NCBI GenBank assembly: GCA_963782525.1
Contig: CAWAKC010000008.1
Span: forward strand, 1-64,000
Length of the DNA stretch: 64,000 bases
Reading direction: 5' to 3'
From: Candidatus Bathyarchaeota archaeon
Lineage (GTDB): Archaea; Thermoproteota; Bathyarchaeia; Bathyarchaeales; Bathycorpusculaceae
Shown here piece after piece: positions 1 through 64,000 of this stretch. Under the pieces are notes generated by a model. That model had not been told where the DNA came from. It made no database searches and was given only the letters and a program-made list of their open reading frames with translations. Position 1 is the stretch's first letter, and every line of letters starts with the position of its first letter. Both the position numbers and the translations under genes were made by a program.

Positions 1-99
1 AGACAAATAAAATTCTCTATCATGACAGCCGATGAAACAGAGTGATCTTTTTAGTTTTTCTCTATTTCTCCCCAAAATTCCATCGTATAGCTAGTTTAG

Positions 100-333
100 T
101 GTCCAGTGCGAGCCTCTTTTCTCTGCGGTATGTCTCTTAAGCTTGGGAATATCCGTAAAAGGTCTTTTAGGAATATTTGGTTCAACTGGAGGTCTTTAAG
201 GCTCTGCATGACTTCGACCAGCTAAAATTGAATGTGGATTATTTGAATATTATGATCTATAAGGGGATGTCGTGCTAGGGAAGTCTATGGTGTGATCACT
301 AGTCTGTATGGACTTTTGTGGTGCTTTGTATGA
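100..333 (+). pseudogene. Degenerate radical SAM SPASM-domain remnant
   Basis: Manual translation gives KLGNIRKRSFRNIW, EVFKALHDFDQLK, ECG and GCRAR...LWCFV*, broken by stops and frameshifts; resembles the SPASM consensus LGNI..SF.EIW...GGCRA. Confidence 0.45.
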
Positions 334-440
334 GCCAACAAAATCGCGGGGCGATTCACCTGGCAGACGATCCATGTGTATCGATCAGCCGAAGGTTCTT
401 GCGCGCTTCCAAGAATTTGTGCAATAAGGCGAGTGTGTAA

Positions 441-1302
441 TTATTGTTTGTATTTTAAGATAATGTCTCCTACCTTAACACCTAAGTCGGAAGCGATTAC
501 AGGGCATTTAGCCATAAGCATGAAGAACAACCCATTATGTTCACTTAATCCTTCATAGTTGCCTTGACCCTTAGAAATAACAAGGTCATGCTTCTTTATC
601 CAACTCTTCACCGTTTGAGAGCTTCTCTTAGGTCCTGTTCCTGCCTCACCGTTACTCAGAGTTAAGAATTTGACGTTCGGCAAATCGCAAAGACCCATGT
701 ATACTGCATCCTCAATGGTTGCATCGTTTATGATTGGACCGCCTTTTACGACAAAACTTATTTTTTCAAGTTTCCTCGCTTTAAGAAAAGTCTCGACAAG
801 AAGCCTATCGAAGCCTATCTCTCCAGCGTTATCGGCAAAAAATAAGAGGGTTTCAGCATCCTTGAGATTCTCTTTCAGCTTCTCATAATCATCGATAGCA
901 AACTTCTTTTTCAAGACATCTCTAATTGTCTTTTCCAAGTTAAACTCTTGTAGTCGGTCCAAAATCAATAATGTTCCCTGCTATCGCAAGCCTAACCGCT
1001 GTTCTCAGCGGATCCCTGCTTTCTTCAACCTTCTCTTTGAGCGCAGGGTACATTTTCAAAACTAAATCGTTACTTTCTCTTTTAACTTCTTTATAAGGGT
1101 CTTTTTCGTTTGTAAGGCTCTTCACTATTTTATGGACTTCGTGGGCTAATTCTGGTGGAGTTGAGTCCCAATTTGACTCCAGAAGCTTCTTTGTGACTTC
1201 TCTTAAAACCTTCTGATGAAGCTCTTCATCTTTGCTTATGAAGCGCACAGCCTGCAGAGCCTGCCTCTGGAAACACGGAATACAATCGAGGTTCAGTTTC
1301 AT
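441..1302 (-). pseudogene. DUF89/ARMT1-like damage-control phosphatase, frameshifted near 955
   Basis: ORFs 940-1302 (CIPC, AIAGNIIDFG) and 441-968 (DNAGE, NDAT, KGQGNYE) are the two halves of one family; one extra base after GGA CCG. Confidence 0.85.
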
Positions 1303-1409
1303 TCTTTGAAACTCCTTCGGATACTAAGTAAACAGTAATTTAATTACCTTTAATATGCGCTAGGCAATCAATCAGATTATATGAAACGTAAATCAAACTC
1401 AATTAGGGG

Positions 1410-1916
1410 ATGAAAAGGATGGTGGGGTCAACAGAAAAAATAGTTCTGAAGCCTATCGGAGTTGTTCACACAAATGCTTCTGACAATCAAATAAAAGAAG
1501 AAAATAGAGAAATTGAAGCAATTGTGGAGATATTTGCTGAGTTTGAAGAAGCTCTGGAAGGTTTGGATGGGTATTCTCACCTATTTATATTATCTTACTT
1601 GCACAGGTTAAGAGCTGACCAAATCGGTCCTCTAAAAGTGAAACCTAAACGTGCAACAAGAAGAGGTTTCAAGCTTGAAGAGCTTCCTACGTTAGGAGTA
1701 TTTGCCTTAGATTCTCCGACGCGGCCGAACCCTATAGGTCTGACTCTTGTTCGCTTGCTCAAACGACACGGCAAGAAGCTTTTTGTTGCAGGAATCGACC
1801 TGTTTGATGGCACACCAGTCATTGACATTAAACCATGCCACCCTGACTACCAAGCGAATAAGTACACTATGCCTGAATGGTACTTCAAACTTATGGATAA
1901 GAAAGGTCATGTTTAG
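1410..1916 (+). CDS. tsaA: tRNA m6t6A37 methyltransferase TrmO/TsaA
   Basis: LKPIGVV, GVFALDSPTRPNPIGLT, DGTPVIDIKP motifs. Confidence 0.9.
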   Translation: MKRMVGSTEKIVLKPIGVVHTNASDNQIKEENREIEAIVEIFAEFEEALEGLDGYSHLFILSYLHRLRADQIGPLKVKPKRATRRGFKLEELPTLGVFALDSPTRPNPIGLTLVRLLKRHGKKLFVAGIDLFDGTPVIDIKPCHPDYQANKYTMPEWYFKLMDKKGHV

Positions 1917-1989
1917 GGAAACAACAGTCCAACAGCTGATTATATATATCCGGTTGCGCGCTGGCTTGTCCCGTGAAAAAAAATAATTA

Positions 1990-2096
1990 AAGAGCATTAA
2001 ATAGAATCGCTTAGGCTTATGCAGCATTCAGCTAGTTGAACTTGCTTTATATGGGGTTGAATGTGTTGCACATTCGCTGTTAAACCTTTTGCGATC
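1990..2096. repeat. 107-bp diverged direct repeat, copy 1 (copy 2 at 2506-2612)
   Basis: Ungapped manual alignment, about 80% identity. Confidence 0.85.
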
Positions 2097-2219
2097 AGCG
2101 ATTTCCTGTGCCTGCGAAAACCCCTTCAAAGTAAGTCCTGAATCACGCCAACCCGAGAATAACCCACGTTTATTGTCAAATGTTTCAGCGTGTCTAAAAA
2201 TAAACAATTTGCAGATCAT
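2097..2219 (-). pseudogene. N-terminal fragment of a histidine phosphatase (phosphoglycerate mutase family)
   Basis: MICKLFIFRHAETFDN...FSGWRDSGLT..G..QA motif; homology ends at the repeat boundary. Confidence 0.75.
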
Positions 2220-2505
2220 CAATCTCAACCTTACAGATTTCGAGTCGCAATCAAGAAAAGATTGTTCAGTTAACCATATTGATGTTTCGCAACTTACTAA
2301 ATTAAAAATATCGCATTTGCAGATTTGGCTCAGCTCAATTTGAACATATTTATTGACTTCTTCAGGTTCAAAGCAAAATTTAATTTGTTGAGTATGCACT
2401 AAAAATTTGCGCTATCTGCTTGTTCTTATATGGTCGAGACATTTCGCTAATCAGCGGTTTACTACTGCGGTCATGCTACTTCTGCGCCAGGTTTTGTTTT
2501 TTATG

Positions 2506-2612
2506 AAGAGCAATAAATAGAATAGCTCAAGCTTGTGCAGCATTCAGATAGTTGCACTTGCTTAATAGTAGGTTGAATCTGTTGCAAGTTCGCTCGAACA
2601 TCTTTTGCGATC
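2506..2612. repeat. 107-bp diverged direct repeat, copy 2
   Basis: Aligns to 1990-2096. Confidence 0.85.
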
Positions 2613-2767
2613 TTTCGACCTCTTTTTCTAATATCTGGAATGACTATTTTGAAGATTTCTTGGATGACTATTTATTGATCTGGGTATTGAAAAATATGTA
2701 GTTGCTAAACATTTGTTTTTAACTGAATAATCCATTAAGTTAATAGTATTCGTTTGACTAGTATTAA

Positions 2768-4654
2768 TTGAAGGGAAAAAGCGTGTTTTCTTATGCAGGA
2801 AAAATTTTACACGTTAACCTCTCAACTGGAGAAACAAAAACAGAGCCATTAAGTGAAGATATGGCTAAACAGTACATCGGCGGAATAGGATTAGGCATCC
2901 GCCTGCTCATGGACAATTCAAAACCAAGCACAGACGCATTTGACCCAGATAACCCTTTGATATACTGCGCTGGTCCACTCAGTGGCACTATGGGTCCAAC
3001 AGCTGGAAACGGGTACGCTGTTGTTTCAAAGTCACCTGCTACCGGAGGAGTTGGCGAAGGCAAAGCACACGGGTTCTTTGGCCCTGACCTTAAACGTGCA
3101 GGATACGACGCAGTTATCATCAAGGGTAAAGCACCAAAATTATCTTACCTTTGGATAGACGATGACAAAGTTGAGATTCGAGATGCTGAGTACCTGAAAG
3201 GCGCAACAGTTAACGATACTGATAATAGAATCCGGGATGAACTCGGCGACTTTTACATTAGAGTTTCTGCTATCGGTGAAGCTGGCGAGAAACTCTGTAG
3301 GTTTGCAGCAATCATAAATGACGAGTTTCGTGCTATTGGAAGAAGCGGAATGGGCGCAGTCATGGGTTCCAAAAACCTCAAGGCAGTTGCTGTCAGGGGA
3401 ACACACGACGTTAACGTCGCAAATCTTGAAGGGTTCAAAGAATTTATCAAAATGATTTTTGAACGCATGGAGGGTCCAGCAACTAAGAAATACAAAACTT
3501 TGGGGACACCCGAGAATGTTCTTGTTCTTAATTCTCTTTTTGCGTTAGCTACAAGGAACTTTACTAATTCCCGTTTTGAGGGCGCAGACAAAGTCAGTGG
3601 TGAAAACTTAAACGAGCATTATGTGAAGAAAATTATTGGCTGCGCAACTTGCGGTATGCGGTGTGACCACATTGCAGTTGTTCCAGAAGGACCTTACAAG
3701 GGTTCAACTTCACGATTGGAGTTCGAGTGTCTCTGGAGCATGGGACCATTATGCGGTATTGACCGATTAGACGCTATCATTGAAGCTATGCGTATCGTTA
3801 ACGAGTATGGCATGGACGGTATATCTATCGGCGTTGTCGTTGCATTTGCTATGGATCTTTATGAGCATGGCATAATTACAAAGGAGCAAACTGATGGTAT
3901 TGACCTTCGTTTTGGAAATGCTGAAGCGTTAATCGCTGTAATCCATAAGATTGGCAAACGGGAGGGTTGGCTTGGCAGTACGCTTGCTGAAGGAGTAGCT
4001 AAGGCTTCTGAAATCATCGGTGGAGACGCATACAAGTACGCTTGCCATATTAAAGGCTTGGAGTTGCCAGGTTATGACCTGAGAACTCTTAAGACTGCGG
4101 CTCTTGGCTTTAGTGTTTCGTTCCGTGGTGCCTGCCATCTACGAAATGGTGCTTACTCGCCTGATGTTAAAGGTAAAGTTAACCGTTTTAAGATTGAGAA
4201 AGGCAGGGGCAAAATGATTGCAGATGAAGGCAACATGTACAACATCATCGACTCACTTATTGTTTGCAAGTTCAGCAGAGGCACATACTACGATGGGTGG
4301 AAGGATTTGGCAAACTATTACACCTTGGCCACAGGCTTATCTTTGGCTCCGGAAGAAATGACAAAAAGCGGTGAACATATAGAGAACCTTGCAAGGCTCT
4401 TCAACATTCGAGAAGGTAAAGGCACACGTAAATTCGACACCTTGCCCTGGAAGATAATGAATTTTCCAGTGCCTGATGAGGGACCTGCTAAAGGTATGTA
4501 TGTTAGCGAGGAAGAATTCCAACTTGGTTTGGACGATTATTACTCTGTTAGAGGTTGGACTGCCGATGGAGTGCCCACAACTGAGAAGCTCAAGGCGCTG
4601 GGACTTGACAACTTGGCGTATATTGCTGAGAACGCTACTACCCGGAACGAGTAG
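2768..4654 (+). CDS. aor: Tungsten aldehyde:ferredoxin oxidoreductase
   Basis: YAGKILHVNLST, KSPATGG, GRSGMGAVMGSKNLKA, RGACH, DSLIVC; 628 aa. Confidence 0.95.
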   Translation: MKGKSVFSYAGKILHVNLSTGETKTEPLSEDMAKQYIGGIGLGIRLLMDNSKPSTDAFDPDNPLIYCAGPLSGTMGPTAGNGYAVVSKSPATGGVGEGKAHGFFGPDLKRAGYDAVIIKGKAPKLSYLWIDDDKVEIRDAEYLKGATVNDTDNRIRDELGDFYIRVSAIGEAGEKLCRFAAIINDEFRAIGRSGMGAVMGSKNLKAVAVRGTHDVNVANLEGFKEFIKMIFERMEGPATKKYKTLGTPENVLVLNSLFALATRNFTNSRFEGADKVSGENLNEHYVKKIIGCATCGMRCDHIAVVPEGPYKGSTSRLEFECLWSMGPLCGIDRLDAIIEAMRIVNEYGMDGISIGVVVAFAMDLYEHGIITKEQTDGIDLRFGNAEALIAVIHKIGKREGWLGSTLAEGVAKASEIIGGDAYKYACHIKGLELPGYDLRTLKTAALGFSVSFRGACHLRNGAYSPDVKGKVNRFKIEKGRGKMIADEGNMYNIIDSLIVCKFSRGTYYDGWKDLANYYTLATGLSLAPEEMTKSGEHIENLARLFNIREGKGTRKFDTLPWKIMNFPVPDEGPAKGMYVSEEEFQLGLDDYYSVRGWTADGVPTTEKLKALGLDNLAYIAENATTRNE

Positions 4655-4839
4655 ATACGGTGATTCCAAAGTAGTGTGGTATAACATCAAAAAGGACTTT
4701 GCGTCATTACTTTCTTAATGTTCTATATCGGAAGTGCTTCTCGGCAAATCGCAGGATAGGTGCACGCGAAAATGGTGCGTACTCTATGACTTGAGCGAGA
4801 AATCCTTCAAGCGCGAGCTTTTTGAGTAGAATTGATTTG

Positions 4840-6120
4840 TCAGTCAATTTTGTATTCATCGTGCTCTTCAGTCGGCGAAGTCATTCTTTTTAACAAGGCT
4901 GTATTTAGGAGGTTAACCGCCTCTATTATTTTCATAGATTTGGAGATAGAATAAATCTGTATTAAATTGTCACCTAGTATGTGGAACGGACCTTCGCCGA
5001 TACCTCCCGCTAGCACCACAGTAACATTTTCTTCAATCAAGAGGTTAGCAGCTTGTATACCCTTCTTGTGAGACAATTTTGCTCCCTCATTCGTCTTAAC
5101 ATTGGAACCCACTATTTGTCCTTCTTCAACATCTATGAAGGCAAAATAAGGCGCACTTCCAAAATGAAGACTAACTAATGAGTCTAAACCTTTGTCTTCA
5201 ACTATTGGAATAGCTACTCGAGTTTTTTTCCTATGCGCAATTCCCACATGAACGGTAACTAACTCCAAGTCTTCAAAACGTTGTTTGATTCTTCTTTCAA
5301 CCTCATCGGAAATCACATGTGCTCTTTTCAAGGAAAGCCCTTCTATCAACTCAATGTGTAACTCACCGAAGAAAACTGGTCCGGATTTTCGCAATCTGAC
5401 ATCGTGGGTTCCTCTAACTCCATTTACGGTCTCAGCTATTTCCTTCATTTCCTTAACTTTCTGTGGACTGGGTGAAACATCCATCAAAACCAGCACAGCA
5501 TCTTTTCCAAACAGTAATCCTCTTATCAGCACATATAAACCAATCAAGAAACCAATTAGAGCCTCACCAGCGGGAAAGCCTAACACAGCCAGAAAAACGC
5601 CGACAAAAACCAACAGAGAAGTATAAACATCTATCATAGAATGCAAGCCTTCGCTGATCATAGCTTGCGAACCAATTTGGCGACCCACCCTCGCTTTGTA
5701 TTTGGCAAGCAAATAGTAGATAATTGCTGATACAGCTGATACAGCAAGCGCTAAGTTTGAAAATGAGATAACGTAGACCTCAAAAAACTTTTGAAACGAC
5801 TCAAACATGATCAAAACGCTGGATGCCATAATTATCAAAGACACGGCGAACAATGCAAAAGTTTCTGCCTTATAGTATCCGTAAGGGAATCTTTCGTTTG
5901 GTTTTCTTTTTGCAATGTTGAGTCCAGCCCACACCGCTATTGATGAGAAAACATCCGAGAAAGAGTCGATTGTGCCCGCCAGGAGGGCAACGCTACCACT
6001 TGCTATGGAAGTGATTCCTTTCAAAATACCGAGTGATAGAAGAATAATTGTTGATAGTTTTGCTGCTTCTTCTCCTTTTTTAAGAGGTGTTCTTTTTTCG
6101 TTCATCTTTGAAAATCCCAA
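4840..6120 (-). CDS. Cation diffusion facilitator fused to a C-terminal NifB/NifX-like domain
   Basis: DSFSD, FPYGYYKAE, HSMID CDF motifs; tail VSLHFGSAPYF...GGIGEGP. Confidence 0.9.
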   Translation of the reverse strand: MGFSKMNEKRTPLKKGEEAAKLSTIILLSLGILKGITSIASGSVALLAGTIDSFSDVFSSIAVWAGLNIAKRKPNERFPYGYYKAETFALFAVSLIIMASSVLIMFESFQKFFEVYVISFSNLALAVSAVSAIIYYLLAKYKARVGRQIGSQAMISEGLHSMIDVYTSLLVFVGVFLAVLGFPAGEALIGFLIGLYVLIRGLLFGKDAVLVLMDVSPSPQKVKEMKEIAETVNGVRGTHDVRLRKSGPVFFGELHIELIEGLSLKRAHVISDEVERRIKQRFEDLELVTVHVGIAHRKKTRVAIPIVEDKGLDSLVSLHFGSAPYFAFIDVEEGQIVGSNVKTNEGAKLSHKKGIQAANLLIEENVTVVLAGGIGEGPFHILGDNLIQIYSISKSMKIIEAVNLLNTALLKRMTSPTEEHDEYKID

Positions 6121-6272
6121 TTTCTAATTGTGTCTGCATATTTACCTGCCTAAATAGACTCCCATTTCTATTAAGATGACAAATCTAAATCTAATAACTT
6201 CAGGCATTGGAACTTAATTGTTAACTAAGAAAGGGGAGGATTCTGCTTGGACAATTTACGCCTATCACCAAT

Positions 6273-6554
6273 TTAACCAGTTAGTTCTTCAACTTCTTTT
6301 TTGCCTTCAGCCAACTCTTTTTCCTGCTGCTTATCATTTGCTAGCAGCAAGGCGTGGAATTCTCCAACATGTGTCTTTTCTTCCCCAGCTATATCCCGCA
6401 AGACGATCTTTATGTGCTTATTTTCAGTTAACGCCGCCATCTGTTCGTAAAGGTTTACTGCATCTAACTCGGCGATGATTGCTACTCTGAGGATTTCTTT
6501 GTCCAAATCTTCTTTTGTCATTCTTTCAAAGTTCGCTGGAATTTTTGATAACAA
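6273..6554 (-). CDS. Ferritin-like protein (encapsulated-ferritin/rubrerythrin type)
   Basis: AELDAVNLYEQ and EEKTHVGE di-iron motifs. Confidence 0.85.
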   Translation of the reverse strand: MLSKIPANFERMTKEDLDKEILRVAIIAELDAVNLYEQMAALTENKHIKIVLRDIAGEEKTHVGEFHALLLANDKQQEKELAEGKKEVEELTG

Positions 6555-6631
6555 ACCTCTTTTTCCTCCAAATCTACGTTCCTATCCTTGAAATTTCGGA
6601 AAGTATTTCAACTAATTATAGTTGACAATAC

Positions 6632-7021
6632 TTATTGTTCTTCAGCTTGTTTCTTCTCTGGTTCAATCTTTGATTTTAGCTCTTTTAGTTGCGTTTCGAC
6701 GTCGTTGATTTCTTGCTCTATGCTGGCTTTCTCTTCTCCGAGCACCTTTTTGCTTTCTTCCAGTGCGGTTAGTTCATCTTGTGTATTAGGCGTTGGAGGC
6801 TGATACGCATATGTTGGGTCTGCCCACCACCCTCTTGGCAGTGACGGAAATCTTGCACATACCCGTGGATCAGCACCCCAGCCTCTGCCATATCCTCTGC
6901 CATATCCTCTACCATAGCCTCTGCCACCGTACATGCGTCCGGGTCTTTGCCATGGTGGCAAGTGACTGAATGGTCCTCTTCCGGGCCACTGATCGAAATA
7001 AGCTCTTCTTCGATATCCCAT
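6632..7021 (-). CDS. DUF5320-like Gly/Arg-rich protein with coiled-coil tail
   Basis: WPGRGPFSHLPPWQRPG, GRGY repeats, heptad C-terminus. Confidence 0.7.
   Translation of the reverse strand: MGYRRRAYFDQWPGRGPFSHLPPWQRPGRMYGGRGYGRGYGRGYGRGWGADPRVCARFPSLPRGWWADPTYAYQPPTPNTQDELTALEESKKVLGEEKASIEQEINDVETQLKELKSKIEPEKKQAEEQ
6881..6928. repeat. 12-bp coding tandem repeat x4 (GRGY)
   Basis: gcctctgccata/tcctctgccata/tcctctaccata/gcctctgccacc. Confidence 0.85.
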
Positions 7022-7311
7022 TTAGTTTCACCTCTGTTGGGTTATTTTTTGTGTTTATGCACACAATCAATTGTGTGATAGTGCACAGAAATATATAAAA
7101 GTTCTGTACAACATAAGATTTGTACGAACAGAATATAAAAATGTGTAAATGTGTCAAACATGAGAACAGAGCAAGAAATCAGAAAATGTTTAGATCACCT
7201 TGAAGATGAGATGTTAAACGCCGGTCCATTCACCGAGTTTGAAACCATCGCTAAAAAAGCATCGAAGCAAGCATTTGAGTGGGTTCTTGAAGAGACAGAG
7301 AACCCATTAAC

Positions 7312-7698
7312 GTGCTAAGCAAAAGACAAACAACCTCGAGAAGGAGAAAACCTGTTATGTGGCGAGGAAGACATAGATGTGGTGGAAGAGGTCGATTTCC
7401 AAAGCCCGTTACCTTAGGGACTATTCCATCCATAACCAGCTTTACTCCTAATCCGTCAAGGAATTCGGAACCAGTTTTCATTGAGTTTGCGGAAGTTGAA
7501 GCCTTCAGGCTGGTGGATATGGAGGGTTTGTCACAGGAAGAAGCTGGACAAAGTATGAGTATCTCAAGAGGAACCATTTGGAGACTTGTTCAGAGTGCAA
7601 GAAGAAAGACTGCGCAAGCCCTCAGCGAAGGAAGACCAATCTACATAGTCACATCTACTCCAAACAAAAACGCTCAGACCGATAATGAAATGAAGTAG
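7312..7698 (+). CDS. DUF134 HTH protein
   Basis: EVEAFRLVDMEGLSQEEAGQSMSISRGTIWRLVQSARRK. Confidence 0.9.
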   Translation: MLSKRQTTSRRRKPVMWRGRHRCGGRGRFPKPVTLGTIPSITSFTPNPSRNSEPVFIEFAEVEAFRLVDMEGLSQEEAGQSMSISRGTIWRLVQSARRKTAQALSEGRPIYIVTSTPNKNAQTDNEMK

Positions 7699-8114
7699 TT
7701 TGTCCTCTCAAAAAAGTGAGATAGTAGGAAGCTTGTCGGAAGCAAAAAATTTAGCACGCGTGGCTGCGTAGAAAAAGTAGAAGTGGCGATATCGTCCCGA
7801 GGTATAGGTTCAAATCGCAGCTGCCCACTAAGAGCCTATTTTCATAAATAGATGTCGAGTTAAGCAGCATTTTTGAAAATAATGTCTGTCGGGTTTTGGT
7901 TTTCTGGGGTGCCATAACATGTGCGTAACATGACATCTGAAATTGTCGAACTCTCGGGTGCACTATAAAAACGAGAGAAAAACACAGCTGTTTTAATAGC
8001 AATCCAGCTATTTTTTGTTCTCAAATTGATAGTATTTGAAAAATGTTTGAACGAGAGTTTGAACCTATACTGGGCTACCACACTTTTATAAAAGAAACAC
8101 ATTAATTTTAGCGT

Positions 8115-9047
8115 TCATTCCACAAATTGTTCAAGATATCCCGTTATCAGTGAATAAGCCTCTGCTCCATCAGGACCAAACCGGTCGTTGGTGCGGTCAC
8201 ACCAAATTAACACTTCCCCATCAAATTCTCCCACTGGCTCATTAAACTTTATCCTAAAAACACATTTACTAACCTCGCCTGCTCGAATCTCAAAAGTTAA
8301 TAATGGAAATTTTACTCCAGGCAAATGCAAATCGTACTTCTCATCCGTTCTGGACTCAAGCATAAACTCCCCCGTCTCTTCGAGCCTTAAAAGACTAGCC
8401 AGAAGGGATCCCTTATACGGTGGAAAACATGATTGAACTTCGAGCTCAGCATTCTTCCTGGCTTTTGTTACCTTCGCATCTAGAATATCTCTGTCCCAAA
8501 GTTCCACGTTTAGTTTCTGGGAATCAAATATAGCTTTTAGAGAAAAATACGCTGTCGTTAAGATAATTGCTCTTTGGCAACCATGAATAGACTTTGTTTG
8601 CTTCACTTTTAAAACTCTTGAATTTGGAACCAAGATGGTCTTGGGGCACATTATGGCTTGAATCTCAATTTTCTCTGCATCCTTCGAAACTATAAAGCCA
8701 ACACCCGAATCTTCGGCATATTTTTCGGGGTAGAATTCATAGTCTAACTCTTCCAACAGCCATTTAATGAACCGTTCAAATTCTTTTCCCGAAAGACTCT
8801 CCCATGGGTAAGAACTTATTTTTTGAGAAACCTCAGGTTTTTTTGGATTATCCAAACTAACTCTTTGCAAATTGGGCTCTGTTTTGCTTGTAACTTTGAG
8901 GCAGTATTCTTTTTCTATTCTCGCAGCCAACTCCTCTGCCTTATCGAGAGGAACCTGTAAACTGTCTTGCAGAAAACTCATAACATCAATGTTTGGATAC
9001 TGCTCAATTATTTCTTTCAAGATGCCATTAAACTTGACGTAAGGCAT
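8115..9047 (-). CDS. Mrr-like restriction endonuclease-fold protein (catalytic motif degenerate)
   Basis: LSGKEFERFIKWLL..., IILTTAYFS..A, VELWDRDIL; the usual GxD and QxK motifs read GVG and QAI. Confidence 0.75.
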   Translation of the reverse strand: MPYVKFNGILKEIIEQYPNIDVMSFLQDSLQVPLDKAEELAARIEKEYCLKVTSKTEPNLQRVSLDNPKKPEVSQKISSYPWESLSGKEFERFIKWLLEELDYEFYPEKYAEDSGVGFIVSKDAEKIEIQAIMCPKTILVPNSRVLKVKQTKSIHGCQRAIILTTAYFSLKAIFDSQKLNVELWDRDILDAKVTKARKNAELEVQSCFPPYKGSLLASLLRLEETGEFMLESRTDEKYDLHLPGVKFPLLTFEIRAGEVSKCVFRIKFNEPVGEFDGEVLIWCDRTNDRFGPDGAEAYSLITGYLEQFVE

Positions 9048-9048
9048 A

Positions 9049-10428
9049 TTATTGCTCCTTCAGTTTGTTTTTGGAAGCATGTTTGGGGCATAATTGCCGC
9101 TTAAACTCATCCGTGTATGTGAGGTTTAGTTTTGAGAAAACTTTTCCGCAAACATCGCAAAGTCCATAATGGTAGATGCATATGCTTGAATTGTCATGGC
9201 TGCATTTGAATTCCAGCAATCGACTGTGTTTCTTTCCACAGACTGAGCATACAAAGCCTGAGTCATGTTCAAAGTATTCATTGAGCTTCTCATCTAATTG
9301 TAAAGAGGCTTTTTTCGAATAAATTATTGCAGTATCAACGGATTGCCTAACACAGTCTCTGCAAACATAAAGCCCGTCTTGTGTAGCATAACCACAGGAA
9401 AAATTCTTTCGGCATATAGGGCAAGCAACTTCTGCAGTGTGTTTGAAGCCTAAGATAAACGAGGAGCGTATAGCTGAGTTGTTGTCGAGAATTACTTCAA
9501 ATTTAACCTTACTCGTATTAATTACGAGCAGGTTGATGAATTTTACCGAAATGTTGGTTAAATATGATTCTTCTTCTCTCCTAAGAAGCGCTTCATGGTT
9601 AGCATGCCACTGTTGAACGTCAAAATCATGTTTTCTAGAGATTACTTTTTCCCGCCGTTCTTTTCTGAGACGTTTATCGAAGCTTTTTAGCTTGGACCTT
9701 ACCTCTTTGGTTAGCGGCAAATCAAAGAAAATCAATTTTTCCTTAATAGTTGATTCTATTTTTTCGTCTGCAACTCTCTTCAGTTTTTCAAATACTATAA
9801 CGTCCAGCTTAGCCTTAAAACCTTGAATCTCTATCGCTTCATTAATCAACAAATTATTCTCGTTAACTTCGCCCATGCTTAAAACATTGCAATCCTCATC
9901 TACTAGTACGGTTAATATTTCTTCGTCTTTTTGCCTTAGCTTGTTCTGAAACGTTAGCGAATAATAAAATTGCAAGAACCTGACTGGCTCGTTTTTGCTA
10001 ATTTTTGTTGAGACAATTTTTCCATTATTTATTCGGTGGTAATACGATGTGGATTTCTCGCATGCATTGGTGATTTGTTCTCCAAGTGGTGCCTCCTCGC
10101 AATCTTCACAGGAAAAGGAAGCATCTTTAAAGTAGCCTCGCAATAGAGCGTCGATTCCCCCTTTAGGCTTAAATAATACTTGACATAAAACGCCGTTTTC
10201 TAAACTTTCTTCGAGCATTTGCTGGAACGCTGGGCTACCTGGCGTTAAAAGAGAAATTTTTCTTTCACGTGATATTGCTGGTTGGTAGGTATACTCTGTT
10301 GGGCTTGATTTATCTGGGTAGCTTACCGTAAAAACTTCATTTGATTGTTGGGTTATCTGGCCTTCTTTGGATTCGATATATGCTTTAATGAACTGGTGAA
10401 TCTTTGTATCTGAATTTTTTGTGCTCAA
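9049..10428 (-). CDS. Hypothetical protein with multi-Cys/His C-terminus, SNF2-associated (YqhG-like position)
   Basis: 459 aa; CPIC, CRDC, CSVC, CSH, CIYH, CDVC, CPKH; overlaps the helicase stop. Confidence 0.7.
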   Translation of the reverse strand: MSTKNSDTKIHQFIKAYIESKEGQITQQSNEVFTVSYPDKSSPTEYTYQPAISRERKISLLTPGSPAFQQMLEESLENGVLCQVLFKPKGGIDALLRGYFKDASFSCEDCEEAPLGEQITNACEKSTSYYHRINNGKIVSTKISKNEPVRFLQFYYSLTFQNKLRQKDEEILTVLVDEDCNVLSMGEVNENNLLINEAIEIQGFKAKLDVIVFEKLKRVADEKIESTIKEKLIFFDLPLTKEVRSKLKSFDKRLRKERREKVISRKHDFDVQQWHANHEALLRREEESYLTNISVKFINLLVINTSKVKFEVILDNNSAIRSSFILGFKHTAEVACPICRKNFSCGYATQDGLYVCRDCVRQSVDTAIIYSKKASLQLDEKLNEYFEHDSGFVCSVCGKKHSRLLEFKCSHDNSSICIYHYGLCDVCGKVFSKLNLTYTDEFKRQLCPKHASKNKLKEQ

Positions 10429-12422
10429 TCAAGGACACCTTGAGTAAACTTTTCGGCCAATTCCTGATTTTTTCTTGAGGTAGTCAAGTCGTTAGCCAGT
10501 TTTTCCAACTCTTTTTTAATGTCCAGACGAGAGTTGCTCCTGAGCAGGATTTCAGCTATGATTTTCTGGATGTCCTGTGACCCTTCATTTAATTCTGCTA
10601 AGACCGTTTCCATTTTGCCAATAGTCATAGTAAACAAATCTATTTTTTGGTATAGAATATGCAGCACGTAATCGTCGATGGTGTCTTTGACACTTAAGTT
10701 AAAGACCGTGACATCCCTATCTTGTTGAAACCTGTGAAGTCGACCTATGCGCTGTTCAATTTTCATAGGGTTCCAATGCAAATCATAATTAAACATTATA
10801 CAGCAGTTCTGGAGGTTAAGACCTTCAGCTGCTGCGTCGGTTGCGACAAGATATTTCGTTTTACCGCTTTTGAAGCTTCCAATGACCTTGTCTCTTTCCG
10901 CTTGGTCCAAATCTCCTAAGTAGACCGCTGCTCTCCCAAACTCTCGGTTAAGCATTTCTGAGAGTTTATGCGCTGTGATTTTTCGTAGACAAAATATCAA
11001 TGCTTGTTCATTTGGAATTTCTTTTAGAACGTTTCTTAGCAACTCCATTTTTGCGCTTTTCACTTTTGTCGCCAGCTCAATTAATCTGCCCGCGATTTCA
11101 GCCTCCATCGGAAACCGTTCCTGTCTTTTCTTTAGCGATTCGATGGCTGCATCTGGAGAACTTGAGAAGGACTGCTGAAGAGTAATTGCTTGAAACACAA
11201 GTATCGCGTTGCTTTGGGATTCACTGATTCTTCTAGTTGGGTTCTCTGCCATTAGAGCCTCGATTGTCTTGAAATGGTTTTTGCTTACGTCTCGCAGATA
11301 TTCGGTTGCTTGGTCGATAAACTCGCGTTCGGTTGGGTTTGCCTCTAATGACCTTGAGTCTACACATCGCTTTGTAAATGGGATGCCCGTTTGTTCTCGA
11401 CGCGTCCGGCACATGATGTCTCGAAGTGTTTGTCTTAGGTGAAATACTTCATCGGATTTAACAACGCGGCTTTTGGCGTCTTCAGCAAAGCGATCGACGA
11501 ACGAGCGTTCGCTATCAAGAAGCCCAGGGTGAATCAAATCCACAATACTGTACAAATCTGTAAGTTTATTGCATAGAGGAGTCGCCGTAAGCAACAAGAA
11601 ATGGTTTTTTCTGAGGTTAGCAAGACAAACTCTGCCTTTACTATGGGTATTTCTAAACGCATGCGCCTCGTCTACTACAATCAAATCCCAAGTTCGACTT
11701 GCAAACAGATCGTGTTTTCTAGCCAAAAGGTTATGTGAACATATTATTCTGTCATCGGTCTGAAGGTTAACGTGTTCTCTTGGATTGTTGGCTACCGAAA
11801 AAGCCTCTCCGAACTTCTCGGACATTTCCGTTTTCCATTGTGATAAAAGACTCTTAGGAGAAACAATAAGGATTGATTTTATTTCCTCCCTTAAAAGTAG
11901 CTCCTTCATTATTAGGCCAGCTTCAATTGTTTTGCCAAGCCCTACTTCGTCAGCTAGAATAGCGTTTCCATTCATTTCGTTTATTATTCTGAGTGCGGTT
12001 TGCATTTGAAAATTGTAGGGAATTACGGTTGTTTTTATGGCATCTAGAGCGATTAAGCTGTCGATTTTGCCTGTGTGCTTTATTTTGAGTGCTTCTACGT
12101 TAAGCTTAAATTTCTCTACAGGCTGAAACTTTTTTGTTTGAATTAACTCTTTTATATTGTAGGGATCGGAAAAACAGCATATGTACCTATGCAAGGTTTT
12201 TTGGCCTGTGATGCTTTCCTCTTCAAACTCGCATGATACTGCTTTCTCGATTAACTTTTCTTTTATTTTTTTAAAAATTTTTCTTGTAGATTTTTGAAAC
12301 TTCGGAACTTGATCAGTAGTGATTATTTCAGGGGAACATTTTTCACAAATACCGTTCGAATTTCCAGTTTCTGGATAAGATTGCCAGCTCTCGCGGCATT
12401 TGGCTTTGGAGTTAACAGGCAA
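10425..12422 (-). CDS. SNF2-family helicase (YqhH/RapA-like)
   Basis: ILADEVGLGKT, DEAH, LTATP, EGLNLQ, QRIGRLHR. Confidence 0.93.
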   Translation of the reverse strand: MPVNSKAKCRESWQSYPETGNSNGICEKCSPEIITTDQVPKFQKSTRKIFKKIKEKLIEKAVSCEFEEESITGQKTLHRYICCFSDPYNIKELIQTKKFQPVEKFKLNVEALKIKHTGKIDSLIALDAIKTTVIPYNFQMQTALRIINEMNGNAILADEVGLGKTIEAGLIMKELLLREEIKSILIVSPKSLLSQWKTEMSEKFGEAFSVANNPREHVNLQTDDRIICSHNLLARKHDLFASRTWDLIVVDEAHAFRNTHSKGRVCLANLRKNHFLLLTATPLCNKLTDLYSIVDLIHPGLLDSERSFVDRFAEDAKSRVVKSDEVFHLRQTLRDIMCRTRREQTGIPFTKRCVDSRSLEANPTEREFIDQATEYLRDVSKNHFKTIEALMAENPTRRISESQSNAILVFQAITLQQSFSSSPDAAIESLKKRQERFPMEAEIAGRLIELATKVKSAKMELLRNVLKEIPNEQALIFCLRKITAHKLSEMLNREFGRAAVYLGDLDQAERDKVIGSFKSGKTKYLVATDAAAEGLNLQNCCIMFNYDLHWNPMKIEQRIGRLHRFQQDRDVTVFNLSVKDTIDDYVLHILYQKIDLFTMTIGKMETVLAELNEGSQDIQKIIAEILLRSNSRLDIKKELEKLANDLTTSRKNQELAEKFTQGVLD

Positions 12423-12769
12423 GATAATCGTCGTGTACTTGCAGTCTTAATATAAAAAGATGAAGTTGGTAAAAACAGAATTTTTGCAAGCTTACTTGGC
12501 AGTCTTGCCCTCAATTTACCACACTTAAGGTGCTGCTGACTTAGTTATGTTTTCAGCACCAGATATTAATCGACTGGGGTTAGATTTGGCGAACCTGATT
12601 GTCCAACTGTGTCATAGGGTACCATAACGGCAGTTGCTATTACGAATGCTTTTTGAGTGTTCATTTAAGGTCAGTTGCTATCTTTCGTCTGCAGTTTTAA
12701 TTCTTTTATCGCCGAAACTCCAACAAACAAAAGATAAAAAACAGTCTCCCCCATATTTCTAAGTCTTAG

Positions 12770-13363
12770 GTGCTAAAGTTGGCGTTGAATTGTTTCTTGC
12801 CAGGAAAAACCATTCTGATAGATGCTTCAGGGTGGAGTGACCTATTATTGGGCGTCGTGGTAGGAGCAATCAAACCGCCGCATCCTATGCTGATGGAACG
12901 CAGAATCTCCACCGCATCGTTTCAACCTCCAAACTTCAAAAACAAAAAATACTTAGAGGATGCTGTAAAAATTGCTAACGAAATTATCACTGTTATGCAG
13001 CCTGACTCAGAAACCTGTTTTAAAGTTTGTTCAGAATACGTCTTAACCAGCGTAGCCCTATACTTGGAAAGCCAAGGATTCAAAGTTCAAAGAGTCGAAT
13101 CAACAGGTGAACTGAAACCGCTAATGGAGCAAGCATACATTCGATGGTGCATCGAAAAAGGCGTTCCTGAGGAAATACTGCAGGATAAGAGGCGCTTTTG
13201 GAAGTTTCTGGATTGGGTTGCAGAAAAGCCGCACCTGCGGGAGAGTCTTGTGAAGACTGGATGGGCAAGCTGGGAAAACAAGTGGCGCGAAGAAATATTC
13301 AAAAAGCAGTTAAGTCTGCGTAGTTTAAACACTCAAGAGAATCTTGATGAAACAGCAACTTGA
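12770..13363 (+). CDS. Hypothetical protein, possible RNase H-like fold
   Basis: ILIDASGWSDLLLGVVVG resembles the first strand of RNase HII. Confidence 0.55.
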   Translation: MLKLALNCFLPGKTILIDASGWSDLLLGVVVGAIKPPHPMLMERRISTASFQPPNFKNKKYLEDAVKIANEIITVMQPDSETCFKVCSEYVLTSVALYLESQGFKVQRVESTGELKPLMEQAYIRWCIEKGVPEEILQDKRRFWKFLDWVAEKPHLRESLVKTGWASWENKWREEIFKKQLSLRSLNTQENLDETAT

Positions 13364-13547
13364 GCAACGCTTGAAAGAACTCAGAGCCGAATACGCTGCA
13401 GGGCAAAAATCCCTCACTGAATTGGAAAATAAACAGGCGGCTCTACGAAGTACCCTACTTCGCATAAGCAACGCAATTAAGGCTATAGAGGAAGAACTGT
13501 CAACAGAACAAGAAGAAACAAAAAATCTATTAAATGAGAAAAAATGA
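13344..13547 (+). CDS. Small coiled-coil protein
   Basis: Heptad pattern, LLRISNAIKAIEE; overlaps both neighbouring genes. Confidence 0.7.
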   Translation: MMKQQLEQRLKELRAEYAAGQKSLTELENKQAALRSTLLRISNAIKAIEEELSTEQEETKNLLNEKK

Positions 13548-14116
13548 CAAAAAATCTCAAGCCCTCCAAGCAGCTGACTTTGGACAATTTGCCCAATGTG
13601 GCAAAAGAATCCAATGTCCCTGCTTCGAACACGCCAGAAAAGCGGATCGTAATTACCGAAATCTCCACAGCAACTAAAGAAGACGAGTTAGCCCTCAAAA
13701 TCGCCTTCAAGCTGATTCCTTCAAAAACCGCTTTTTCCAAAGTACAACTGGATTTATTCTTCAACAATCAACAAATTAATTCCAAAACAATCAGAATCAT
13801 TCAAGGTTCACTTGCAAAGGACGATTTTGAATTGACACCTGCCCTGAATATGCAGGATATCCCAGCAGGCAGATACGTCCTCAAAGTGGAGATGTATGAA
13901 CTCTGCCCTTCAGGTGAGAAGCTTTCCGAAGCCAAAAAAGAAGCGATTGTAGATTATGCCCCTCAAACCCGCGAATCAAAATTTGTCAGAGTTCCAATAG
14001 TAAAAAGTGTTGCAGGAACCGGGTTCTCGGTTATTTCAGAATCAGAAAAAGACATTTACAATGGAATCGAAAAAACAATGAAGAAAGAATACATTAGCAA
14101 TCGTGACGATTGGTAG
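13544..14116 (+). CDS. Hypothetical protein
   Basis: 190-aa ORF, ATGA coupling to the upstream gene. Confidence 0.7.
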   Translation: MTKNLKPSKQLTLDNLPNVAKESNVPASNTPEKRIVITEISTATKEDELALKIAFKLIPSKTAFSKVQLDLFFNNQQINSKTIRIIQGSLAKDDFELTPALNMQDIPAGRYVLKVEMYELCPSGEKLSEAKKEAIVDYAPQTRESKFVRVPIVKSVAGTGFSVISESEKDIYNGIEKTMKKEYISNRDDW

Positions 14117-14136
14117 TTTCAGTTATAGCCCTAAAG

Positions 14137-14253
14137 CTACTTCTTTTTTCCTTTTGGAGGCAACTGGTTTAACATTGCTTTCTTTTTTGCTTCTTTTTCC
14201 CGTTCAAGTTTCTTTTTTTGTTCAAGTTGTGTATTTTTGTTTTTTCTACTCAT
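14137..14253 (-). CDS. Small Lys-rich protein (38 aa)
   Basis: Manual translation MSRKNKNTQLEQKKKLEREKEAKKKAMLNQLPPKGKKK*. Confidence 0.5.
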   Translation of the reverse strand: MSRKNKNTQLEQKKKLEREKEAKKKAMLNQLPPKGKKK

Positions 14254-14598
14254 AACGCTCATATTTCGACACTACAAGCAAACAAGTACCGTTTCATGCT
14301 CTAAAATGTTGCCTTTTTGGGTAAGAACTTTCCATTCGTCAAAAAATCAAAAATCGAGTTTTATTTCATTTTTATCGAAATCGTTATGAGATAAAGATGC
14401 ATTATTGGATTGTTTAGTTTGAAGTGTATGGGTTTTGACGACTAAGACTCTGCTTTGCGGATGCGTTTACGAAGAAAATGAGTGGATGCTCGTTAGAATA
14501 AAAGAGTGCGAGAAGCATCATAAGGAACGACATAAAAAAGTAGAGTATCGACCAAAGGCAGAATGCAACCGAAACGATACTAGAGGCGAATAAACCAC

Positions 14599-16392
14599 TT
14601 ATTTGGTCTTTTCAGTTTCGACAGATTGTTTGGGTTGGATTTTGTAGAAGATCAATGGTAAACCCAAAAGTGGTAACGAAAGCATCCATAGGTCTAAGTT
14701 GTGGCCGAGGAACCATGCATACCAGCTGCTCCAACCACCGTTAAAGAAAACCCATGATAAATAATTCCAAAGGAAATACATGCCAAGCAACGTAACTATT
14801 GCGCCGACAGCACGAATGTTTAGGTCTTGTAAGGTTAAAGCGCCGCTGTTTTTCTTTGTTATTAAACCGGCGTAGATTGCCAATGCTAAAAGTCCAATTG
14901 TAGTTATAGCGAAACTGAAGAGGTGCTGGGGGTAACTGATGAGGTAAGAGGTGCCTTTTGGCGATGTTATTACCTGCATCCAGGCGCCTGTGTTTGTTAA
15001 CCAGAATGTCAAAACATAGGTGAAGCCAGAAATCAATGCCCATTTTATGATGCCTCGGAAAGGTTTGCTGGGATTAAGTTTTACGGCTAATATGAGTAGG
15101 GCGACGGGTGGAACAATCGATTCTATGATGCCGGGTATTGTGGTCCATGCGAGGTTGTCAAAGAGCGCCATCGTAGATAGGTGCCTGCTGAAAGCAAAGT
15201 AAACATAGATACCCGCCTGAGGAACCAAAGAAAGCCAGTAGATAGCTTCCATAAGCAAAACCCACCGAAGGATTTTATAGAGTTTCTGTTGACTGGGCAA
15301 GCCTTTTTTGTAATAATACAACACGGCACCGATTACTATGACTCCGCCGATGAACCGCGCAATTATGCCAACGAAGTTAGTTATGTCTTGGATGAAAACT
15401 GAAGTGTAGAATCCGCCGCTGAAACGGTTCCATTCGCCAACCCATCCCAAAGTAAACAGCGAATGCAAATTGAAGAGGAAGTAGGAGGCGGCGACTATAA
15501 GCAAGCCCCATTTCAGAGCAGAATATGATTTAATCTCTTTTTGCCGCATCGACATGATGGTGTTTGCCAAAACTAGAACCAAAAATAAAACGCCCAGAAC
15601 TATTAGAGGCGCTTTAAATTCAGGTAAGGAATGTAGAACGTTTGTTGTAGGCATGCCGCCGAGGTACGCTGCTAAGAATATGGCGACGAAAACGGCGCCA
15701 ACCGCTTCAAGCGACAGCAGTAATGGCTCTGTTTTTCTTTGCCGAATCCAAATTGCGGAGACAACTGCTACTGCAGCGGCAACAATGATGGTTGCTGCCA
15801 AAACAGCGTAGAACGTTGTTGGCGTGAACCCGAGGATGTCTGGTTGCCAAATGTTTGTTGAGTTTGTGTTAGTTACCATCGTGTAGTTTTGGTCGGTTTC
15901 AATCGACGTAGCCGCCACAAGTGTTCCCGTTTGTCTGTCCCAAACATAGGACGTGTAGGTGCTTGCGCCTAAAACCACTGTGCGCTCTGCGCCTGCGATT
16001 GTCTGTTGCTGTATGCTCGTTATGGTTATGTTGCCTTGGTAGGCGTCATAGAATTTGTCGCCTACGTTGAGGTTTTTAGGTATGAAAAAGTCGTCGCCGA
16101 GGATGCCTGTTGCCAAGTTGAGTGTGATGTGTTCTGGATAGAGGGTTCCATTGTTGAATAAAGTTTGAATATCCAAAGTTATCGTGGTGCCCTGCACATC
16201 AGTCACGTTTATGGATGCCCACTGTATGTTGTGGTCTCCCGGCGGATTCCCCGTTACGTGAACGTTGTACTCTATCCAATCTTCCTGCTTTACGCCAACT
16301 GACACATCGGCAAAAACAGTTGAGATTGAAACTGCCATAACAAGAAATACTAGAAGGATTGCTAACAGGGCTGATTTATGCATACCAATCAA
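14599..16392 (-). CDS. Multi-pass membrane protein with N-terminal extracellular domain
   Basis: Signal peptide, Thr-rich domain, about 11 hydrophobic segments. Confidence 0.8.
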   Translation of the reverse strand: MIGMHKSALLAILLVFLVMAVSISTVFADVSVGVKQEDWIEYNVHVTGNPPGDHNIQWASINVTDVQGTTITLDIQTLFNNGTLYPEHITLNLATGILGDDFFIPKNLNVGDKFYDAYQGNITITSIQQQTIAGAERTVVLGASTYTSYVWDRQTGTLVAATSIETDQNYTMVTNTNSTNIWQPDILGFTPTTFYAVLAATIIVAAAVAVVSAIWIRQRKTEPLLLSLEAVGAVFVAIFLAAYLGGMPTTNVLHSLPEFKAPLIVLGVLFLVLVLANTIMSMRQKEIKSYSALKWGLLIVAASYFLFNLHSLFTLGWVGEWNRFSGGFYTSVFIQDITNFVGIIARFIGGVIVIGAVLYYYKKGLPSQQKLYKILRWVLLMEAIYWLSLVPQAGIYVYFAFSRHLSTMALFDNLAWTTIPGIIESIVPPVALLILAVKLNPSKPFRGIIKWALISGFTYVLTFWLTNTGAWMQVITSPKGTSYLISYPQHLFSFAITTIGLLALAIYAGLITKKNSGALTLQDLNIRAVGAIVTLLGMYFLWNYLSWVFFNGGWSSWYAWFLGHNLDLWMLSLPLLGLPLIFYKIQPKQSVETEKTK

Positions 16393-16510
16393 ATGTTTGT
16401 AGTTGATTCTCTCTAAAAAAGCTATTAGTTTACAACTTAACTGTTATGTTTTGTCATAATTCGGTAGTTTAAATCGTACCCAGTTTGGCAAAATTACACT
16501 TGGCACAAGT

Positions 16511-17143
16511 TCAATGGAAGATTTGCCGCTCGCCCTTATGGAACAAGTAAACATTATTAATTGCTGATAGGTTCCCGTTATCATAAACGAGCGCTGATCC
16601 TTTAGGTACTGCAAAAATATCATCGTTTTTCGACAACTCAATTAATTCCATGTCCCAGCCTAACCTGTAATGCGCTTTAAGCGTTAAATCAACAAGTCCC
16701 AGTCCTTTGATAACTTTTACTTCTGAAGTACTCTGATAAGTTATCACGCATTTTCGGCAAAGCGCCAAAGCCCCTGCACTTCGCCCAACGATAACTCCAT
16801 CAAAACCCCGAAGGCGCTCTTCAACGCCCAATTTTTTTAGGCGCTCAATCAGCATGCTCGGAACCCCTCCCGTTAAGTAAACAAGGGCGGACTCCGCCAT
16901 TTTTTCTTTAATTTCAACCGAAGAACTGGAGTAGTTAACGGTGTTGACTGTGCTTGCCCCTAAGCTTCTAAAGTAATCGAACAGGAGTTTGCTTTTGGCA
17001 TAGGTGTTGTCGAAGGATGCTCTTGCCCAAGAGAAAACCAGGATTTTCGGTGCTACGCCTGCGTCGTTGAAGGCTTTTTGGTTGATTTTTTCTGCGTCTC
17101 TTTTATGGGTGTTTTCTCCGCCTAAAAGATAGTATTTGGGCAT
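16511..17143 (-). CDS. Peptidase S51 (dipeptidase E-like)
   Basis: YLTGG, GRSAGA nucleophile motif, AHY. Confidence 0.85.
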   Translation of the reverse strand: MPKYYLLGGENTHKRDAEKINQKAFNDAGVAPKILVFSWARASFDNTYAKSKLLFDYFRSLGASTVNTVNYSSSSVEIKEKMAESALVYLTGGVPSMLIERLKKLGVEERLRGFDGVIVGRSAGALALCRKCVITYQSTSEVKVIKGLGLVDLTLKAHYRLGWDMELIELSKNDDIFAVPKGSALVYDNGNLSAINNVYLFHKGERQIFH

Positions 17144-17255
17144 ATACAGGGTTTGGGGCTTTGTGGTTTAAAAAAGTTAACCCTGAGCCGTCTGCGGACA
17201 TATTTCCAGACTTCCAAAAAAGACTTATTAGTTTTGAACGGAGATTTAGGCAGCG

Positions 17256-17474
17256 ATGGACATGATTCCAGAAGGATATACTGAATACAAGCGACGGGAA
17301 TTCTGCAAAGACGTCAAATGCCCCGTGCAAGTCCAGTTAAACCAGCAAACCGAAGGAACACCCGCTTACGAGCAGACACGCCAAAAATGCAGCGCGGACT
17401 GCCTATACACCACATGGCAGTTCCACCACTGGCTCATAGAAAAAGGCTACTTAATCGTTAAACAGAAAGCTTGA
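17256..17474 (+). CDS. Small Cys/His-rich conserved protein
   Basis: EFCKDVKCP...C...C..TTWQFHHWL. Confidence 0.75.
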   Translation: MDMIPEGYTEYKRREFCKDVKCPVQVQLNQQTEGTPAYEQTRQKCSADCLYTTWQFHHWLIEKGYLIVKQKA

Positions 17475-17504
17475 AAGAAAGCTATCTGGGAACAGTGGGC
17501 TTTT

Positions 17505-17657
17505 TTAGGGATATGTTAGTCTGAACTCGCTGAGGTATTTTGCCTCGTGGAGTTCAACGTTTTTGCACTTTGGGCATTGGTAGCAGATTATGCTTCCATC
17601 TTCAGAGATTTCTCCCCTTGGGTTCATCGCTGTACTGCATTGAGTGCATTTGTGCAT
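17505..17657 (-). CDS. Small zinc-ribbon protein (50 aa)
   Basis: Manual translation MHKCTQC...YQCPKCKNVELH... Confidence 0.7.
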   Translation of the reverse strand: MHKCTQCSTAMNPRGEISEDGSIICYQCPKCKNVELHEAKYLSEFRLTYP

Positions 17658-17862
17658 ATTTTCACTCTTTTCTTGTTTTTATGTTTTAATGCTTAATTGT
17701 GATATAAACTTGGTTGTGATTTACTCATAAGTTTTCTTAAACAATGAACAAATGTGAAATCAGTCGAGAGCTGGTAAACTGGCTACATATTGAAAAAATA
17801 ACTTGCTTTAAAGCATAAAGTTATTTAATTCTTAAGCCAAAGCTTCCTCGGAGAAATAATGT

Positions 17863-18660
17863 ATGGATTGGGGAATGAAGAACCGCTTAAGTAGACTTAT
17901 TCAAAAAGACGGCAAAGCCCTCTTTTTACCAATTGACCACGGGTACTTCCAGGGACCAACACATGGTCTTGAGCATCCAGAAGAAACTATCAAACCGATT
18001 TACCCGTATGCAGACGCACTCATGCTCACACGCGGAGTGCTGCGCAACTGCATTGACTCTGCAATCGAGAAACCCATCATCATGCGCGTGTCTGGTGCTG
18101 TTTCAGTGGTTGGGGAAGATTTAGCTGCTGAAAGCATAGTTACCTCTATCCAAGAAATCCTCAGGTTAAACGCATCCGCAGTCTCTATGTCAGTTTTCGT
18201 GGGAACCAAATACGAAAACAAGAGCCTCAGCAACCTCGCCAAACTCGTCGACGAATGCGAAGACTACGGAATACCCGTCATGGCAGTCTCAGCTGTAGGT
18301 AAAGAACTTGAAAAACGAGAAGCACGCTACCTTGCATTGGTTGCCCGTATCTCAGCAGAAATCGGTGCGCGTGTAGTAAAAACCTATTACTGCAAGGATC
18401 ACTTTGAAAAAGTCGTTGACGGATGCCCAGTTCCCGTCGTTATAGCTGGCGGACCAAAAACTGATACGCAACGGGAAGTTTTCGACTTCGTTTATGACGG
18501 CATTCAGAAAGGCGCAGTCGGCGTCAACTTGGGGCGTAACATATGGCAAACCGACGCCCCGGTTGCCTCTATAAAAGCCATCCGCGCCATAATCCATGAA
18601 GGCTATACTCCCAAAGAAGCCGAAGACCTCTACAACCAAGTAAAAGACGGCAAAGCTTAA
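17863..18660 (+). CDS. lsrF: LsrF-like class I aldolase/thiolase (DhnA family)
   Basis: MDWGMKNRLSR, DHGYFQGPT, VKTYY, AGGPK, GRNIWQ. Confidence 0.88.
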   Translation: MDWGMKNRLSRLIQKDGKALFLPIDHGYFQGPTHGLEHPEETIKPIYPYADALMLTRGVLRNCIDSAIEKPIIMRVSGAVSVVGEDLAAESIVTSIQEILRLNASAVSMSVFVGTKYENKSLSNLAKLVDECEDYGIPVMAVSAVGKELEKREARYLALVARISAEIGARVVKTYYCKDHFEKVVDGCPVPVVIAGGPKTDTQREVFDFVYDGIQKGAVGVNLGRNIWQTDAPVASIKAIRAIIHEGYTPKEAEDLYNQVKDGKA

Positions 18661-18671
18661 CCCTTCCCTTT

Positions 18672-19712
18672 TTGGTGATTAATGTGTTTGCCGCTTTCTA
18701 CTACAACAACCATGACGTCCGCGTTGAAGAAATACCCGTTCCGAGCATCGGCGAAGATGAGGCATTGCTCAAGGTGATGGCATCTGGCATCTGCGGTAGC
18801 GATGTTTTGGAGTGGTACCGTGTGCCCAAGGCACCACGCGTGCTAGGTCACGAAGCTACGGGCGTAATAAGTAAAGTCGGCTGCAAAGTCAAAAAAGTTA
18901 AAATCGGTGACCGCGTCTTCGTTTCACACCACGTCCCCTGTAATCAATGCAGATACTGCGAACGAGGAAACCACACCGCTTGCCATACCCTCCACACAAC
19001 AAATTACTACCCTGGCGGCTTTGCACAGTACATTCAAATCCCAAAAATCAACATTGAATGTGGCATCTACAACCTGCCCGACGCTATGAGCTTTGAAGAG
19101 GGCACATTCATCGAGCCGCTCGCATGCGTCTCACGGGGACAACGTCTTGCCAACCTCCAAAAAGATGATTCTCTATTAATTATCGGAAGTGGCATTTCAG
19201 GTATTCTCCACACACAACTCGCCAAATACAACGGCATAAAGAACATTATCGTAGCCGACATCAACTCATATCGACTGGAGCTTGCCAAAAAATTTGGCGC
19301 AAACCACGCTTTAAACGCCAAAGATAACCTGCACCAAAATCTCAAAGAAATAAACGAAGGCCACTTAGCTGACCAAGTAATCGTCTGCACAGGCGCAACC
19401 TCCGCAGCCATGTCAGCAATAGACTGCGTTGAAAGCGGCGGAACCATCCTTTTCTTCGCCGTGCCCGATCCAACCGTAAAGCTGTCTGTGCCCATTAACC
19501 AGTTCTGGCGCAACGAAATCACCATGCGCACCAGCTACGGCGCAGCCCCAAACGACCTTGAAGATTCACTCAAATACTTGGCAACTGGAAAATTGAACCT
19601 TAAAGATATGATTACCCACAGGCTGAATTTGCGTGAGGCGCAAGAAGGTTTCCGTTTGATGGCTGAAGCGGGCCAATCGCTTAAAGTTATCCTGGAACCC
19701 AACAGCGAATAA
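18672..19712 (+). CDS. Zn-dependent alcohol/polyol dehydrogenase
   Basis: GICGSD, GHE, CxxCxxC...C, EPLAC. Confidence 0.92.
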   Translation: MVINVFAAFYYNNHDVRVEEIPVPSIGEDEALLKVMASGICGSDVLEWYRVPKAPRVLGHEATGVISKVGCKVKKVKIGDRVFVSHHVPCNQCRYCERGNHTACHTLHTTNYYPGGFAQYIQIPKINIECGIYNLPDAMSFEEGTFIEPLACVSRGQRLANLQKDDSLLIIGSGISGILHTQLAKYNGIKNIIVADINSYRLELAKKFGANHALNAKDNLHQNLKEINEGHLADQVIVCTGATSAAMSAIDCVESGGTILFFAVPDPTVKLSVPINQFWRNEITMRTSYGAAPNDLEDSLKYLATGKLNLKDMITHRLNLREAQEGFRLMAEAGQSLKVILEPNSE

Positions 19713-19744
19713 AGATAAAAACAGAAGTCAACATACAATTTGCT

Positions 19745-20362
19745 ATGCCAGAACTGTTTGACTCGATTCATGAGCGGCGAAGCATCAGAAAGTTCCTGCC
19801 TCAATCGGTTTCAAAAGAGATTATTTTGGATGTTTTGTCGGCTGCTGGTTGGGCTCCATCAGCCCATAACGCTCAACCATACGGATTAATCATTTTGGAG
19901 AATGCCCAAATCAAACAAGCGTTGGCGGATGCAATGGCTCAAGTTTGGGTTGCAGACATGGCAAAAGACGGCCAAACGATTGACGAGGATAAACGCAGGG
20001 AGCGAGTTGAACGCTTCGCAAAAGCGCCAGTCCTTATCTTGGCATGTGTAACGGGTATCGAAGGGTTGCCAAGTTATTCTGATATGCGACGGCAGGCATG
20101 TCTTCATGATTTAGCGGTTCAGAGTTTGGGTGCTGCGATTGAAAACTTGCTTTTGGCAGCGCATGCGAAAGGGTTGGGTGCATGCTGGTATTCGGCGCCA
20201 TGCTTCTGCAAAGAGACGGTTAGGCAAACGTTGGAAATTCCCGACGCTGTGGAGCCGCAGGCATTTGTCGTAATGGGGTATCCTGCAGAAAACCCTTCTG
20301 TGCCATCCAAAAAGCCGCTTGCTGCTTACTGCTTTGTGGATGAGTGGGGTAGAGCGCTTTAG
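19745..20362 (+). CDS. Nitroreductase family (FbiB C-terminal-like)
   Basis: RRSIRKF, APSAHNAQP, NLLLAAHAKGLGACW. Confidence 0.9.
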   Translation: MPELFDSIHERRSIRKFLPQSVSKEIILDVLSAAGWAPSAHNAQPYGLIILENAQIKQALADAMAQVWVADMAKDGQTIDEDKRRERVERFAKAPVLILACVTGIEGLPSYSDMRRQACLHDLAVQSLGAAIENLLLAAHAKGLGACWYSAPCFCKETVRQTLEIPDAVEPQAFVVMGYPAENPSVPSKKPLAAYCFVDEWGRAL

Positions 20363-20691
20363 GATTTTATCATAGTTAAGAGCATTTTGAACTTTGTTTT
20401 TGCCGCTAGTGCGTGCGGGTGGTTTGCTGGCATGATGATCATTTCTCCCTGCCTGAGAGTAAATGGTTTGCCCGATATTGTGACTTCCACTTCACCTTCA
20501 AGCACATAGACCATTGCGTCGAAGGGGGCAGTATGCTCGCTTAAGCCTTGGTTCGCGTCAAACGCAAACAACGTAACGGTACCAGTTTTCTTGTCAATTA
20601 AGGTACGGCTAACCACTGAGTCTTCCTGATAATCAATTAAGCCCGACAAGTTTGATGCCTGGGCTTGTAGCTCATACTTTTTGTTTGACAT
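20359..20691 (-). CDS. Cupin-domain protein
   Basis: LSEHTAPFDA...MPANHPHAL; start taken at MSNKK. Confidence 0.9.
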   Translation of the reverse strand: MSNKKYELQAQASNLSGLIDYQEDSVVSRTLIDKKTGTVTLFAFDANQGLSEHTAPFDAMVYVLEGEVEVTISGKPFTLRQGEMIIMPANHPHALAAKTKFKMLLTMIKS

Positions 20692-20725
20692 AATAAACAC
20701 ATTATACTGTTGAGGACTGTGGGAG

Positions 20726-21526
20726 TTATTTCTTTTGTTTGTCTTTTTCCTCATCCCACAGCTTGAGAACCTCACCAATTATTTTAGGTCTTAGTGTGAA
20801 TATTTCTTGGGGCTTATCAACATAAATGTAAACGCTAAATACTTTAGTTACGCCAGTTGATCCCGTCAACATGTATTCGGGTTTTCTTTTTAACTTGCTT
20901 GAATAGTTTTCGAAGACTTGATCGAATAAAGCGCGCAAGCGCTCTGCTGAGACGCTGTGATCAAAACCAATTTCAAATGTATAGCAGTAAAGACTCCCGT
21001 TTTTTGTGCTTTCAAAGACATAGTTGGTGATGTCGCGATCCAAAATTTGAAGGTTGCTTATTGAAACGACGTTGTTGTGGGAAGTTAAAATTTTCGTGTA
21101 ATTCATGGTTATTTCTTGAACTAAACCTTCATTGGTGCCGATTTTTACGTACTCGCCTACTTTAAAGGGTCTAGCCGCTAAGAGGAAAAGGCCAGCGATG
21201 AAGTTTCCGATGGTTTTTTGTGAAGCAAAACCTATAGCGGCGCCGCCTACGGCGGAAATTGATAGTAACCATTCGGCTTGGACTCCACCCACGCTGCTTA
21301 TGGATAGTACGGCAAATATTAGAATTAGGATTCGGAAGGTTAAGACAAGGTTGTTGCGTGCGCTAGGTTCAAGTTTAATGCGTTTGGCAAAACCCGTTAG
21401 GTAACGGCTAAGCAATCTTTCCAAGGTAACTGCTACTATGGCAATTACTATGATGTCAAATATTGTGGAAAGTGGAATTTGGACTCCGAAGATTTCAGCC
21501 AAGCCGAACCGCTCGTTTACTGCCAA
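20726..21526 (-). CDS. mscS: MscS mechanosensitive channel
   Basis: AIGFASQKTIGNFIAG, PFKVGEYV. Confidence 0.9.
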   Translation of the reverse strand: MAVNERFGLAEIFGVQIPLSTIFDIIVIAIVAVTLERLLSRYLTGFAKRIKLEPSARNNLVLTFRILILIFAVLSISSVGGVQAEWLLSISAVGGAAIGFASQKTIGNFIAGLFLLAARPFKVGEYVKIGTNEGLVQEITMNYTKILTSHNNVVSISNLQILDRDITNYVFESTKNGSLYCYTFEIGFDHSVSAERLRALFDQVFENYSSKLKRKPEYMLTGSTGVTKVFSVYIYVDKPQEIFTLRPKIIGEVLKLWDEEKDKQKK

Positions 21527-21576
21527 CTTGCGACAAGTCGTCTATAACTCTTTCGCGAGGAAAAACCCTTTAGCAA

Positions 21577-21978
21577 TTATTCTTCTTTTTTGTCTGGAAT
21601 AAAATCCATAGACATCGAATTAACACAATGCCGCGTATCTTTTTCGGTGAAGTGCTCGCCTGTGAAGACGTGTCCGAGGTGGGCGCCACAGTTGGCGCAT
21701 TGAATTTCTGTTCGCATGCCGTCGGGGTCAGGTTTTCGTATGACGGCGCCTGGGATTTCGTCGTCGAAGCTTGGCCAGCCGCAGTCGGCTTCAAACTTGT
21801 TTTCAGAACGGTAAAGTTTTGCGCCGCAGCGTTTACAAATGTAGGTGCCTTTTTCCCAGAAACCGTAGTATTTGCCTGTAAAGGGCATCTCTGTGCCTTT
21901 GTGTATTATGACTTGTTCTTCCTCTGGGGTTAGTTTCTTAAAATTACCTTGAGTTTGAGAAGCTGACAATAAAAACAC
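21577..21978 (-). CDS. msrB: Methionine-R-sulfoxide reductase
   Basis: GTEMPFTG, CGWPSF, HLGHVF, RHCVNS. Confidence 0.95.
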   Translation of the reverse strand: MFLLSASQTQGNFKKLTPEEEQVIIHKGTEMPFTGKYYGFWEKGTYICKRCGAKLYRSENKFEADCGWPSFDDEIPGAVIRKPDPDGMRTEIQCANCGAHLGHVFTGEHFTEKDTRHCVNSMSMDFIPDKKEE

Positions 21979-22080
21979 CAGATATGACTATTCATTTGGA
22001 GGGTAAAAAACGCTTCTGCAACTCGCCCTAAAAAACAGATATAAAGAAGCGGTTGGTATTTACTAACTGAAGGTTTTTAC

Positions 22081-22362
22081 ATGGTGGAAATTACAAGGTT
22101 ATTTTGGAAACCAGCTTTAACATCCGATGGATTTGTACTCGGCGAAGTGCAGAGCGCTGAATTGGACATGAGTAATTGGCAAATAATGAACCTGTTTGTT
22201 GCTTTAAGTGAAGAAGCCTCAAAAAAGATGGGTTTCAAGCATCCTTATCTTGGCAAAGTCATCGTTTGTCTACCTGTATCCACGGTTGAATCTGCATCCG
22301 ATAAGGTGATTTTGAATAAAACCATCGAGGAACTGCGTAGTCTAAAGCAATGCAGAGAATAA
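22081..22362 (+). CDS. PRC-barrel domain protein
   Basis: TSDGFVLGEV...D...WQI...DKVIL. Confidence 0.7.
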   Translation: MVEITRLFWKPALTSDGFVLGEVQSAELDMSNWQIMNLFVALSEEASKKMGFKHPYLGKVIVCLPVSTVESASDKVILNKTIEELRSLKQCRE

Positions 22363-22549
22363 TCCTCCCCTTTTTGATTAAACTCTTTTAGTTTTTTCTT
22401 GAATTCAGAGATAAAATGCACATCAACTTCTATTTACATCAGAAACAAGGAAGAATTTATCAAGGTTTGGCTGAAACTTTATTAGTGGATACGAACTTTT
22501 CTGAGTCAAGCACCAAAGGTGCAATGAATTAACTGTCAAGGTTAAACTT

Positions 22550-23113
22550 ATGACTGAGGCAGCAACAACTCCACAAAATAGGGATCAACCACCCATCAAA
22601 GCTTCCGAACTTAATCAAAAGTTCAAGTACGAGCTTCAAAAGGAGCATGGAAGCGAAAAGATTCTAAAGTGTTTCCAGTGTGGAACATGCACCTCAGACT
22701 GTCCAGTAGCACGTTACAGTGACAGTTATCGTCCACGCACACTTATTCACATGGCACAGTTGGGCTTAAAAGAACGTGTCCTAAAAAGCGACACTTTATG
22801 GCTTTGTGCAGCTTGCTTCACATGCACCGACCGTTGCCCACAAGACGTCGAAGTTGCAAGCGTCATACGAGTATTCCGTAATATGGCAGCAGAAGAAGGC
22901 TGCGTACCACAAGTCTTCAAGGACCAAGCCCAAAGCCTTCTCGAATCAGGTTACGCTTACAAGATTCCAGAGTTAAGAATCAAAAAACGTGAATCCCAAG
23001 GACTGCCACCACTGCCAAAGGGCTGCCCAGAAAAAGTCGGCAAAGCCCTCAAAGGGGTAAAATTCATCGAGAAAATCCAAAAACCCGCAGGAGAAAAACC
23101 AAGTGGCCAATAA
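22550..23113 (+). CDS. hdrC: Heterodisulfide reductase subunit C
   Basis: CFQCGTCTSDCP, LWLCAACFTCTDRCP. Confidence 0.93.
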   Translation: MTEAATTPQNRDQPPIKASELNQKFKYELQKEHGSEKILKCFQCGTCTSDCPVARYSDSYRPRTLIHMAQLGLKERVLKSDTLWLCAACFTCTDRCPQDVEVASVIRVFRNMAAEEGCVPQVFKDQAQSLLESGYAYKIPELRIKKRESQGLPPLPKGCPEKVGKALKGVKFIEKIQKPAGEKPSGQ

Positions 23114-23996
23114 ATACCTAATCTTCCTCGGATGCGCAATTCCTTACCGTGTTTCTGGCTACGAGATTTCTTCGCGCAAAGTTCTCGCTAAACTCGGCGT
23201 TGAACTCATTGAGATGCCTGAATTCAACTGCTGTGGTTTGCCATTGGATCCCGTTAGCCACGAGACGATGCTTATTTTGGCAGCAAAGAACCTGGCGTTG
23301 GCAGAACAGCAAGGGCTAAACATTCTTACTCTTTGTCCAGGCTGTGCTGGAACCTTAAAGAAAGTTAACAAAATCCTCAAAGCAGACAAAGCCCTCAAAG
23401 AACAAATCAATGGTCACCTCAAAGAAGCAGGCTTAGAATTCAAGGGAACCATCGAAACCAAACATCTTTTGCAACTGTTGAAGGAAGATGTTGGGTTAGA
23501 AAAAATCAAAGCCTCAGTCGTTAAACCCCTAACAAACCTCAAGGTTGCAGAACACAACGGTTGCCATATCCTACGGCCAAAAGAATACATAGATTTTGAT
23601 GACCCCGAAGATCCTCAAACCCTAAAAGCCCTCATCGAAGCCACAGGCGCTACTTGCTTGGACTACATTGACGAAACCGAATGTTGCGGTGCACCCAGCG
23701 TCGGAGTCAGCGACAAAGTTGCCCTTGCGCTTGCAAGAGACAAATTAAACCATGTTAAACAGGTAGAAGCTCAAGCCCTAATCACGATTTGCCCATTCTG
23801 CCATATAATGTATGATACGAATGAGTTGCGCATAGAGAAACTGTTTAATGAAACCTATGGAATTCCAATCCTACATTACCCGCAATTGCTGGGGCTAGCT
23901 ATGGGTATATGTCCTGAAGAATTAGCGTTCAATGAACTTCGAGTTAACGCATCAAACCTGCTAAAACAGTTAAACCTAGGAGCAAACAAACCATGA
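23103..23996 (+). CDS. hdrB: Heterodisulfide reductase subunit B
   Basis: Two CCG domains, GCHILRP, CPFCHIMYD. Confidence 0.93.
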   Translation: MANKYLIFLGCAIPYRVSGYEISSRKVLAKLGVELIEMPEFNCCGLPLDPVSHETMLILAAKNLALAEQQGLNILTLCPGCAGTLKKVNKILKADKALKEQINGHLKEAGLEFKGTIETKHLLQLLKEDVGLEKIKASVVKPLTNLKVAEHNGCHILRPKEYIDFDDPEDPQTLKALIEATGATCLDYIDETECCGAPSVGVSDKVALALARDKLNHVKQVEAQALITICPFCHIMYDTNELRIEKLFNETYGIPILHYPQLLGLAMGICPEELAFNELRVNASNLLKQLNLGANKP

Positions 23997-24982
23997 GTCA
24001 AAACAAACTAAAAATAGCCTTTTACTGGGCTGCAAGCTGCGGCGGCTGCGAAATTGCCGTCTTAGACTTAAACGAGAAAATCCTCGACGTAGTGAAACTT
24101 GCCGACATCGTTTTCTGGCCAGTCGCCATCGACGTCAAATACAAAGATGTCGAAGCGCTTCCAGATAAACACATCGACATAACTTTCTTTAACGGCTCCA
24201 TCCGAAACAGTGAACAAGAACACATGGCAAAAGTGCTGCGTGCAAAATCCAAAACCTTAGTTGCGTTCGGCTCATGCGCCCACGAAGGCAGCGTCCCAGG
24301 CTTAGCTAACCTGAACGACAAAAAAGAAATCTTCGATCAAGTTTTCATAAAAGACAAATCAAACGTCAATCCCAAAGGAACCACACCACAAACCCAAACA
24401 AAAGTCAAAGAAGGCACACTCAAAATCCCAGAATTCTACGACACCGTAAAAACCCTCGCCCAAACGGTAGACGTAGACTATTACCTTCCAGGTTGCCCAC
24501 CACCAGTTAAACTAATCGCGGCGGCAGTTGACGCGATCGCAAGCAACAATCTCCCACCCAAAGGTTCAGTCCTAGCACCGCTCAAAGCTGTCTGCGACGA
24601 ATGCCCACGAAAACGCGAAAACAAAAAAATCGACAAAATCTATCGTGTCTACGAAAAAGCTCCTGAACCCGAAAAATGCCTAATGGAACAAGGCATCATC
24701 TGCATGGGAATGGCAACCAGAAGCGGCTGTGGCGCTCAATGCTTAAAAGTTGACATGCCCTGCACAGGTTGCGGTGGACCAGCACCCAGCGTTCCAGAAC
24801 AAGGAGCAGCCATGATATCGGCTTTAGCGTCAATCCTCGGCTACGACGGCGTCGAAGGAAAAACTAAGTATACTGAAAAAGAAATTGAAGATTTAATTAA
24901 TCAAATCAAAGACCCCGTTGGAACAATGTATATGTACAGTCTACCAAACTCCATCTTAAAACGAAAGGTGATTCAGAAATGA
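23993..24982 (+). CDS. mvhG: F420-non-reducing [NiFe] hydrogenase small subunit
   Basis: SCGGC, GSCA, PGCPP, CDEC, CTGC. Confidence 0.9.
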   Translation: MSQNKLKIAFYWAASCGGCEIAVLDLNEKILDVVKLADIVFWPVAIDVKYKDVEALPDKHIDITFFNGSIRNSEQEHMAKVLRAKSKTLVAFGSCAHEGSVPGLANLNDKKEIFDQVFIKDKSNVNPKGTTPQTQTKVKEGTLKIPEFYDTVKTLAQTVDVDYYLPGCPPPVKLIAAAVDAIASNNLPPKGSVLAPLKAVCDECPRKRENKKIDKIYRVYEKAPEPEKCLMEQGIICMGMATRSGCGAQCLKVDMPCTGCGGPAPSVPEQGAAMISALASILGYDGVEGKTKYTEKEIEDLINQIKDPVGTMYMYSLPNSILKRKVIQK

Positions 24983-26433
24983 AAGAAATAGTAATAGACC
25001 CAATCACACGCCTTGAAGGCCACGGAAACGTATCCATATTCCTAAACGACCAAGGCGAAGTAGAAAACGCCTACCTCAAAATTCCCGAGCTACGCGGCTT
25101 CGAAAAATTCTGCATCGGTAGAAGAGCCGAACTCATGCCCCAACTTACCACTAGAATCTGCGGTGTCTGCCCAGTCGCTCATCATTTTGCCGCAGTAAAA
25201 GCGTTGGACGCAGCATTCAACGTTGAACCAACCGAACCAGCAAAGAAGCTCCGCGAATTAATGTACAGTGCATACTTCATCTATGACCACACCCTACACT
25301 TCTACTATCTTGGTGGACCAGACTTCATCGTTGGACCCGACGCACCAGCAGAAAAACGCAACATTCTTGGTGTCATCGAAAAAGTCGGTATGCCGATTGC
25401 AACTGAAGTCATAAAACACCGAGCATACGGACAAAAAATAACTGAAATCATCGGTGGCAAAGCAACCCACCCAGTCTGCGGCTTGCCAGGCGGAATCTCC
25501 AAGCCGCTGAGCGAAGAGAACAGAAAAGAAATCGAAACGATGGCTACTTCATGCCTAAACTTTGCGCAGTTCACTGTGAAAATCTTCCATGATATCGTTT
25601 TAGGAAACACCAAATATGTCGACATGATAAAGAGCCCCGCTTACACGATGCCCACCTACTACATGGGCACCGTTGATGCAAGCAACAAAGTCAACTTCTA
25701 CGATGGCAAAATCCGTGTCGTTGATCCAGAGGGCAAAGAATTCCTCAAGTTCGAATCCAAAGACTACCTCAAGCACATCGGCGAACACGTTGAAGAATGG
25801 ACATACAGCAAATTTCCATACCTAAAAGCAATCGGCTGGAAAGGACAAGTTGCAGGCGCAGACAGCGGAGTTTACCGTGTTGGTCCTCTTGGGCGCTTAA
25901 ACGCATCCGGGGGCATGGCAACTCCACTTGCACAAGCAGAATATCTAGAAATGTACAAGACATTAGGAGGCAAACCCGTCCACAGCACCCTAGCTTTCCA
26001 TTGGGCAAGAGTAATCGAATTACTATATGCAACCGAGAGGGCATTGGAACTAGTTAAGGACCCAGAAATCACAAGCACAAATATCCGCAACACCCCTGGC
26101 GAACCAACTGAGGGCGTCGGCGTAGTTGAAGCGGCACGCGGAACCCTAATCCACCACTACACCCTCGACAAAGATGCCCTCGTAAAAGATGTGAACCTAA
26201 TAGTTGCAACCACCAACAATTACCCAGCCATATGTATGAGCATACGCGATGCAGCCAAAGGCTTAATCCACGGTGGCAAAGTCGACCAAGGCATCCTAAA
26301 CAAAGTTGAAATGGCATTCAGAGCATACGACCCATGCTTCGGCTGCGCAACACACGCTGCAATCGGCCAAATGCCCCTAACCGTAGAAGTCTTCAACGCC
26401 CAAAAACAGTTAGTCAGCTCAGTTAGTCGTTAG
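24979..26433 (+). CDS. mvhA: Group 3c-like [NiFe] hydrogenase large subunit
   Basis: TRLEGH, RICGVC (L1), DPCFGCATH (L2) with cleavable C-terminal tail. Confidence 0.93.
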   Translation: MKEIVIDPITRLEGHGNVSIFLNDQGEVENAYLKIPELRGFEKFCIGRRAELMPQLTTRICGVCPVAHHFAAVKALDAAFNVEPTEPAKKLRELMYSAYFIYDHTLHFYYLGGPDFIVGPDAPAEKRNILGVIEKVGMPIATEVIKHRAYGQKITEIIGGKATHPVCGLPGGISKPLSEENRKEIETMATSCLNFAQFTVKIFHDIVLGNTKYVDMIKSPAYTMPTYYMGTVDASNKVNFYDGKIRVVDPEGKEFLKFESKDYLKHIGEHVEEWTYSKFPYLKAIGWKGQVAGADSGVYRVGPLGRLNASGGMATPLAQAEYLEMYKTLGGKPVHSTLAFHWARVIELLYATERALELVKDPEITSTNIRNTPGEPTEGVGVVEAARGTLIHHYTLDKDALVKDVNLIVATTNNYPAICMSIRDAAKGLIHGGKVDQGILNKVEMAFRAYDPCFGCATHAAIGQMPLTVEVFNAQKQLVSSVSR

Positions 26434-26526
26434 CCTATTTTCTTTGGCTAATAATATTTTCATTTTTATTTTGTCTTGAAAGCAAATCTTATATTCACTT
26501 AAATTCGAATATTACGAGGTTTAGGT

Positions 26527-27009
26527 GTGTTAAATTTGAAAAGCTTAGTAGTCTATTATACCAGAACGGGTAATTCACGTTTCGTTGCGGAAACAATCGC
26601 GGCTGAAATAGGAGCAGACGTCGAAGAAGTTATCGACATGAAAAAACGAAGCGGTGTACTCGGATACTTGAGTGGTGGCAAGGATGCTAGGCAAGGAAAA
26701 GAAACCCAAATAGCTCTCACAAAGAAGATTCTAGCAGACTACGATCTGATAATTGTTGGAACTCCCATTTGGGCAGCAAGATCGACACCCGCAGTAACCA
26801 CCTACCTCAAAAAGAACAACCTTTCAGGCAAGAAAGTCGCTGTTTTCTTCACTCAGGGAGGCAAAAAACCGCAGGGCATCGAACAAATTAAAGCGTTAAT
26901 GCCCAACTCTGAGTGTATAGCAGAACTCACATTGGTTAGTCCTCTGAAGTCTAAAGAGGAATCGGAAAAACAAATCATCGAATGGTGCAAAACCCTCATC
27001 ATCCAATAG
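26527..27009 (+). CDS. Flavodoxin
   Basis: YYTRTGNS, GTPIW. Confidence 0.88.
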   Translation: MLNLKSLVVYYTRTGNSRFVAETIAAEIGADVEEVIDMKKRSGVLGYLSGGKDARQGKETQIALTKKILADYDLIIVGTPIWAARSTPAVTTYLKKNNLSGKKVAVFFTQGGKKPQGIEQIKALMPNSECIAELTLVSPLKSKEESEKQIIEWCKTLIIQ

Positions 27010-27043
27010 TTAGATTGACCCATTTCTAATTGGTAATATTTCA

Positions 27044-27529
27044 ATGTCGGAACAAATTGAACAGAACCTGAAAAACTGGTTTGTCAAGGCAAAAAAAATT
27101 GTTGTTGCAGGCATTGGAAACCCCATTCGATCGGATGATTATGTCGGTTTAAAAATTGTTCAAGGTTTGCAGGGTAAGATTTCCGAAAAAGTTTGTCTTT
27201 TGGAATGTGAAACAGTTCCAGAAAGCTACCTCTTAGACATCGAGAAGTTTAATCCTACACATGTCTTACTGATAGACGCTGCTTTTTTAGGGTTAAAGCC
27301 TGGGGAAGCCAGTGTGGTGAATGCTGAAGAGGTTGCGGATTTTCCCGCTATAACCACGCATATGTTGCCTCTTCGGGTTTTCTGTGACTACATCAAACAG
27401 GCAACAGGCGCAAAGATTGGTTTGATGCTTGTTGAGCCGAAAATCATGGAGTTCGGCGAAGGCTTAAGCGTTGAGGTTGAATCGGCAGCGCAAAAAATAG
27501 TGGCAATTCTGATTGATTTGCTCAGTTAG
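27044..27529 (+). CDS. hycI: Hydrogenase maturation protease
   Basis: GIGNPIRSDD, ETVPE, IDAA, TTHMLP. Confidence 0.9.
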   Translation: MSEQIEQNLKNWFVKAKKIVVAGIGNPIRSDDYVGLKIVQGLQGKISEKVCLLECETVPESYLLDIEKFNPTHVLLIDAAFLGLKPGEASVVNAEEVADFPAITTHMLPLRVFCDYIKQATGAKIGLMLVEPKIMEFGEGLSVEVESAAQKIVAILIDLLS

Positions 27530-27987
27530 GTTTCTTTACGTTTGAAAACGTAATTAGTTGTAAGGGTTATTTTTCCAAACGTAGACGCAGTTCCCACAAA
27601 TTCAAACTGGTCTTTTGAAAGCCATCTGAGGATTATCTGTTCTTCTAATTCTTGATCCTCAAAGGATCCTCTCCAAAGCAACTCAAGAGTTCTCTCATCC
27701 TTCCACGTCCCAACATGGTCGTGGGCGTCGCCTTCAGAAGTTACACTGAAAAGATGCACTTTGCCGCTCGCCAAGTCAAAACTCCATATGTCATTCTCAT
27801 AGTAATCCTCGTAGCCTTCGATATGCGTTTCAATTTCAGAGTTTACGCCTAACATAGCTATTTCTTCAGCGGTCATATCGCCACAACCAGACACAACTCT
27901 GTCATCGTTGGTTTTCATGGCTATGCCTACTGACCATTCACCGATTAACTGCGTAAGCAACTTTACCTCTTTGAATGGTTGGGCCAT
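27526..27987 (-). CDS. Hypothetical beta-barrel protein (DUF1579-like)
   Basis: LIGEW start and beta-strand pattern; start taken at MAQPF. Confidence 0.55.
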   Translation of the reverse strand: MAQPFKEVKLLTQLIGEWSVGIAMKTNDDRVVSGCGDMTAEEIAMLGVNSEIETHIEGYEDYYENDIWSFDLASGKVHLFSVTSEGDAHDHVGTWKDERTLELLWRGSFEDQELEEQIILRWLSKDQFEFVGTASTFGKITLTTNYVFKRKET

Positions 27988-28143
27988 AAAAATCAAACCA
28001 GGAAATATCAAGCATCCAACAGATGAATTAGGTAATAAAGACTTGTGGTTGGTGGTTTGCAACAACGGAAAAGTTGTCTAGGAAAAATTGTTAAAAACCG
28101 ATTTAAGCGTATACCAAACACTATGTTTCTGAGGTACAAGCAG

Positions 28144-28706
28144 ATGATGAACCAAAATGAACAAATCGAAAACGTCACTTTCCAAGCCTTAGCACACCCA
28201 ACACGCAGAACAATAATCAGAATTGTAGAATCAAAAAACCAAGGCGTATCCTACACTGAATTAATTACTGAACTTGGAATGTCAACGGGAAAACTAAACT
28301 ATCATTTGGACCAATTGAAGGGGTTGATTGAAAAAACAACAATCAACATTACGTGTTGACTCCTTTCGGCAAAAAAGCCATAGAACACCTTAACCTCATT
28401 GAACAGAAAATTAGTTGTGAAGATGAAAAATACGTCAAAATCGCCGTCTTATCACAAAAAACCAGCCTTCAACCCATAGTAAAAGCCTTCCTTACGATTA
28501 GCATTGTTTTGTCTGCTGTTTTAACTGCTGTATGGGTTTTTCTTGCTTACGTATTCATAGTTGAGAGTGCGCCACTAATAGTTTTCATTCTTATGCCAGT
28601 TTTGATTGCGGTTGGTTTTGGCTTGCTTGGGACGTTAATTTATGCTCTGGTTAAAGCGCCTTCACGGGTTAAGCGGTTTGAGCAAAGGTTCTTCGAAGAA
28701 AACTAG
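28144..28706 (+). pseudogene. ArsR-like wHTH plus transmembrane domain, frameshifted in an A-run near 28331
   Basis: FQALAHPTRRTII..GKLNYHL; one added A gives IEKNNNQHYVLTPFG and joins the two ORFs. Confidence 0.8.
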
Positions 28707-28794
28707 CGGCAAAACCCAAATTTTCTCATTTGCCTTTTTTGGTTTGGTTAAATATTAATTAGCCAGTTTCAAATTAGCATTGTTTGTGATTGTC

Positions 28795-29274
28795 ATGGCT
28801 GGAAAAGCAGTAATCATTATGGGTTCCGAGCGGGATTTGGATTTTTCTAGAGAAATCGCGAAGTACCTTAAACTTTTAGGTGTAAGCTATGAGTTTCGGG
28901 TGGCTTCAGCCCATAAGACTCCAGAGAAAGTGCTTGAAGTAATCAAAGAATTTGAAGCAGAAAAAGTCGTTTACGTCACCGTTGCAGGGCGATCCAACGC
29001 GTTGAGCGCTTTTATCGACGGCAACACCACTAAACCAGTTATTGCCTGTCCACCTTACAGCGAAAAATTCGGCGGCGCAGACATCTACTCTTCACTTAGG
29101 GTTCCAAGCGGCATCGGTAGCGTCGTGACCATTGAGTCAGAGGGTGCGGCAATTGTAGCAGCGAAAATTTTGGCGCTTGAAGACTCAGTGTTGTCAGCTG
29201 CGGTGAAGGCGTATCAAGAGGGAAAACGCAAAGAACTCGAAAAAGCTAACGAAACAATCAAAAAACTCAAATAA
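28795..29274 (+). CDS. purE: AIR carboxylase / N5-CAIR mutase
   Basis: IIMGSERD, SAHKTP, VAGRSNAL, PVIACPP. Confidence 0.93.
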   Translation: MAGKAVIIMGSERDLDFSREIAKYLKLLGVSYEFRVASAHKTPEKVLEVIKEFEAEKVVYVTVAGRSNALSAFIDGNTTKPVIACPPYSEKFGGADIYSSLRVPSGIGSVVTIESEGAAIVAAKILALEDSVLSAAVKAYQEGKRKELEKANETIKKLK

Positions 29275-29407
29275 ACACCCTTTTCTAATTTGTTAAAGAC
29301 TTGAAAATCGCAAATACAGACTACCCCCTAAGAGGGAGTCTACTATAAAATAGCAAAATATCCATGCGTTTTAACAATTAGTATCGCATTTTTTCAAGCT
29401 AAAACAA

Positions 29408-29478
29408 CCGACAAACATTCTATTGAGTGTCGGAAATACTATCCTGAAACATCCGACACTCCTGCAGCCAAATGTCGG
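29408..29478. promoter_or_regulatory. Tandem CCGACA-N14-TGTCGG palindromes (putative operator)
   Basis: Units at 29408-29433 and 29453-29478; the inner halves form a perfect 10-bp inverted repeat. Confidence 0.55.
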
Positions 29479-29589
29479 GCAATCCATCACCGCAAAAGTA
29501 GTTTTTAAAAATAAACTTGGCATCGCTACTAACAGGAGCAAAACTTAAGGCGTAAGAGGGTTGGATAGGTATCAGGTGGTGGCTAGATA

Positions 29590-30627
29590 TTGAAAAAAAT
29601 TCGGAATGATATATTCCCAAATATTTCACCTTACATCGGTGAAAAAGAAGAGTTATTCAAAATATTGAATGCGCCAAAAGAGGCTGAAGAAGAATTCTTA
29701 AAACAATATATTAGCCGATATAGAGGAGCAAAAATTAAAGAATTCATGGATGAAGTCTATTCAGCTATGGATTCTCAGTTTTCATCCAAAAAAGAATTAG
29801 TGGATTATATTAATGCGATGAATGATGCCGAGACTGCCGAGTTATTCATAAGAATTTGCAAGTTTTATTTCATCTCCAAAAAGTTTCAGCCTACATCATA
29901 TGTAAAATTAATTATGATGTTTTCGATAATCGAGAAAACGATAAGTAAGGAGAAGGAATATGAAGAGTTTCATTCTTGGATTTTTAACCAACGTTCATTA
30001 ATACAAGAAGGTCTTGATAACGCAGAAAAGAAAGACAAAAAGACTTTCCTAAAAATAATCGAAAAATTGAAGGATGAATATTTCAAGCAGTTTGGTTCTC
30101 AACGAAACGTTCTTGAATTCTTTAAGAATTATGTGACAACCTATAACCAAATTAAACTAATAAAAGCGTTTAAAGCAAATTATACAGACGTAATTGAAAA
30201 TTTTGAATCCCAAAACCCTCTTCTATTACCCCTTCCAGAAAGCATAGCTGAAGCAAGTAAAAAAATTAAACAACCAGTTGAAAATATGATGATGCCATAT
30301 TGTTTTAACTGGCAAAAGTGTTTAGTATATTACGGAGAATGCGATTCTTCGGAAACTTGTGAATTAAACAATAAATCAATCTTAGAAGAAACGCTAAAAA
30401 AAGTAGTTAAGGACATTTACCAATTACGTAATGATTTCGTACATTCAGCTAGAATAACACCTTTAAATGAAGAAGAACCAGATGCTAACTTCTCAGCTAG
30501 TACAGTTATTGGTGTTATTGGGTCAAAGTACAAACCAATTTCGATTGAAATAACAATCCAGGAATTTGAAAGTATTTTTGAACAATCAATAAAAAAATAT
30601 TTTGACGCTTATATTAAAAGAGCCTGA
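29590..30627 (+). CDS. Putative HEPN (Apea-like) domain protein
   Basis: AT-rich 345 aa; MFSIIE and YQLRNDFVHS (Rx4H). Confidence 0.65.
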   Translation: MKKIRNDIFPNISPYIGEKEELFKILNAPKEAEEEFLKQYISRYRGAKIKEFMDEVYSAMDSQFSSKKELVDYINAMNDAETAELFIRICKFYFISKKFQPTSYVKLIMMFSIIEKTISKEKEYEEFHSWIFNQRSLIQEGLDNAEKKDKKTFLKIIEKLKDEYFKQFGSQRNVLEFFKNYVTTYNQIKLIKAFKANYTDVIENFESQNPLLLPLPESIAEASKKIKQPVENMMMPYCFNWQKCLVYYGECDSSETCELNNKSILEETLKKVVKDIYQLRNDFVHSARITPLNEEEPDANFSASTVIGVIGSKYKPISIEITIQEFESIFEQSIKKYFDAYIKRA

Positions 30628-30731
30628 ATGTCTTTTTGCTCTCTTGCGCTTTTTTGCCATAGATAGCTTTTATTGATTGGTTATGTGACCGAAATTAGGC
30701 TGGTTTTCTGCGAATACTTTTTGTTTGCCCA

Positions 30732-31625
30732 TTGTACATCTATTGGATAGTGACTTTGGTGCCGTTGATTTCAACCTTTGACCCTTGGCGTTCAGGCCTC
30801 TGCACATGCCCACCCAAGTTGACTTTTAATCCTTATACGGGATGCGACCACCAATGCACCTACTGCTATGCCTCCAGCTACATCCCAAACTTCAAAGACT
30901 GCCGCCCCAAAAAAGAGGCGCTGGCAATGCTCAAGCGGGAAGCAACTAAACTCAAAGGCGAAACCATCTCGATCTCAAACTCTTCTGATCCATACCCACG
31001 AGCTGAGGCATCAGAGGGGTTAACTCGGCGGTGCCTCGAAATTTTAGTCGAGAGCAATTGCAAAATCCAAATCATAACCAAAAGCAACATCGTAACCCGA
31101 GACGACGACCTGCTAAGCAAGGTTCCTGCGACGGTTGCATTAACCATAACCACTGACGACGACCAACTCGGAAAAATCCTTGAACCCTACGCGCCTTCTC
31201 CTTCCCAGCGCATAAGAGCCGCCCAAGACCTGATCAAAAAAGGCATACCAGTTTCGGTTCGCATTGACCCTATCATTCCCTTCGTAAATGATCAGCCGCA
31301 GAAACTCATCAAAACCCTCGCAATCATCGGCGTCAAACACATAACTGCCTCAACCTACAAAGCAAAACCAGACAACTGGAAACGCCTAACAGAAGCGTTG
31401 CCTGAAGTAGCGGAGAAACTAAAGCCGCTGTATTTCCAGCAAGGCGAACGAGTGGGCGGAAGCATCCTTTTACCCACAGATTATCGCTTCAAAGTACTGA
31501 AGAGTATCCGCGATTTGGCTGACGCGAATGGGTTGAAGTTTGGGGTTTGCCGCGAGGGCTTAGCCCAACTGAACACTGCGCCCTGCGATGGTTCATGGCT
31601 AATGCCTAAAATGAAGGGAGCCTAA
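30732..31625 (+). CDS. Radical SAM protein, spore photoproduct lyase-like family
   Basis: NPYTGCDHQCTYCYA, SDPYP, VRIDPIIP. Confidence 0.88.
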   Translation: MYIYWIVTLVPLISTFDPWRSGLCTCPPKLTFNPYTGCDHQCTYCYASSYIPNFKDCRPKKEALAMLKREATKLKGETISISNSSDPYPRAEASEGLTRRCLEILVESNCKIQIITKSNIVTRDDDLLSKVPATVALTITTDDDQLGKILEPYAPSPSQRIRAAQDLIKKGIPVSVRIDPIIPFVNDQPQKLIKTLAIIGVKHITASTYKAKPDNWKRLTEALPEVAEKLKPLYFQQGERVGGSILLPTDYRFKVLKSIRDLADANGLKFGVCREGLAQLNTAPCDGSWLMPKMKGA

Positions 31626-31628
31626 CCC

Positions 31629-32732
31629 ATGCAGACTCGAGTGGTTATACTTGCTGATTTTGACTATTTCTTTGCCCAATGCGAAGAACTACGTAATCCA
31701 GACATAAAAGACAAACCAATTGTCGTCGGCGTCTATTCAGGACGCACCGAAGAAAGCGGAGCAGTGAGCACCAGCAACTACATCGCACGCAAATACGGCG
31801 TCAAATCCGGTATGCCCTTGTTTTTGGCGAAACGTAAACTGGAAGGCACCGAAGCGGTTTTCTTCAAAGTAGACCATGAATATTATGACCAAATCAGCGA
31901 TCGCATCATGCAGATTTTCCGAACTTACGCAACCAGCCTTGAGCAAGTTAGTGTGGACGAAGCCTATTTGGATGTTACTGCGCAGGTGGATGGCAGTTTT
32001 GAGAAGGCAAGGGATTACGCTCAGCAAATCAAAGTCGATGTCAAAGCGCAGGTAGGGATTTCATTCTCGATAGGAGTTGGACCTAACAAGCTTGTCGCCA
32101 AAATCGCTTGTGACAGCCAAAAACCTGATGGCTTAACCATTATTAAACCCGAAGAAACTAAGGCTTTTCTTGCACCCCTCGAAGTTGACCGCCTCTTGGG
32201 AGTAGGCAAAAAAACAATGGTCCGCATGGAACAGATGGGTATCAAAACCATCGGCGACCTAGCAAAATGCGATTGTCAAAAGCTTATCGAAGTCTTCGGC
32301 AAAGCATTAGGCATTTACTTTCATAACGCAGCCAATGCTGTCGACAACGAACCCGTTGTTGAGCAGGGAGAAGCAGAATCCATCAGTCGTATCGGAACCC
32401 TAAAACAAGACACCCGGGACTTGGAATTTATTCTTCAGAAAACCAACGAACTAGCCGAAGATGTCTACAAGGACCTGACAAACAGAGCAGTAAGTTTTAA
32501 GCTGGTTTCTATTTATGCGGTTAATGTGGATTTAAGTTGCAAAAGCCGATCCGTAACACTTGATCAACCAGCAAAAGATAAAGAAACCATCAACAGAAAT
32601 GTGCGTATGCTTTTCGAGAAATTTTTGGCGGAGTCACCACTTGGCGTTCGTCGAGTCGGTGTTCGAGTTTCATCCTTCAGTAAAGAAGAGCCAAGGCAGA
32701 AGTCACTGTCAAGCTTTTTCCAAAGTATCTAA
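31629..32732 (+). CDS. dinB: Y-family DNA polymerase IV
   Basis: DFDYFFAQCE, SNYIARKYGV, SVDEAYLD, KPDG. Confidence 0.95.
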   Translation: MQTRVVILADFDYFFAQCEELRNPDIKDKPIVVGVYSGRTEESGAVSTSNYIARKYGVKSGMPLFLAKRKLEGTEAVFFKVDHEYYDQISDRIMQIFRTYATSLEQVSVDEAYLDVTAQVDGSFEKARDYAQQIKVDVKAQVGISFSIGVGPNKLVAKIACDSQKPDGLTIIKPEETKAFLAPLEVDRLLGVGKKTMVRMEQMGIKTIGDLAKCDCQKLIEVFGKALGIYFHNAANAVDNEPVVEQGEAESISRIGTLKQDTRDLEFILQKTNELAEDVYKDLTNRAVSFKLVSIYAVNVDLSCKSRSVTLDQPAKDKETINRNVRMLFEKFLAESPLGVRRVGVRVSSFSKEEPRQKSLSSFFQSI

Positions 32733-32817
32733 TAGTACGTACGTTTATTTTTTTTCAGCGAATAAGCTTAAATCACACCTGAATATATTTCGACATTGAA
32801 TCCCTTGAGTTGGTACA

Positions 32818-33048
32818 ATGAAAAGAGACGAAGCGCTAGCACTGTTGAAAGAGTTAATGATTGTATGCGAGACTATGCGTTTTGCACCTGTTGTCTCGTT
32901 AACGCCTAGCCCAACACCGGGGCGATGGAGATTACACCTCAAATGGGCGGACAGCCAAGAAAAGGGCTGCTTTGAAAGACTAATCCAAGAACGAGGATTA
33001 AAAGCAACTGAAACAGCAGACGGTTATACAATCTTCCTCAAATCCTAA
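32818..33048 (+). CDS. Hypothetical protein
   Basis: 76-aa ORF with clean intergenic spacing. Confidence 0.65.
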   Translation: MKRDEALALLKELMIVCETMRFAPVVSLTPSPTPGRWRLHLKWADSQEKGCFERLIQERGLKATETADGYTIFLKS

Positions 33049-33102
33049 ATTTAATTATTCCAAAGTGTTTTAAGCAAAGTTTTTCTTTTCCCAATCTTAT
33101 AA

Positions 33103-33705
33103 GTGATTAGTGATATTTTGTCCGCTAAAAAACAGAGGTTGCCGCCCGACCAAGAATCTACCGACCGTATTTTACGTTGGGGATACGACCACTCAGGAAT
33201 AACTTCAACCAGCCCCCAGTTTCAATTGGAAACCTACACCTTAACCATTGATGGCGAAGTTGAAAAACCCGTTAAGATTAGCTGGAACGATTTTATGGCT
33301 TTACCCCAAACCGTTTCTATCAGCGATTTTCATTGTGTGGAAGGTTGGAGTGTATTGGATTGCAAGTGGGAAGGCGTCAAAATCAAAGACATCGAAAAAC
33401 TCGTCAAACCCAAAGCAGTAGCGCGTTGTGTAACTATTGATTGTGCGGATAACTATCGGACCTCGCTTTTTCGGGAGGAACTTGCGGGCGATGATGTGTT
33501 GTTGGCTTACAAACTTAACGGTGAGGTGTTGGAGGAGGGACTAGGTTTTCCGTTGCGTTTAATTGTGCCCAGTAAGTATGCGTATAAGAGTGCGCTTTGG
33601 GTGGTGCGTTTGGGGTTTACTCGGGGCAAGGAACTTGGGTTTTGGGAGCGGCGGGGGTACAGCGATAGCGCCGACGTGTGGAAGAACGACCGTTTCAACC
33701 GCTAA
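33103..33705 (+). CDS. Sulfite oxidase-like molybdopterin-binding protein
   Basis: DFHCVEGWS, GFPLRLIVP..YAYKSALW, GFWERRGYS. Confidence 0.9.
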   Translation: MISDILSAKKQRLPPDQESTDRILRWGYDHSGITSTSPQFQLETYTLTIDGEVEKPVKISWNDFMALPQTVSISDFHCVEGWSVLDCKWEGVKIKDIEKLVKPKAVARCVTIDCADNYRTSLFREELAGDDVLLAYKLNGEVLEEGLGFPLRLIVPSKYAYKSALWVVRLGFTRGKELGFWERRGYSDSADVWKNDRFNR

Positions 33706-33859
33706 TCGGATAGATTGGCTGTGTATAATTAACTCGTTATGTGTGTGTCATATTTTTTCATTTACAATCATTTATTAATCCAATGAACGTTTTTAAGATC
33801 GGGATAAAGTTTATAAGCGAACTTTAACATGTCGTTGGCTCTTTAAGAGGTCGAAAAAT

Positions 33860-33997
33860 ATGGCACAGAAAAATGAAGTAAGGCACAGCGCAAAATGCCA
33901 AATAACCGCCGAAACAACGGTTGCATTAGCATCAACCGTGCCTTCACAGAAACGAAAAGAAGATGCAAAGAAAACACTATACCTAAACAGAATTTAA
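33860..33997 (+). CDS. Small hypothetical protein (45 aa)
   Basis: GAGG RBS, upstream TTTATAA, downstream CTGCGCC..GGCGCAG hairpin. Confidence 0.4.
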   Translation: MAQKNEVRHSAKCQITAETTVALASTVPSQKRKEDAKKTLYLNRI

Positions 33998-34089
33998 CTA
34001 AGAAATCTGCGCCTATCAGAAAGTTTTTGGCGCAGTTGAACTCTTTTATAGTTGAGTTTCTCAGTTTTAAGCAGAAAAGAGGCTAAACC

Positions 34090-34533
34090 TTGAACTACAC
34101 AGAAGCCAACCTCAATAGAATCTTCATCCTAAGACTTCACAACGACGAAATCCTCCACGAAGTCATAGAAAAATTCGCCGCAGAAAAACAAATCAAAAGT
34201 GCGTTATGTTTTTTCCTCGGCGGCGCCCAAGATAAAAGCAAAGTAGTTGTGGGACCAAAAGACGGCAAAGCAATACCCCCCGAACCCATGATTACTCTTC
34301 TCGAGGGCGTCCATGAAGGCTTGGGCGTTGGAACAATATTTGCTGATGAAGAAGGTAAACCCAAACTGCACATGCACGCAAGTTTTGGCAGAAACGACAA
34401 CGCAGTCACAGGTTGTGTTCGGTTAGGCGTCGAGGTTTGGCAAATCGGCGAAGTCGTCATCTTAGAATTGGCAGGTAGCACAGCAAAACGAGAAAAGAAC
34501 AAGGAAACCGGCTTCGAATTTTTAGAATGCTAA
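34090..34533 (+). CDS. PPC/DUF296 DNA-binding protein
   Basis: PKLHMHASFGR, GEVVILE. Confidence 0.88.
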   Translation: MNYTEANLNRIFILRLHNDEILHEVIEKFAAEKQIKSALCFFLGGAQDKSKVVVGPKDGKAIPPEPMITLLEGVHEGLGVGTIFADEEGKPKLHMHASFGRNDNAVTGCVRLGVEVWQIGEVVILELAGSTAKREKNKETGFEFLEC

Positions 34534-36074
34534 CCTAAGAAGCGGACAAGGAAGATCCTATGTCCCATCCAACCGTTGAAGTCTCCCCAGAATGGTTGGT
34601 CCTGTGGATCCCCAAACCTGCCCGTAGCTGCAATCATGGTTTTAACCTGAGTATAATCGAGTGTTGAATTGAAGAATTGAGTGTTGATTCCGAAGTCGTA
34701 GAGGATTATGTATTTTACGTTTCTCTGGACGCAGAGGTTCACGAACTCGGTGATGTTAAAGTTAGGTGTGAAAGCATCCACTGCCAATGCGGGGTACTGC
34801 CAGATTTGGTCACTTGACATGTTAGCGGGCAAGTAGAAACGGAACATGTCTTGGTCGAGAAGGTTAAACGAGCAAACCAGCACGGCAGATTGATTTTGGT
34901 CTAAATGGTGTGCTAAGTAATCGGTGGCTTCTTGGATGGGGATGTGGATTTGGTCTCTAACTGTCATCTGGTAAGAGTCATAACTGGCGTAAGCAACTGC
35001 CGACCCTATTAAAACGATGAAGAATGCGGCGGCAAGCTTCTTTGTGCGGTCCGCTTTGAATCCGATTTGATGAGGCTTCCATGCATGGACTCTCCCGTAA
35101 AGGAACATTATGAAGCATGCGGCGGAAATAGCTAAAATCGGAAAAAGCGGGGTCACATAACGCCACTGCCTATTAGGAATCAACGTAAAGAAAACATAAA
35201 CTACCACAAACCACGTAAAAAAGAAAATGTCCTGTTTTTTTCTTCGATACGCAAACAAACCTAACCCAGCTAAGCCCAACGCAAAAATCGGCAGCGAAAT
35301 CGGGTGGACAGCGATGTCGTTGAAGGGCCATGCCATCTCGACGAGATAGTAGATGGGGATGGGTTGGAATCGGTTGCTGTAGGCTGGGCGGTCCTGTCCA
35401 CCTTCACTCATAACGTACTGGAGCGTTTGGAATTTGGTGACGCCGTCGTAGTGGTAGATCATGACAAACCAGGGCACCACAACTAAGACTGCAATCAGGC
35501 AAATTATCAGAAATTTTGTTAGGCTAAGCTTTAGGCGTTTTCGGGACAGAAACAGGATGCTCAGTAACATGGCGAGGGCGGCTACGACAATCTGGTATTT
35601 CGCCAAAACTCCTATGCCTAAGGCTAAACCGCTGAAAATGAGCGCCTTATTACTGTCTTTGGTTATCCACGAATAGAACGCAAACATCACGAGGGTGAAG
35701 AAGAAGATGAGCATGGTTTCCAGCATGGTTACTCGGGAGAGCCAAAAGAACCCAGGCATCGTCCCCAACAGAATGCTTGCGATTAGTGCGTTTCTTTGTC
35801 CATACGTTTTTTTGGTAAATTCAAAAAGAAGAGCAATTGCTAACACCGAAAACGTCACTGCCACCAAACGCCCTGCTACTTGAGTTGCCCCAAAAATCTG
35901 GAAGAAACCAGTAGTGACAAGGTCGAAGATGGGTGGGTAATAGCCGTAAGTGGTCATGTAATCCCATGTTTGCCCACGCGAAAGCATTGTGGCGCCGTAG
36001 AGATGGGGCATTTCATCCCATTGCACCGACATATAACCCAGATTGTACAATGCAAAGAAAGCGAAAATAACCAA
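34530..36074 (-). CDS. GT-C (ArnT/PMT-like) glycosyltransferase
   Basis: WDE motif, YYPP, many TM helices; the frame stays open further upstream. Confidence 0.85.
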   Translation of the reverse strand: MVIFAFFALYNLGYMSVQWDEMPHLYGATMLSRGQTWDYMTTYGYYPPIFDLVTTGFFQIFGATQVAGRLVAVTFSVLAIALLFEFTKKTYGQRNALIASILLGTMPGFFWLSRVTMLETMLIFFFTLVMFAFYSWITKDSNKALIFSGLALGIGVLAKYQIVVAALAMLLSILFLSRKRLKLSLTKFLIICLIAVLVVVPWFVMIYHYDGVTKFQTLQYVMSEGGQDRPAYSNRFQPIPIYYLVEMAWPFNDIAVHPISLPIFALGLAGLGLFAYRRKKQDIFFFTWFVVVYVFFTLIPNRQWRYVTPLFPILAISAACFIMFLYGRVHAWKPHQIGFKADRTKKLAAAFFIVLIGSAVAYASYDSYQMTVRDQIHIPIQEATDYLAHHLDQNQSAVLVCSFNLLDQDMFRFYLPANMSSDQIWQYPALAVDAFTPNFNITEFVNLCVQRNVKYIILYDFGINTQFFNSTLDYTQVKTMIAATGRFGDPQDQPFWGDFNGWMGHRIFLVRFLG

Positions 36075-36229
36075 GAAAACCAGCAGTAACAGTCGATATT
36101 GATGTTTTTTGACGAACCCTGCTAAACTATGAGTGGATAGTTCGCCGGTGCCGGTTAATTGGGTGATGTTTTGTGACCCCTTATGGATTGAAAATTACAT
36201 AGTTGCTTCTAAAAAGAGTTTGCGGATAA

Positions 36230-37570
36230 CTAAAAATTTTTGCATCTGGCTTGTTCCAACCTCTTTTTTTTATTTCCTCCCTTGGTTTTAACAATTAAAA
36301 CAACTGTTACCACAATAACTGCTATTACTGCTATGATAAGCAAGTAATTGGATTTGACGAAATCGAATGCCGAAGATGGATTTGAGGAAGAATTTGTAGG
36401 TTGCGACGGGAAAGATGTTGGTGAAGTAGAAACAGACGGAGTGTTTGTATCTTGTGAAGATACAGGTGTTGGGGAATTAGTAACAGATGTTGCCGATGTG
36501 CTGGCTATCCATCCTCCTCCCGGAGAAGTACCTGGAACTGAACCAGCAAGTACGTAATCATTCCCTTTTTGAATTGCAGCATAAGTTCCATCATAAGGCA
36601 GGATCCATTGTAAGTTTCCAGAAGCATTGATCTTTATCAGGCCTGAGTCAGCAGCTATAGCGTAACCGCCATCATTTGTTTCTGTGATAGAATGCACTAA
36701 AGTATTGTCTATCTGATTGTATGTTTGATTCCAAACTATGGTACCGGTAGAGTCAAACTTAACCAAACATAAAGTCCGGTCTGTTGTACCTGCTAACATA
36801 TAGCCGTTATCACTTGTCCGAACTACTCCAACTCCTTGGTCATCTTTCAGGGTACCGTATGTTTGGTTCCATATCATTTTTCCAGCCGAGTCTGTTCTAA
36901 CCAGCCACATGTCCCATGTGCTCGTAACATAAGAAAATGTTGAACCCGCAAGCACAAAGCCACCGTCAACAGTTTGAAGTAATGAACCAGCTAGTTCATC
37001 GTTTGAGCCACCGTAAGTTTGGTTCCACTGCAAGCTACCATTGGAGCTAACTTTAGCTAACCAAAACCCTCCATCATGGACACTGCCGGCTAATACATAA
37101 GCATTATCGCCTGTTTTTATTACAGAGCTTAACGATATGTCGAGGTAGTTTTGCTTCCACACAACATTGCCCAAGGCATCTGTCTTAACGAGGTCTACGC
37201 AAACCATGACGTACCCACTATCGCTGGCTTGAACAATAGAGCTCACTTGCCCCAAGTTTAGATAATCCTCGCTTAAGCCTTGCTCCCACATCTTGTTGCC
37301 TGAGGCGTCAACTTTGAGCAGCCAGGCATCAGGTATTCGTTGCCCCGGTGCACCCAACTCTCCCATGTATCCAGCTAGCGCATAGCCGCCGCCAGCAGTC
37401 GCCGTCATTGCTGTAATTCCGCCATAGGTGCCATAAGTGTACGTTTTGCTCCATTCAACAACAGGAGGAGTTGAGACAGCATTGACAAAACTTGACATTG
37501 GCAACAAAACTAAAGTTAACAGTAAAAATGTAAGGATCGATGAAAAAGCCAAGGGTGCTTCATTTTCCAT
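36230..37570 (-). CDS. Secreted beta-propeller-type surface protein with S/T/P linker and C-terminal anchor
   Basis: Repeated WLVKxDxxGxxxWNQTYG units. Confidence 0.8.
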   Translation of the reverse strand: MENEAPLAFSSILTFLLLTLVLLPMSSFVNAVSTPPVVEWSKTYTYGTYGGITAMTATAGGGYALAGYMGELGAPGQRIPDAWLLKVDASGNKMWEQGLSEDYLNLGQVSSIVQASDSGYVMVCVDLVKTDALGNVVWKQNYLDISLSSVIKTGDNAYVLAGSVHDGGFWLAKVSSNGSLQWNQTYGGSNDELAGSLLQTVDGGFVLAGSTFSYVTSTWDMWLVRTDSAGKMIWNQTYGTLKDDQGVGVVRTSDNGYMLAGTTDRTLCLVKFDSTGTIVWNQTYNQIDNTLVHSITETNDGGYAIAADSGLIKINASGNLQWILPYDGTYAAIQKGNDYVLAGSVPGTSPGGGWIASTSATSVTNSPTPVSSQDTNTPSVSTSPTSFPSQPTNSSSNPSSAFDFVKSNYLLIIAVIAVIVVTVVLIVKTKGGNKKKRLEQARCKNF

Positions 37571-37718
37571 AATTCATAATTCCACTATCCTTCTTTTCTG
37601 TTTTTGGGAAAAACCCTCCTTTAACCTCGCTTCTCGAAATTTCGATGAGGAAATACAAAAGTGATTTATTCGTTAGAATCATTCATTTGTTTCCCAGTTT
37701 GGAAAGGTCGAATACTGC

Positions 37719-38447
37719 TTGAAGAGTGGGGTGCCACACAAAGAAATTTCAATCCTGTTGCCAGCTTATAATGAAGCGGCGCAGATTGAAAAATGCGTGC
37801 GGGAAGTTGAAGCTGCAGTTAGGTCCTTTTCCAAGTCATACGAGATTATCGTGTCGGAAGATGGCAGCACAGACGGCACCGACTTAATCGTTGCTAAAAT
37901 GGCTAAAAACAACCCAAACCTCGTTCTACTCCATTCGCCAAGCCGTCTTGGAAAGGGCAAAGGTATCAAAAACGCATTATACACTTCCAAAGGCAAATTC
38001 ATAACTTTCATGGATGTTGACTTAGCGACAGACCTCGCATGCTTACCAAAGCTTCTGCAAATAGTAAAAACTAATGGCGGCATGGCAATCGGTTCCCGAC
38101 ACATCGAAGGTTCACGCGTTCAACGCCGCGTTACGAGGACACTGTTTAGTTTAACCTACAATTTGGCGGTGCGACTGCTTTTTTTAGACGGTGTCCATGA
38201 CCATCAATGCGGCTTCAAAACCATGAGTCGCGAAGTCGCCGAAGCCGTTTTGAGCGCTTCGAAATCTGATGGCTACTTTTTTGATACTGAAATGATTGTG
38301 CGCGGCAAAAAACTCGGTTATCCAGTAGCCGAAGTGGCGGTGCAATGGTCTGAGAGAGATAAGGGCGCCTCAAAAGTTAACCCCATAAGGGATGCCAAAA
38401 AGATTGGTTTGGATTTGTTGGCGTTTAGGTTTAAATCCTCAAAATAG
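37719..38447 (+). CDS. GT2 dolichyl-phosphate glycosyltransferase
   Basis: PAYNE, DGSTDGT, FMDVD, DHQCGFK. Confidence 0.9.
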   Translation: MKSGVPHKEISILLPAYNEAAQIEKCVREVEAAVRSFSKSYEIIVSEDGSTDGTDLIVAKMAKNNPNLVLLHSPSRLGKGKGIKNALYTSKGKFITFMDVDLATDLACLPKLLQIVKTNGGMAIGSRHIEGSRVQRRVTRTLFSLTYNLAVRLLFLDGVHDHQCGFKTMSREVAEAVLSASKSDGYFFDTEMIVRGKKLGYPVAEVAVQWSERDKGASKVNPIRDAKKIGLDLLAFRFKSSK

Positions 38448-38455
38448 AAATGTGC

Positions 38456-39118
38456 CTATATTCGGTTGCTTTTGGTTAACATGCGCTTTACCCTTTCAAA
38501 CTCCTGCATAAAATTCAATGTAAGCGGTACAGCTTGTCCGAAAGGTTGACAATGCCCCTCCACAATGGCTTTTGCGATAGCTTCAACACTTGCCTCTTCA
38601 GCTTCGATAACGGTGTAGCCGTAACCGATTTGAGGACCATAATGAGCGTCGGTTCCTGCTACCCGCGAAAGGTTTAGGCGGTCTGCGGTTTCTGTGGCTT
38701 TTTTTACGTTTCTTTTGAAGGGAAACGCCCGAGCGTTTATGATTTCTATGGCGTCGAAAGTTTCGCAAACGTTTCCTTCTAGGCTACCTTTGAAGTAGGC
38801 GTAAGGGTGGCACGCGATTGCGACTCCACCTGCTCTATGAATCCGAAGTACTGTTTCGGGGGCATTTAGACCTCGAGGTATGAGTTCAGAAACGTTTAGG
38901 GCGACGATGTGGCCGTCGCTACTGGAAACTTCCATGCCTGGGATAACTAAAAAATCTGTTTCTTTAGCAATTTTATAGGCTCCGTCAAGTTCGTTGTGAT
39001 CGGTGACTGCAACTGCGTTCAAGCCGCGCTTCTTAGCGTAATGGATGAGGTCTTTGGGGGTTATCAGTGAATCTTTCGAGTAGGTTGTGTGAACGTGGAG
39101 GTCGGCTTTTATCTGCAT
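38456..39118 (-). CDS. PHP-domain metallohydrolase
   Basis: DLHVHT, TDHN, HP, GTDAH. Confidence 0.9.
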   Translation of the reverse strand: MQIKADLHVHTTYSKDSLITPKDLIHYAKKRGLNAVAVTDHNELDGAYKIAKETDFLVIPGMEVSSSDGHIVALNVSELIPRGLNAPETVLRIHRAGGVAIACHPYAYFKGSLEGNVCETFDAIEIINARAFPFKRNVKKATETADRLNLSRVAGTDAHYGPQIGYGYTVIEAEEASVEAIAKAIVEGHCQPFGQAVPLTLNFMQEFERVKRMLTKSNRI

Positions 39119-39128
39119 TAGTTTGCCC

Positions 39129-40853
39129 CTATTTTGGCGATGCCTTGGCTCTTATCTGTGCCAGCATCTCCTCGAGTTTTGCTTCATCAGCATCGATTTT
39201 ATGGAATAGCGGCGTTGGCTTAGCGATTTTGTGTCCAGCTTCTATCGGCTTTAATGCGTCGCTCCAGTTGCTCTTGCCTACAGTTTCGGGGAGGTTGAGG
39301 GTTTGCCAGAGTTGTTGCGATGTCTGGGGTATGAAGGGTTCTGAAACCACTGCGATCGCTTTTACCACTTGGGCTGCCACGTAGAAAATGGTTCCTGCTT
39401 TTTCTTTGTCGGTCTTCATGAGGTTCCAGGGTTCTTTTGTATTTAGGTATTGGTTGCCTATGCGGCTGACGCTGATTAGCGTGTTTGTAGCGGATTGTAG
39501 CCATGAATCCTCAATTTCCTTCGCAGCTTGATCAACTTTCTCCTTTACAGCCCGCAAAATAGCTTCATCGTCTTTGTCGAGTTTGGTTGGAGCTGGGATT
39601 TGTCCATCGAATTTGCTGTTGATGAAGCTGAGGGTGCGGTGGATGAAGTTGCCGAAGGTGTCGTTTAGGTCGGCGTTGATTTTTTCGATGAACACTGTCC
39701 ATGTGAAGTTGGTGTCTTTGCTTTCGGGGCGAGTAGCAATGAGGAAGAAGCGCCAGTAGTCGAGGGGAAACATTTCGAGGGCTTCATCTATCCATATGCC
39801 GACGCGTTGGCTTTTTGAGGCTTTTTGGCCTTTGAATTGGAGGAATTCGGTGGCGGAAACGTTCCATGGCAGGTTGTAGCCTTGACCAGACGCCAACAAA
39901 AGCGCTGGCAGGATAATGGTGTGGAAAGGAATGTTGTCTTTGCCCACAAAGTAGAGTGTTTTGGCTTCTTTGTCGAACCAGAATTCACGCCATTTCTCAG
40001 GCTGCCCAATGCGCTGGCACTGCTCGATAGTTGCTGATACGTAACCCAACACTGCATCTACCCAAACATAGATTGTTTTGCCCTCTGCACCCTCAAACGG
40101 CGCTGGGATGCCCCATTCAACATCGCGGGTGACGGCTCGGGGTTTTAAGCCTTCTTTTATCCAGTTTAAACTAAAGTTTTTTACGTTAGTCGGAAGATGC
40201 GGATTATTTTTTAAGTATTCGGTTAGGGGTTCTGAGAGTTTTGTGAGGTCGATGTACCAGTGCCGTGTGGTTTTCACTGTGGGTTTGCTCTTGCAGATGA
40301 CGCAGTAGGGGTCAATGAGTGCGGTGGGTTCGAGGAGTTTTCCGCAGATGTCGCATTGATCGCCTCGGGCTTTTTCGCAGCCGCAATAGGGGCATTTGCC
40401 TTCGACGAAGCGATCGGGCAGGAAGCGTTGGTCGTGTTCACAGTAGAGCATCTGGGCGTCTTGAGCGAAGATGTAACCATTTTTCTGGATTTCGAGAAGT
40501 GTTTTTTGGACGAATTCTTTATGGATTGGGCTCTCCGTGCTGGTGTAGTTGTCAAATGAGGCGTCCCATCTGCGGAAGAGTTCGACGACTTTGGCGTGGT
40601 TTCGGTCAGTCAACACTTTTGGTGTTATGCCCTGTTTTATGGCTTCCACCTCGATGGGTGTGCCATGGGTATCTGAACCGCTCACCATCATCGTGTCGGA
40701 ACCTTTTAGGCGGTAATAGCGGGCTGTCACGTCGGCGGATAAGACGGAGCCAACGAGGTTGCCCAGGTGCGGGGTAACGTTGATGTATGGCCAAGCTGAT
40801 GTTACGAGAACTTTTTCAGGCAAAGGTATCATCAACAAATCGTTTAGCGCCAA
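39129..40853 (-). CDS. metG: Methionyl-tRNA synthetase
   Basis: WPYIN..HLGN, zinc knuckle, YVWVDA, KASKS. Confidence 0.96.
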   Translation of the reverse strand: MALNDLLMIPLPEKVLVTSAWPYINVTPHLGNLVGSVLSADVTARYYRLKGSDTMMVSGSDTHGTPIEVEAIKQGITPKVLTDRNHAKVVELFRRWDASFDNYTSTESPIHKEFVQKTLLEIQKNGYIFAQDAQMLYCEHDQRFLPDRFVEGKCPYCGCEKARGDQCDICGKLLEPTALIDPYCVICKSKPTVKTTRHWYIDLTKLSEPLTEYLKNNPHLPTNVKNFSLNWIKEGLKPRAVTRDVEWGIPAPFEGAEGKTIYVWVDAVLGYVSATIEQCQRIGQPEKWREFWFDKEAKTLYFVGKDNIPFHTIILPALLLASGQGYNLPWNVSATEFLQFKGQKASKSQRVGIWIDEALEMFPLDYWRFFLIATRPESKDTNFTWTVFIEKINADLNDTFGNFIHRTLSFINSKFDGQIPAPTKLDKDDEAILRAVKEKVDQAAKEIEDSWLQSATNTLISVSRIGNQYLNTKEPWNLMKTDKEKAGTIFYVAAQVVKAIAVVSEPFIPQTSQQLWQTLNLPETVGKSNWSDALKPIEAGHKIAKPTPLFHKIDADEAKLEEMLAQIRAKASPK

Positions 40854-41050
40854 CCTTATTAAAATTCCTATAAGACCCGTTGAACTAAAAATCTGCGAAT
40901 CAGAAAAAATAGTTGTTTGGATCCTGATAGAATATCATTGCAGAAACCTGTTGCGGTAGGTTGTCATTGCAGATTTATCAATAACTCAAGACTGTTTTGG
41001 TAAGCCTTAAATTTCCAAGTCGTTATACCCTCTTACTTGAGGTTTCAACA

Positions 41051-42115
41051 TTGCCATATTGCCAAAGATGCGGAACAAAACTAGCTGACGACGCACATTT
41101 CTGCCAGAAATGTGGAACACCTGTGATGGTCGCCGCTTATACTCCAACGCCGATGAAGCCAATAAGAAATGACCCTTTGATAATTGGAGCCATCGTGTTA
41201 ATCGCTATTTTAGTTGTGGGTGTAGTGGTTGCGGCTTTGTTCGCTGCTTCATACGCTACGGTGAACATTAACCAATCCTACCAAGACAACACCGTAGGTA
41301 TCAACAAGTTAAACCTAAATGTTCAAACCGAAGCGCTTAAAGTCAACGTTTTCACCCAAAAGGTATCCAACAATAATTTCTTAATCACACTCGATGGGAC
41401 AGCTTCCAAAGGAATCAACAGCGGGAGCGGAAGCGGAAGCCCCATCCAAGTTGAATTCAACAACGACACTGTAGCGGGCGACGAGTTAACAATGACTATG
41501 AAGATTACGCAGTCAAACGTTTTTTCCAGGTACAACGTTAAATGCGACATCTACGTTAACCCTGATGTAATCCGCAATCTCAACGTTACTTCTCAAGCAG
41601 GGCAAGTCAGCTTTACCGCGGATAAACCCGTAACTTTTGAATCCCTCAGCCTGCAATCCCAAGCAGGCGCTGTCCAAGCAAACCTTGAAAACATGACTGT
41701 AGCAGGAAACGTAACCCTTAGAACTCAAGCAGGTTCTATTGATTTTAGAATGAATGAAGCCAAAGTTGAAGGCAACAACACGGTGACTTTGCAGACAAAC
41801 GCTGGTTCCGTGACCATGGATATAACTGAAACTAAGGCTCTTCAGGGAAATCTGATGGTTAACGCTGTGACGGATTTGGGTTCAGTGAACGTTGGCTTAG
41901 TCGTCGATGATGGTGTAGGAGCCAAAATTGTTTCTCAGACCAACTTAGGCAGCGTCCATGTAGATGTTCAGCATTTTTCAGGTAACCAGTCGCCAATCCA
42001 ATCTGACAATTACCCTGCAGCAAGCAACATCGAAATATACAGCAAAACAAACCTTGGCAGCATAAACATAAACGCCAACTACCAATCATCAACTGGACCC
42101 AGCATCAGTAACTAA
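41051..42115 (+). CDS. Zinc-ribbon plus TM plus adhesin-like (DUF4097) protein
   Basis: YCQRCG..HFCQKCG, one TM helix, repeated T.AGSV beta units. Confidence 0.75.
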   Translation: MPYCQRCGTKLADDAHFCQKCGTPVMVAAYTPTPMKPIRNDPLIIGAIVLIAILVVGVVVAALFAASYATVNINQSYQDNTVGINKLNLNVQTEALKVNVFTQKVSNNNFLITLDGTASKGINSGSGSGSPIQVEFNNDTVAGDELTMTMKITQSNVFSRYNVKCDIYVNPDVIRNLNVTSQAGQVSFTADKPVTFESLSLQSQAGAVQANLENMTVAGNVTLRTQAGSIDFRMNEAKVEGNNTVTLQTNAGSVTMDITETKALQGNLMVNAVTDLGSVNVGLVVDDGVGAKIVSQTNLGSVHVDVQHFSGNQSPIQSDNYPAASNIEIYSKTNLGSININANYQSSTGPSISN

Positions 42116-42172
42116 TGACTTTGCAATCCCTAAACCTTTAAAACCCTCTTCAAACTTTTAACAAATTAAGAA

Positions 42173-42424
42173 ATGGTGAATTTTTTGTCACAACCCAAAA
42201 AAGTAACACGCCAAGAACTACAAGAAAACAACGGAAAAAACGGAAAACCAGCGTACCTTGCCTACAAAGGAAAAGTGTATGATGTTTCAGATAGCAGTTT
42301 CTGGATGGAAGGCGACCACATGGGCATGCATGATGCAGGCAAAGACTTAACGGAAGAACTTGAGATGGCGCCGCACCGAGAAGAAACTTTCCAGCGCGTA
42401 AAGTTTGTGGGCGACCTCGTTTAG
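42173..42424 (+). CDS. Cytochrome b5-like heme/steroid-binding protein
   Basis: YKGKVYDVS..W..G.H...HDAGKDLT..APH. Confidence 0.88.
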   Translation: MVNFLSQPKKVTRQELQENNGKNGKPAYLAYKGKVYDVSDSSFWMEGDHMGMHDAGKDLTEELEMAPHREETFQRVKFVGDLV

Positions 42425-43656
42425 AAGAGGCATTGCAGCACACCGTCAACCCTGTGCAATCCATTTATCACATTTTTTAATTCTTTTTCGCTCAGCAACT
42501 GTCTTTTCTTATGGAGTTCACTTATGGTTTCGTAGAGGCTGTCGAAGGCTGATTTTATATCCAAATCGTTGTTCATGCATTCTTCAAAACCAACTATGAT
42601 TTTGCCCTCTAAATCTTCCCCTGCCCCTGCCGAACTCAAAGACGTAGTCTTTTCTAAATCCGTGACCATGCTCCTGAAAGTATCCAGTTTTTGAATTGTC
42701 TGCGCAAACTTTTCAAACGTGAAGTTCAACTTCTGCCTGTAAGGACCGTAAATCAAGAAGAACCTTAATTGTTCGCCGCTAAAGCCTTTGGCGTAGAGGT
42801 CTTTGGGGTAGTAGACGTTGCCTTTGCTTTTGCTCATTTTTTTGCCGTCCACGAATAGGTGTCCACCATGCAGCCAGTACTTTGAGAATTGTTTGCCGGA
42901 AACCGCTTCTGCAACCGCCAACGTGTAATCATGGTGGCGTACCAGGTTATCGATTCCACCGCATCCTACGTCGATTGTGAAGCCTAAATGTTTGGTTACT
43001 ATAGCGGCATCTTGAATGTTCCATGCTGGTCTGCCCTTGCCAATAGCGGTTTGGTAACAAACATCTTTTTGTTCACAGCCATGCCAAAGAACAAAATCCC
43101 CCATATTCCAAGGCGTACCAGGATACGTGTCTTTGTGGAACCGCCGCTTCTTAGTGGGCCACTTATTCATGTCCAAGTGAGCAAGTTTGCCAAAGCCCCT
43201 GAATTTTAAAGGATCAAAATAAATGTTCTTGGCACCTTCAAATGTGAATGGGTAAGCGATGCCCTTTTCCATAAGCTTCAAAATCAGGTTGGCCGCTTGA
43301 TCCACCGCGGTTGAAGCTCTCACAGGGTAATCGGGTTTCTTAATTTTTAAAAGTTCAAAATCTTTGAAGAAAACTGCTTCGTTTTTCCGTGTTAGCTTTT
43401 CCACACTGAGGTTTTCTTTTTTGGCCTGAGCAATCGCTTTATCCTCCACATCGGTTAGAGTCATCAGCCGCATAACTTTGTATCCCGAATATTCGAGGTA
43501 CCTTTGAAATATGTCTTCGAAGAGGAAAGTGCGGTAATTCCCGATGTGGGCAGCTTGGTAGGTTGAGGGACCGCACGTGTACACTTTAACCTGCATGTCT
43601 TCTGCTGGCTGAAATCCTTCAATCTTGCACGTTAAAGTGTTGTAGAGGTTGAGCAA
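42421..43656 (-). CDS. Cysteinyl-tRNA synthetase paralog (altered Zn site, no anticodon domain)
   Basis: CGPSTY..AHIGN, DFVLW and KMSKS present, but WNIQD replaces WHIEC and HHDYT replaces HHENE; 411 aa. Confidence 0.85.
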   Translation of the reverse strand: MLNLYNTLTCKIEGFQPAEDMQVKVYTCGPSTYQAAHIGNYRTFLFEDIFQRYLEYSGYKVMRLMTLTDVEDKAIAQAKKENLSVEKLTRKNEAVFFKDFELLKIKKPDYPVRASTAVDQAANLILKLMEKGIAYPFTFEGAKNIYFDPLKFRGFGKLAHLDMNKWPTKKRRFHKDTYPGTPWNMGDFVLWHGCEQKDVCYQTAIGKGRPAWNIQDAAIVTKHLGFTIDVGCGGIDNLVRHHDYTLAVAEAVSGKQFSKYWLHGGHLFVDGKKMSKSKGNVYYPKDLYAKGFSGEQLRFFLIYGPYRQKLNFTFEKFAQTIQKLDTFRSMVTDLEKTTSLSSAGAGEDLEGKIIVGFEECMNNDLDIKSAFDSLYETISELHKKRQLLSEKELKNVINGLHRVDGVLQCLF

Positions 43657-43669
43657 TTTTTTTCCTCTG

Positions 43670-44146
43670 TTAAGCGGTGGCTTTTTCTTCTTTCTTTATT
43701 TCCATAAGAGTTTTCTTTGCTTCTTCCACATGCCGAGGCGCCTGGGTTTGGGAATTAAAAATGTGGCGGACAATCCCCTTCTTGTCACTGATATAAGTAA
43801 CTCGCCCAGGAATTATACCCATCGTTGAAGGGACACCATAGAGTTCCCTAACTTTGTTGCCTTCATCGCTGAGTAGAATAAATTGCAGCCCATAATGAGT
43901 TGCGAAAGACTTGTGGGATTCCACGCTTTGCCCGCTTACGCCTAACACTTCAGCGTCCAACTTGGTTAATTCTTCGTAGTTATCTCGAAAGGTGCATGCC
44001 TCTTTTGTGCATCCTTGCGTTTCGTCTTTGGGATAGAAGTGCAAGACAACGCTCTTTTTGCCCATAAACTCTGAGAGCGTTACGTTGTCGCCCATTTGGG
44101 AGGGAAGCGTGAAATCAGGCGCTTTATCGCCGACTTTAACTGTCAA
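43670..44146 (-). CDS. bcp: Peroxiredoxin Q/BCP
   Basis: FYPKDET.GCTKEAC. Confidence 0.92.
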   Translation of the reverse strand: MTVKVGDKAPDFTLPSQMGDNVTLSEFMGKKSVVLHFYPKDETQGCTKEACTFRDNYEELTKLDAEVLGVSGQSVESHKSFATHYGLQFILLSDEGNKVRELYGVPSTMGIIPGRVTYISDKKGIVRHIFNSQTQAPRHVEEAKKTLMEIKKEEKATA

Positions 44147-44219
44147 AAAATCACCGTAACATAGTGGCTTTTGAGGGCTATTAATACTTTCGCACCCGAA
44201 TTAAACGATATAAGACTCT

Positions 44220-44846
44220 GTGCACATTGCTAGAATGGTGAGTTGGTTGGAGAAATCGTTAAACGTTTCAGGCTACAAGTGTCCCGCCTTATACTACACC
44301 GCACCCGGGGTTCCCATAGTTTTCCTGCATGGATTATCCTACACCGCTGATATCTGGCAACGAATAGGCGTAACCGGTTTGCTCATGAAAAAACGAGTAC
44401 CTTTTCTGGCACTTAACATGCCTTATGGCTTGAAGAGTGAATGCCAACCTAAAACCCGTGACCCGGAAAAAAACGTCGCGTTCATGAATGAAGCAGTTAA
44501 AACCTTTTTTGGTTCGGCTGTCCCAGTTCTTGTCGGTGCCAGCATAGGCGGCAACATGGCATTGCGATATGCGCTGAAATTTCCCGTAAAGGGATTAATG
44601 TTGGTTTCGCCTGCAAGGGCGCTTGAACCGGACTTAGTGCCTATGTATAGTCAATTCAAGTTTTCAACTACCATCGTTTGGGGTTCGGAAGACAACATAG
44701 TTGCAAGCGAAGACATGCGTGTTTTAGCTGACAAACTTCCCAACGCTAAACTTATCATCTACGATGGAGCAAAACACTCAGCCTACAAGGATGATTCAGA
44801 CAGGTTTAAACAGGATTTGCTAGAGCTCTACGCAAACGCCGAATAG
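44220..44846 (+). CDS. Alpha/beta hydrolase
   Basis: FLHG, GASIGG, WGSED, H. Confidence 0.88.
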   Translation: MHIARMVSWLEKSLNVSGYKCPALYYTAPGVPIVFLHGLSYTADIWQRIGVTGLLMKKRVPFLALNMPYGLKSECQPKTRDPEKNVAFMNEAVKTFFGSAVPVLVGASIGGNMALRYALKFPVKGLMLVSPARALEPDLVPMYSQFKFSTTIVWGSEDNIVASEDMRVLADKLPNAKLIIYDGAKHSAYKDDSDRFKQDLLELYANAE

Positions 44847-44851
44847 CCAGC

Positions 44852-45406
44852 TTATGGTTTTGCTGTTATCAAGTAATGGTAGCGCCCAGCATCCCTAACA
44901 TCCGTAACAGTAAAACCTGCAGATTCAATCAATCCTGACGCTTTTTCTTCGCTGAACCTAATAGAAACTGGTGGACCAAACGGCATCTCGATTTTTTTCC
45001 AATCCAAATCTATCAGTTGCCCGTTTGGTTTTATCATTTGCCGGGCGTTTTGGAGTACTTTAGCGGGGTCGTTGAAGTCATGGAGGTCCATGCTATAGAA
45101 TATGAAGTCAGCGCAACTCTTACAAAACACGGTGTCTTCGGCTTTGCCTGCCCGCGCATTGATGTTGTTTAAGCCTTCAGCTTTTGCTTTTTGTTTGACT
45201 TTTTCAATGGCTGAAGCGTCGATATCTACAGCATAGACTTTTCCGCTGTCGCCTACTTTTTTTGCAGCTAAAATGGAGAAGAATCCGTCGCCGCAACCTA
45301 CATCAACAAAAACCATGCCTGCTTCTAGGTCCTTTAGGATGGCATCTGGATTGTACCATGACCGCCTTGTTGCTTCGTCTAGGCTAAATCCTCCGTGACA
45401 ACCCAC
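44852..45406 (-). CDS. Class I SAM-dependent methyltransferase
   Basis: VDVGCGDG, YAVDID. Confidence 0.9.
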   Translation of the reverse strand: MGCHGGFSLDEATRRSWYNPDAILKDLEAGMVFVDVGCGDGFFSILAAKKVGDSGKVYAVDIDASAIEKVKQKAKAEGLNNINARAGKAEDTVFCKSCADFIFYSMDLHDFNDPAKVLQNARQMIKPNGQLIDLDWKKIEMPFGPPVSIRFSEEKASGLIESAGFTVTDVRDAGRYHYLITAKP

Positions 45407-45422
45407 ATTTAAAACCCGCTTG

Positions 45423-45731
45423 CTATGGCTTTAGGAGTTCTCGGATTTGTTTTTCATGCGTTTGGCGGGTGGTTAAGGGGTAGATTTCACGTTCAGAATC
45501 GAAGAACATTGGGTCCTGTCCTATGATTTTTGAGAGTTTCTCGTCTGAGTCAACGTTGACGATGAGCATGCTGCCCTGTTGCCCGATGAGGTGGTAGGTG
45601 GCTTCGAGGGTTTTCTCTTTTTCCAGGTTGTCAAAATATTTGAATTGCAACGGAAGCAGTTTTGACCATTTCTCGAGTGGAACATCGCGTTTAATTTTTT
45701 GTATGATTAAAAACTTCATAAGTATCCTCAT
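45423..45731 (-). CDS. Muconolactone isomerase-like dimeric alpha/beta barrel protein
   Basis: MKFLI..., IVNVDS.E.L....DP.F....IYPL. Confidence 0.6.
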   Translation of the reverse strand: MRILMKFLIIQKIKRDVPLEKWSKLLPLQFKYFDNLEKEKTLEATYHLIGQQGSMLIVNVDSDEKLSKIIGQDPMFFDSEREIYPLTTRQTHEKQIRELLKP

Positions 45732-45950
45732 TTAGAAAATGATTGTTTGGGTATAAAATCTTTCTTTGAATCAGCATCACATCGGAGCGCCGTAGATGCT
45801 ATTCATGCCCGGGGTAACTGAAATTGTGGCTTTACTATTTAAATAGCCTCAAAAAAATTATCTCTAGCTACCACTTTCTTCAATAAACTGGTTTTTTGTT
45901 GTTGAAGAATAAAAAACCCGATTTTAGAATAAATTTTTATACAATCATGT

Positions 45951-46223
45951 ATGGTAAGTGAACTGTTTATCGAAAATAGGAGCCTTCCGACAATTCCAAA
46001 ATCTGAGAAAAAAACTGATAACGATGGTTTACCTGCGATTAAATGTCTTTGCGGAGAAATAATTTTGGTCGTACCCAACGTTAAACTAATGAGCAAAGCC
46101 ATAGAAACCCACGTTGCAAAACACATGCAAGAAGTTAAGGACCCAAAAGAAGCTGAAGCCATAGCTGAACATATACGTGATGACTTGATAATTCAAGTCT
46201 TGGAGAAAGCAAGCAAAACTTAA
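45951..46223 (+). CDS. Hypothetical protein (CxC/HxxxH)
   Basis: IKCLCGEIILVVP...IETHVAKH. Confidence 0.65.
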   Translation: MVSELFIENRSLPTIPKSEKKTDNDGLPAIKCLCGEIILVVPNVKLMSKAIETHVAKHMQEVKDPKEAEAIAEHIRDDLIIQVLEKASKT

Positions 46224-46274
46224 GTATTATCCAAAAAAATAAAGAAATATTTGAAATTATTCGAGATGGAATAT

Positions 46275-46427
46275 TTACTGTTTGTTTTCTCCGCCTCGAC
46301 GCATCATCTCAGGAATCTTGGCGGAAGCCTTAGACATTGCATCTTTAACAACATCCATCAATTCTTCGTTAACTTCAAGTTCAACAGTTATTTTCAACTT
46401 GCCTTTTTTGTCATTCATTTCAGTCAT
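46275..46427 (-). CDS. Small hypothetical protein (50 aa)
   Basis: AGGAGGTGG RBS; MTEMNDKKGKLKITVELEVNEELM...; overlaps the upstream gene's end. Confidence 0.65.
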   Translation of the reverse strand: MTEMNDKKGKLKITVELEVNEELMDVVKDAMSKASAKIPEMMRRGGENKQ

Positions 46428-46722
46428 GGAACCACCTCCTGAAACGACTTAATCGTTTAGGAAATAAGTTACCCAGAAGATGCACAGCCTGCATCCCGGT
46501 TAAATCCAAATCCATCGTGATTCGGTAATGGTATCTGCCAAGACGTTTGGTGTGTGCTTTGTAGTTGCCGATTGCACCCGCTTCTTTGAAACGGTGTAAC
46601 TCCCTATTCATCAGAACAGTAATGGCCGTTGGTGCTAAGGGCTCAAAGACAAAAGCTACCCTCATTAATACTCGAACTGCGCTTCCGATTAAAGATTCAG
46701 AAACGGATTCTTCGTTTGTCAT
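46420..46722 (-). CDS. Hypothetical protein
   Basis: 100-aa ORF with GAGG RBS. Confidence 0.6.
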   Translation of the reverse strand: MTNEESVSESLIGSAVRVLMRVAFVFEPLAPTAITVLMNRELHRFKEAGAIGNYKAHTKRLGRYHYRITMDLDLTGMQAVHLLGNLFPKRLSRFRRWFHD

Positions 46723-46854
46723 TTTTTTTCCTCAAAAATTGGCTAAACCACCGAATAAGTTCATGTGTTTGACTGACAAGAACTTGATTTAACTATTAGG
46801 TAGGAGGCATTTTTTAAGGTTGCGTAACGATACTATGTACCTGCAGGCGGTAAC

Positions 46855-47361
46855 TTGTCGGTAGAAGAATTAAACTCGGAAATCTATAGTTGCAAGAAAT
46901 GTAGACTCTGGCAAGGCGCTAAGCATGGTGTACCTGGAGAAGGTCCCCTAAACGCTAAAGTCATGTTTGTAGGGCAGAATCCGGGCACTGATGAAGACGA
47001 ATTGGGCAAACCCTTTGTCGGCAGAGCAGGAAAATACCTGACCAAAACGCTTGCCGAATTCGGAATAAAACGAGAAGAGGTCTTCATAACAAACATAGTT
47101 AAGCATGTTTCTCCCCAAAACCGGAAACCATACGACGACGAAGTTCGAGCATGTTTACCATTCCTAATTACCCAAATCAGGATTATTAAACCGCGAATAA
47201 TCGTGCTTTTGGGAGCATCCGCAAAAGAAACTCCACGAATGGACGGCATAGAATACATACAAATCATTCATCCATCAGCAGCGATGCGTTTCACAAAAAT
47301 GCGCGAGAAATTCAGGGTGCAAATCGCTGATTTGGCAAAACGATTCAAAGACAACGTATAA
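46855..47361 (+). CDS. udg: Family 4 uracil-DNA glycosylase
   Basis: CKKC, GQNPG, PFVGRAG, TNIVK, HPSA. Confidence 0.9.
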   Translation: MSVEELNSEIYSCKKCRLWQGAKHGVPGEGPLNAKVMFVGQNPGTDEDELGKPFVGRAGKYLTKTLAEFGIKREEVFITNIVKHVSPQNRKPYDDEVRACLPFLITQIRIIKPRIIVLLGASAKETPRMDGIEYIQIIHPSAAMRFTKMREKFRVQIADLAKRFKDNV

Positions 47362-47408
47362 TGCTATATTTGGACTGATATATAGTATATCGAGCCATTA
47401 ACTTGTTG

Positions 47409-48029
47409 TTACTTCATAGGCTGCCGCAATATGGTTTTCAGTTTTTTCGGTGCTGTTTTAGCTGGGTTGTTTAAGTAGATTTCGTGGTGTTTGCCAATTA
47501 ATGTATGTCCGCTGTTTTGGATGCATGTGTGTATTTTTGTTATGGTTGGTCCTTCAGCTGAAAATGGTCCTACGTACATTATTTGTGCGGAGAGTCCTTC
47601 TTTGAAACTTTCAAAACGCACTTTGAATAGTGCTGGTGGATTTTTCTTCTTTTTTACTTGTTCCAGCGCCGCCTGAAAGTCGTCAGCTGAGACGTGTTTG
47701 GGCTGCATTATAATAGCTGTCCACTTCCATTCGTCTTTTCGCTCTGCGCTGAATTTGGTCATGTCGTCTACCCACCATAAGCCCTCAAGTGGCATAACTC
47801 CGTAATCCACACCTTTTTCTTTTTTAACCATAAATTTGAGTGTATAAGCTACGGTAAATAACGCTTCAATCGCTTCGCTGTACTGAGGTGATGTTGGTGC
47901 GCCTTCGCCGTCAACCAAGAGAAAATTCATGGCTGGAACATCAACAACAGATATTTCTTTTGCCGACGGATTGTAGATGTTTTTGAATTCTTTTTTTAAG
48001 TCAACCTTATCCAACAAATTCACCCCCAA
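47409..48029 (-). CDS. GyrI-like small-molecule binding protein
   Basis: VMPLEGLWW, HHEIYL, KTILRQP. Confidence 0.88.
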   Translation of the reverse strand: MGVNLLDKVDLKKEFKNIYNPSAKEISVVDVPAMNFLLVDGEGAPTSPQYSEAIEALFTVAYTLKFMVKKEKGVDYGVMPLEGLWWVDDMTKFSAERKDEWKWTAIIMQPKHVSADDFQAALEQVKKKKNPPALFKVRFESFKEGLSAQIMYVGPFSAEGPTITKIHTCIQNSGHTLIGKHHEIYLNNPAKTAPKKLKTILRQPMK

Positions 48030-48153
48030 TTTTATAATTGTCTAGCTGAAAATAAAAAACTAGTGCACACCACAATAGCAATCCATATGCTGCTTAACCA
48101 CCAAATATGTCAGCATTAAAACTTTAAAAGAAAGCAGTTATAACATTGTTTGG

Positions 48154-48477
48154 ATGATTTTAATGGTTTTAGCAAGAGTGTCTTTTTGGCATTTTAAACC
48201 GGGAAAACGTGAAGAAGGTTTCGCAGAGCTTGACCGTATTCTTAAAACTTTATCTCAAGTTGCAGAAGGTCATCGTGGTTACGTATCACTGTTATCTTAT
48301 GAAGACCCAAATGCATTAACTGTTCTAACGCTTTGGCAAGATTTAGAAGCCATGCTGAAGTCGGAAAAAGGAGAGTTTACACAAGCCATCAACAAAGTTC
48401 GAGATTTACTTGAGGGACCTCCAAAAATCGAAAACTACAGAGTGTTTTCAACAGAGCTATTCCAATGTCCAACATAA
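48154..48477 (+). CDS. ABM monooxygenase-family protein
   Basis: FKPGKREE, TLWQD. Confidence 0.7.
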   Translation: MILMVLARVSFWHFKPGKREEGFAELDRILKTLSQVAEGHRGYVSLLSYEDPNALTVLTLWQDLEAMLKSEKGEFTQAINKVRDLLEGPPKIENYRVFSTELFQCPT

Positions 48478-48592
48478 AAGTAAGTTTCGAATCAATTTGA
48501 ATACTGAAAAAAATTAAGGTTCAAAAAACCTGCAAAACAGCCTAAGTAGCCACAAAAAATGAACAAGAGTTTATGACTATGTAACATTGAGG

Positions 48593-50662
48593 TTAGGTTG
48601 CTTTGATGTTTATGGTCCCTTTCGTGTAGGGCACAAACTCGCGGACCTGTTCAATTGAGGTTTTTCCTGCTTTTTCTCTCAGTTCCTTTGTTAGCTTTAG
48701 CATTAGGGATTTGAGGATCTGCTTGAGTAACTCTTTTCCCACAGTATCCCCTGGAACCAGGACCACGTAAGCTTTTGTTTTCGCCTTTACAGCTTCTACT
48801 GGGCCCCCAACAAAACTTGTTTCTTCGCCAACGATTATGCCGATTGCCACTCTTAGAGGCGTGTTTCTGTACCAGTTGCGTTTGCCCACCACAAAAAAAG
48901 CGCCATGCGGAACCGACTCGCCAGACGGTCCACTCTTGCTGAGTTGGTCAACTTTAACCCAGTAAACGTCTGCTGTCCCAAGGTTTTCCCGCCAAGCCCG
49001 CGAAAAAGAAGCTGCAAATTCAGCCGCTTCACGTAACGCCTGCTCACTTATTTCTCGGCCCTCAGCTTTAATGACGACGAATGGTGACCCCGTGATTTCA
49101 GCGTGAAAAACCACATCCTCCTGAGCAGTGTGCTTTTTGACTAGCACCTCGTTGCTAACAGTATCTTTACCCGCAACCACCAAAAATCCATCTGAGGAAA
49201 TGTACCAGCGGAACTTCTCATACCACTCCTTGTTCTCCATTGCTTCTTTGCGTTTAGAGAGGGCTTCCATGATTTGCGCTGGCTTTAGACTCTTTAACTC
49301 TTCTGCTTCAGTCAGTTCGCGTTCGATTTTGGCGAGTTTTCTCTTAGACTCCTGTAGCGCTGAGAGGGCACCTTGGGATTTCTCTTTAGCCTTTTTGCCA
49401 TGCTCATAGTATCTGTTGGCGTTGTCGAAAATTGAATCTCGGAGGTTAAAGCTGAAATGATAATTGTCCACGAATAAGTTTAATGCAAGGTTTTTGCCGT
49501 CGAAACCTTCAACGTAGGTCGCCGGCAATTTGCCTGCTTTTTTTGCGGCCATAACTGTAGTGATGATTGTGTCCCAGTCGTGTCCTTGATTGTTGGCTTT
49601 AAGAAGGTTCTCTTGGAAAGTTTGGAGTTCATTAAAGTGTGCGTAGATAGTATCGCCGATAAGTTTGTCGCGTTCGGCTTTGGTTTCATCTTCATGGATG
49701 GATTTTTCCTGGTCCGCAACAATTCGCTTTAGTCGTTCGGCTTCTTTTTTTATCTTGTCAACTTCGAGGTGGTTAACGGCTCTTTCAGCAACCGTAACCC
49801 GCAAATAAAATTCATCCAAAGCTTGATTGAAGCTGTCATAGGTTTGCAGTTTGCAGCCTTCATAACGTTTCAGCTTGATTGGCACAACATCCATAAAATC
49901 GCCTTCCTCGCCCAGAATTATGCATGCTTCCAATTTGCCGCCTGAAACTGCCGACAACAAAGTTTTCAGGGCACCAAAAATTGCTTCCGCTTCGCTGTTT
50001 GTTATTGTGTTGCAATGTTTAGTTTTATCCACGCCAGCTCGTAGTAAAATTTCCTCAGCGTAAACTCCGCCAACCCCCAAAAATCTCGCAATTGACCTAA
50101 CTACCTCTGTTTCTCCTGCGTTTTTGAGGGCCTCTTCAAGTTCGGTTTGGGTTACTTTGAATGGGTTTTTGCCGCTTGACGGCGGAAGCTCCAGAACCAC
50201 ATTGTGCAGGATGTCGCGGTCACGCATTTTCTTGAAGGCTAACGCGTGAATGATGACGTTTTGATCGTTGGTTAATATGATGTTGCCGTCGCCGAAAAGC
50301 TCCACTACAAGCTTAAGCAACCCAGTTTTGGTTCGAAAGCTAACTGTTACGATTCTTTCAAACTCGTACTGGTCAATACCTGCAACCCAAGCGCCACGCA
50401 AGTATTTTCGTAGTATCATACAGAAGGCTGGTGGTTCAGCTGGGTTTTCTTCTGCGTAGCTGGTGGCGTGTAATCTTCTGCCCGCTTCGATCACCAGTCG
50501 AATTGGAGGCAAATCGGTTTTGTGAAGTTTGAAAATGACGGTTTTCTCGTCAAGTTGGTGGATGTTGTTCACTCTGGAATCTGCTAAAGTGTTTTTTAAT
50601 TCTTTGATTGCGGCGGCAATGTCAAAGCTTGAAAACTCTTTTTTGCGCAACCCATTCACCAA
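48593..50662 (-). CDS. rqcH: Ribosome quality control factor aRqcH (NFACT/Rqc2)
   Basis: SSFD, FCMILRKYL, ELFGDGN, WYEKFRW..SSDGFL, GAF. Confidence 0.93.
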   Translation of the reverse strand: MVNGLRKKEFSSFDIAAAIKELKNTLADSRVNNIHQLDEKTVIFKLHKTDLPPIRLVIEAGRRLHATSYAEENPAEPPAFCMILRKYLRGAWVAGIDQYEFERIVTVSFRTKTGLLKLVVELFGDGNIILTNDQNVIIHALAFKKMRDRDILHNVVLELPPSSGKNPFKVTQTELEEALKNAGETEVVRSIARFLGVGGVYAEEILLRAGVDKTKHCNTITNSEAEAIFGALKTLLSAVSGGKLEACIILGEEGDFMDVVPIKLKRYEGCKLQTYDSFNQALDEFYLRVTVAERAVNHLEVDKIKKEAERLKRIVADQEKSIHEDETKAERDKLIGDTIYAHFNELQTFQENLLKANNQGHDWDTIITTVMAAKKAGKLPATYVEGFDGKNLALNLFVDNYHFSFNLRDSIFDNANRYYEHGKKAKEKSQGALSALQESKRKLAKIERELTEAEELKSLKPAQIMEALSKRKEAMENKEWYEKFRWYISSDGFLVVAGKDTVSNEVLVKKHTAQEDVVFHAEITGSPFVVIKAEGREISEQALREAAEFAASFSRAWRENLGTADVYWVKVDQLSKSGPSGESVPHGAFFVVGKRNWYRNTPLRVAIGIIVGEETSFVGGPVEAVKAKTKAYVVLVPGDTVGKELLKQILKSLMLKLTKELREKAGKTSIEQVREFVPYTKGTINIKAT

Positions 50663-50969
50663 TGCTGTGAATCTATATCTGAGTGGGCTATGAATTAACC
50701 GTTTTCACCAAAAAACAGAAAATACTGCAAAATGAAGGCAGAAACGATTAATACTTAGGCATCTTTTTTAAGTAAGATTAACCCAAATATTTGTAGGTTA
50801 CAGTTTAAAAAACTTAGTATAGTCTTCGCTCCGATTCTGGTATATTGTCTCAACTCTAATAAAAACATTGTAATAAGTCTCATCGAACAGTGGTAGCAAA
50901 AAGTTAGGGAAAATCCACACGCAAAAACTTAAAAGCGCAATATGTAACAAGGGAACGAGGTAAAAAACG

Positions 50970-51443
50970 GTGTTGAACGAACAAATCGCCTTAGGTATAT
51001 TGCAGGCAAGTATAACAGGCGCAGGTCTTGTTCTTGCAATATATGCATTAATCATCCCTTTGACGAAACAGTTGTTTGAATGGAGGGCTAAGACATCTGT
51101 TAACCTCTGGAAAAAGTTGAAAGAGTCAATAGGGTCAGAGAACGAAATAAAAGATGGTGAGAAACTAAAAAAACTTGTTGACCAGATAACTGAAACACAA
51201 AATGTCCCTGATTATCTCCGAGTTGGAGTTGGAGGTACTTTTTTTGGCTACGTCCTTTGTACCTTGCTAAGTTATGCAGTTATTGTTAATTGGCAACGAC
51301 CAGCGTCAGATGACTGGTTATCCTTGACATTTGTGATATCTACATTTGTTTTTTTAATTGTTGGCTTAATCGCTATAAAGGATATTCATCGAATTATGAA
51401 AAAGGACTTGACTGACCTTAGAAAGAGCTTAGTGGAAAATTAA
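50970..51443 (+). CDS. Hypothetical membrane protein
   Basis: Three hydrophobic segments. Confidence 0.7.
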   Translation: MLNEQIALGILQASITGAGLVLAIYALIIPLTKQLFEWRAKTSVNLWKKLKESIGSENEIKDGEKLKKLVDQITETQNVPDYLRVGVGGTFFGYVLCTLLSYAVIVNWQRPASDDWLSLTFVISTFVFLIVGLIAIKDIHRIMKKDLTDLRKSLVEN

Positions 51444-51672
51444 ATGACAAAAAAGGTTAAAAAATTTTATTCTTGCGTGGTTAGCTGTTGTATAATAGGA
51501 GCATAAGCGCAATAACAAAAGCTGATTTTAGAGTTACCCATTGAGGACTAAATCCTCACCAATCATCTTTTCACAAGCATCGCACGGTCACGTTAAATCC
51601 AGAACAACCAGAATTTTGCCTAAGAACGCTTCAAAGATAAATGTCGAAAGGAAATCCAATGGGTTGAGTCTA

Positions 51673-51903
51673 TCACCTTATTGGTGCCAGGTCTTTAACC
51701 TCAGGGTTCTTATACAAAGCAGTTTGAAGAGCTTGGCTCGTTCTCGTACCGCAATTATCACAAACAAAATTTTGGAACATGATAATTTTAATTTCAGACG
51801 GAAAGGGATTCGACATCGTTATATCGCCTTGTAAGGTTTCGTAGCTGGTAACATTGTCAATGTCAAAATCCATTGGTTTTTTGCAAGTTGGACAATCAGG
51901 CAT
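51673..51903 (-). CDS. Small zinc-finger protein
   Basis: CPTC...CDNC. Confidence 0.65.
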   Translation of the reverse strand: MPDCPTCKKPMDFDIDNVTSYETLQGDITMSNPFPSEIKIIMFQNFVCDNCGTRTSQALQTALYKNPEVKDLAPIR

Positions 51904-51957
51904 GCAACAATTTAAAGAGCAATCAGGTTATAAAACTTTGCAAGGAACAAAATCAGT

Positions 51958-52926
51958 ATGGCTATTGATAATTTAAACCGATATCGTACAGGGACAACGA
52001 TTGATGGCAAGCAAACGTTTAGTATTCCCTTAAGTCGTGATGCCGATGGCATGGTCGGAAGGGAGTGCCCATCGGTCAATTGTCAGCCCAGATACTTTAA
52101 AATTGGTTCTCGAAAAGTAAACAGTGGGGGTCAAATCGATAATAACCTTTTTTGCCCCTATTGCGGTAATAAAGCTCATCATAACAAATTCGCTACCAAA
52201 GAACAGACTGAATATGTCAAATCCTTGGTTGTCAGATATGGTCACCAAAAAATGGATAACATGATTAGGAACTCGTTAAGGTCAGTCAAAACATCAAATA
52301 ACGGCTTTCTGAAAATTAGCTTGGAATATAAAGGTGGAACACTTCCAAGTGTAAGACATTACGCTGAAAAGGAACTCAAACGAATAGTAGAGTGCGATCA
52401 GTGCGGACAACGATATGCTGTCTATGGCATTGCAAAATTTTGCCCTTCATGCGGTAAAGGCAATTTAAAGGTGCATTTAATCCACAGCTGTGACGGAGTA
52501 AGACGGTTGGTCGGCGCAAATAACGAAATTCTTGAAAAATATGGACGTGAAGTAGCCTTTAATTTGCTCGGTAATTGCCTTGAGGATTGTGTTAGCATAT
52601 TTGAAGGGTTCCTAAAAATAATCTACAAAAACTTGAATACAGCTAACTTAGGAAACGCTTTCCAAAATTTGAATAGAGCAAGTGAATTATTTAAGGCTGA
52701 AAACGTTGAGTTATTGGCGATTCTTTCACCCGAAGAAAAGGCTTTCTTGGCATTGCAATTTGCTAAGCGTCATGTAATAACCCACAATTTGGGAATGGTT
52801 GATGGCAAATTTGCTAAACAGGTGTCTACTTGGCAGGCATCAGGACAAGAAGTTAATTTGAATGGGGAGGATATTATGAACCTGTTGGCATTGATTGAAA
52901 AAGTGGTAATGAATATAATTAATTGA
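51958..52926 (+). CDS. Zn-finger plus putative HEPN protein
   Basis: CPSVNC, CPYC, CDQC, CPSC; VSIFE; KRHVITHN (Rx4H). Confidence 0.7.
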   Translation: MAIDNLNRYRTGTTIDGKQTFSIPLSRDADGMVGRECPSVNCQPRYFKIGSRKVNSGGQIDNNLFCPYCGNKAHHNKFATKEQTEYVKSLVVRYGHQKMDNMIRNSLRSVKTSNNGFLKISLEYKGGTLPSVRHYAEKELKRIVECDQCGQRYAVYGIAKFCPSCGKGNLKVHLIHSCDGVRRLVGANNEILEKYGREVAFNLLGNCLEDCVSIFEGFLKIIYKNLNTANLGNAFQNLNRASELFKAENVELLAILSPEEKAFLALQFAKRHVITHNLGMVDGKFAKQVSTWQASGQEVNLNGEDIMNLLALIEKVVMNIIN

Positions 52927-53030
52927 TCTTGATGCTTATTGTTGGCGCCATTATTTCCGCAAGCATCACAAGGTCTACTTAAATCAACCGTAGCCGTCTT
53001 TGTGGTCTGAACGTCATATAAAACAAGCCC

Positions 53031-53414
53031 GTGAAAAGACGATCTTTAGCAGTAGAGAGCTTAGTGAAAGAGATAGGGCGAAAAAGCAAGGGCAAAAACT
53101 TAAAAGCAATTGATTCAAAACTGACTTATCGGGTTTATTACTTGGAAATTACCTGTCCTGAGTGTAAAAGGAAGTTTACGCCAAATTTTGTAGAAGACAA
53201 TTATGTATCTGGTCGTGGAGATGAAGCTATACTAATTGAGGATGAATCTTGTTGTTGCTCTAATTGTAACTTACCAGTATACAGAAGCAAAATTGACGAA
53301 TGCGAACAAATAGACCTTGCTGTTGAAGATGCAAAAAGAGAGCATCCAGAGTTTTTCGATGATGAAGATGAATCAGATGAGGATAACCAAGAATCTGACG
53401 AGTCAACTGAATAA
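53031..53414 (+). CDS. Zn-ribbon protein with acidic tail
   Basis: CPEC, CSNC, DDEDESDED tail. Confidence 0.6.
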   Translation: MKRRSLAVESLVKEIGRKSKGKNLKAIDSKLTYRVYYLEITCPECKRKFTPNFVEDNYVSGRGDEAILIEDESCCCSNCNLPVYRSKIDECEQIDLAVEDAKREHPEFFDDEDESDEDNQESDESTE

Positions 53415-53627
53415 CAGCCTATCGTTGCTAAGTTTATTTTTATACGCTAAACAACTCTAACCGACCTGACAGCGAGGATCCTACTGCTTGAAGTGCTGGA
53501 AGTAGTGTAGAAAGTCTGGGGTATTTGACGCTAAATATCCAACTCAGGGTATGTGACGACCATTAGAATTGAGCTAAGTTTTTTCTTGAGAAAAAGCTGA
53601 GTGTAGGCGACAGTTGACAATATTATA

Positions 53628-53765
53628 CTATGATTTTTTGATTTTTCCCTCGAGTTTCTCTAAGTGTCGAATGAAATGTCGAGTTACAAGCCATGTTCCC
53701 AGAGAGCTCACTATGCCGACAAAGATCCCTGTGAGCATAGCGATGATTAAAGTATTCCAATCCAT
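53628..53765 (-). CDS. Small single-TM protein (45 aa)
   Basis: Manual translation MDWNTLIIAMLTGIFVGIVSSLGTWLVTRHFIRHLEKLEGKIKKS*. Confidence 0.65.
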   Translation of the reverse strand: MDWNTLIIAMLTGIFVGIVSSLGTWLVTRHFIRHLEKLEGKIKKS

Positions 53766-53766
53766 G

Positions 53767-54009
53767 TTAAGCCGAACCTCGGTTGAAAGAGATCTTTACA
53801 ATTTTTTTGGCGCAAATTTGAGAAGGGCAGGTAAGCAAGGCTTCATTTCCATTTATGGCTAAAGGAGCCAAACTGTTTTTCCTATTACAATTACACGGAC
53901 CTCTAAGGAGTATTGTGCTGTAGCTCGTTGTTTTTAGGGAGCTGTATATTTTGGGGCATGGTGGTTTAACAATTGTCGGCTGTTGTCGTTGGTCGAGCAT
54001 CTTAGGCAA
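53767..54009 (-). CDS. Hypothetical Cys-containing protein
   Basis: 80 aa, tightly packed in the minus-strand operon. Confidence 0.45.
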   Translation of the reverse strand: MPKMLDQRQQPTIVKPPCPKIYSSLKTTSYSTILLRGPCNCNRKNSLAPLAINGNEALLTCPSQICAKKIVKISFNRGSA

Positions 54010-54367
54010 TCCCCGTGAGTTTAAAGTACAGTCCTAATAGGAAAAAGACTATGACTACTGTTTCTTCGGGAATGTAATTCCGAGCCCATTTTTTGATCCA
54101 AACTGTTTTTGTTAGTTGAGGTGCAGGTGCAGTTTTGGATGGAACGTGAGAGGGCATTTTTTTAGTAAAACTATTTTCCACAGATATAGAATTGACACGC
54201 TTGTTGGGTACCCCTCTAATTTTTCGTTGAGATATGTTCAGTATTCGAGCGGAGCCTTTTACAAAATTCAAAATCGTGGCTAAAGAAACGGGTTCATGGA
54301 AATGTATTATGAGAATCGTCAACAATCCAACGGCGATGGTTAAAGAGTAGAAAATATAAGAATCCAA
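54002..54367 (-). CDS. Hypothetical membrane protein
   Basis: GGAGGAG RBS; N- and C-terminal TM helices. Confidence 0.65.
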   Translation of the reverse strand: MDSYIFYSLTIAVGLLTILIIHFHEPVSLATILNFVKGSARILNISQRKIRGVPNKRVNSISVENSFTKKMPSHVPSKTAPAPQLTKTVWIKKWARNYIPEETVVIVFFLLGLYFKLTGIA

Positions 54368-54395
54368 GAAATTGCTCCTCCCAGTTTTGTTAGTT

Positions 54396-54635
54396 TCAAT
54401 TTGATGTTTTCCTCCGATTACCGAGAAACTTTAGCGTAACGAAAGCGCCGAGGGTAAAACAGAAAAGAAAAGCCAGAAGCTGAAAGTTGACAGCGAACCA
54501 GTTGACGAAATCTTTGATGGGTTGAGGAATGATGCCCATTCCCCAACCGACGGTGTAGAAAATGGCGAAAACTCCACCGTATAAAATCAATTTCTTTAAG
54601 ATCCAAACGGCTGTTTTATTTCCCATAACTTTCAT
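54396..54635 (-). CDS. Small two-TM protein
   Basis: Two hydrophobic helices, basic tail. Confidence 0.65.
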   Translation of the reverse strand: MKVMGNKTAVWILKKLILYGGVFAIFYTVGWGMGIIPQPIKDFVNWFAVNFQLLAFLFCFTLGAFVTLKFLGNRRKTSN

Positions 54636-54806
54636 GCTCGGATTTTAGTGCTGACGCTGACTCATCGCTAACGATATTTAGATTGCAGTTAGCACTTAAC
54701 AATCGTCTAATAATTATAAGATAAAGTAGAGAGATCTTGAGTTTTGACAAAGAAATATTAATTTTGTTTAGTTATACAAAATGAAGGAGATATTTAGGAA
54801 CTTGTG

Positions 54807-55016
54807 TTAAAGGTTCTCGGAGACGGCTTTTTCTAACTCTTTAAGGTCCGTGACGATCTTGTCAATGAGAGTGTTGCATCGCTCGGGATTTTGTCTTTTA
54901 AATTGGGCATAGTGGTAGCGGTTGCGCATTAGATCTCTCCAGCCTTTTTTTGTGGTTGAGTCGCTGTCTAAGAGTAGGGAAGGGATCTTGCGCTTGATGC
55001 GAGAGGTGTTGACCAT
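54807..55016 (-). CDS. Hypothetical protein
   Basis: TAATG coupling to the helicase gene. Confidence 0.55.
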   Translation of the reverse strand: MVNTSRIKRKIPSLLLDSDSTTKKGWRDLMRNRYHYAQFKRQNPERCNTLIDKIVTDLKELEKAVSENL

Positions 55017-57129
55017 TATGCCTTCTCTCCTACGTTCGAATCCTTTTTACTAACTTCCTGGTCAATCTCCTTCCATAGATCTTCTGTGTTTTTACCGTAC
55101 TTACCCAGGTTACCGTTCTCTAAAGAGGTACCCCCTTCTTTTTCTTCTTCTTTTTCTTCTAAACTCAATTTATTAATTATATTTTCATTATAGAGGGGGG
55201 TACTATTTTTATCGACGTTAAAGCAGGTAAGTAGGGTAACATCTGTAAAAGCGTTAGAGATACGGTGTGCATCGTTGAGTTTAGCGGTTGCGTAGAAACC
55301 TTTTTTATTCGTTATCAAGCCTTCATTTTGTAACGCCGAGATTAGCGGTCTCACCTGATTCGTCTCTGCAAGATTAAATTCCATCATGAGATCGTTTCTT
55401 GAGAAATGTCCTTTTAGAGCTATGTAACACAGGATTTTTGATAAATCATCAACAGGGTGTCTTTGTAAAGCTTCCTGCAATTGTATAATCATACATTGAA
55501 CATCTTGTATCTCGAGTCGCTCATGCTGTTCTTCTTGAGCTACAATATTTAATCCAGCTTTCGTGTACTCATTCGTTAAAAAACCAACGACCGCCAGCAA
55601 GTGATCTCTAAGGATCTTAATTGTAGAATAGTCTTCAGTTGATAACGTAATATAAGCCATTGCCTCAGATAATCGTGCGAGTTTCCATTTCATGTCCGCA
55701 CTTACTAAAGGAATATCGCTACAACCGAATTGTTTTTGAAACTTTGTAGCTTCTTCTAAGAGAGCGGTTTCAGCTTCTTGAGTCCATTCAACTTTTGCAG
55801 TGTTGCCCCAAACCCATCGAACCGATTGAGATAAAGCATCGAGAGAATGGTCATACTCGGCTACTTCTGAATTGTTGATTTGTTCGGGTGTTAGGTCTAG
55901 AGCGTCACTAAAAGCGGCTAAATCTAATCTTGCAATAGTTATGTCATCCATCACAGTTTTTAGTGATTGACAGGGATACAAAAAATCCTTAATCCTCTTT
56001 GTGCGGAAATCTTTGGAATCCTCATCTACTGGATTAAAAATTTTTATTTCTCGTGTCCGACAATTCGTTTGGGCTTTACCTGCTTTAGTAACTGTTATAA
56101 TTCCGCTCCGTTCTGCTTCTGCCAACGCCGCTAAGTCAGTTTTTGCCAGTTTCTGACATCCGTCTATAGCTACGAGTTTTCGATCGTTTAACGGCAACGC
56201 TCCCCAGTCAACTGCCCAATTACTCTTTTCAAGCTGTACTGCTGTTCCAGTTAATCCAACTGCGCTTGCGGTTTCAGCTGAAATTATCATGCCGATTTGT
56301 AACAAGTTTTGTACCTTTCTTACCATCGCACTCTTGCCTGTTGTTGTATCACCGATTATTGCTGCGTCTCCCCAACCTTTCTGACCTTCTTTTCGAAAGG
56401 TGATATGTATTGGCGTAAAGAACGTTAGTAAGGTTACTCCCGCTATGTTTTTTCGACCGATAATGTGAGAGAAGCGCTCTGTATTTTCCAGTATCCAGTT
56501 CCATCTCTCCAATACAGACTTCCCTTGAAATGTATTCCTCAAATTTTCTAACTTTTCTTTGTCGAATGAGTTGTCATCCTCGGGAAAGCTAACTTCATGC
56601 GCTAAAAAAGTTGTATTTGAGTATTAGGGTTAGCAATTGGTTTGCCAGTCAGACGGATAAGTGAGCCCGCTTTCAATTCAAGAGGGTTGTCAGATATTAT
56701 ATAGATCTCAAAAGCTTTGTATTCATAGCCCTTCTCGTCAATTATTCTTTCTTCAGCATTCTGCTTGAGCGAGGAAACTGGTGGTCTAACTCTAACCGTG
56801 TAAATGGTTCTGTGCTCTGTCTCTGAAATGCTTTTTACTCTGGTTTTTGGGCTTAAGTACGCGAGGTTTAGTAATTTTCTGTTCTTCGTTTCGTTTGGTG
56901 CGTTGATAAATTCAACATTTAAAGAATCAAAAATCAAAATCTCTCTGAACTCTTGTTCGCCCATATCCCTTTCTTCGTCTTGTTTAATTATAGATATTTG
57001 GAATATTTTTGGTACAGTGTAAGATGCGCCTTGACATGCAATTACCGCATCGACTGTTACTCTTTTGTTGATTAGCGAAGGATTTTCGATATTGTTGATA
57101 TGCTCTAACTTGAAGATATTCGCAGTCAT
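55016..57129 (-). pseudogene. MCM-like replicative helicase, split by a frameshift at a T6 run near 56604
   Basis: GDTTTGKS, ASAVGLTG, WGALPLND..VAIDG, ITVTKAG, ARLD; one added T joins 56602-57129 to 55016-56542. Confidence 0.85.
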
Positions 57130-57345
57130 TGTTCATTCACCTTAGTGCGTTGATGGTCTTGATTGTTTTTCCAACTCTTGAGCCAATGCAAACTCGAAGC
57201 TTTCCAGTAACAGCTTCAGGGTGAATTTGTTGCGTAAAATTTATGTGCGAATTATTAAAACTATTAGACGTGAGGAGAAGCCTCCCGAGAGTAAGGACGT
57301 TCTGAGGCTATGACGGATGGGTTGCTGACTCTTGCTGTCATAGCT

Positions 57346-57546
57346 TCAGACCTTCTTTGTTGTGGTTCGTGTTTTCTCGTAGAGGGGTTTGACGATGATA
57401 CTGCCGTCATTTAGTTCCAAGCTGAACGCTTGAATCTGTTTTCTCGCAAGAAGCTCCCAGTCGTGTAGCCACATGAACGGAAACATCACGCCTCGACTTA
57501 CATCCACTTTGCTAACTTGTCGAATTTCGGTCATTTTTGTACGCAC
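57346..57546 (-). CDS. Small AbrB/SpoVT-like regulator
   Basis: SKV..SRGV.FP..W....ELNDGSIIVKP pattern. Confidence 0.55.
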   Translation of the reverse strand: MRTKMTEIRQVSKVDVSRGVMFPFMWLHDWELLARKQIQAFSLELNDGSIIVKPLYEKTRTTTKKV

Positions 57547-57824
57547 TTGGTTTGTACCTACGTAGTCGAACTTTGTATTTAAATTTTTTAGTTTTTGCGG
57601 CTTAATTTATGCCGCATTTGGGTAAATAATAACTATTTGGATTTGTAATGCTAAAATAAGCTCTTAAAGTAACTCTTTAAGTCCTCCATAGCTAAGGCAC
57701 GCAAGAATCTTGGCGAGTTGATCGATGAGAAGTTGAGATGTAGAGTCATCTTGGTGATAGGTCCGCTTAGTGGTTGACTGATAGTTGATTGCCTTATGGT
57801 AAAGACTTGGCTAACTTAAACGAA

Positions 57825-58045
57825 ATAGCCACACTAAATGCTATAGAACACCAAACTGAGGCGCTATAAAAGGCTGATACACTTAGGATTGACTATATAG
57901 AAGCCCCAGTCATGGAAATTGTGATATAGCAGGAGAGAAATATGACTATAGCACGCCTAAAGAGCTCGAGAGCTCTGCTATAGTGACAGTGAAGGCGCTA
58001 TAGAACTCGAGCTTTTGCCATAGTGATGGCTAAGTGCTATAGAAC
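57825..58045. repeat. Array of about 10 CTATAG-like motifs (putative iterons/origin)
   Basis: ATAG cores spaced 18-23 or 29-32 bp in a ~970-bp non-coding gap. Confidence 0.7.
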
Positions 58046-58520
58046 CTGCTGAGGATGGAGAGAGTAACGTGCGAGTAGCCAGACAAAATGCTCTATGCAC
58101 AACTCAGAGAAACTTGGCATTGTTTGGGTTAATCGGCAGAATGTCGCTTTGCCTCGGTGACAAGGATCCGACTGGTTGAGCGCCTAAATCTTCTTCTCAA
58201 CCTCAATGTAGCTTTGAAGAAAGGCTTCTCTAGAGTGACGCCATGCTTACATCTGAGATTTTACAAAAATAGCGTCAAGGCATTATCCAGAATGTACAAT
58301 TGCTCATTGTTAAGCCTCGCTTGAGTGACTAAGGATCCTTGTTTGTTAGTTCCATACCACTTCTTTTACCTTTATTTACTCCTGATACAACGACAAAGTG
58401 ATGGGGATAGCTCAGATAAATGCTCTGAACAACAGATTTAATCATTTAAGTAAAAGATTAAGTGGGGCTTAGTCCATAATATAACTAATAGTGTCAAAGT
58501 CTATGGAGAGGTAGATAGAA

Positions 58521-59461
58521 ATGGTAAAAATTTCAGTGGCGACTGCGAGACGAAAGAAAGATCGTGAACGGAATCACTCAAAGAAGAAGCTATGGGCTGG
58601 ATGGTTGAAGAATAAGGATCGTCTCGAGCGAAGAGACCACAGTGGCGCTCTTACCAACGAGAAAGTCCAACACATGATTAATCAAATTAGAACTGATGAT
58701 GTGTACAATCGGTTCGGGCAAAAGACGTCCTACTCAAAGCTGGATATAGATTCTGCAACAGGAATCAACCTCGACGAGCTCGTAAAACTTAGGGATATTG
58801 CGCTGATTTCTTTCAACTGGATTTACTTCAAGCGAGCTCGAGAAGTTCTGAGTTTGACTTTTGGAAGCATAGGCATAGCTGAGAACGCTCTATCCGAGAC
58901 TGAGACTTACAAAGTGATGACTGTCTCAGTGAACATCGAGAAGAAACGAAAACGCTATAAAATCTGTCCCAAATGCAAAGTTAAAGACCAGCCTTTAAAG
59001 AACAGCCTCAACTCGAACTTCTGTAAGAAGTGCGGAAGGAATATCGAGAAAGCTCAAATCATAGAGATCGGAGCCAAACCAGAGCCCAAGACTAAAAGCA
59101 AAGACATCACTGAGCACTATACTCAATATGTTTTGGAGTGGTACAACAAACTCAAGAGTATGGGTGCTCAAAAGAGTTGGTGGCTATTTCCTAAGTATAA
59201 TGTGCTTGCTTCAGATTCATGTTCACAGGTGAGAGCCCTATCGGTGTAGCTAGGTACGACCAAATTCTGCAAAGGCTGGATCCCACAATGAGTAGCTGTA
59301 TGTTTCGATATGGCGGGACCGAGAAGCATTACAGGTTGGGTTATACCTCTCACGAGATCGCTGACATTGGTGATTGGAGCTCAGATGCCCAACCAGAAAG
59401 GTATGCGAAAAGGTTGGGCTTAACTCCGAGTCAACAGAAGTTCTCAAGAGACAAGAGGTGA
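58521..59461 (+). pseudogene. Tyrosine recombinase with inserted Zn ribbon, frameshifted near 59212
   Basis: RDIAL...KRAREV, CPKC..CKKC, WLFP, CMFR, GDW, ERYA across two ORFs. Confidence 0.8.
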
Positions 59462-59811
59462 TTGAATTATTAACACCTATGAATACAATTCCTATCACTA
59501 CAAAGAGGGCTCAAGATATGCTTCAACTAGGCTGTTGGCTAACGAATTGCACATGACGGAGGAAGAAGTCAAGAAGCTAATCGTGGAATCAAAACGTCTA
59601 CGGACTACAGTGTTTGTTCCGAGATGAACAAATCATTCAACAGCCTACTCCGTGAACGACTCAGAGAATGCGAAGAGCCCAGTGATTAATTGGAGATGAA
59701 ATCAGGTAGGCAGTTAGTCTTATCTATTTATAGTGTTACCTAAGTCTAAATTGAATTATAAAGTCTTCTTTAAAGTCATTTATCCAATTAATGGGTGAGA
59801 AATTAAAGTGA

Positions 59812-60498
59812 CTAATCCTCGACCACACCCAATTTCTTGCAAAGAGTCTTCCAATATGCTTTTGCGATTTCAAAATCATCTACACTCTTAATATCCACAT
59901 GACCAGTGCCTTTCAGCTCAAAGCGTGCTATTACTTCCTCTGGGAGAGGTTCCAATTTTTCCTTTGCAGTTGATTTAGTTTTAGTTTTTGGATTGGAGTC
60001 TTTGTGCGGCTTTTTCTCTTTATTGCCGCCAGTCATATTTACTTCTCTTACTTTCAAATCATCTGAAATCTCAATTCCAGCCTTTGTTGCTAAGTAACTA
60101 AATATAATTGTGGCTTGAATTGCACTGGATTTTGCAATCTTCGCATTTTCTATGAAATGGTTTGTAATGTCTTTTTTTAGAGCTTTATTCAAGTTTATAG
60201 AAGAGAAAACATCAGTATAGGCGTCTTTTAATACCTGAGCTAATCTCTGCCGAAATTCCTCTTCTCCTTCTATCATGAGACTGCTAAGTTTTTCAGTACA
60301 AGTCCCATCTTCTTCTATTAAGCCTAAAAAACGCAAACCAAGTTTCATTTTTGCTTCGTTGTGGGGGGCTATCTCGCTCAGGAATTCTGAATCTACTTTG
60401 CTTATTTTTCTTCTCTTTAGAATGTCAAGGAAAGCCTCATACCATTGAACTGAACCAGAGGCTGGTTTCAATCGAGTCATTTTTACAGGATTAGCCAT
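59812..60498 (-). CDS. DUF5343-like protein
   Basis: KVDSEFL...LRFLGLIEEDG..T..L....AY.DVF pattern. Confidence 0.7.
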   Translation of the reverse strand: MANPVKMTRLKPASGSVQWYEAFLDILKRRKISKVDSEFLSEIAPHNEAKMKLGLRFLGLIEEDGTCTEKLSSLMIEGEEEFRQRLAQVLKDAYTDVFSSINLNKALKKDITNHFIENAKIAKSSAIQATIIFSYLATKAGIEISDDLKVREVNMTGGNKEKKPHKDSNPKTKTKSTAKEKLEPLPEEVIARFELKGTGHVDIKSVDDFEIAKAYWKTLCKKLGVVED

Positions 60499-60540
60499 AC
60501 TTATCCCTTAGTTTAATTTGTATTATTAGGCGAGTTATGC

Positions 60541-61518
60541 TTAAAACTCTTGCTTCTTTTCCTTCCAATACAAATGTATGCTCTTTATCAATGTTGGAAC
60601 AATGAGCGTTGAAATAATAGCTCCTTGAGGAGTGATAACCCACGGGTTGCTTGTTTCTTTATCTGGGTCGTGATGAGCCATGAGTCTAACTCCTCCAACA
60701 CCATAACAGAGATGCTTGTGCTTCACTAAAAATTAGGAGCCTCTCTCAGCTTGAATTATGTTAGCATATTGAATTATGCCGTTTCCTTCTGTAATTTTTG
60801 CTCCAATATCTTCCCCAAATTTGAAAAGGAAGTGCTCGAAGATTTGAGTTGCCTTGTTGGCTGAAGTCTTGGGATCCTTTTCATAGTTAACTAATGCATC
60901 GGAAAGGTCGTCTATCTCGATGCCCCTTTCCGTAAGGTACTTGTAAGAAGATGGACTCATGGTTTCAATGAGGAAAATCTTAGCTTGAAGGTCTGCCTTT
61001 AGCGCTTTCATTAAGCTCTCGATGTATTCATTGGGCAAACCCTTCTCTCCCTCTGGGATGGAGAGTTTTCCAGAAGCATCGGAAATAATTAGACCAGTTT
61101 GAAGTCCCCAGTTTCTAAACACTTTCTCAACTCTTTCTTTTGGAGATGACATTCTGAAAATTCCAGCAGTCATTCTCGCTGATTGCTCTGATGAATAACC
61201 TTTGCTTAGGAAATCAAGATAAAGAAGACAAGGTGGATAACTCTGTAGCGCTTGCCTCAATACTAAATGCAGTTGAGATCTTTCTGAACGCTTAATCAAA
61301 TCTCTGTATTTATCCGCTGGCAAATATTCGCCGTTTCTTTCGTTAAATAAACCGAGTTGAATACATTCAGCTATTGCATTTGACGTATAAGCCTGATTCT
61401 TATCAAAGCTATCCAATAATATACTCTTATCAAGAGGGTGAGGCGACGAGGAGACCTCTTTTGCTATATCCATTAGAAATTCAGCGGAAACGTCAAACAC
61501 GGCAAATTTCATTGACAT
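60541..61518 (-). pseudogene. wHTH-like plus putative HEPN protein interrupted by an in-frame TAA at 60733-60735
   Basis: ORFs 60733-61518 and 60541-60726 share a frame; SANKATQIFE and RLMAHH (Rx4H). Confidence 0.6.
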
Positions 61519-61601
61519 ATATTGCTAATTGACCGAAGTACAATAAAAAACCTGTGACCTTAGCGCAAATCTAAATGCCGCCAATGCTAAGGTTAGGAAG
61601 G

Positions 61602-62810
61602 CTAAAGTCCTAACTCTCCTTTGGCTTTGTCCTTTTCCTCTTGCTCTTGCTGATCCCTTTCCACTCTTGCTTTCTGCTCTTTTTGCCAAGCTCGCTCCTG
61701 CAAGATTTCCTTAATTTCGTCGAGGTTATCAAAGATAGGTCCTAAATTGGCAATTTGACCATAAACCTTCCCAAGATCCTCCTCTACGGTGGATAATTCT
61801 TTTCTCAAAACTTCGTTTGTGGTCTCAAGAGAACTTAACCGTTTTTGACTCTCCAACAAAGCATTCTCAAGTTCGATGAGTCTCTTCGCTTTAAGTCCGT
61901 TGCTGTTGCCATTGATTGATATATCCTTAATTGCCTTGAGATAGACAGTCCTGAGTTGATCTTGAGTTACGTAAGCACCTTCACCTATGGCTTTCCCTAC
62001 AATCTGCTTCCACTGGGATTCAGACGAATGTACACTTAGTCTATCTATCAGGAACTTTCTAAGACAGTGAAATCTTACCCTCTTACCATGAATTGTTACT
62101 CCTTCAATCTCCATCCCTGCCTTTTTGCAAAGGTTCTGAAGAATTAAAGACAGGTTGTCCTCTGTATCATCTAAAATCCTCATCTCGTCAGTTTTTAATT
62201 TGTTAAGCTCGAGCCAATCCTTGACAACTGGGAGAGCATCAGAGTCCAAGAATGGATACGCCTTCTCTGTCTCTTTATTAGTCATAACTTCACCCAAAGC
62301 AATAGGCGCCTCATTTTCTAACTTCGCACTTCTAAAGAAGCCGTAAGTAAAGCGCAAGAAGTCACTGCCTCTTAGCCCAACTGATTTGCCAACAAACAAT
62401 ACGTATTTCTCTTTAAGGTTAGCATACTTTGACATTCTTTCAATGTCTTCTTTGTCGAAATGATAATCTTGAGTAATTCTCGCTCTTTCTCTTAGCCTCT
62501 TAGACTCAGATTGGGTAAAGTTTAGCTTACATCTATTGTGATGGTAGAATCCTCCTACTGCCCCAAGAGCGGAGCTCGCATAGTTTGTCGATTTGCCGCT
62601 TTCGAGAATCCACTTTCTGAAGAATGCTAAAGATTTCTCAACTTTCCCATCGTTTGAGTGGGCTAACTTTTCCTCAATCAATTGTTGTCCAGTCTTTCCC
62701 GACCACTCAAGATAGAGCTTAAGAAAAGTCTTATAGCAGTTTTTTGTTGCTTGTCTTTCAATAGAATCAAGAAACTCTTTAATAACAGGATCAGTTATCT
62801 GGTAAACCAA
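61602..62810 (-). CDS. Tyrosine recombinase/integrase with C-terminal coiled coil
   Basis: GLRGSD, FHCLRK, IVGK..AY; heptad tail. Confidence 0.9.
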   Translation of the reverse strand: MVYQITDPVIKEFLDSIERQATKNCYKTFLKLYLEWSGKTGQQLIEEKLAHSNDGKVEKSLAFFRKWILESGKSTNYASSALGAVGGFYHHNRCKLNFTQSESKRLRERARITQDYHFDKEDIERMSKYANLKEKYVLFVGKSVGLRGSDFLRFTYGFFRSAKLENEAPIALGEVMTNKETEKAYPFLDSDALPVVKDWLELNKLKTDEMRILDDTEDNLSLILQNLCKKAGMEIEGVTIHGKRVRFHCLRKFLIDRLSVHSSESQWKQIVGKAIGEGAYVTQDQLRTVYLKAIKDISINGNSNGLKAKRLIELENALLESQKRLSSLETTNEVLRKELSTVEEDLGKVYGQIANLGPIFDNLDEIKEILQERAWQKEQKARVERDQQEQEEKDKAKGELGL

Positions 62811-62826
62811 ACCAATATCTCTCCGA

Positions 62827-62859
62827 TAAGACTTAAGTCCAGAAGAAATTTAAGTCTTA
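62827..62859. promoter_or_regulatory. Perfect 10-bp inverted repeat upstream of the integrase
   Basis: TAAGACTTAA-N13-TTAAGTCTTA. Confidence 0.6.
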
Positions 62860-62917
62860 CCCAAAAAAGATATGGGATAAGTAAGAACAAAATATACACA
62901 GCAAGGATTAGATTCAC

Positions 62918-63229
62918 ATGACACCTGTTGTTCAGCTTTACTGGTTAAGAGTTGTATTAGGTATAGTTGCAGGCGCAGTAACAGCGTTCATATTTGCTTT
63001 TTTCGGCGGCAAGGCTGCATTGTTAGACTTAACTACCCTCTTAAACAGCATCACCGCTGCATTACTCATCTACTTTGTAACCTACTACATCCTTAGAGGT
63101 TACTACAAGAATAAAATAGAGAAGCAATCGAAAATCCTAAGTACAGCCATAGGCATGTACTTCTTTGCTTGGCTATCCTTCTTTGTCCTATTCTACACAA
63201 TATTCGCTAGTGCCCTTGGTTTCGCATAA
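62918..63229 (+). CDS. Archaeal EMC6-like membrane protein
   Basis: YWLRVVLG..., IGMYFFAWL..FVLFYT; three TM helices. Confidence 0.65.
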   Translation: MTPVVQLYWLRVVLGIVAGAVTAFIFAFFGGKAALLDLTTLLNSITAALLIYFVTYYILRGYYKNKIEKQSKILSTAIGMYFFAWLSFFVLFYTIFASALGFA

Positions 63230-63235
63230 GAAAAT

Positions 63236-63700
63236 TTATTCTTCTTCTTTATTGGGCTGTTTCTTCAGAAAATTCGCTATTGTCGCCTGACTCTTGTCGG
63301 TTCTGAGGGTTTCGATTTTTTCTTCTCCAGCAGCTTTGCCGTTCTGGGGCGCTGGAACATCCATGCGCGCAATGATGCGCATGCAGTCTGCCCAAGCTGA
63401 GAAGTATCCGCGGTCAAAATCCCCGTGCAAACCGTTGCCCATGTGCTCGAGGAATTCTTTTCGGTAAGCATGCAGGTTTACTTTATCGGAGAAATCTACT
63501 TTGGAAAAGAATGCGTAGTCGTCAGTGGCGCTGTTCTTGCGTGAGAGGTACATTCCGTAGAGTGCACGAAAGTATCCTCTGTTCCATTCGGTCTTCTGCA
63601 TTTTCTGTTTAACTCGTTCCAACTCACGTTCAGCTTCCGCGAATTGTCTGCTAACTATGAGTTGAAAGTACCTTGTTACTAGGGCTTGTGAAATCGGCAT
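63236..63700 (-). CDS. Conserved hypothetical protein downstream of radA
   Basis: WNRGYFRALYG, FDRGYFSAW. Confidence 0.7.
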   Translation of the reverse strand: MPISQALVTRYFQLIVSRQFAEAERELERVKQKMQKTEWNRGYFRALYGMYLSRKNSATDDYAFFSKVDFSDKVNLHAYRKEFLEHMGNGLHGDFDRGYFSAWADCMRIIARMDVPAPQNGKAAGEEKIETLRTDKSQATIANFLKKQPNKEEE

Positions 63701-63702
63701 AC

Positions 63703-64000
63703 TTAGCGTCCACGCGGTTTAGTTGCTTTCTCCTCTTCAGAGACATCCTCTATTCCGTTCTCGGTGACTTTAAGGATTTCCTCGCCTTCAGGCAAATAAG
63801 GACTTGAAACTAAACGTGCGATACGTATTGGTCCATGCGAAGCTCGTCTGAGGTAGATTCGTGTGGCGCTTGTATGGCCAACGATGTTTCCGCCGATTGG
63901 ATGAATGGCGTCACCGAAGAATTGGTCGGGTTTCGCCATAACCTGGTTGGTTACGACTGCGACGGCGTTGAATGCTCGTGCCAGCGCGATGAGCTTATGC
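63703..64000 (-). CDS. radA: RadA recombinase, C-terminal part (runs off the window)
   Basis: [14 protein letters not shown]...PIGGNIVGH...[15 protein letters not shown]. Confidence 0.95.

Follow-up and report, generated by a model that had tools for sequence, protein, structure and literature searches.

A short cysteinyl-tRNA synthetase-like paralog of Bathyarchaeia with a remodelled zinc site and no anticodon-binding domain

Relatives of cysteinyl-tRNA synthetase

No specificity device of a synthetase is better understood than the zinc-thiolate selection of cysteine by cysteinyl-tRNA synthetase (CysRS), and Newberry and colleagues are said to have identified, in 2002, C28, C209, H234 and E238 as the zinc ligands of the E. 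coli enzyme. Synthetase paralogs with a changed substrate, among them MshC, GluQ-RS, CysRS* and the amino acid:carrier-protein ligases, have each brought to light either new chemistry or new ways of using the genetic code. MshC, the Cys:GlcN-Ins ligase of mycothiol synthesis (TIGR03447), is derived from CysRS, has about 410 aa, has no anticodon-binding domain (ABD) and keeps the C209-equivalent thiolate. CysRS* of Desulfobacterales, with sequences from D. biacutus and D. limicola, is described in PMC5389517 (Mukai et al. 2016/2017) as an extra cysS copy without ABD and with CP1 changes; the gene lies downstream of selC* and selB*, and an opal-suppressor tRNACys is associated with it. The same paper reports that a CysRS engineered to lack the ABD could charge a tRNA in vivo. 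CysRS* is reported to be inactive in E. coli. GluQ-RS (YadB), named in PMC9437257, is a shortened paralog of GluRS whose substrate is queuosine in tRNAAsp, to which it adds glutamate; it offers, although it belongs to a different synthetase family and by analogy only, a precedent for a class I paralog acting on tRNA without an anticodon domain. Zur-linked CysRS paralogs of proteobacteria are also on record, with their zinc ligands kept, in PMC2770081. A description of the WN[IV]QD/RHHDY CysRS-like family treated below was not found in the literature searched.

The founding gene of this analysis lies in a 64-kb window, the whole stretch of Bathyarchaeia DNA that was analysed, in which no Rfam family reaches its gathering score. 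In common with canonical CysRS (TIGR00435; PF01406 + PF09190 + PF23493), its product has a catalytic domain of the class I Rossmann type with HIGN and KMSKS, counterparts of C28, H234 and W205, and a DALR-type helical domain, at 29–38% identity. Unlike canonical CysRS, it is an accessory second copy without the CysS_C domain, it scores below the cut-off of the family model, and it carries C209D, E238T/N, H206N, E208Q, a variable residue for H224, R240 for proline and N237Y. With CysRS* the likeness is that of an extra ABD-less copy with CP1 changes, and Desulfobacterales is also the label of some family members; in contrast to CysRS*, the paralog loci have no SelB-type GTPase or adjacent tRNA, the genome has no tRNA-Sec, and in our alignment LAHL or LFRL stands at the CP1 motif given as PTVS for CysRS*. 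The two are provisionally set apart here on the published description of CysRS* (PMC5389517).

Table 1. Positions, within the window, of the short CysRS-like gene, its motifs and its neighbours
Feature	Coordinates	Strand	Remarks
Short CysRS-like paralog gene, WN[IV]QD/RHHDY family	42421..43656	minus	411 aa, TTG start
Cys28 codon, equivalent of E. coli C28	43573..43575	minus	Alignment to 1li5_A; 91/91 relatives
HIGN, class I HIGH signature, residues 37-40	43537..43548	minus	H37, G39, N40 in 91/91
CP1 loop, residues 160-186, DMNKWPTKKRRFHKDTYPGTPWNMGDF	43099..43179	minus	Family-specific, strongly basic, 2-residue insertion
WNIQD, residues 212-216, in place of WHIEC	43009..43023	minus	N213, Q215, D216 in 91/91
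RHHDYT, residues 240-245, in place of PHHENE	42922..42939	minus	H234, H235 kept; E238 to T
KMSKS, residues 273-277	42826..42840	minus	M274, S275, K276 invariant; K273 in 79/91
Bcp/PrxQ-type peroxiredoxin gene	43670..44146	minus	Pfam AhpC-TSA 128.9 bits, E 1.3e-37
Cytochrome b5-like heme-binding protein gene, 83 aa	42173..42424	plus	Pfam Cyt-b5 40 bits

Active-site pocket, domain layout and charge

The Pfam tRNA-synt_1e model matches residues 15–320 of the short paralog with 251 bits (E 2.1e-74), so the ORF is a genuine gene rather than a product of chance, and the NCBIfam cysS model (TIGR00435) gives 309.5 bits, under the equivalog cut-off of 340. Its motifs start at residues 27 (TCGPS), 37 (HIGN), 208 (GRPAWNIQD), 229 (DVGCGG), 240 (RHHDYT) and 273 (KMSKS). 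In a HMMER alignment with E. coli CysRS (1li5_A), C28 pairs with C28, W205 with W212, H206 with N213, E208 with Q215, C209 with D216, H224 with G231, H234 with H241, H235 with H242, E236 with D243, N237 with Y244 and E238 with T245. Two zinc-ligand positions of CysRS, C28 and H234, are thus kept, and two, C209 and E238, are replaced by D216 and T245. HIGN is the commonest form of the class I motif among the ordinary CysRS of the set examined and is therefore not deviant; similarly, DVGCGG stands where CysRS has DIHxGG, and since the host's canonical enzyme reads DIHCGG, with the cysteine also present, only the histidine is lost.

We defined the family by CGPS, WN[IV]QD, RHHDY, the absence of CysS_C and a length of about 400–425 aa, all of which the short paralog displays; the signature occurs in 15 of 150 representatives at 50% identity among the matches listed. 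C28, S31, N213, Q215, D216, R240, H241, H242, D243 and Y244 are invariant in all 91 near-full-length relatives, and residue 245, at the E238 position, is variable (T in 36 of them, N in 28, V in 12, S in 9 and I in 6). At eight positions the 20 paralogs compared all share a residue other than the majority one among 113 canonical CysRS. The family has replaced H206, E208 and H224, residues that canonical CysRS keep without exception or almost so: the H224 position has become variable, and R240 and Y244 are new invariant residues. HIGN, KMSKS, T68, D69 and W212 are conserved. An Asp at the C209 position is also found in 7 of the 113 full-length CysRS, which leaves room for metal binding by D216 and for cysteine as the substrate. 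The sequence-only reading had picked out WNIQD, DVGCGG and RHHDYT next to an intact HIGN and KMSKS, and had left the conservation of WNIQD/HHDYT as a point to check; the changes are confirmed, and these counts bear out the conservation, with N213, Q215, D216, H241, H242, D243 and Y244 fixed and position 245 variable.

The paralog stops where the host's canonical CysRS runs on for 60 residues, an extension that corresponds to the Pfam anticodon-binding domain CysS_C (PF23493, at 419–466), and CysS_C has no match in the short paralog or in its relatives P0331 and P0121. The anticodon domain is missing, as had been read from the sequence, and the DALR-type helical domain is kept. Truncation had also been offered as evidence of a new function; the truncation is real, yet it says little by itself, given that short second copies of DPANN archaea have intact zinc motifs. 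An AF2 model (pLDDT 94.4) aligns with CysRS structures in Foldseek at TM 0.82–0.87.

Charge also distinguishes the family. The mean net charge of the CP1 loop is +5.2 in 20 paralogs versus −0.9 in 113 canonical CysRS, that of the aligned proteins +13 versus −7, and W166, P167, D176, Y178, W183, N184 and G186 of the loop are present in 91 of 91 relatives. A CysRS-specific insertion module is tabulated as tRNA-binding in PMC10810186, and this module may be the CP1 loop of the short paralog. A basic loop on a basic protein suits a polyanion, RNA for example, better as an acceptor than it does a sugar, a hint from composition that could indicate RNA binding only indirectly.

Second copy, gene neighbourhood and descent

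A canonical full-length cysS with WHIEC, PHHENE and CysS_C is present on contig C11 of the same genome (502.9 bits), which makes the short gene a paralog, as the sequence-only reading had held, and places the housekeeping supply of Cys-tRNA with this other copy. Each of the 11 genomes of the class sample that carry an intact paralog gave two CysRS matches, and for nine of them a canonical-type second match is listed. Neither SepRS (best 51.2 bits versus a cut-off of 380.65, on a PheRS-like ORF) nor SepCysS (44.6 versus 365.25 bits) was found in the genome; the canonical cysS gives it a Cys-tRNA route other than the paralog, whereas the sequence-only reading had raised the possibility that the paralog was the only one. 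A class I analogue of SepRS was dropped as a candidate, there being no SepRS or SepCysS in the genome. The best tRNA-Sec match in the genome (40.8 bits, gathering score 47) falls on ordinary tRNAs, and ARAGORN reports one tRNA-Cys(GCA) and no suppressor tRNA, though allo-tRNAs could escape either search; no dedicated partner tRNA was seen in the genome or beside the paralog gene. Family members are publicly annotated either as 'cysteinyl-tRNA synthetase' or as 'class I tRNA ligase family protein', and Cys-tRNA routes inferred from the genomes of Bathyarchaeia and Syntrophobacteraceae can therefore mislead.

The peroxiredoxin gene lies upstream on the same strand and ends 13 bp before the paralog start codon, the spacing noted in the sequence-only reading. 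It occupies this place, at 8–24 bp, in 15 loci of the window's own subclade, to which the adjacency is limited. The two genes are probably co-transcribed there, and the 13-bp spacing hints that expression of the paralog may be stress-linked. The cytochrome b5-like gene is convergent with the paralog, the 3′ ends overlapping by 4 bp, with synteny retained in 16 of 17 loci from related genomes. Elsewhere in the family, another subclade has, in 7 loci, a hydrolase-OsmC fusion upstream of the paralog or in its vicinity, and some bacterial-type loci have exporters next to the paralog, either a MatE efflux gene 12–19 bp upstream (several loci) or adjoining ABC-2 genes (about 5 loci). A DinB link is confined to one clade (14 loci), and the window's genome has its ortholog of that DinB on contig C11. 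No neighbour conserved across subclades was found in the loci compared, so that the context gives no pathway. Around 103 paralog loci there are only three tRNA genes, all distant (Gln, Gln, Met) and none adjacent, and an EF-Tu/SelB G1 motif occurs in 0 of 1113 neighbour ORFs from 96 loci. A 'Rosetta stone' search for fusions among proteins of 721–2055 aa returned no family member; its 23 matches, all at ≤39% identity, are fusions of canonical CysRS.

Bathyarchaeia account for part of the 91 relatives, and MAGs with a Syntrophobacteraceae or Desulfobacteraceae label for the rest. The family is old, cross-domain and patchy: large, strongly conserved and spread over two domains of life, it has rebuilt the zinc-thiolate selection of cysteine and kept the catalytic machinery. 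Cultivable or enrichable bacterial hosts may allow its amino acid, acceptor and metal to be tested. Among 12 congeners, 5 have intact copies, 1 has a broken one and 6 have no detected copy; at the syntenic site of congener G102 the cytochrome b5-like and peroxiredoxin genes are separated by a 185-bp gap from which the paralog is cleanly absent. The gene is accessory and non-housekeeping. It is under purifying selection, with dN/dS of 0.07–0.23 between the short paralog and 5 orthologs (the L012 and L013 pairs were left out as saturated, L012 being also out of register with dN 0.62).

Phylogenetically, the family is one clade apart from canonical CysRS (SH-aLRT 98–100). The best tree puts nearest to it certain short CysRS-like proteins that DPANN archaea have as second copies, with zinc ligands, and that share one side of a branch with it (SH-aLRT 98). 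These uncharacterised copies, for example P0131 of Micrarchaeia, P0147 of Ca. ainarchaeum and the short copy of G542, have about 405–413 aa, the same end point, CGPS, EDKA, a basic CP1 loop and a full-length CysRS alongside; they differ in keeping WxIEC and HHENE, that is, all four zinc-ligand positions. The grouping with DPANN is not secure. Recent duplication from the host's own cysS is disfavoured by the best tree and left open by the AU test, which does not reject a tree with the family placed in the CysRS clade of the host itself (p 0.191, lnL difference 43.9).

Candidate functions

We lean, a little beyond even chances, towards the paralog being a neofunctionalised class I ligase that forms adenylates, has no housekeeping role, selects its amino acid differently and reads its acceptor without an anticodon. 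Such an enzyme would descend from a CysRS lineage that lacked the anticodon domain. With HIGN and KMSKS of the ATP site and T68/D69, the alpha-amino anchor, all in place, an aminoacyl-adenylate would still be made. The zinc-thiolate cysteine selector has been rebuilt in one fixed way (C209 to D, E238 to T/N/V/S/I, H206 to N, E208 to Q, H224 to variable residues, plus R240 and Y244), and amino-acid selection has for this reason most likely changed, be it to a non-cysteine amino acid or to cysteine in a different, less thiolate-rich metal site. The activated residue would then be passed to an acceptor read without the anticodon and held by the conserved, strongly basic CP1 loop on a basic protein. 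Judging from sequence features, an RNA or tRNA 3′ end may be slightly favoured over a small molecule as that acceptor. Points against the reading as a whole are the Asp at the C209 position of some full-length CysRS, the lack of a partner tRNA gene near the paralog, a genome with one tRNA-Cys and no tRNA-Sec, a gene context that differs between subclades, and the MatE and ABC-2 adjacency, which would suit an exported small-molecule product.

Within this ligase reading we entertain, as a tentative and on balance improbable elaboration, a new synthetase-like family exchanged between Desulfobacterota and Bathyarchaeia that loads a non-cysteine amino acid on an RNA or tRNA 3′ end without an anticodon, in a stress-linked manner. 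The amino acid might be non-proteinogenic or charged, accommodated by an ex-zinc-site pocket of C28, D216, H241, N213, Q215, R240 and Y244, and the non-canonical purpose might be, for example, to mis-acylate deliberately, to make metabolites in a tRNA-dependent way or to modify RNA.

A tRNA-independent, MshC-like ligase, which would join an amino acid (cysteine or other) to a small-molecule amine and so produce a low-molecular-weight thiol, a cofactor or an exported metabolite, seems to us unlikely. Although the paralog shares the MshC domain layout (catalytic plus helical domain, no CysS_C) and aligns with the MshC structures 8hfn, 8hfm and 3c8z at TM 0.80–0.84, its identity to MshC is 22–24%, the MshC model TIGR03447 gives it 181.6 bits (cut-off 485.1), below the score of the cysS model, and the family forms its own clade. 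Nor does the genome supply mycothiol partners: MshA has no match at cut-off (best 147.4 versus 462.5 bits, which indicates generic glycosyltransferases), and MshB has no match at E≤1e-5 in a genome that is 95.8% complete. The neighbours cut both ways, the upstream peroxiredoxin, the OsmC fusion and the MatE and ABC-2 genes pointing to such a ligase, and the presence of the peroxiredoxin without the paralog in G102, together with the lack of any biosynthetic partner conserved across subclades, pointing away from it. The strongly basic CP1 loop and protein also argue against it, as does, for a cysteine-based thiol, the loss of the thiolate ligand at C209, the one MshC retains. A ligase of this kind, independent of tRNA and possibly making an archaeal low-molecular-weight thiol, was what the sequence-only reading had suggested. 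Independence of tRNA finds no support, given the retained DALR-type helical domain and the basic charge; the thiol fares poorly against the Msh searches and a peroxiredoxin adjacency restricted to one subclade; and a specifically archaeal role does not fit close relatives of the same signature that bear Syntrophobacteraceae and Desulfobacteraceae MAG labels.

Still harder to credit is an alternative CysRS isozyme with a Cys/Asp/His metal site resistant to oxidation or zinc shortage, which would charge tRNACys through the acceptor stem and be expressed under stress with the peroxiredoxin. The replacement of the second-shell residues H206, E208 and H224 and the new invariant R240 and Y244 look like a new pocket rather than a swap of metals, the age of the family and its patchy spread over two domains fit poorly, and its peroxiredoxin link exists in one subclade only. 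Proteobacterial Zur-linked CysRS paralogs, as treated in PMC2770081, lend the idea a parallel but retain their zinc ligands. Also in its favour are the retention of all catalytic motifs and the helical domain, the basic protein, the Asp at the C209 position of 7 of 113 full-length CysRS, the probable co-transcription with the peroxiredoxin and the tRNA charging by an engineered ABD-less CysRS reported in PMC5389517.

A protein that transfers nothing, making only an adenylate-derived signal such as Ap4A or serving as a non-catalytic regulatory or binding protein, is highly improbable: stress and damage genes do recur alongside in different subclades (peroxiredoxin, OsmC fusion, DinB/Pol IV, MatE), and the divergent relative P0208 has lost C28, HIGN and KMSKS, but these neighbour links are subclade-specific synteny, the invariance of HIGN, MSK, T68 and D69 in 91 members argues that catalysis is retained, and a mere Ap4A synthase would need no fixed rebuilding of the side-chain pocket.

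As a separate observation, the ESM Atlas holds several clusters of CysRS-like proteins of about 400 aa in Bacteria and Archaea.

The specificity site of a second cysS-like copy

On sequence evidence, the window gene belongs to a cross-domain family of short CysRS-like putative ligases with a rebuilt specificity site. Residues 15-320 of its product correspond to the CysRS catalytic domain tRNA-synt_1e (Pfam, E 2.1e-74). The protein reaches 309.5 bits against the NCBIfam cysS model, below the 340-bit cut-off, and 181.6 bits against the MshC model, whose cut-off is 485.1. A canonical cysS, on whose presence the sequence-only reading partly depended, is found in the host genome (2.87 Mb, 12 contigs, 95.8% complete) on contig C11, scoring 502.9 bits and carrying the motifs WHIEC, DIHCGG and PHHENE. 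This canonical CysRS runs 60 residues further at its C-terminus, where Pfam places DALR_2 (358-410) and then the CysS_C anticodon-binding domain (419-466). As first read, the 411-aa window protein stops directly past its DALR-type helices and CysS_C is absent, so the domain lost is specifically CysS_C. Neither SepRS, SepCysS nor tRNA-Sec was found in the host genome, and ARAGORN lists 46 tRNAs, with one tRNA-Cys(GCA) and no suppressor. The window gene is a second cysS-like copy and not the host's Cys-tRNA route.

All motifs named from the sequence alone were recovered: TCGPS (residue 27), HIGN (37), GRPAWNIQD (208), DVGCGG (229), RHHDYT (240) and KMSKS (273). Alignment with the E. coli CysRS 1li5_A (HMMER, E 1e-55), the source of the E. 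coli numbering, shows C28, W205 (= W212), H234 (= H241) and H235 (= H242) to be kept, and H206 to be changed to N213, E208 to Q215, C209 to D216, H224 to G231, E236 to D243, N237 to Y244 and E238 to T245. In the E. coli enzyme zinc is bound by C28, C209, H234 and E238; D216 and T245 stand at the second and fourth, as had been claimed. The substitutions are real, but HIGN is what the CysRS examined usually carry, and the Cys of DVGCGG is shared with the host's ordinary CysRS (DIHCGG).

Set against 113 full-length CysRS, 20 members of the family show eight family-invariant positions unlike the canonical majority (T31S, D71E, H213N, E215Q, C216D, P240R, E243D and N244Y) and a near-invariant Y155F (F in 19/20 paralogs), with HIGN, KMSKS, T68, D69, W212, H241 and H242 common to both groups. 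In a wider count of 91 near-full-length members out of 96 loci, C28, S31, N213, Q215, D216, R240, H241, H242, D243 and Y244 are each present in 91/91. Two positions are not fixed, that of H224 and that of E238, the final T of HHDYT (T 36, N 28, V 12, S 9, I 6). The family retains the ATP and alpha-amino sites and lacks the anticodon domain, and the first and second shells of the zinc-thiolate site are replaced in one fixed pattern.

The AlphaFold2 model of the window protein is confident (pLDDT 94.4, pTM 0.93). It superposes on CysRS structures at TM 0.82-0.87 (full-length 1u0b, 0.87 query-normalised and 0.78 target-normalised) and slightly less well on MshC (0.80-0.84).

Distribution and origin of the family

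A word-indexed protein search gave at least 120 clusters with identities of 72-100%; their proteins are almost all 411 aa long (388-437) and annotated as 'cysteinyl-tRNA synthetase' or 'class I tRNA ligase family protein'. WN[IV]QD and RHHDY occur together in 15 of the best 150 50%-identity representatives, down to 43% identity, and no C-terminal domain was found in those 15; the 53-residue tail of P0159 is not CysS_C-like on inspection. No fused forms of the family were found. A short form, P0264, reads WHIQD and PHHSAQ, and two relatives of high G+C appear to be decaying: C28, HIGN and KMSKS are gone from P0208, and the middle part of P0129 is scrambled, suggesting a frameshift.

Among 201 genomes sampled from the class, matches of at least 51% identity occur in 11, plus one broken copy; all 11 have two matches, with a canonical-type second match listed for nine. 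Family-level scores (at least 644 bits) were obtained in eight of 401 genomes sampled from the phylum, all Bathyarchaeia, the next best being 413 bits. Within the window's genus (12 genomes) the paralog is intact in five, broken in one and not found in six. The broken copy (L023/L105, G175:C14:55407-56638) shows a frameshift, two overlapping frames and an in-frame TGA; L177 and L018 hold shortened copies too. One congener, G102, keeps the zinc-ribbon protein, Cytb5, a 185-bp gap, the peroxiredoxin and the hydrolase, with the paralog cleanly absent; in the other four of the five paralog-less congeners searched, no peroxiredoxin was found at E<=1e-30. Pairwise dN/dS between the window gene and five orthologs is 0.07-0.23. 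The paralog is dispensable yet constrained.

The family is not confined to archaea. The G+C content of its 80 metagenome loci spans 34-65%, and some have bacterial-type neighbours (histidine kinase and MatE, Pfam-confirmed; RaiA/HPF-like and RND by our own sequence readings). Searching with one metagenome family protein brought up clusters whose labels are Syntrophobacteraceae, Syntrophobacter sp. and Desulfobacteraceae, some of them on contigs as long as 4.97 Mb; WN[IV]QD and HHDYN are present in all seven members checked. P0051 and P0090, 75-77% identical to the window protein, bear Chloroflexi and Binatia MAG labels on 3-5 kb contigs, which could reflect mis-binning or recent transfer.

The family forms a single clade in each of the two trees (SH-aLRT 98 and 100), separate from every full-length CysRS, those encoded alongside it in Bathyarchaeia genomes included. 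Closest to it are short CysRS-like proteins of 405-413 aa with the labels Micrarchaeia, Micrarchaeota and Ca. ainarchaeum, which, unlike the family, keep the zinc-ligand motifs; a branch with support 98 in the unrooted tree sets the family and seven such DPANN proteins on one side. These are second copies too: in genome G542 a short CysRS (352.9 bits) accompanies a full-length one (587.6 bits), and of 101 genomes of its phylum 100 (including the unpublished G571) have the full-length form and 13 the short copy as well. A topology that unites the family with the clade of the host's own CysRS survives an AU test (p 0.191), so an origin near the DPANN short copies is only suggested.

Another Bathyarchaeia genus has a short (~410 aa) second copy of a different kind (L125, L126 and L127, in G134, G164 and G111). 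The position of these proteins, on a long stem (0.88) among canonical CysRS, suggests more than one loss of the anticodon domain. In DPANN with Nanoarchaeota and Woesearchaeota labels, a PALP domain (PF00291, cysteine-synthase type) is fused to full CysRS in P0130 and P0275-P0292 (about 760-800 aa).

Substrate, acceptor and published paralogs

The enzyme would still form an aminoacyl-adenylate, probably with altered amino-acid selection. Asp occupies the C209 position (WHIED) in 7 of the 113 full-length CysRS representatives, P0171, P0234, P0257 and P0259 among them and some with PHHECE, so cysteine may still be the substrate. The CP1 loop (160-186) is conserved, and its net charge is +5.2 in the family, compared with +2.9 for the DPANN short copies and -0.9 for canonical CysRS. 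Over the aligned protein the family has a net charge of +13, and canonical CysRS one of -7. A CysRS-specific insertion, which we infer to be this loop, is tabulated as a tRNA-binding module (PMC10810186). Together, the basic loop, the basic protein and that listing tilt the balance weakly to RNA as acceptor, by analogy with CysRS* (the extra Desulfobacterales cysS copy) or GluQ-RS. The sequence-only reading is partly supported: a paralog with a rebuilt site stands, and the MshC-like small-molecule acceptor becomes the less favoured one.

The table of a 2022 review names only CysRS* and MshC as CysRS paralogs (PMC9437257), and a search of the main texts of papers found no description of a WNIQD/RHHDY type. 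The family appears undescribed in that literature; the published alignment of CysRS* (PMC5389517) may bear on whether CysRS* is a member.

Gene neighbourhood

Features at the paralog locus and DinB/Pol IV-like genes of the host genome
Feature	Position	Strand	Remark
Short CysRS-like paralog	42421..43656	-	TTG start, 411-codon open frame
AhpC/TSA peroxiredoxin	43670..44146	-	ends 13 bp before paralog start codon
Cytochrome b5-like gene, 83 aa	42173-42424	+	converges on paralog, overlaps its last 4 bases; arrangement kept in subclade
NFACT/RqcH-type protein, 689 aa	48593-50662	-	NFACT_N, NFACT-R_1; 5 kb from paralog
DinB/Pol IV-like gene	31629-32732	+	
DinB/Pol IV-like gene, host contig C11	6542-7615		

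The adjoining same-strand peroxiredoxin noticed at the outset is confirmed. Synteny extends over the whole region in the subclade of the window, and a peroxiredoxin lies 8-24 bp upstream of the paralog in 15 loci. Elsewhere one clade has a DinB/Pol IV gene that overlaps the paralog or follows it after 9-19 bp (14 loci), MatE (7 loci) or CNNM/CorC (6) lies upstream, ABC-2 exporter genes adjoin (about 5), and a hydrolase-OsmC fusion is upstream or nearby (7). No neighbour common to all subclades was found, nor any adjoining tRNA gene or SelB-type GTPase at the loci examined. Stress and efflux genes recur near the paralog, yet each link is synteny within one subclade.

NFACT/RqcH-type proteins are ribosome-quality-control factors that use tRNA; the gene here keeps its place in 12 of 17 related loci, and its association with the paralog is positional. 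Of the two host DinB/Pol IV-like genes, the one on C11 (63% identity) is orthologous to the DinB directly after the paralog in another Bathyarchaeia clade, and the window copy is 41% identical.
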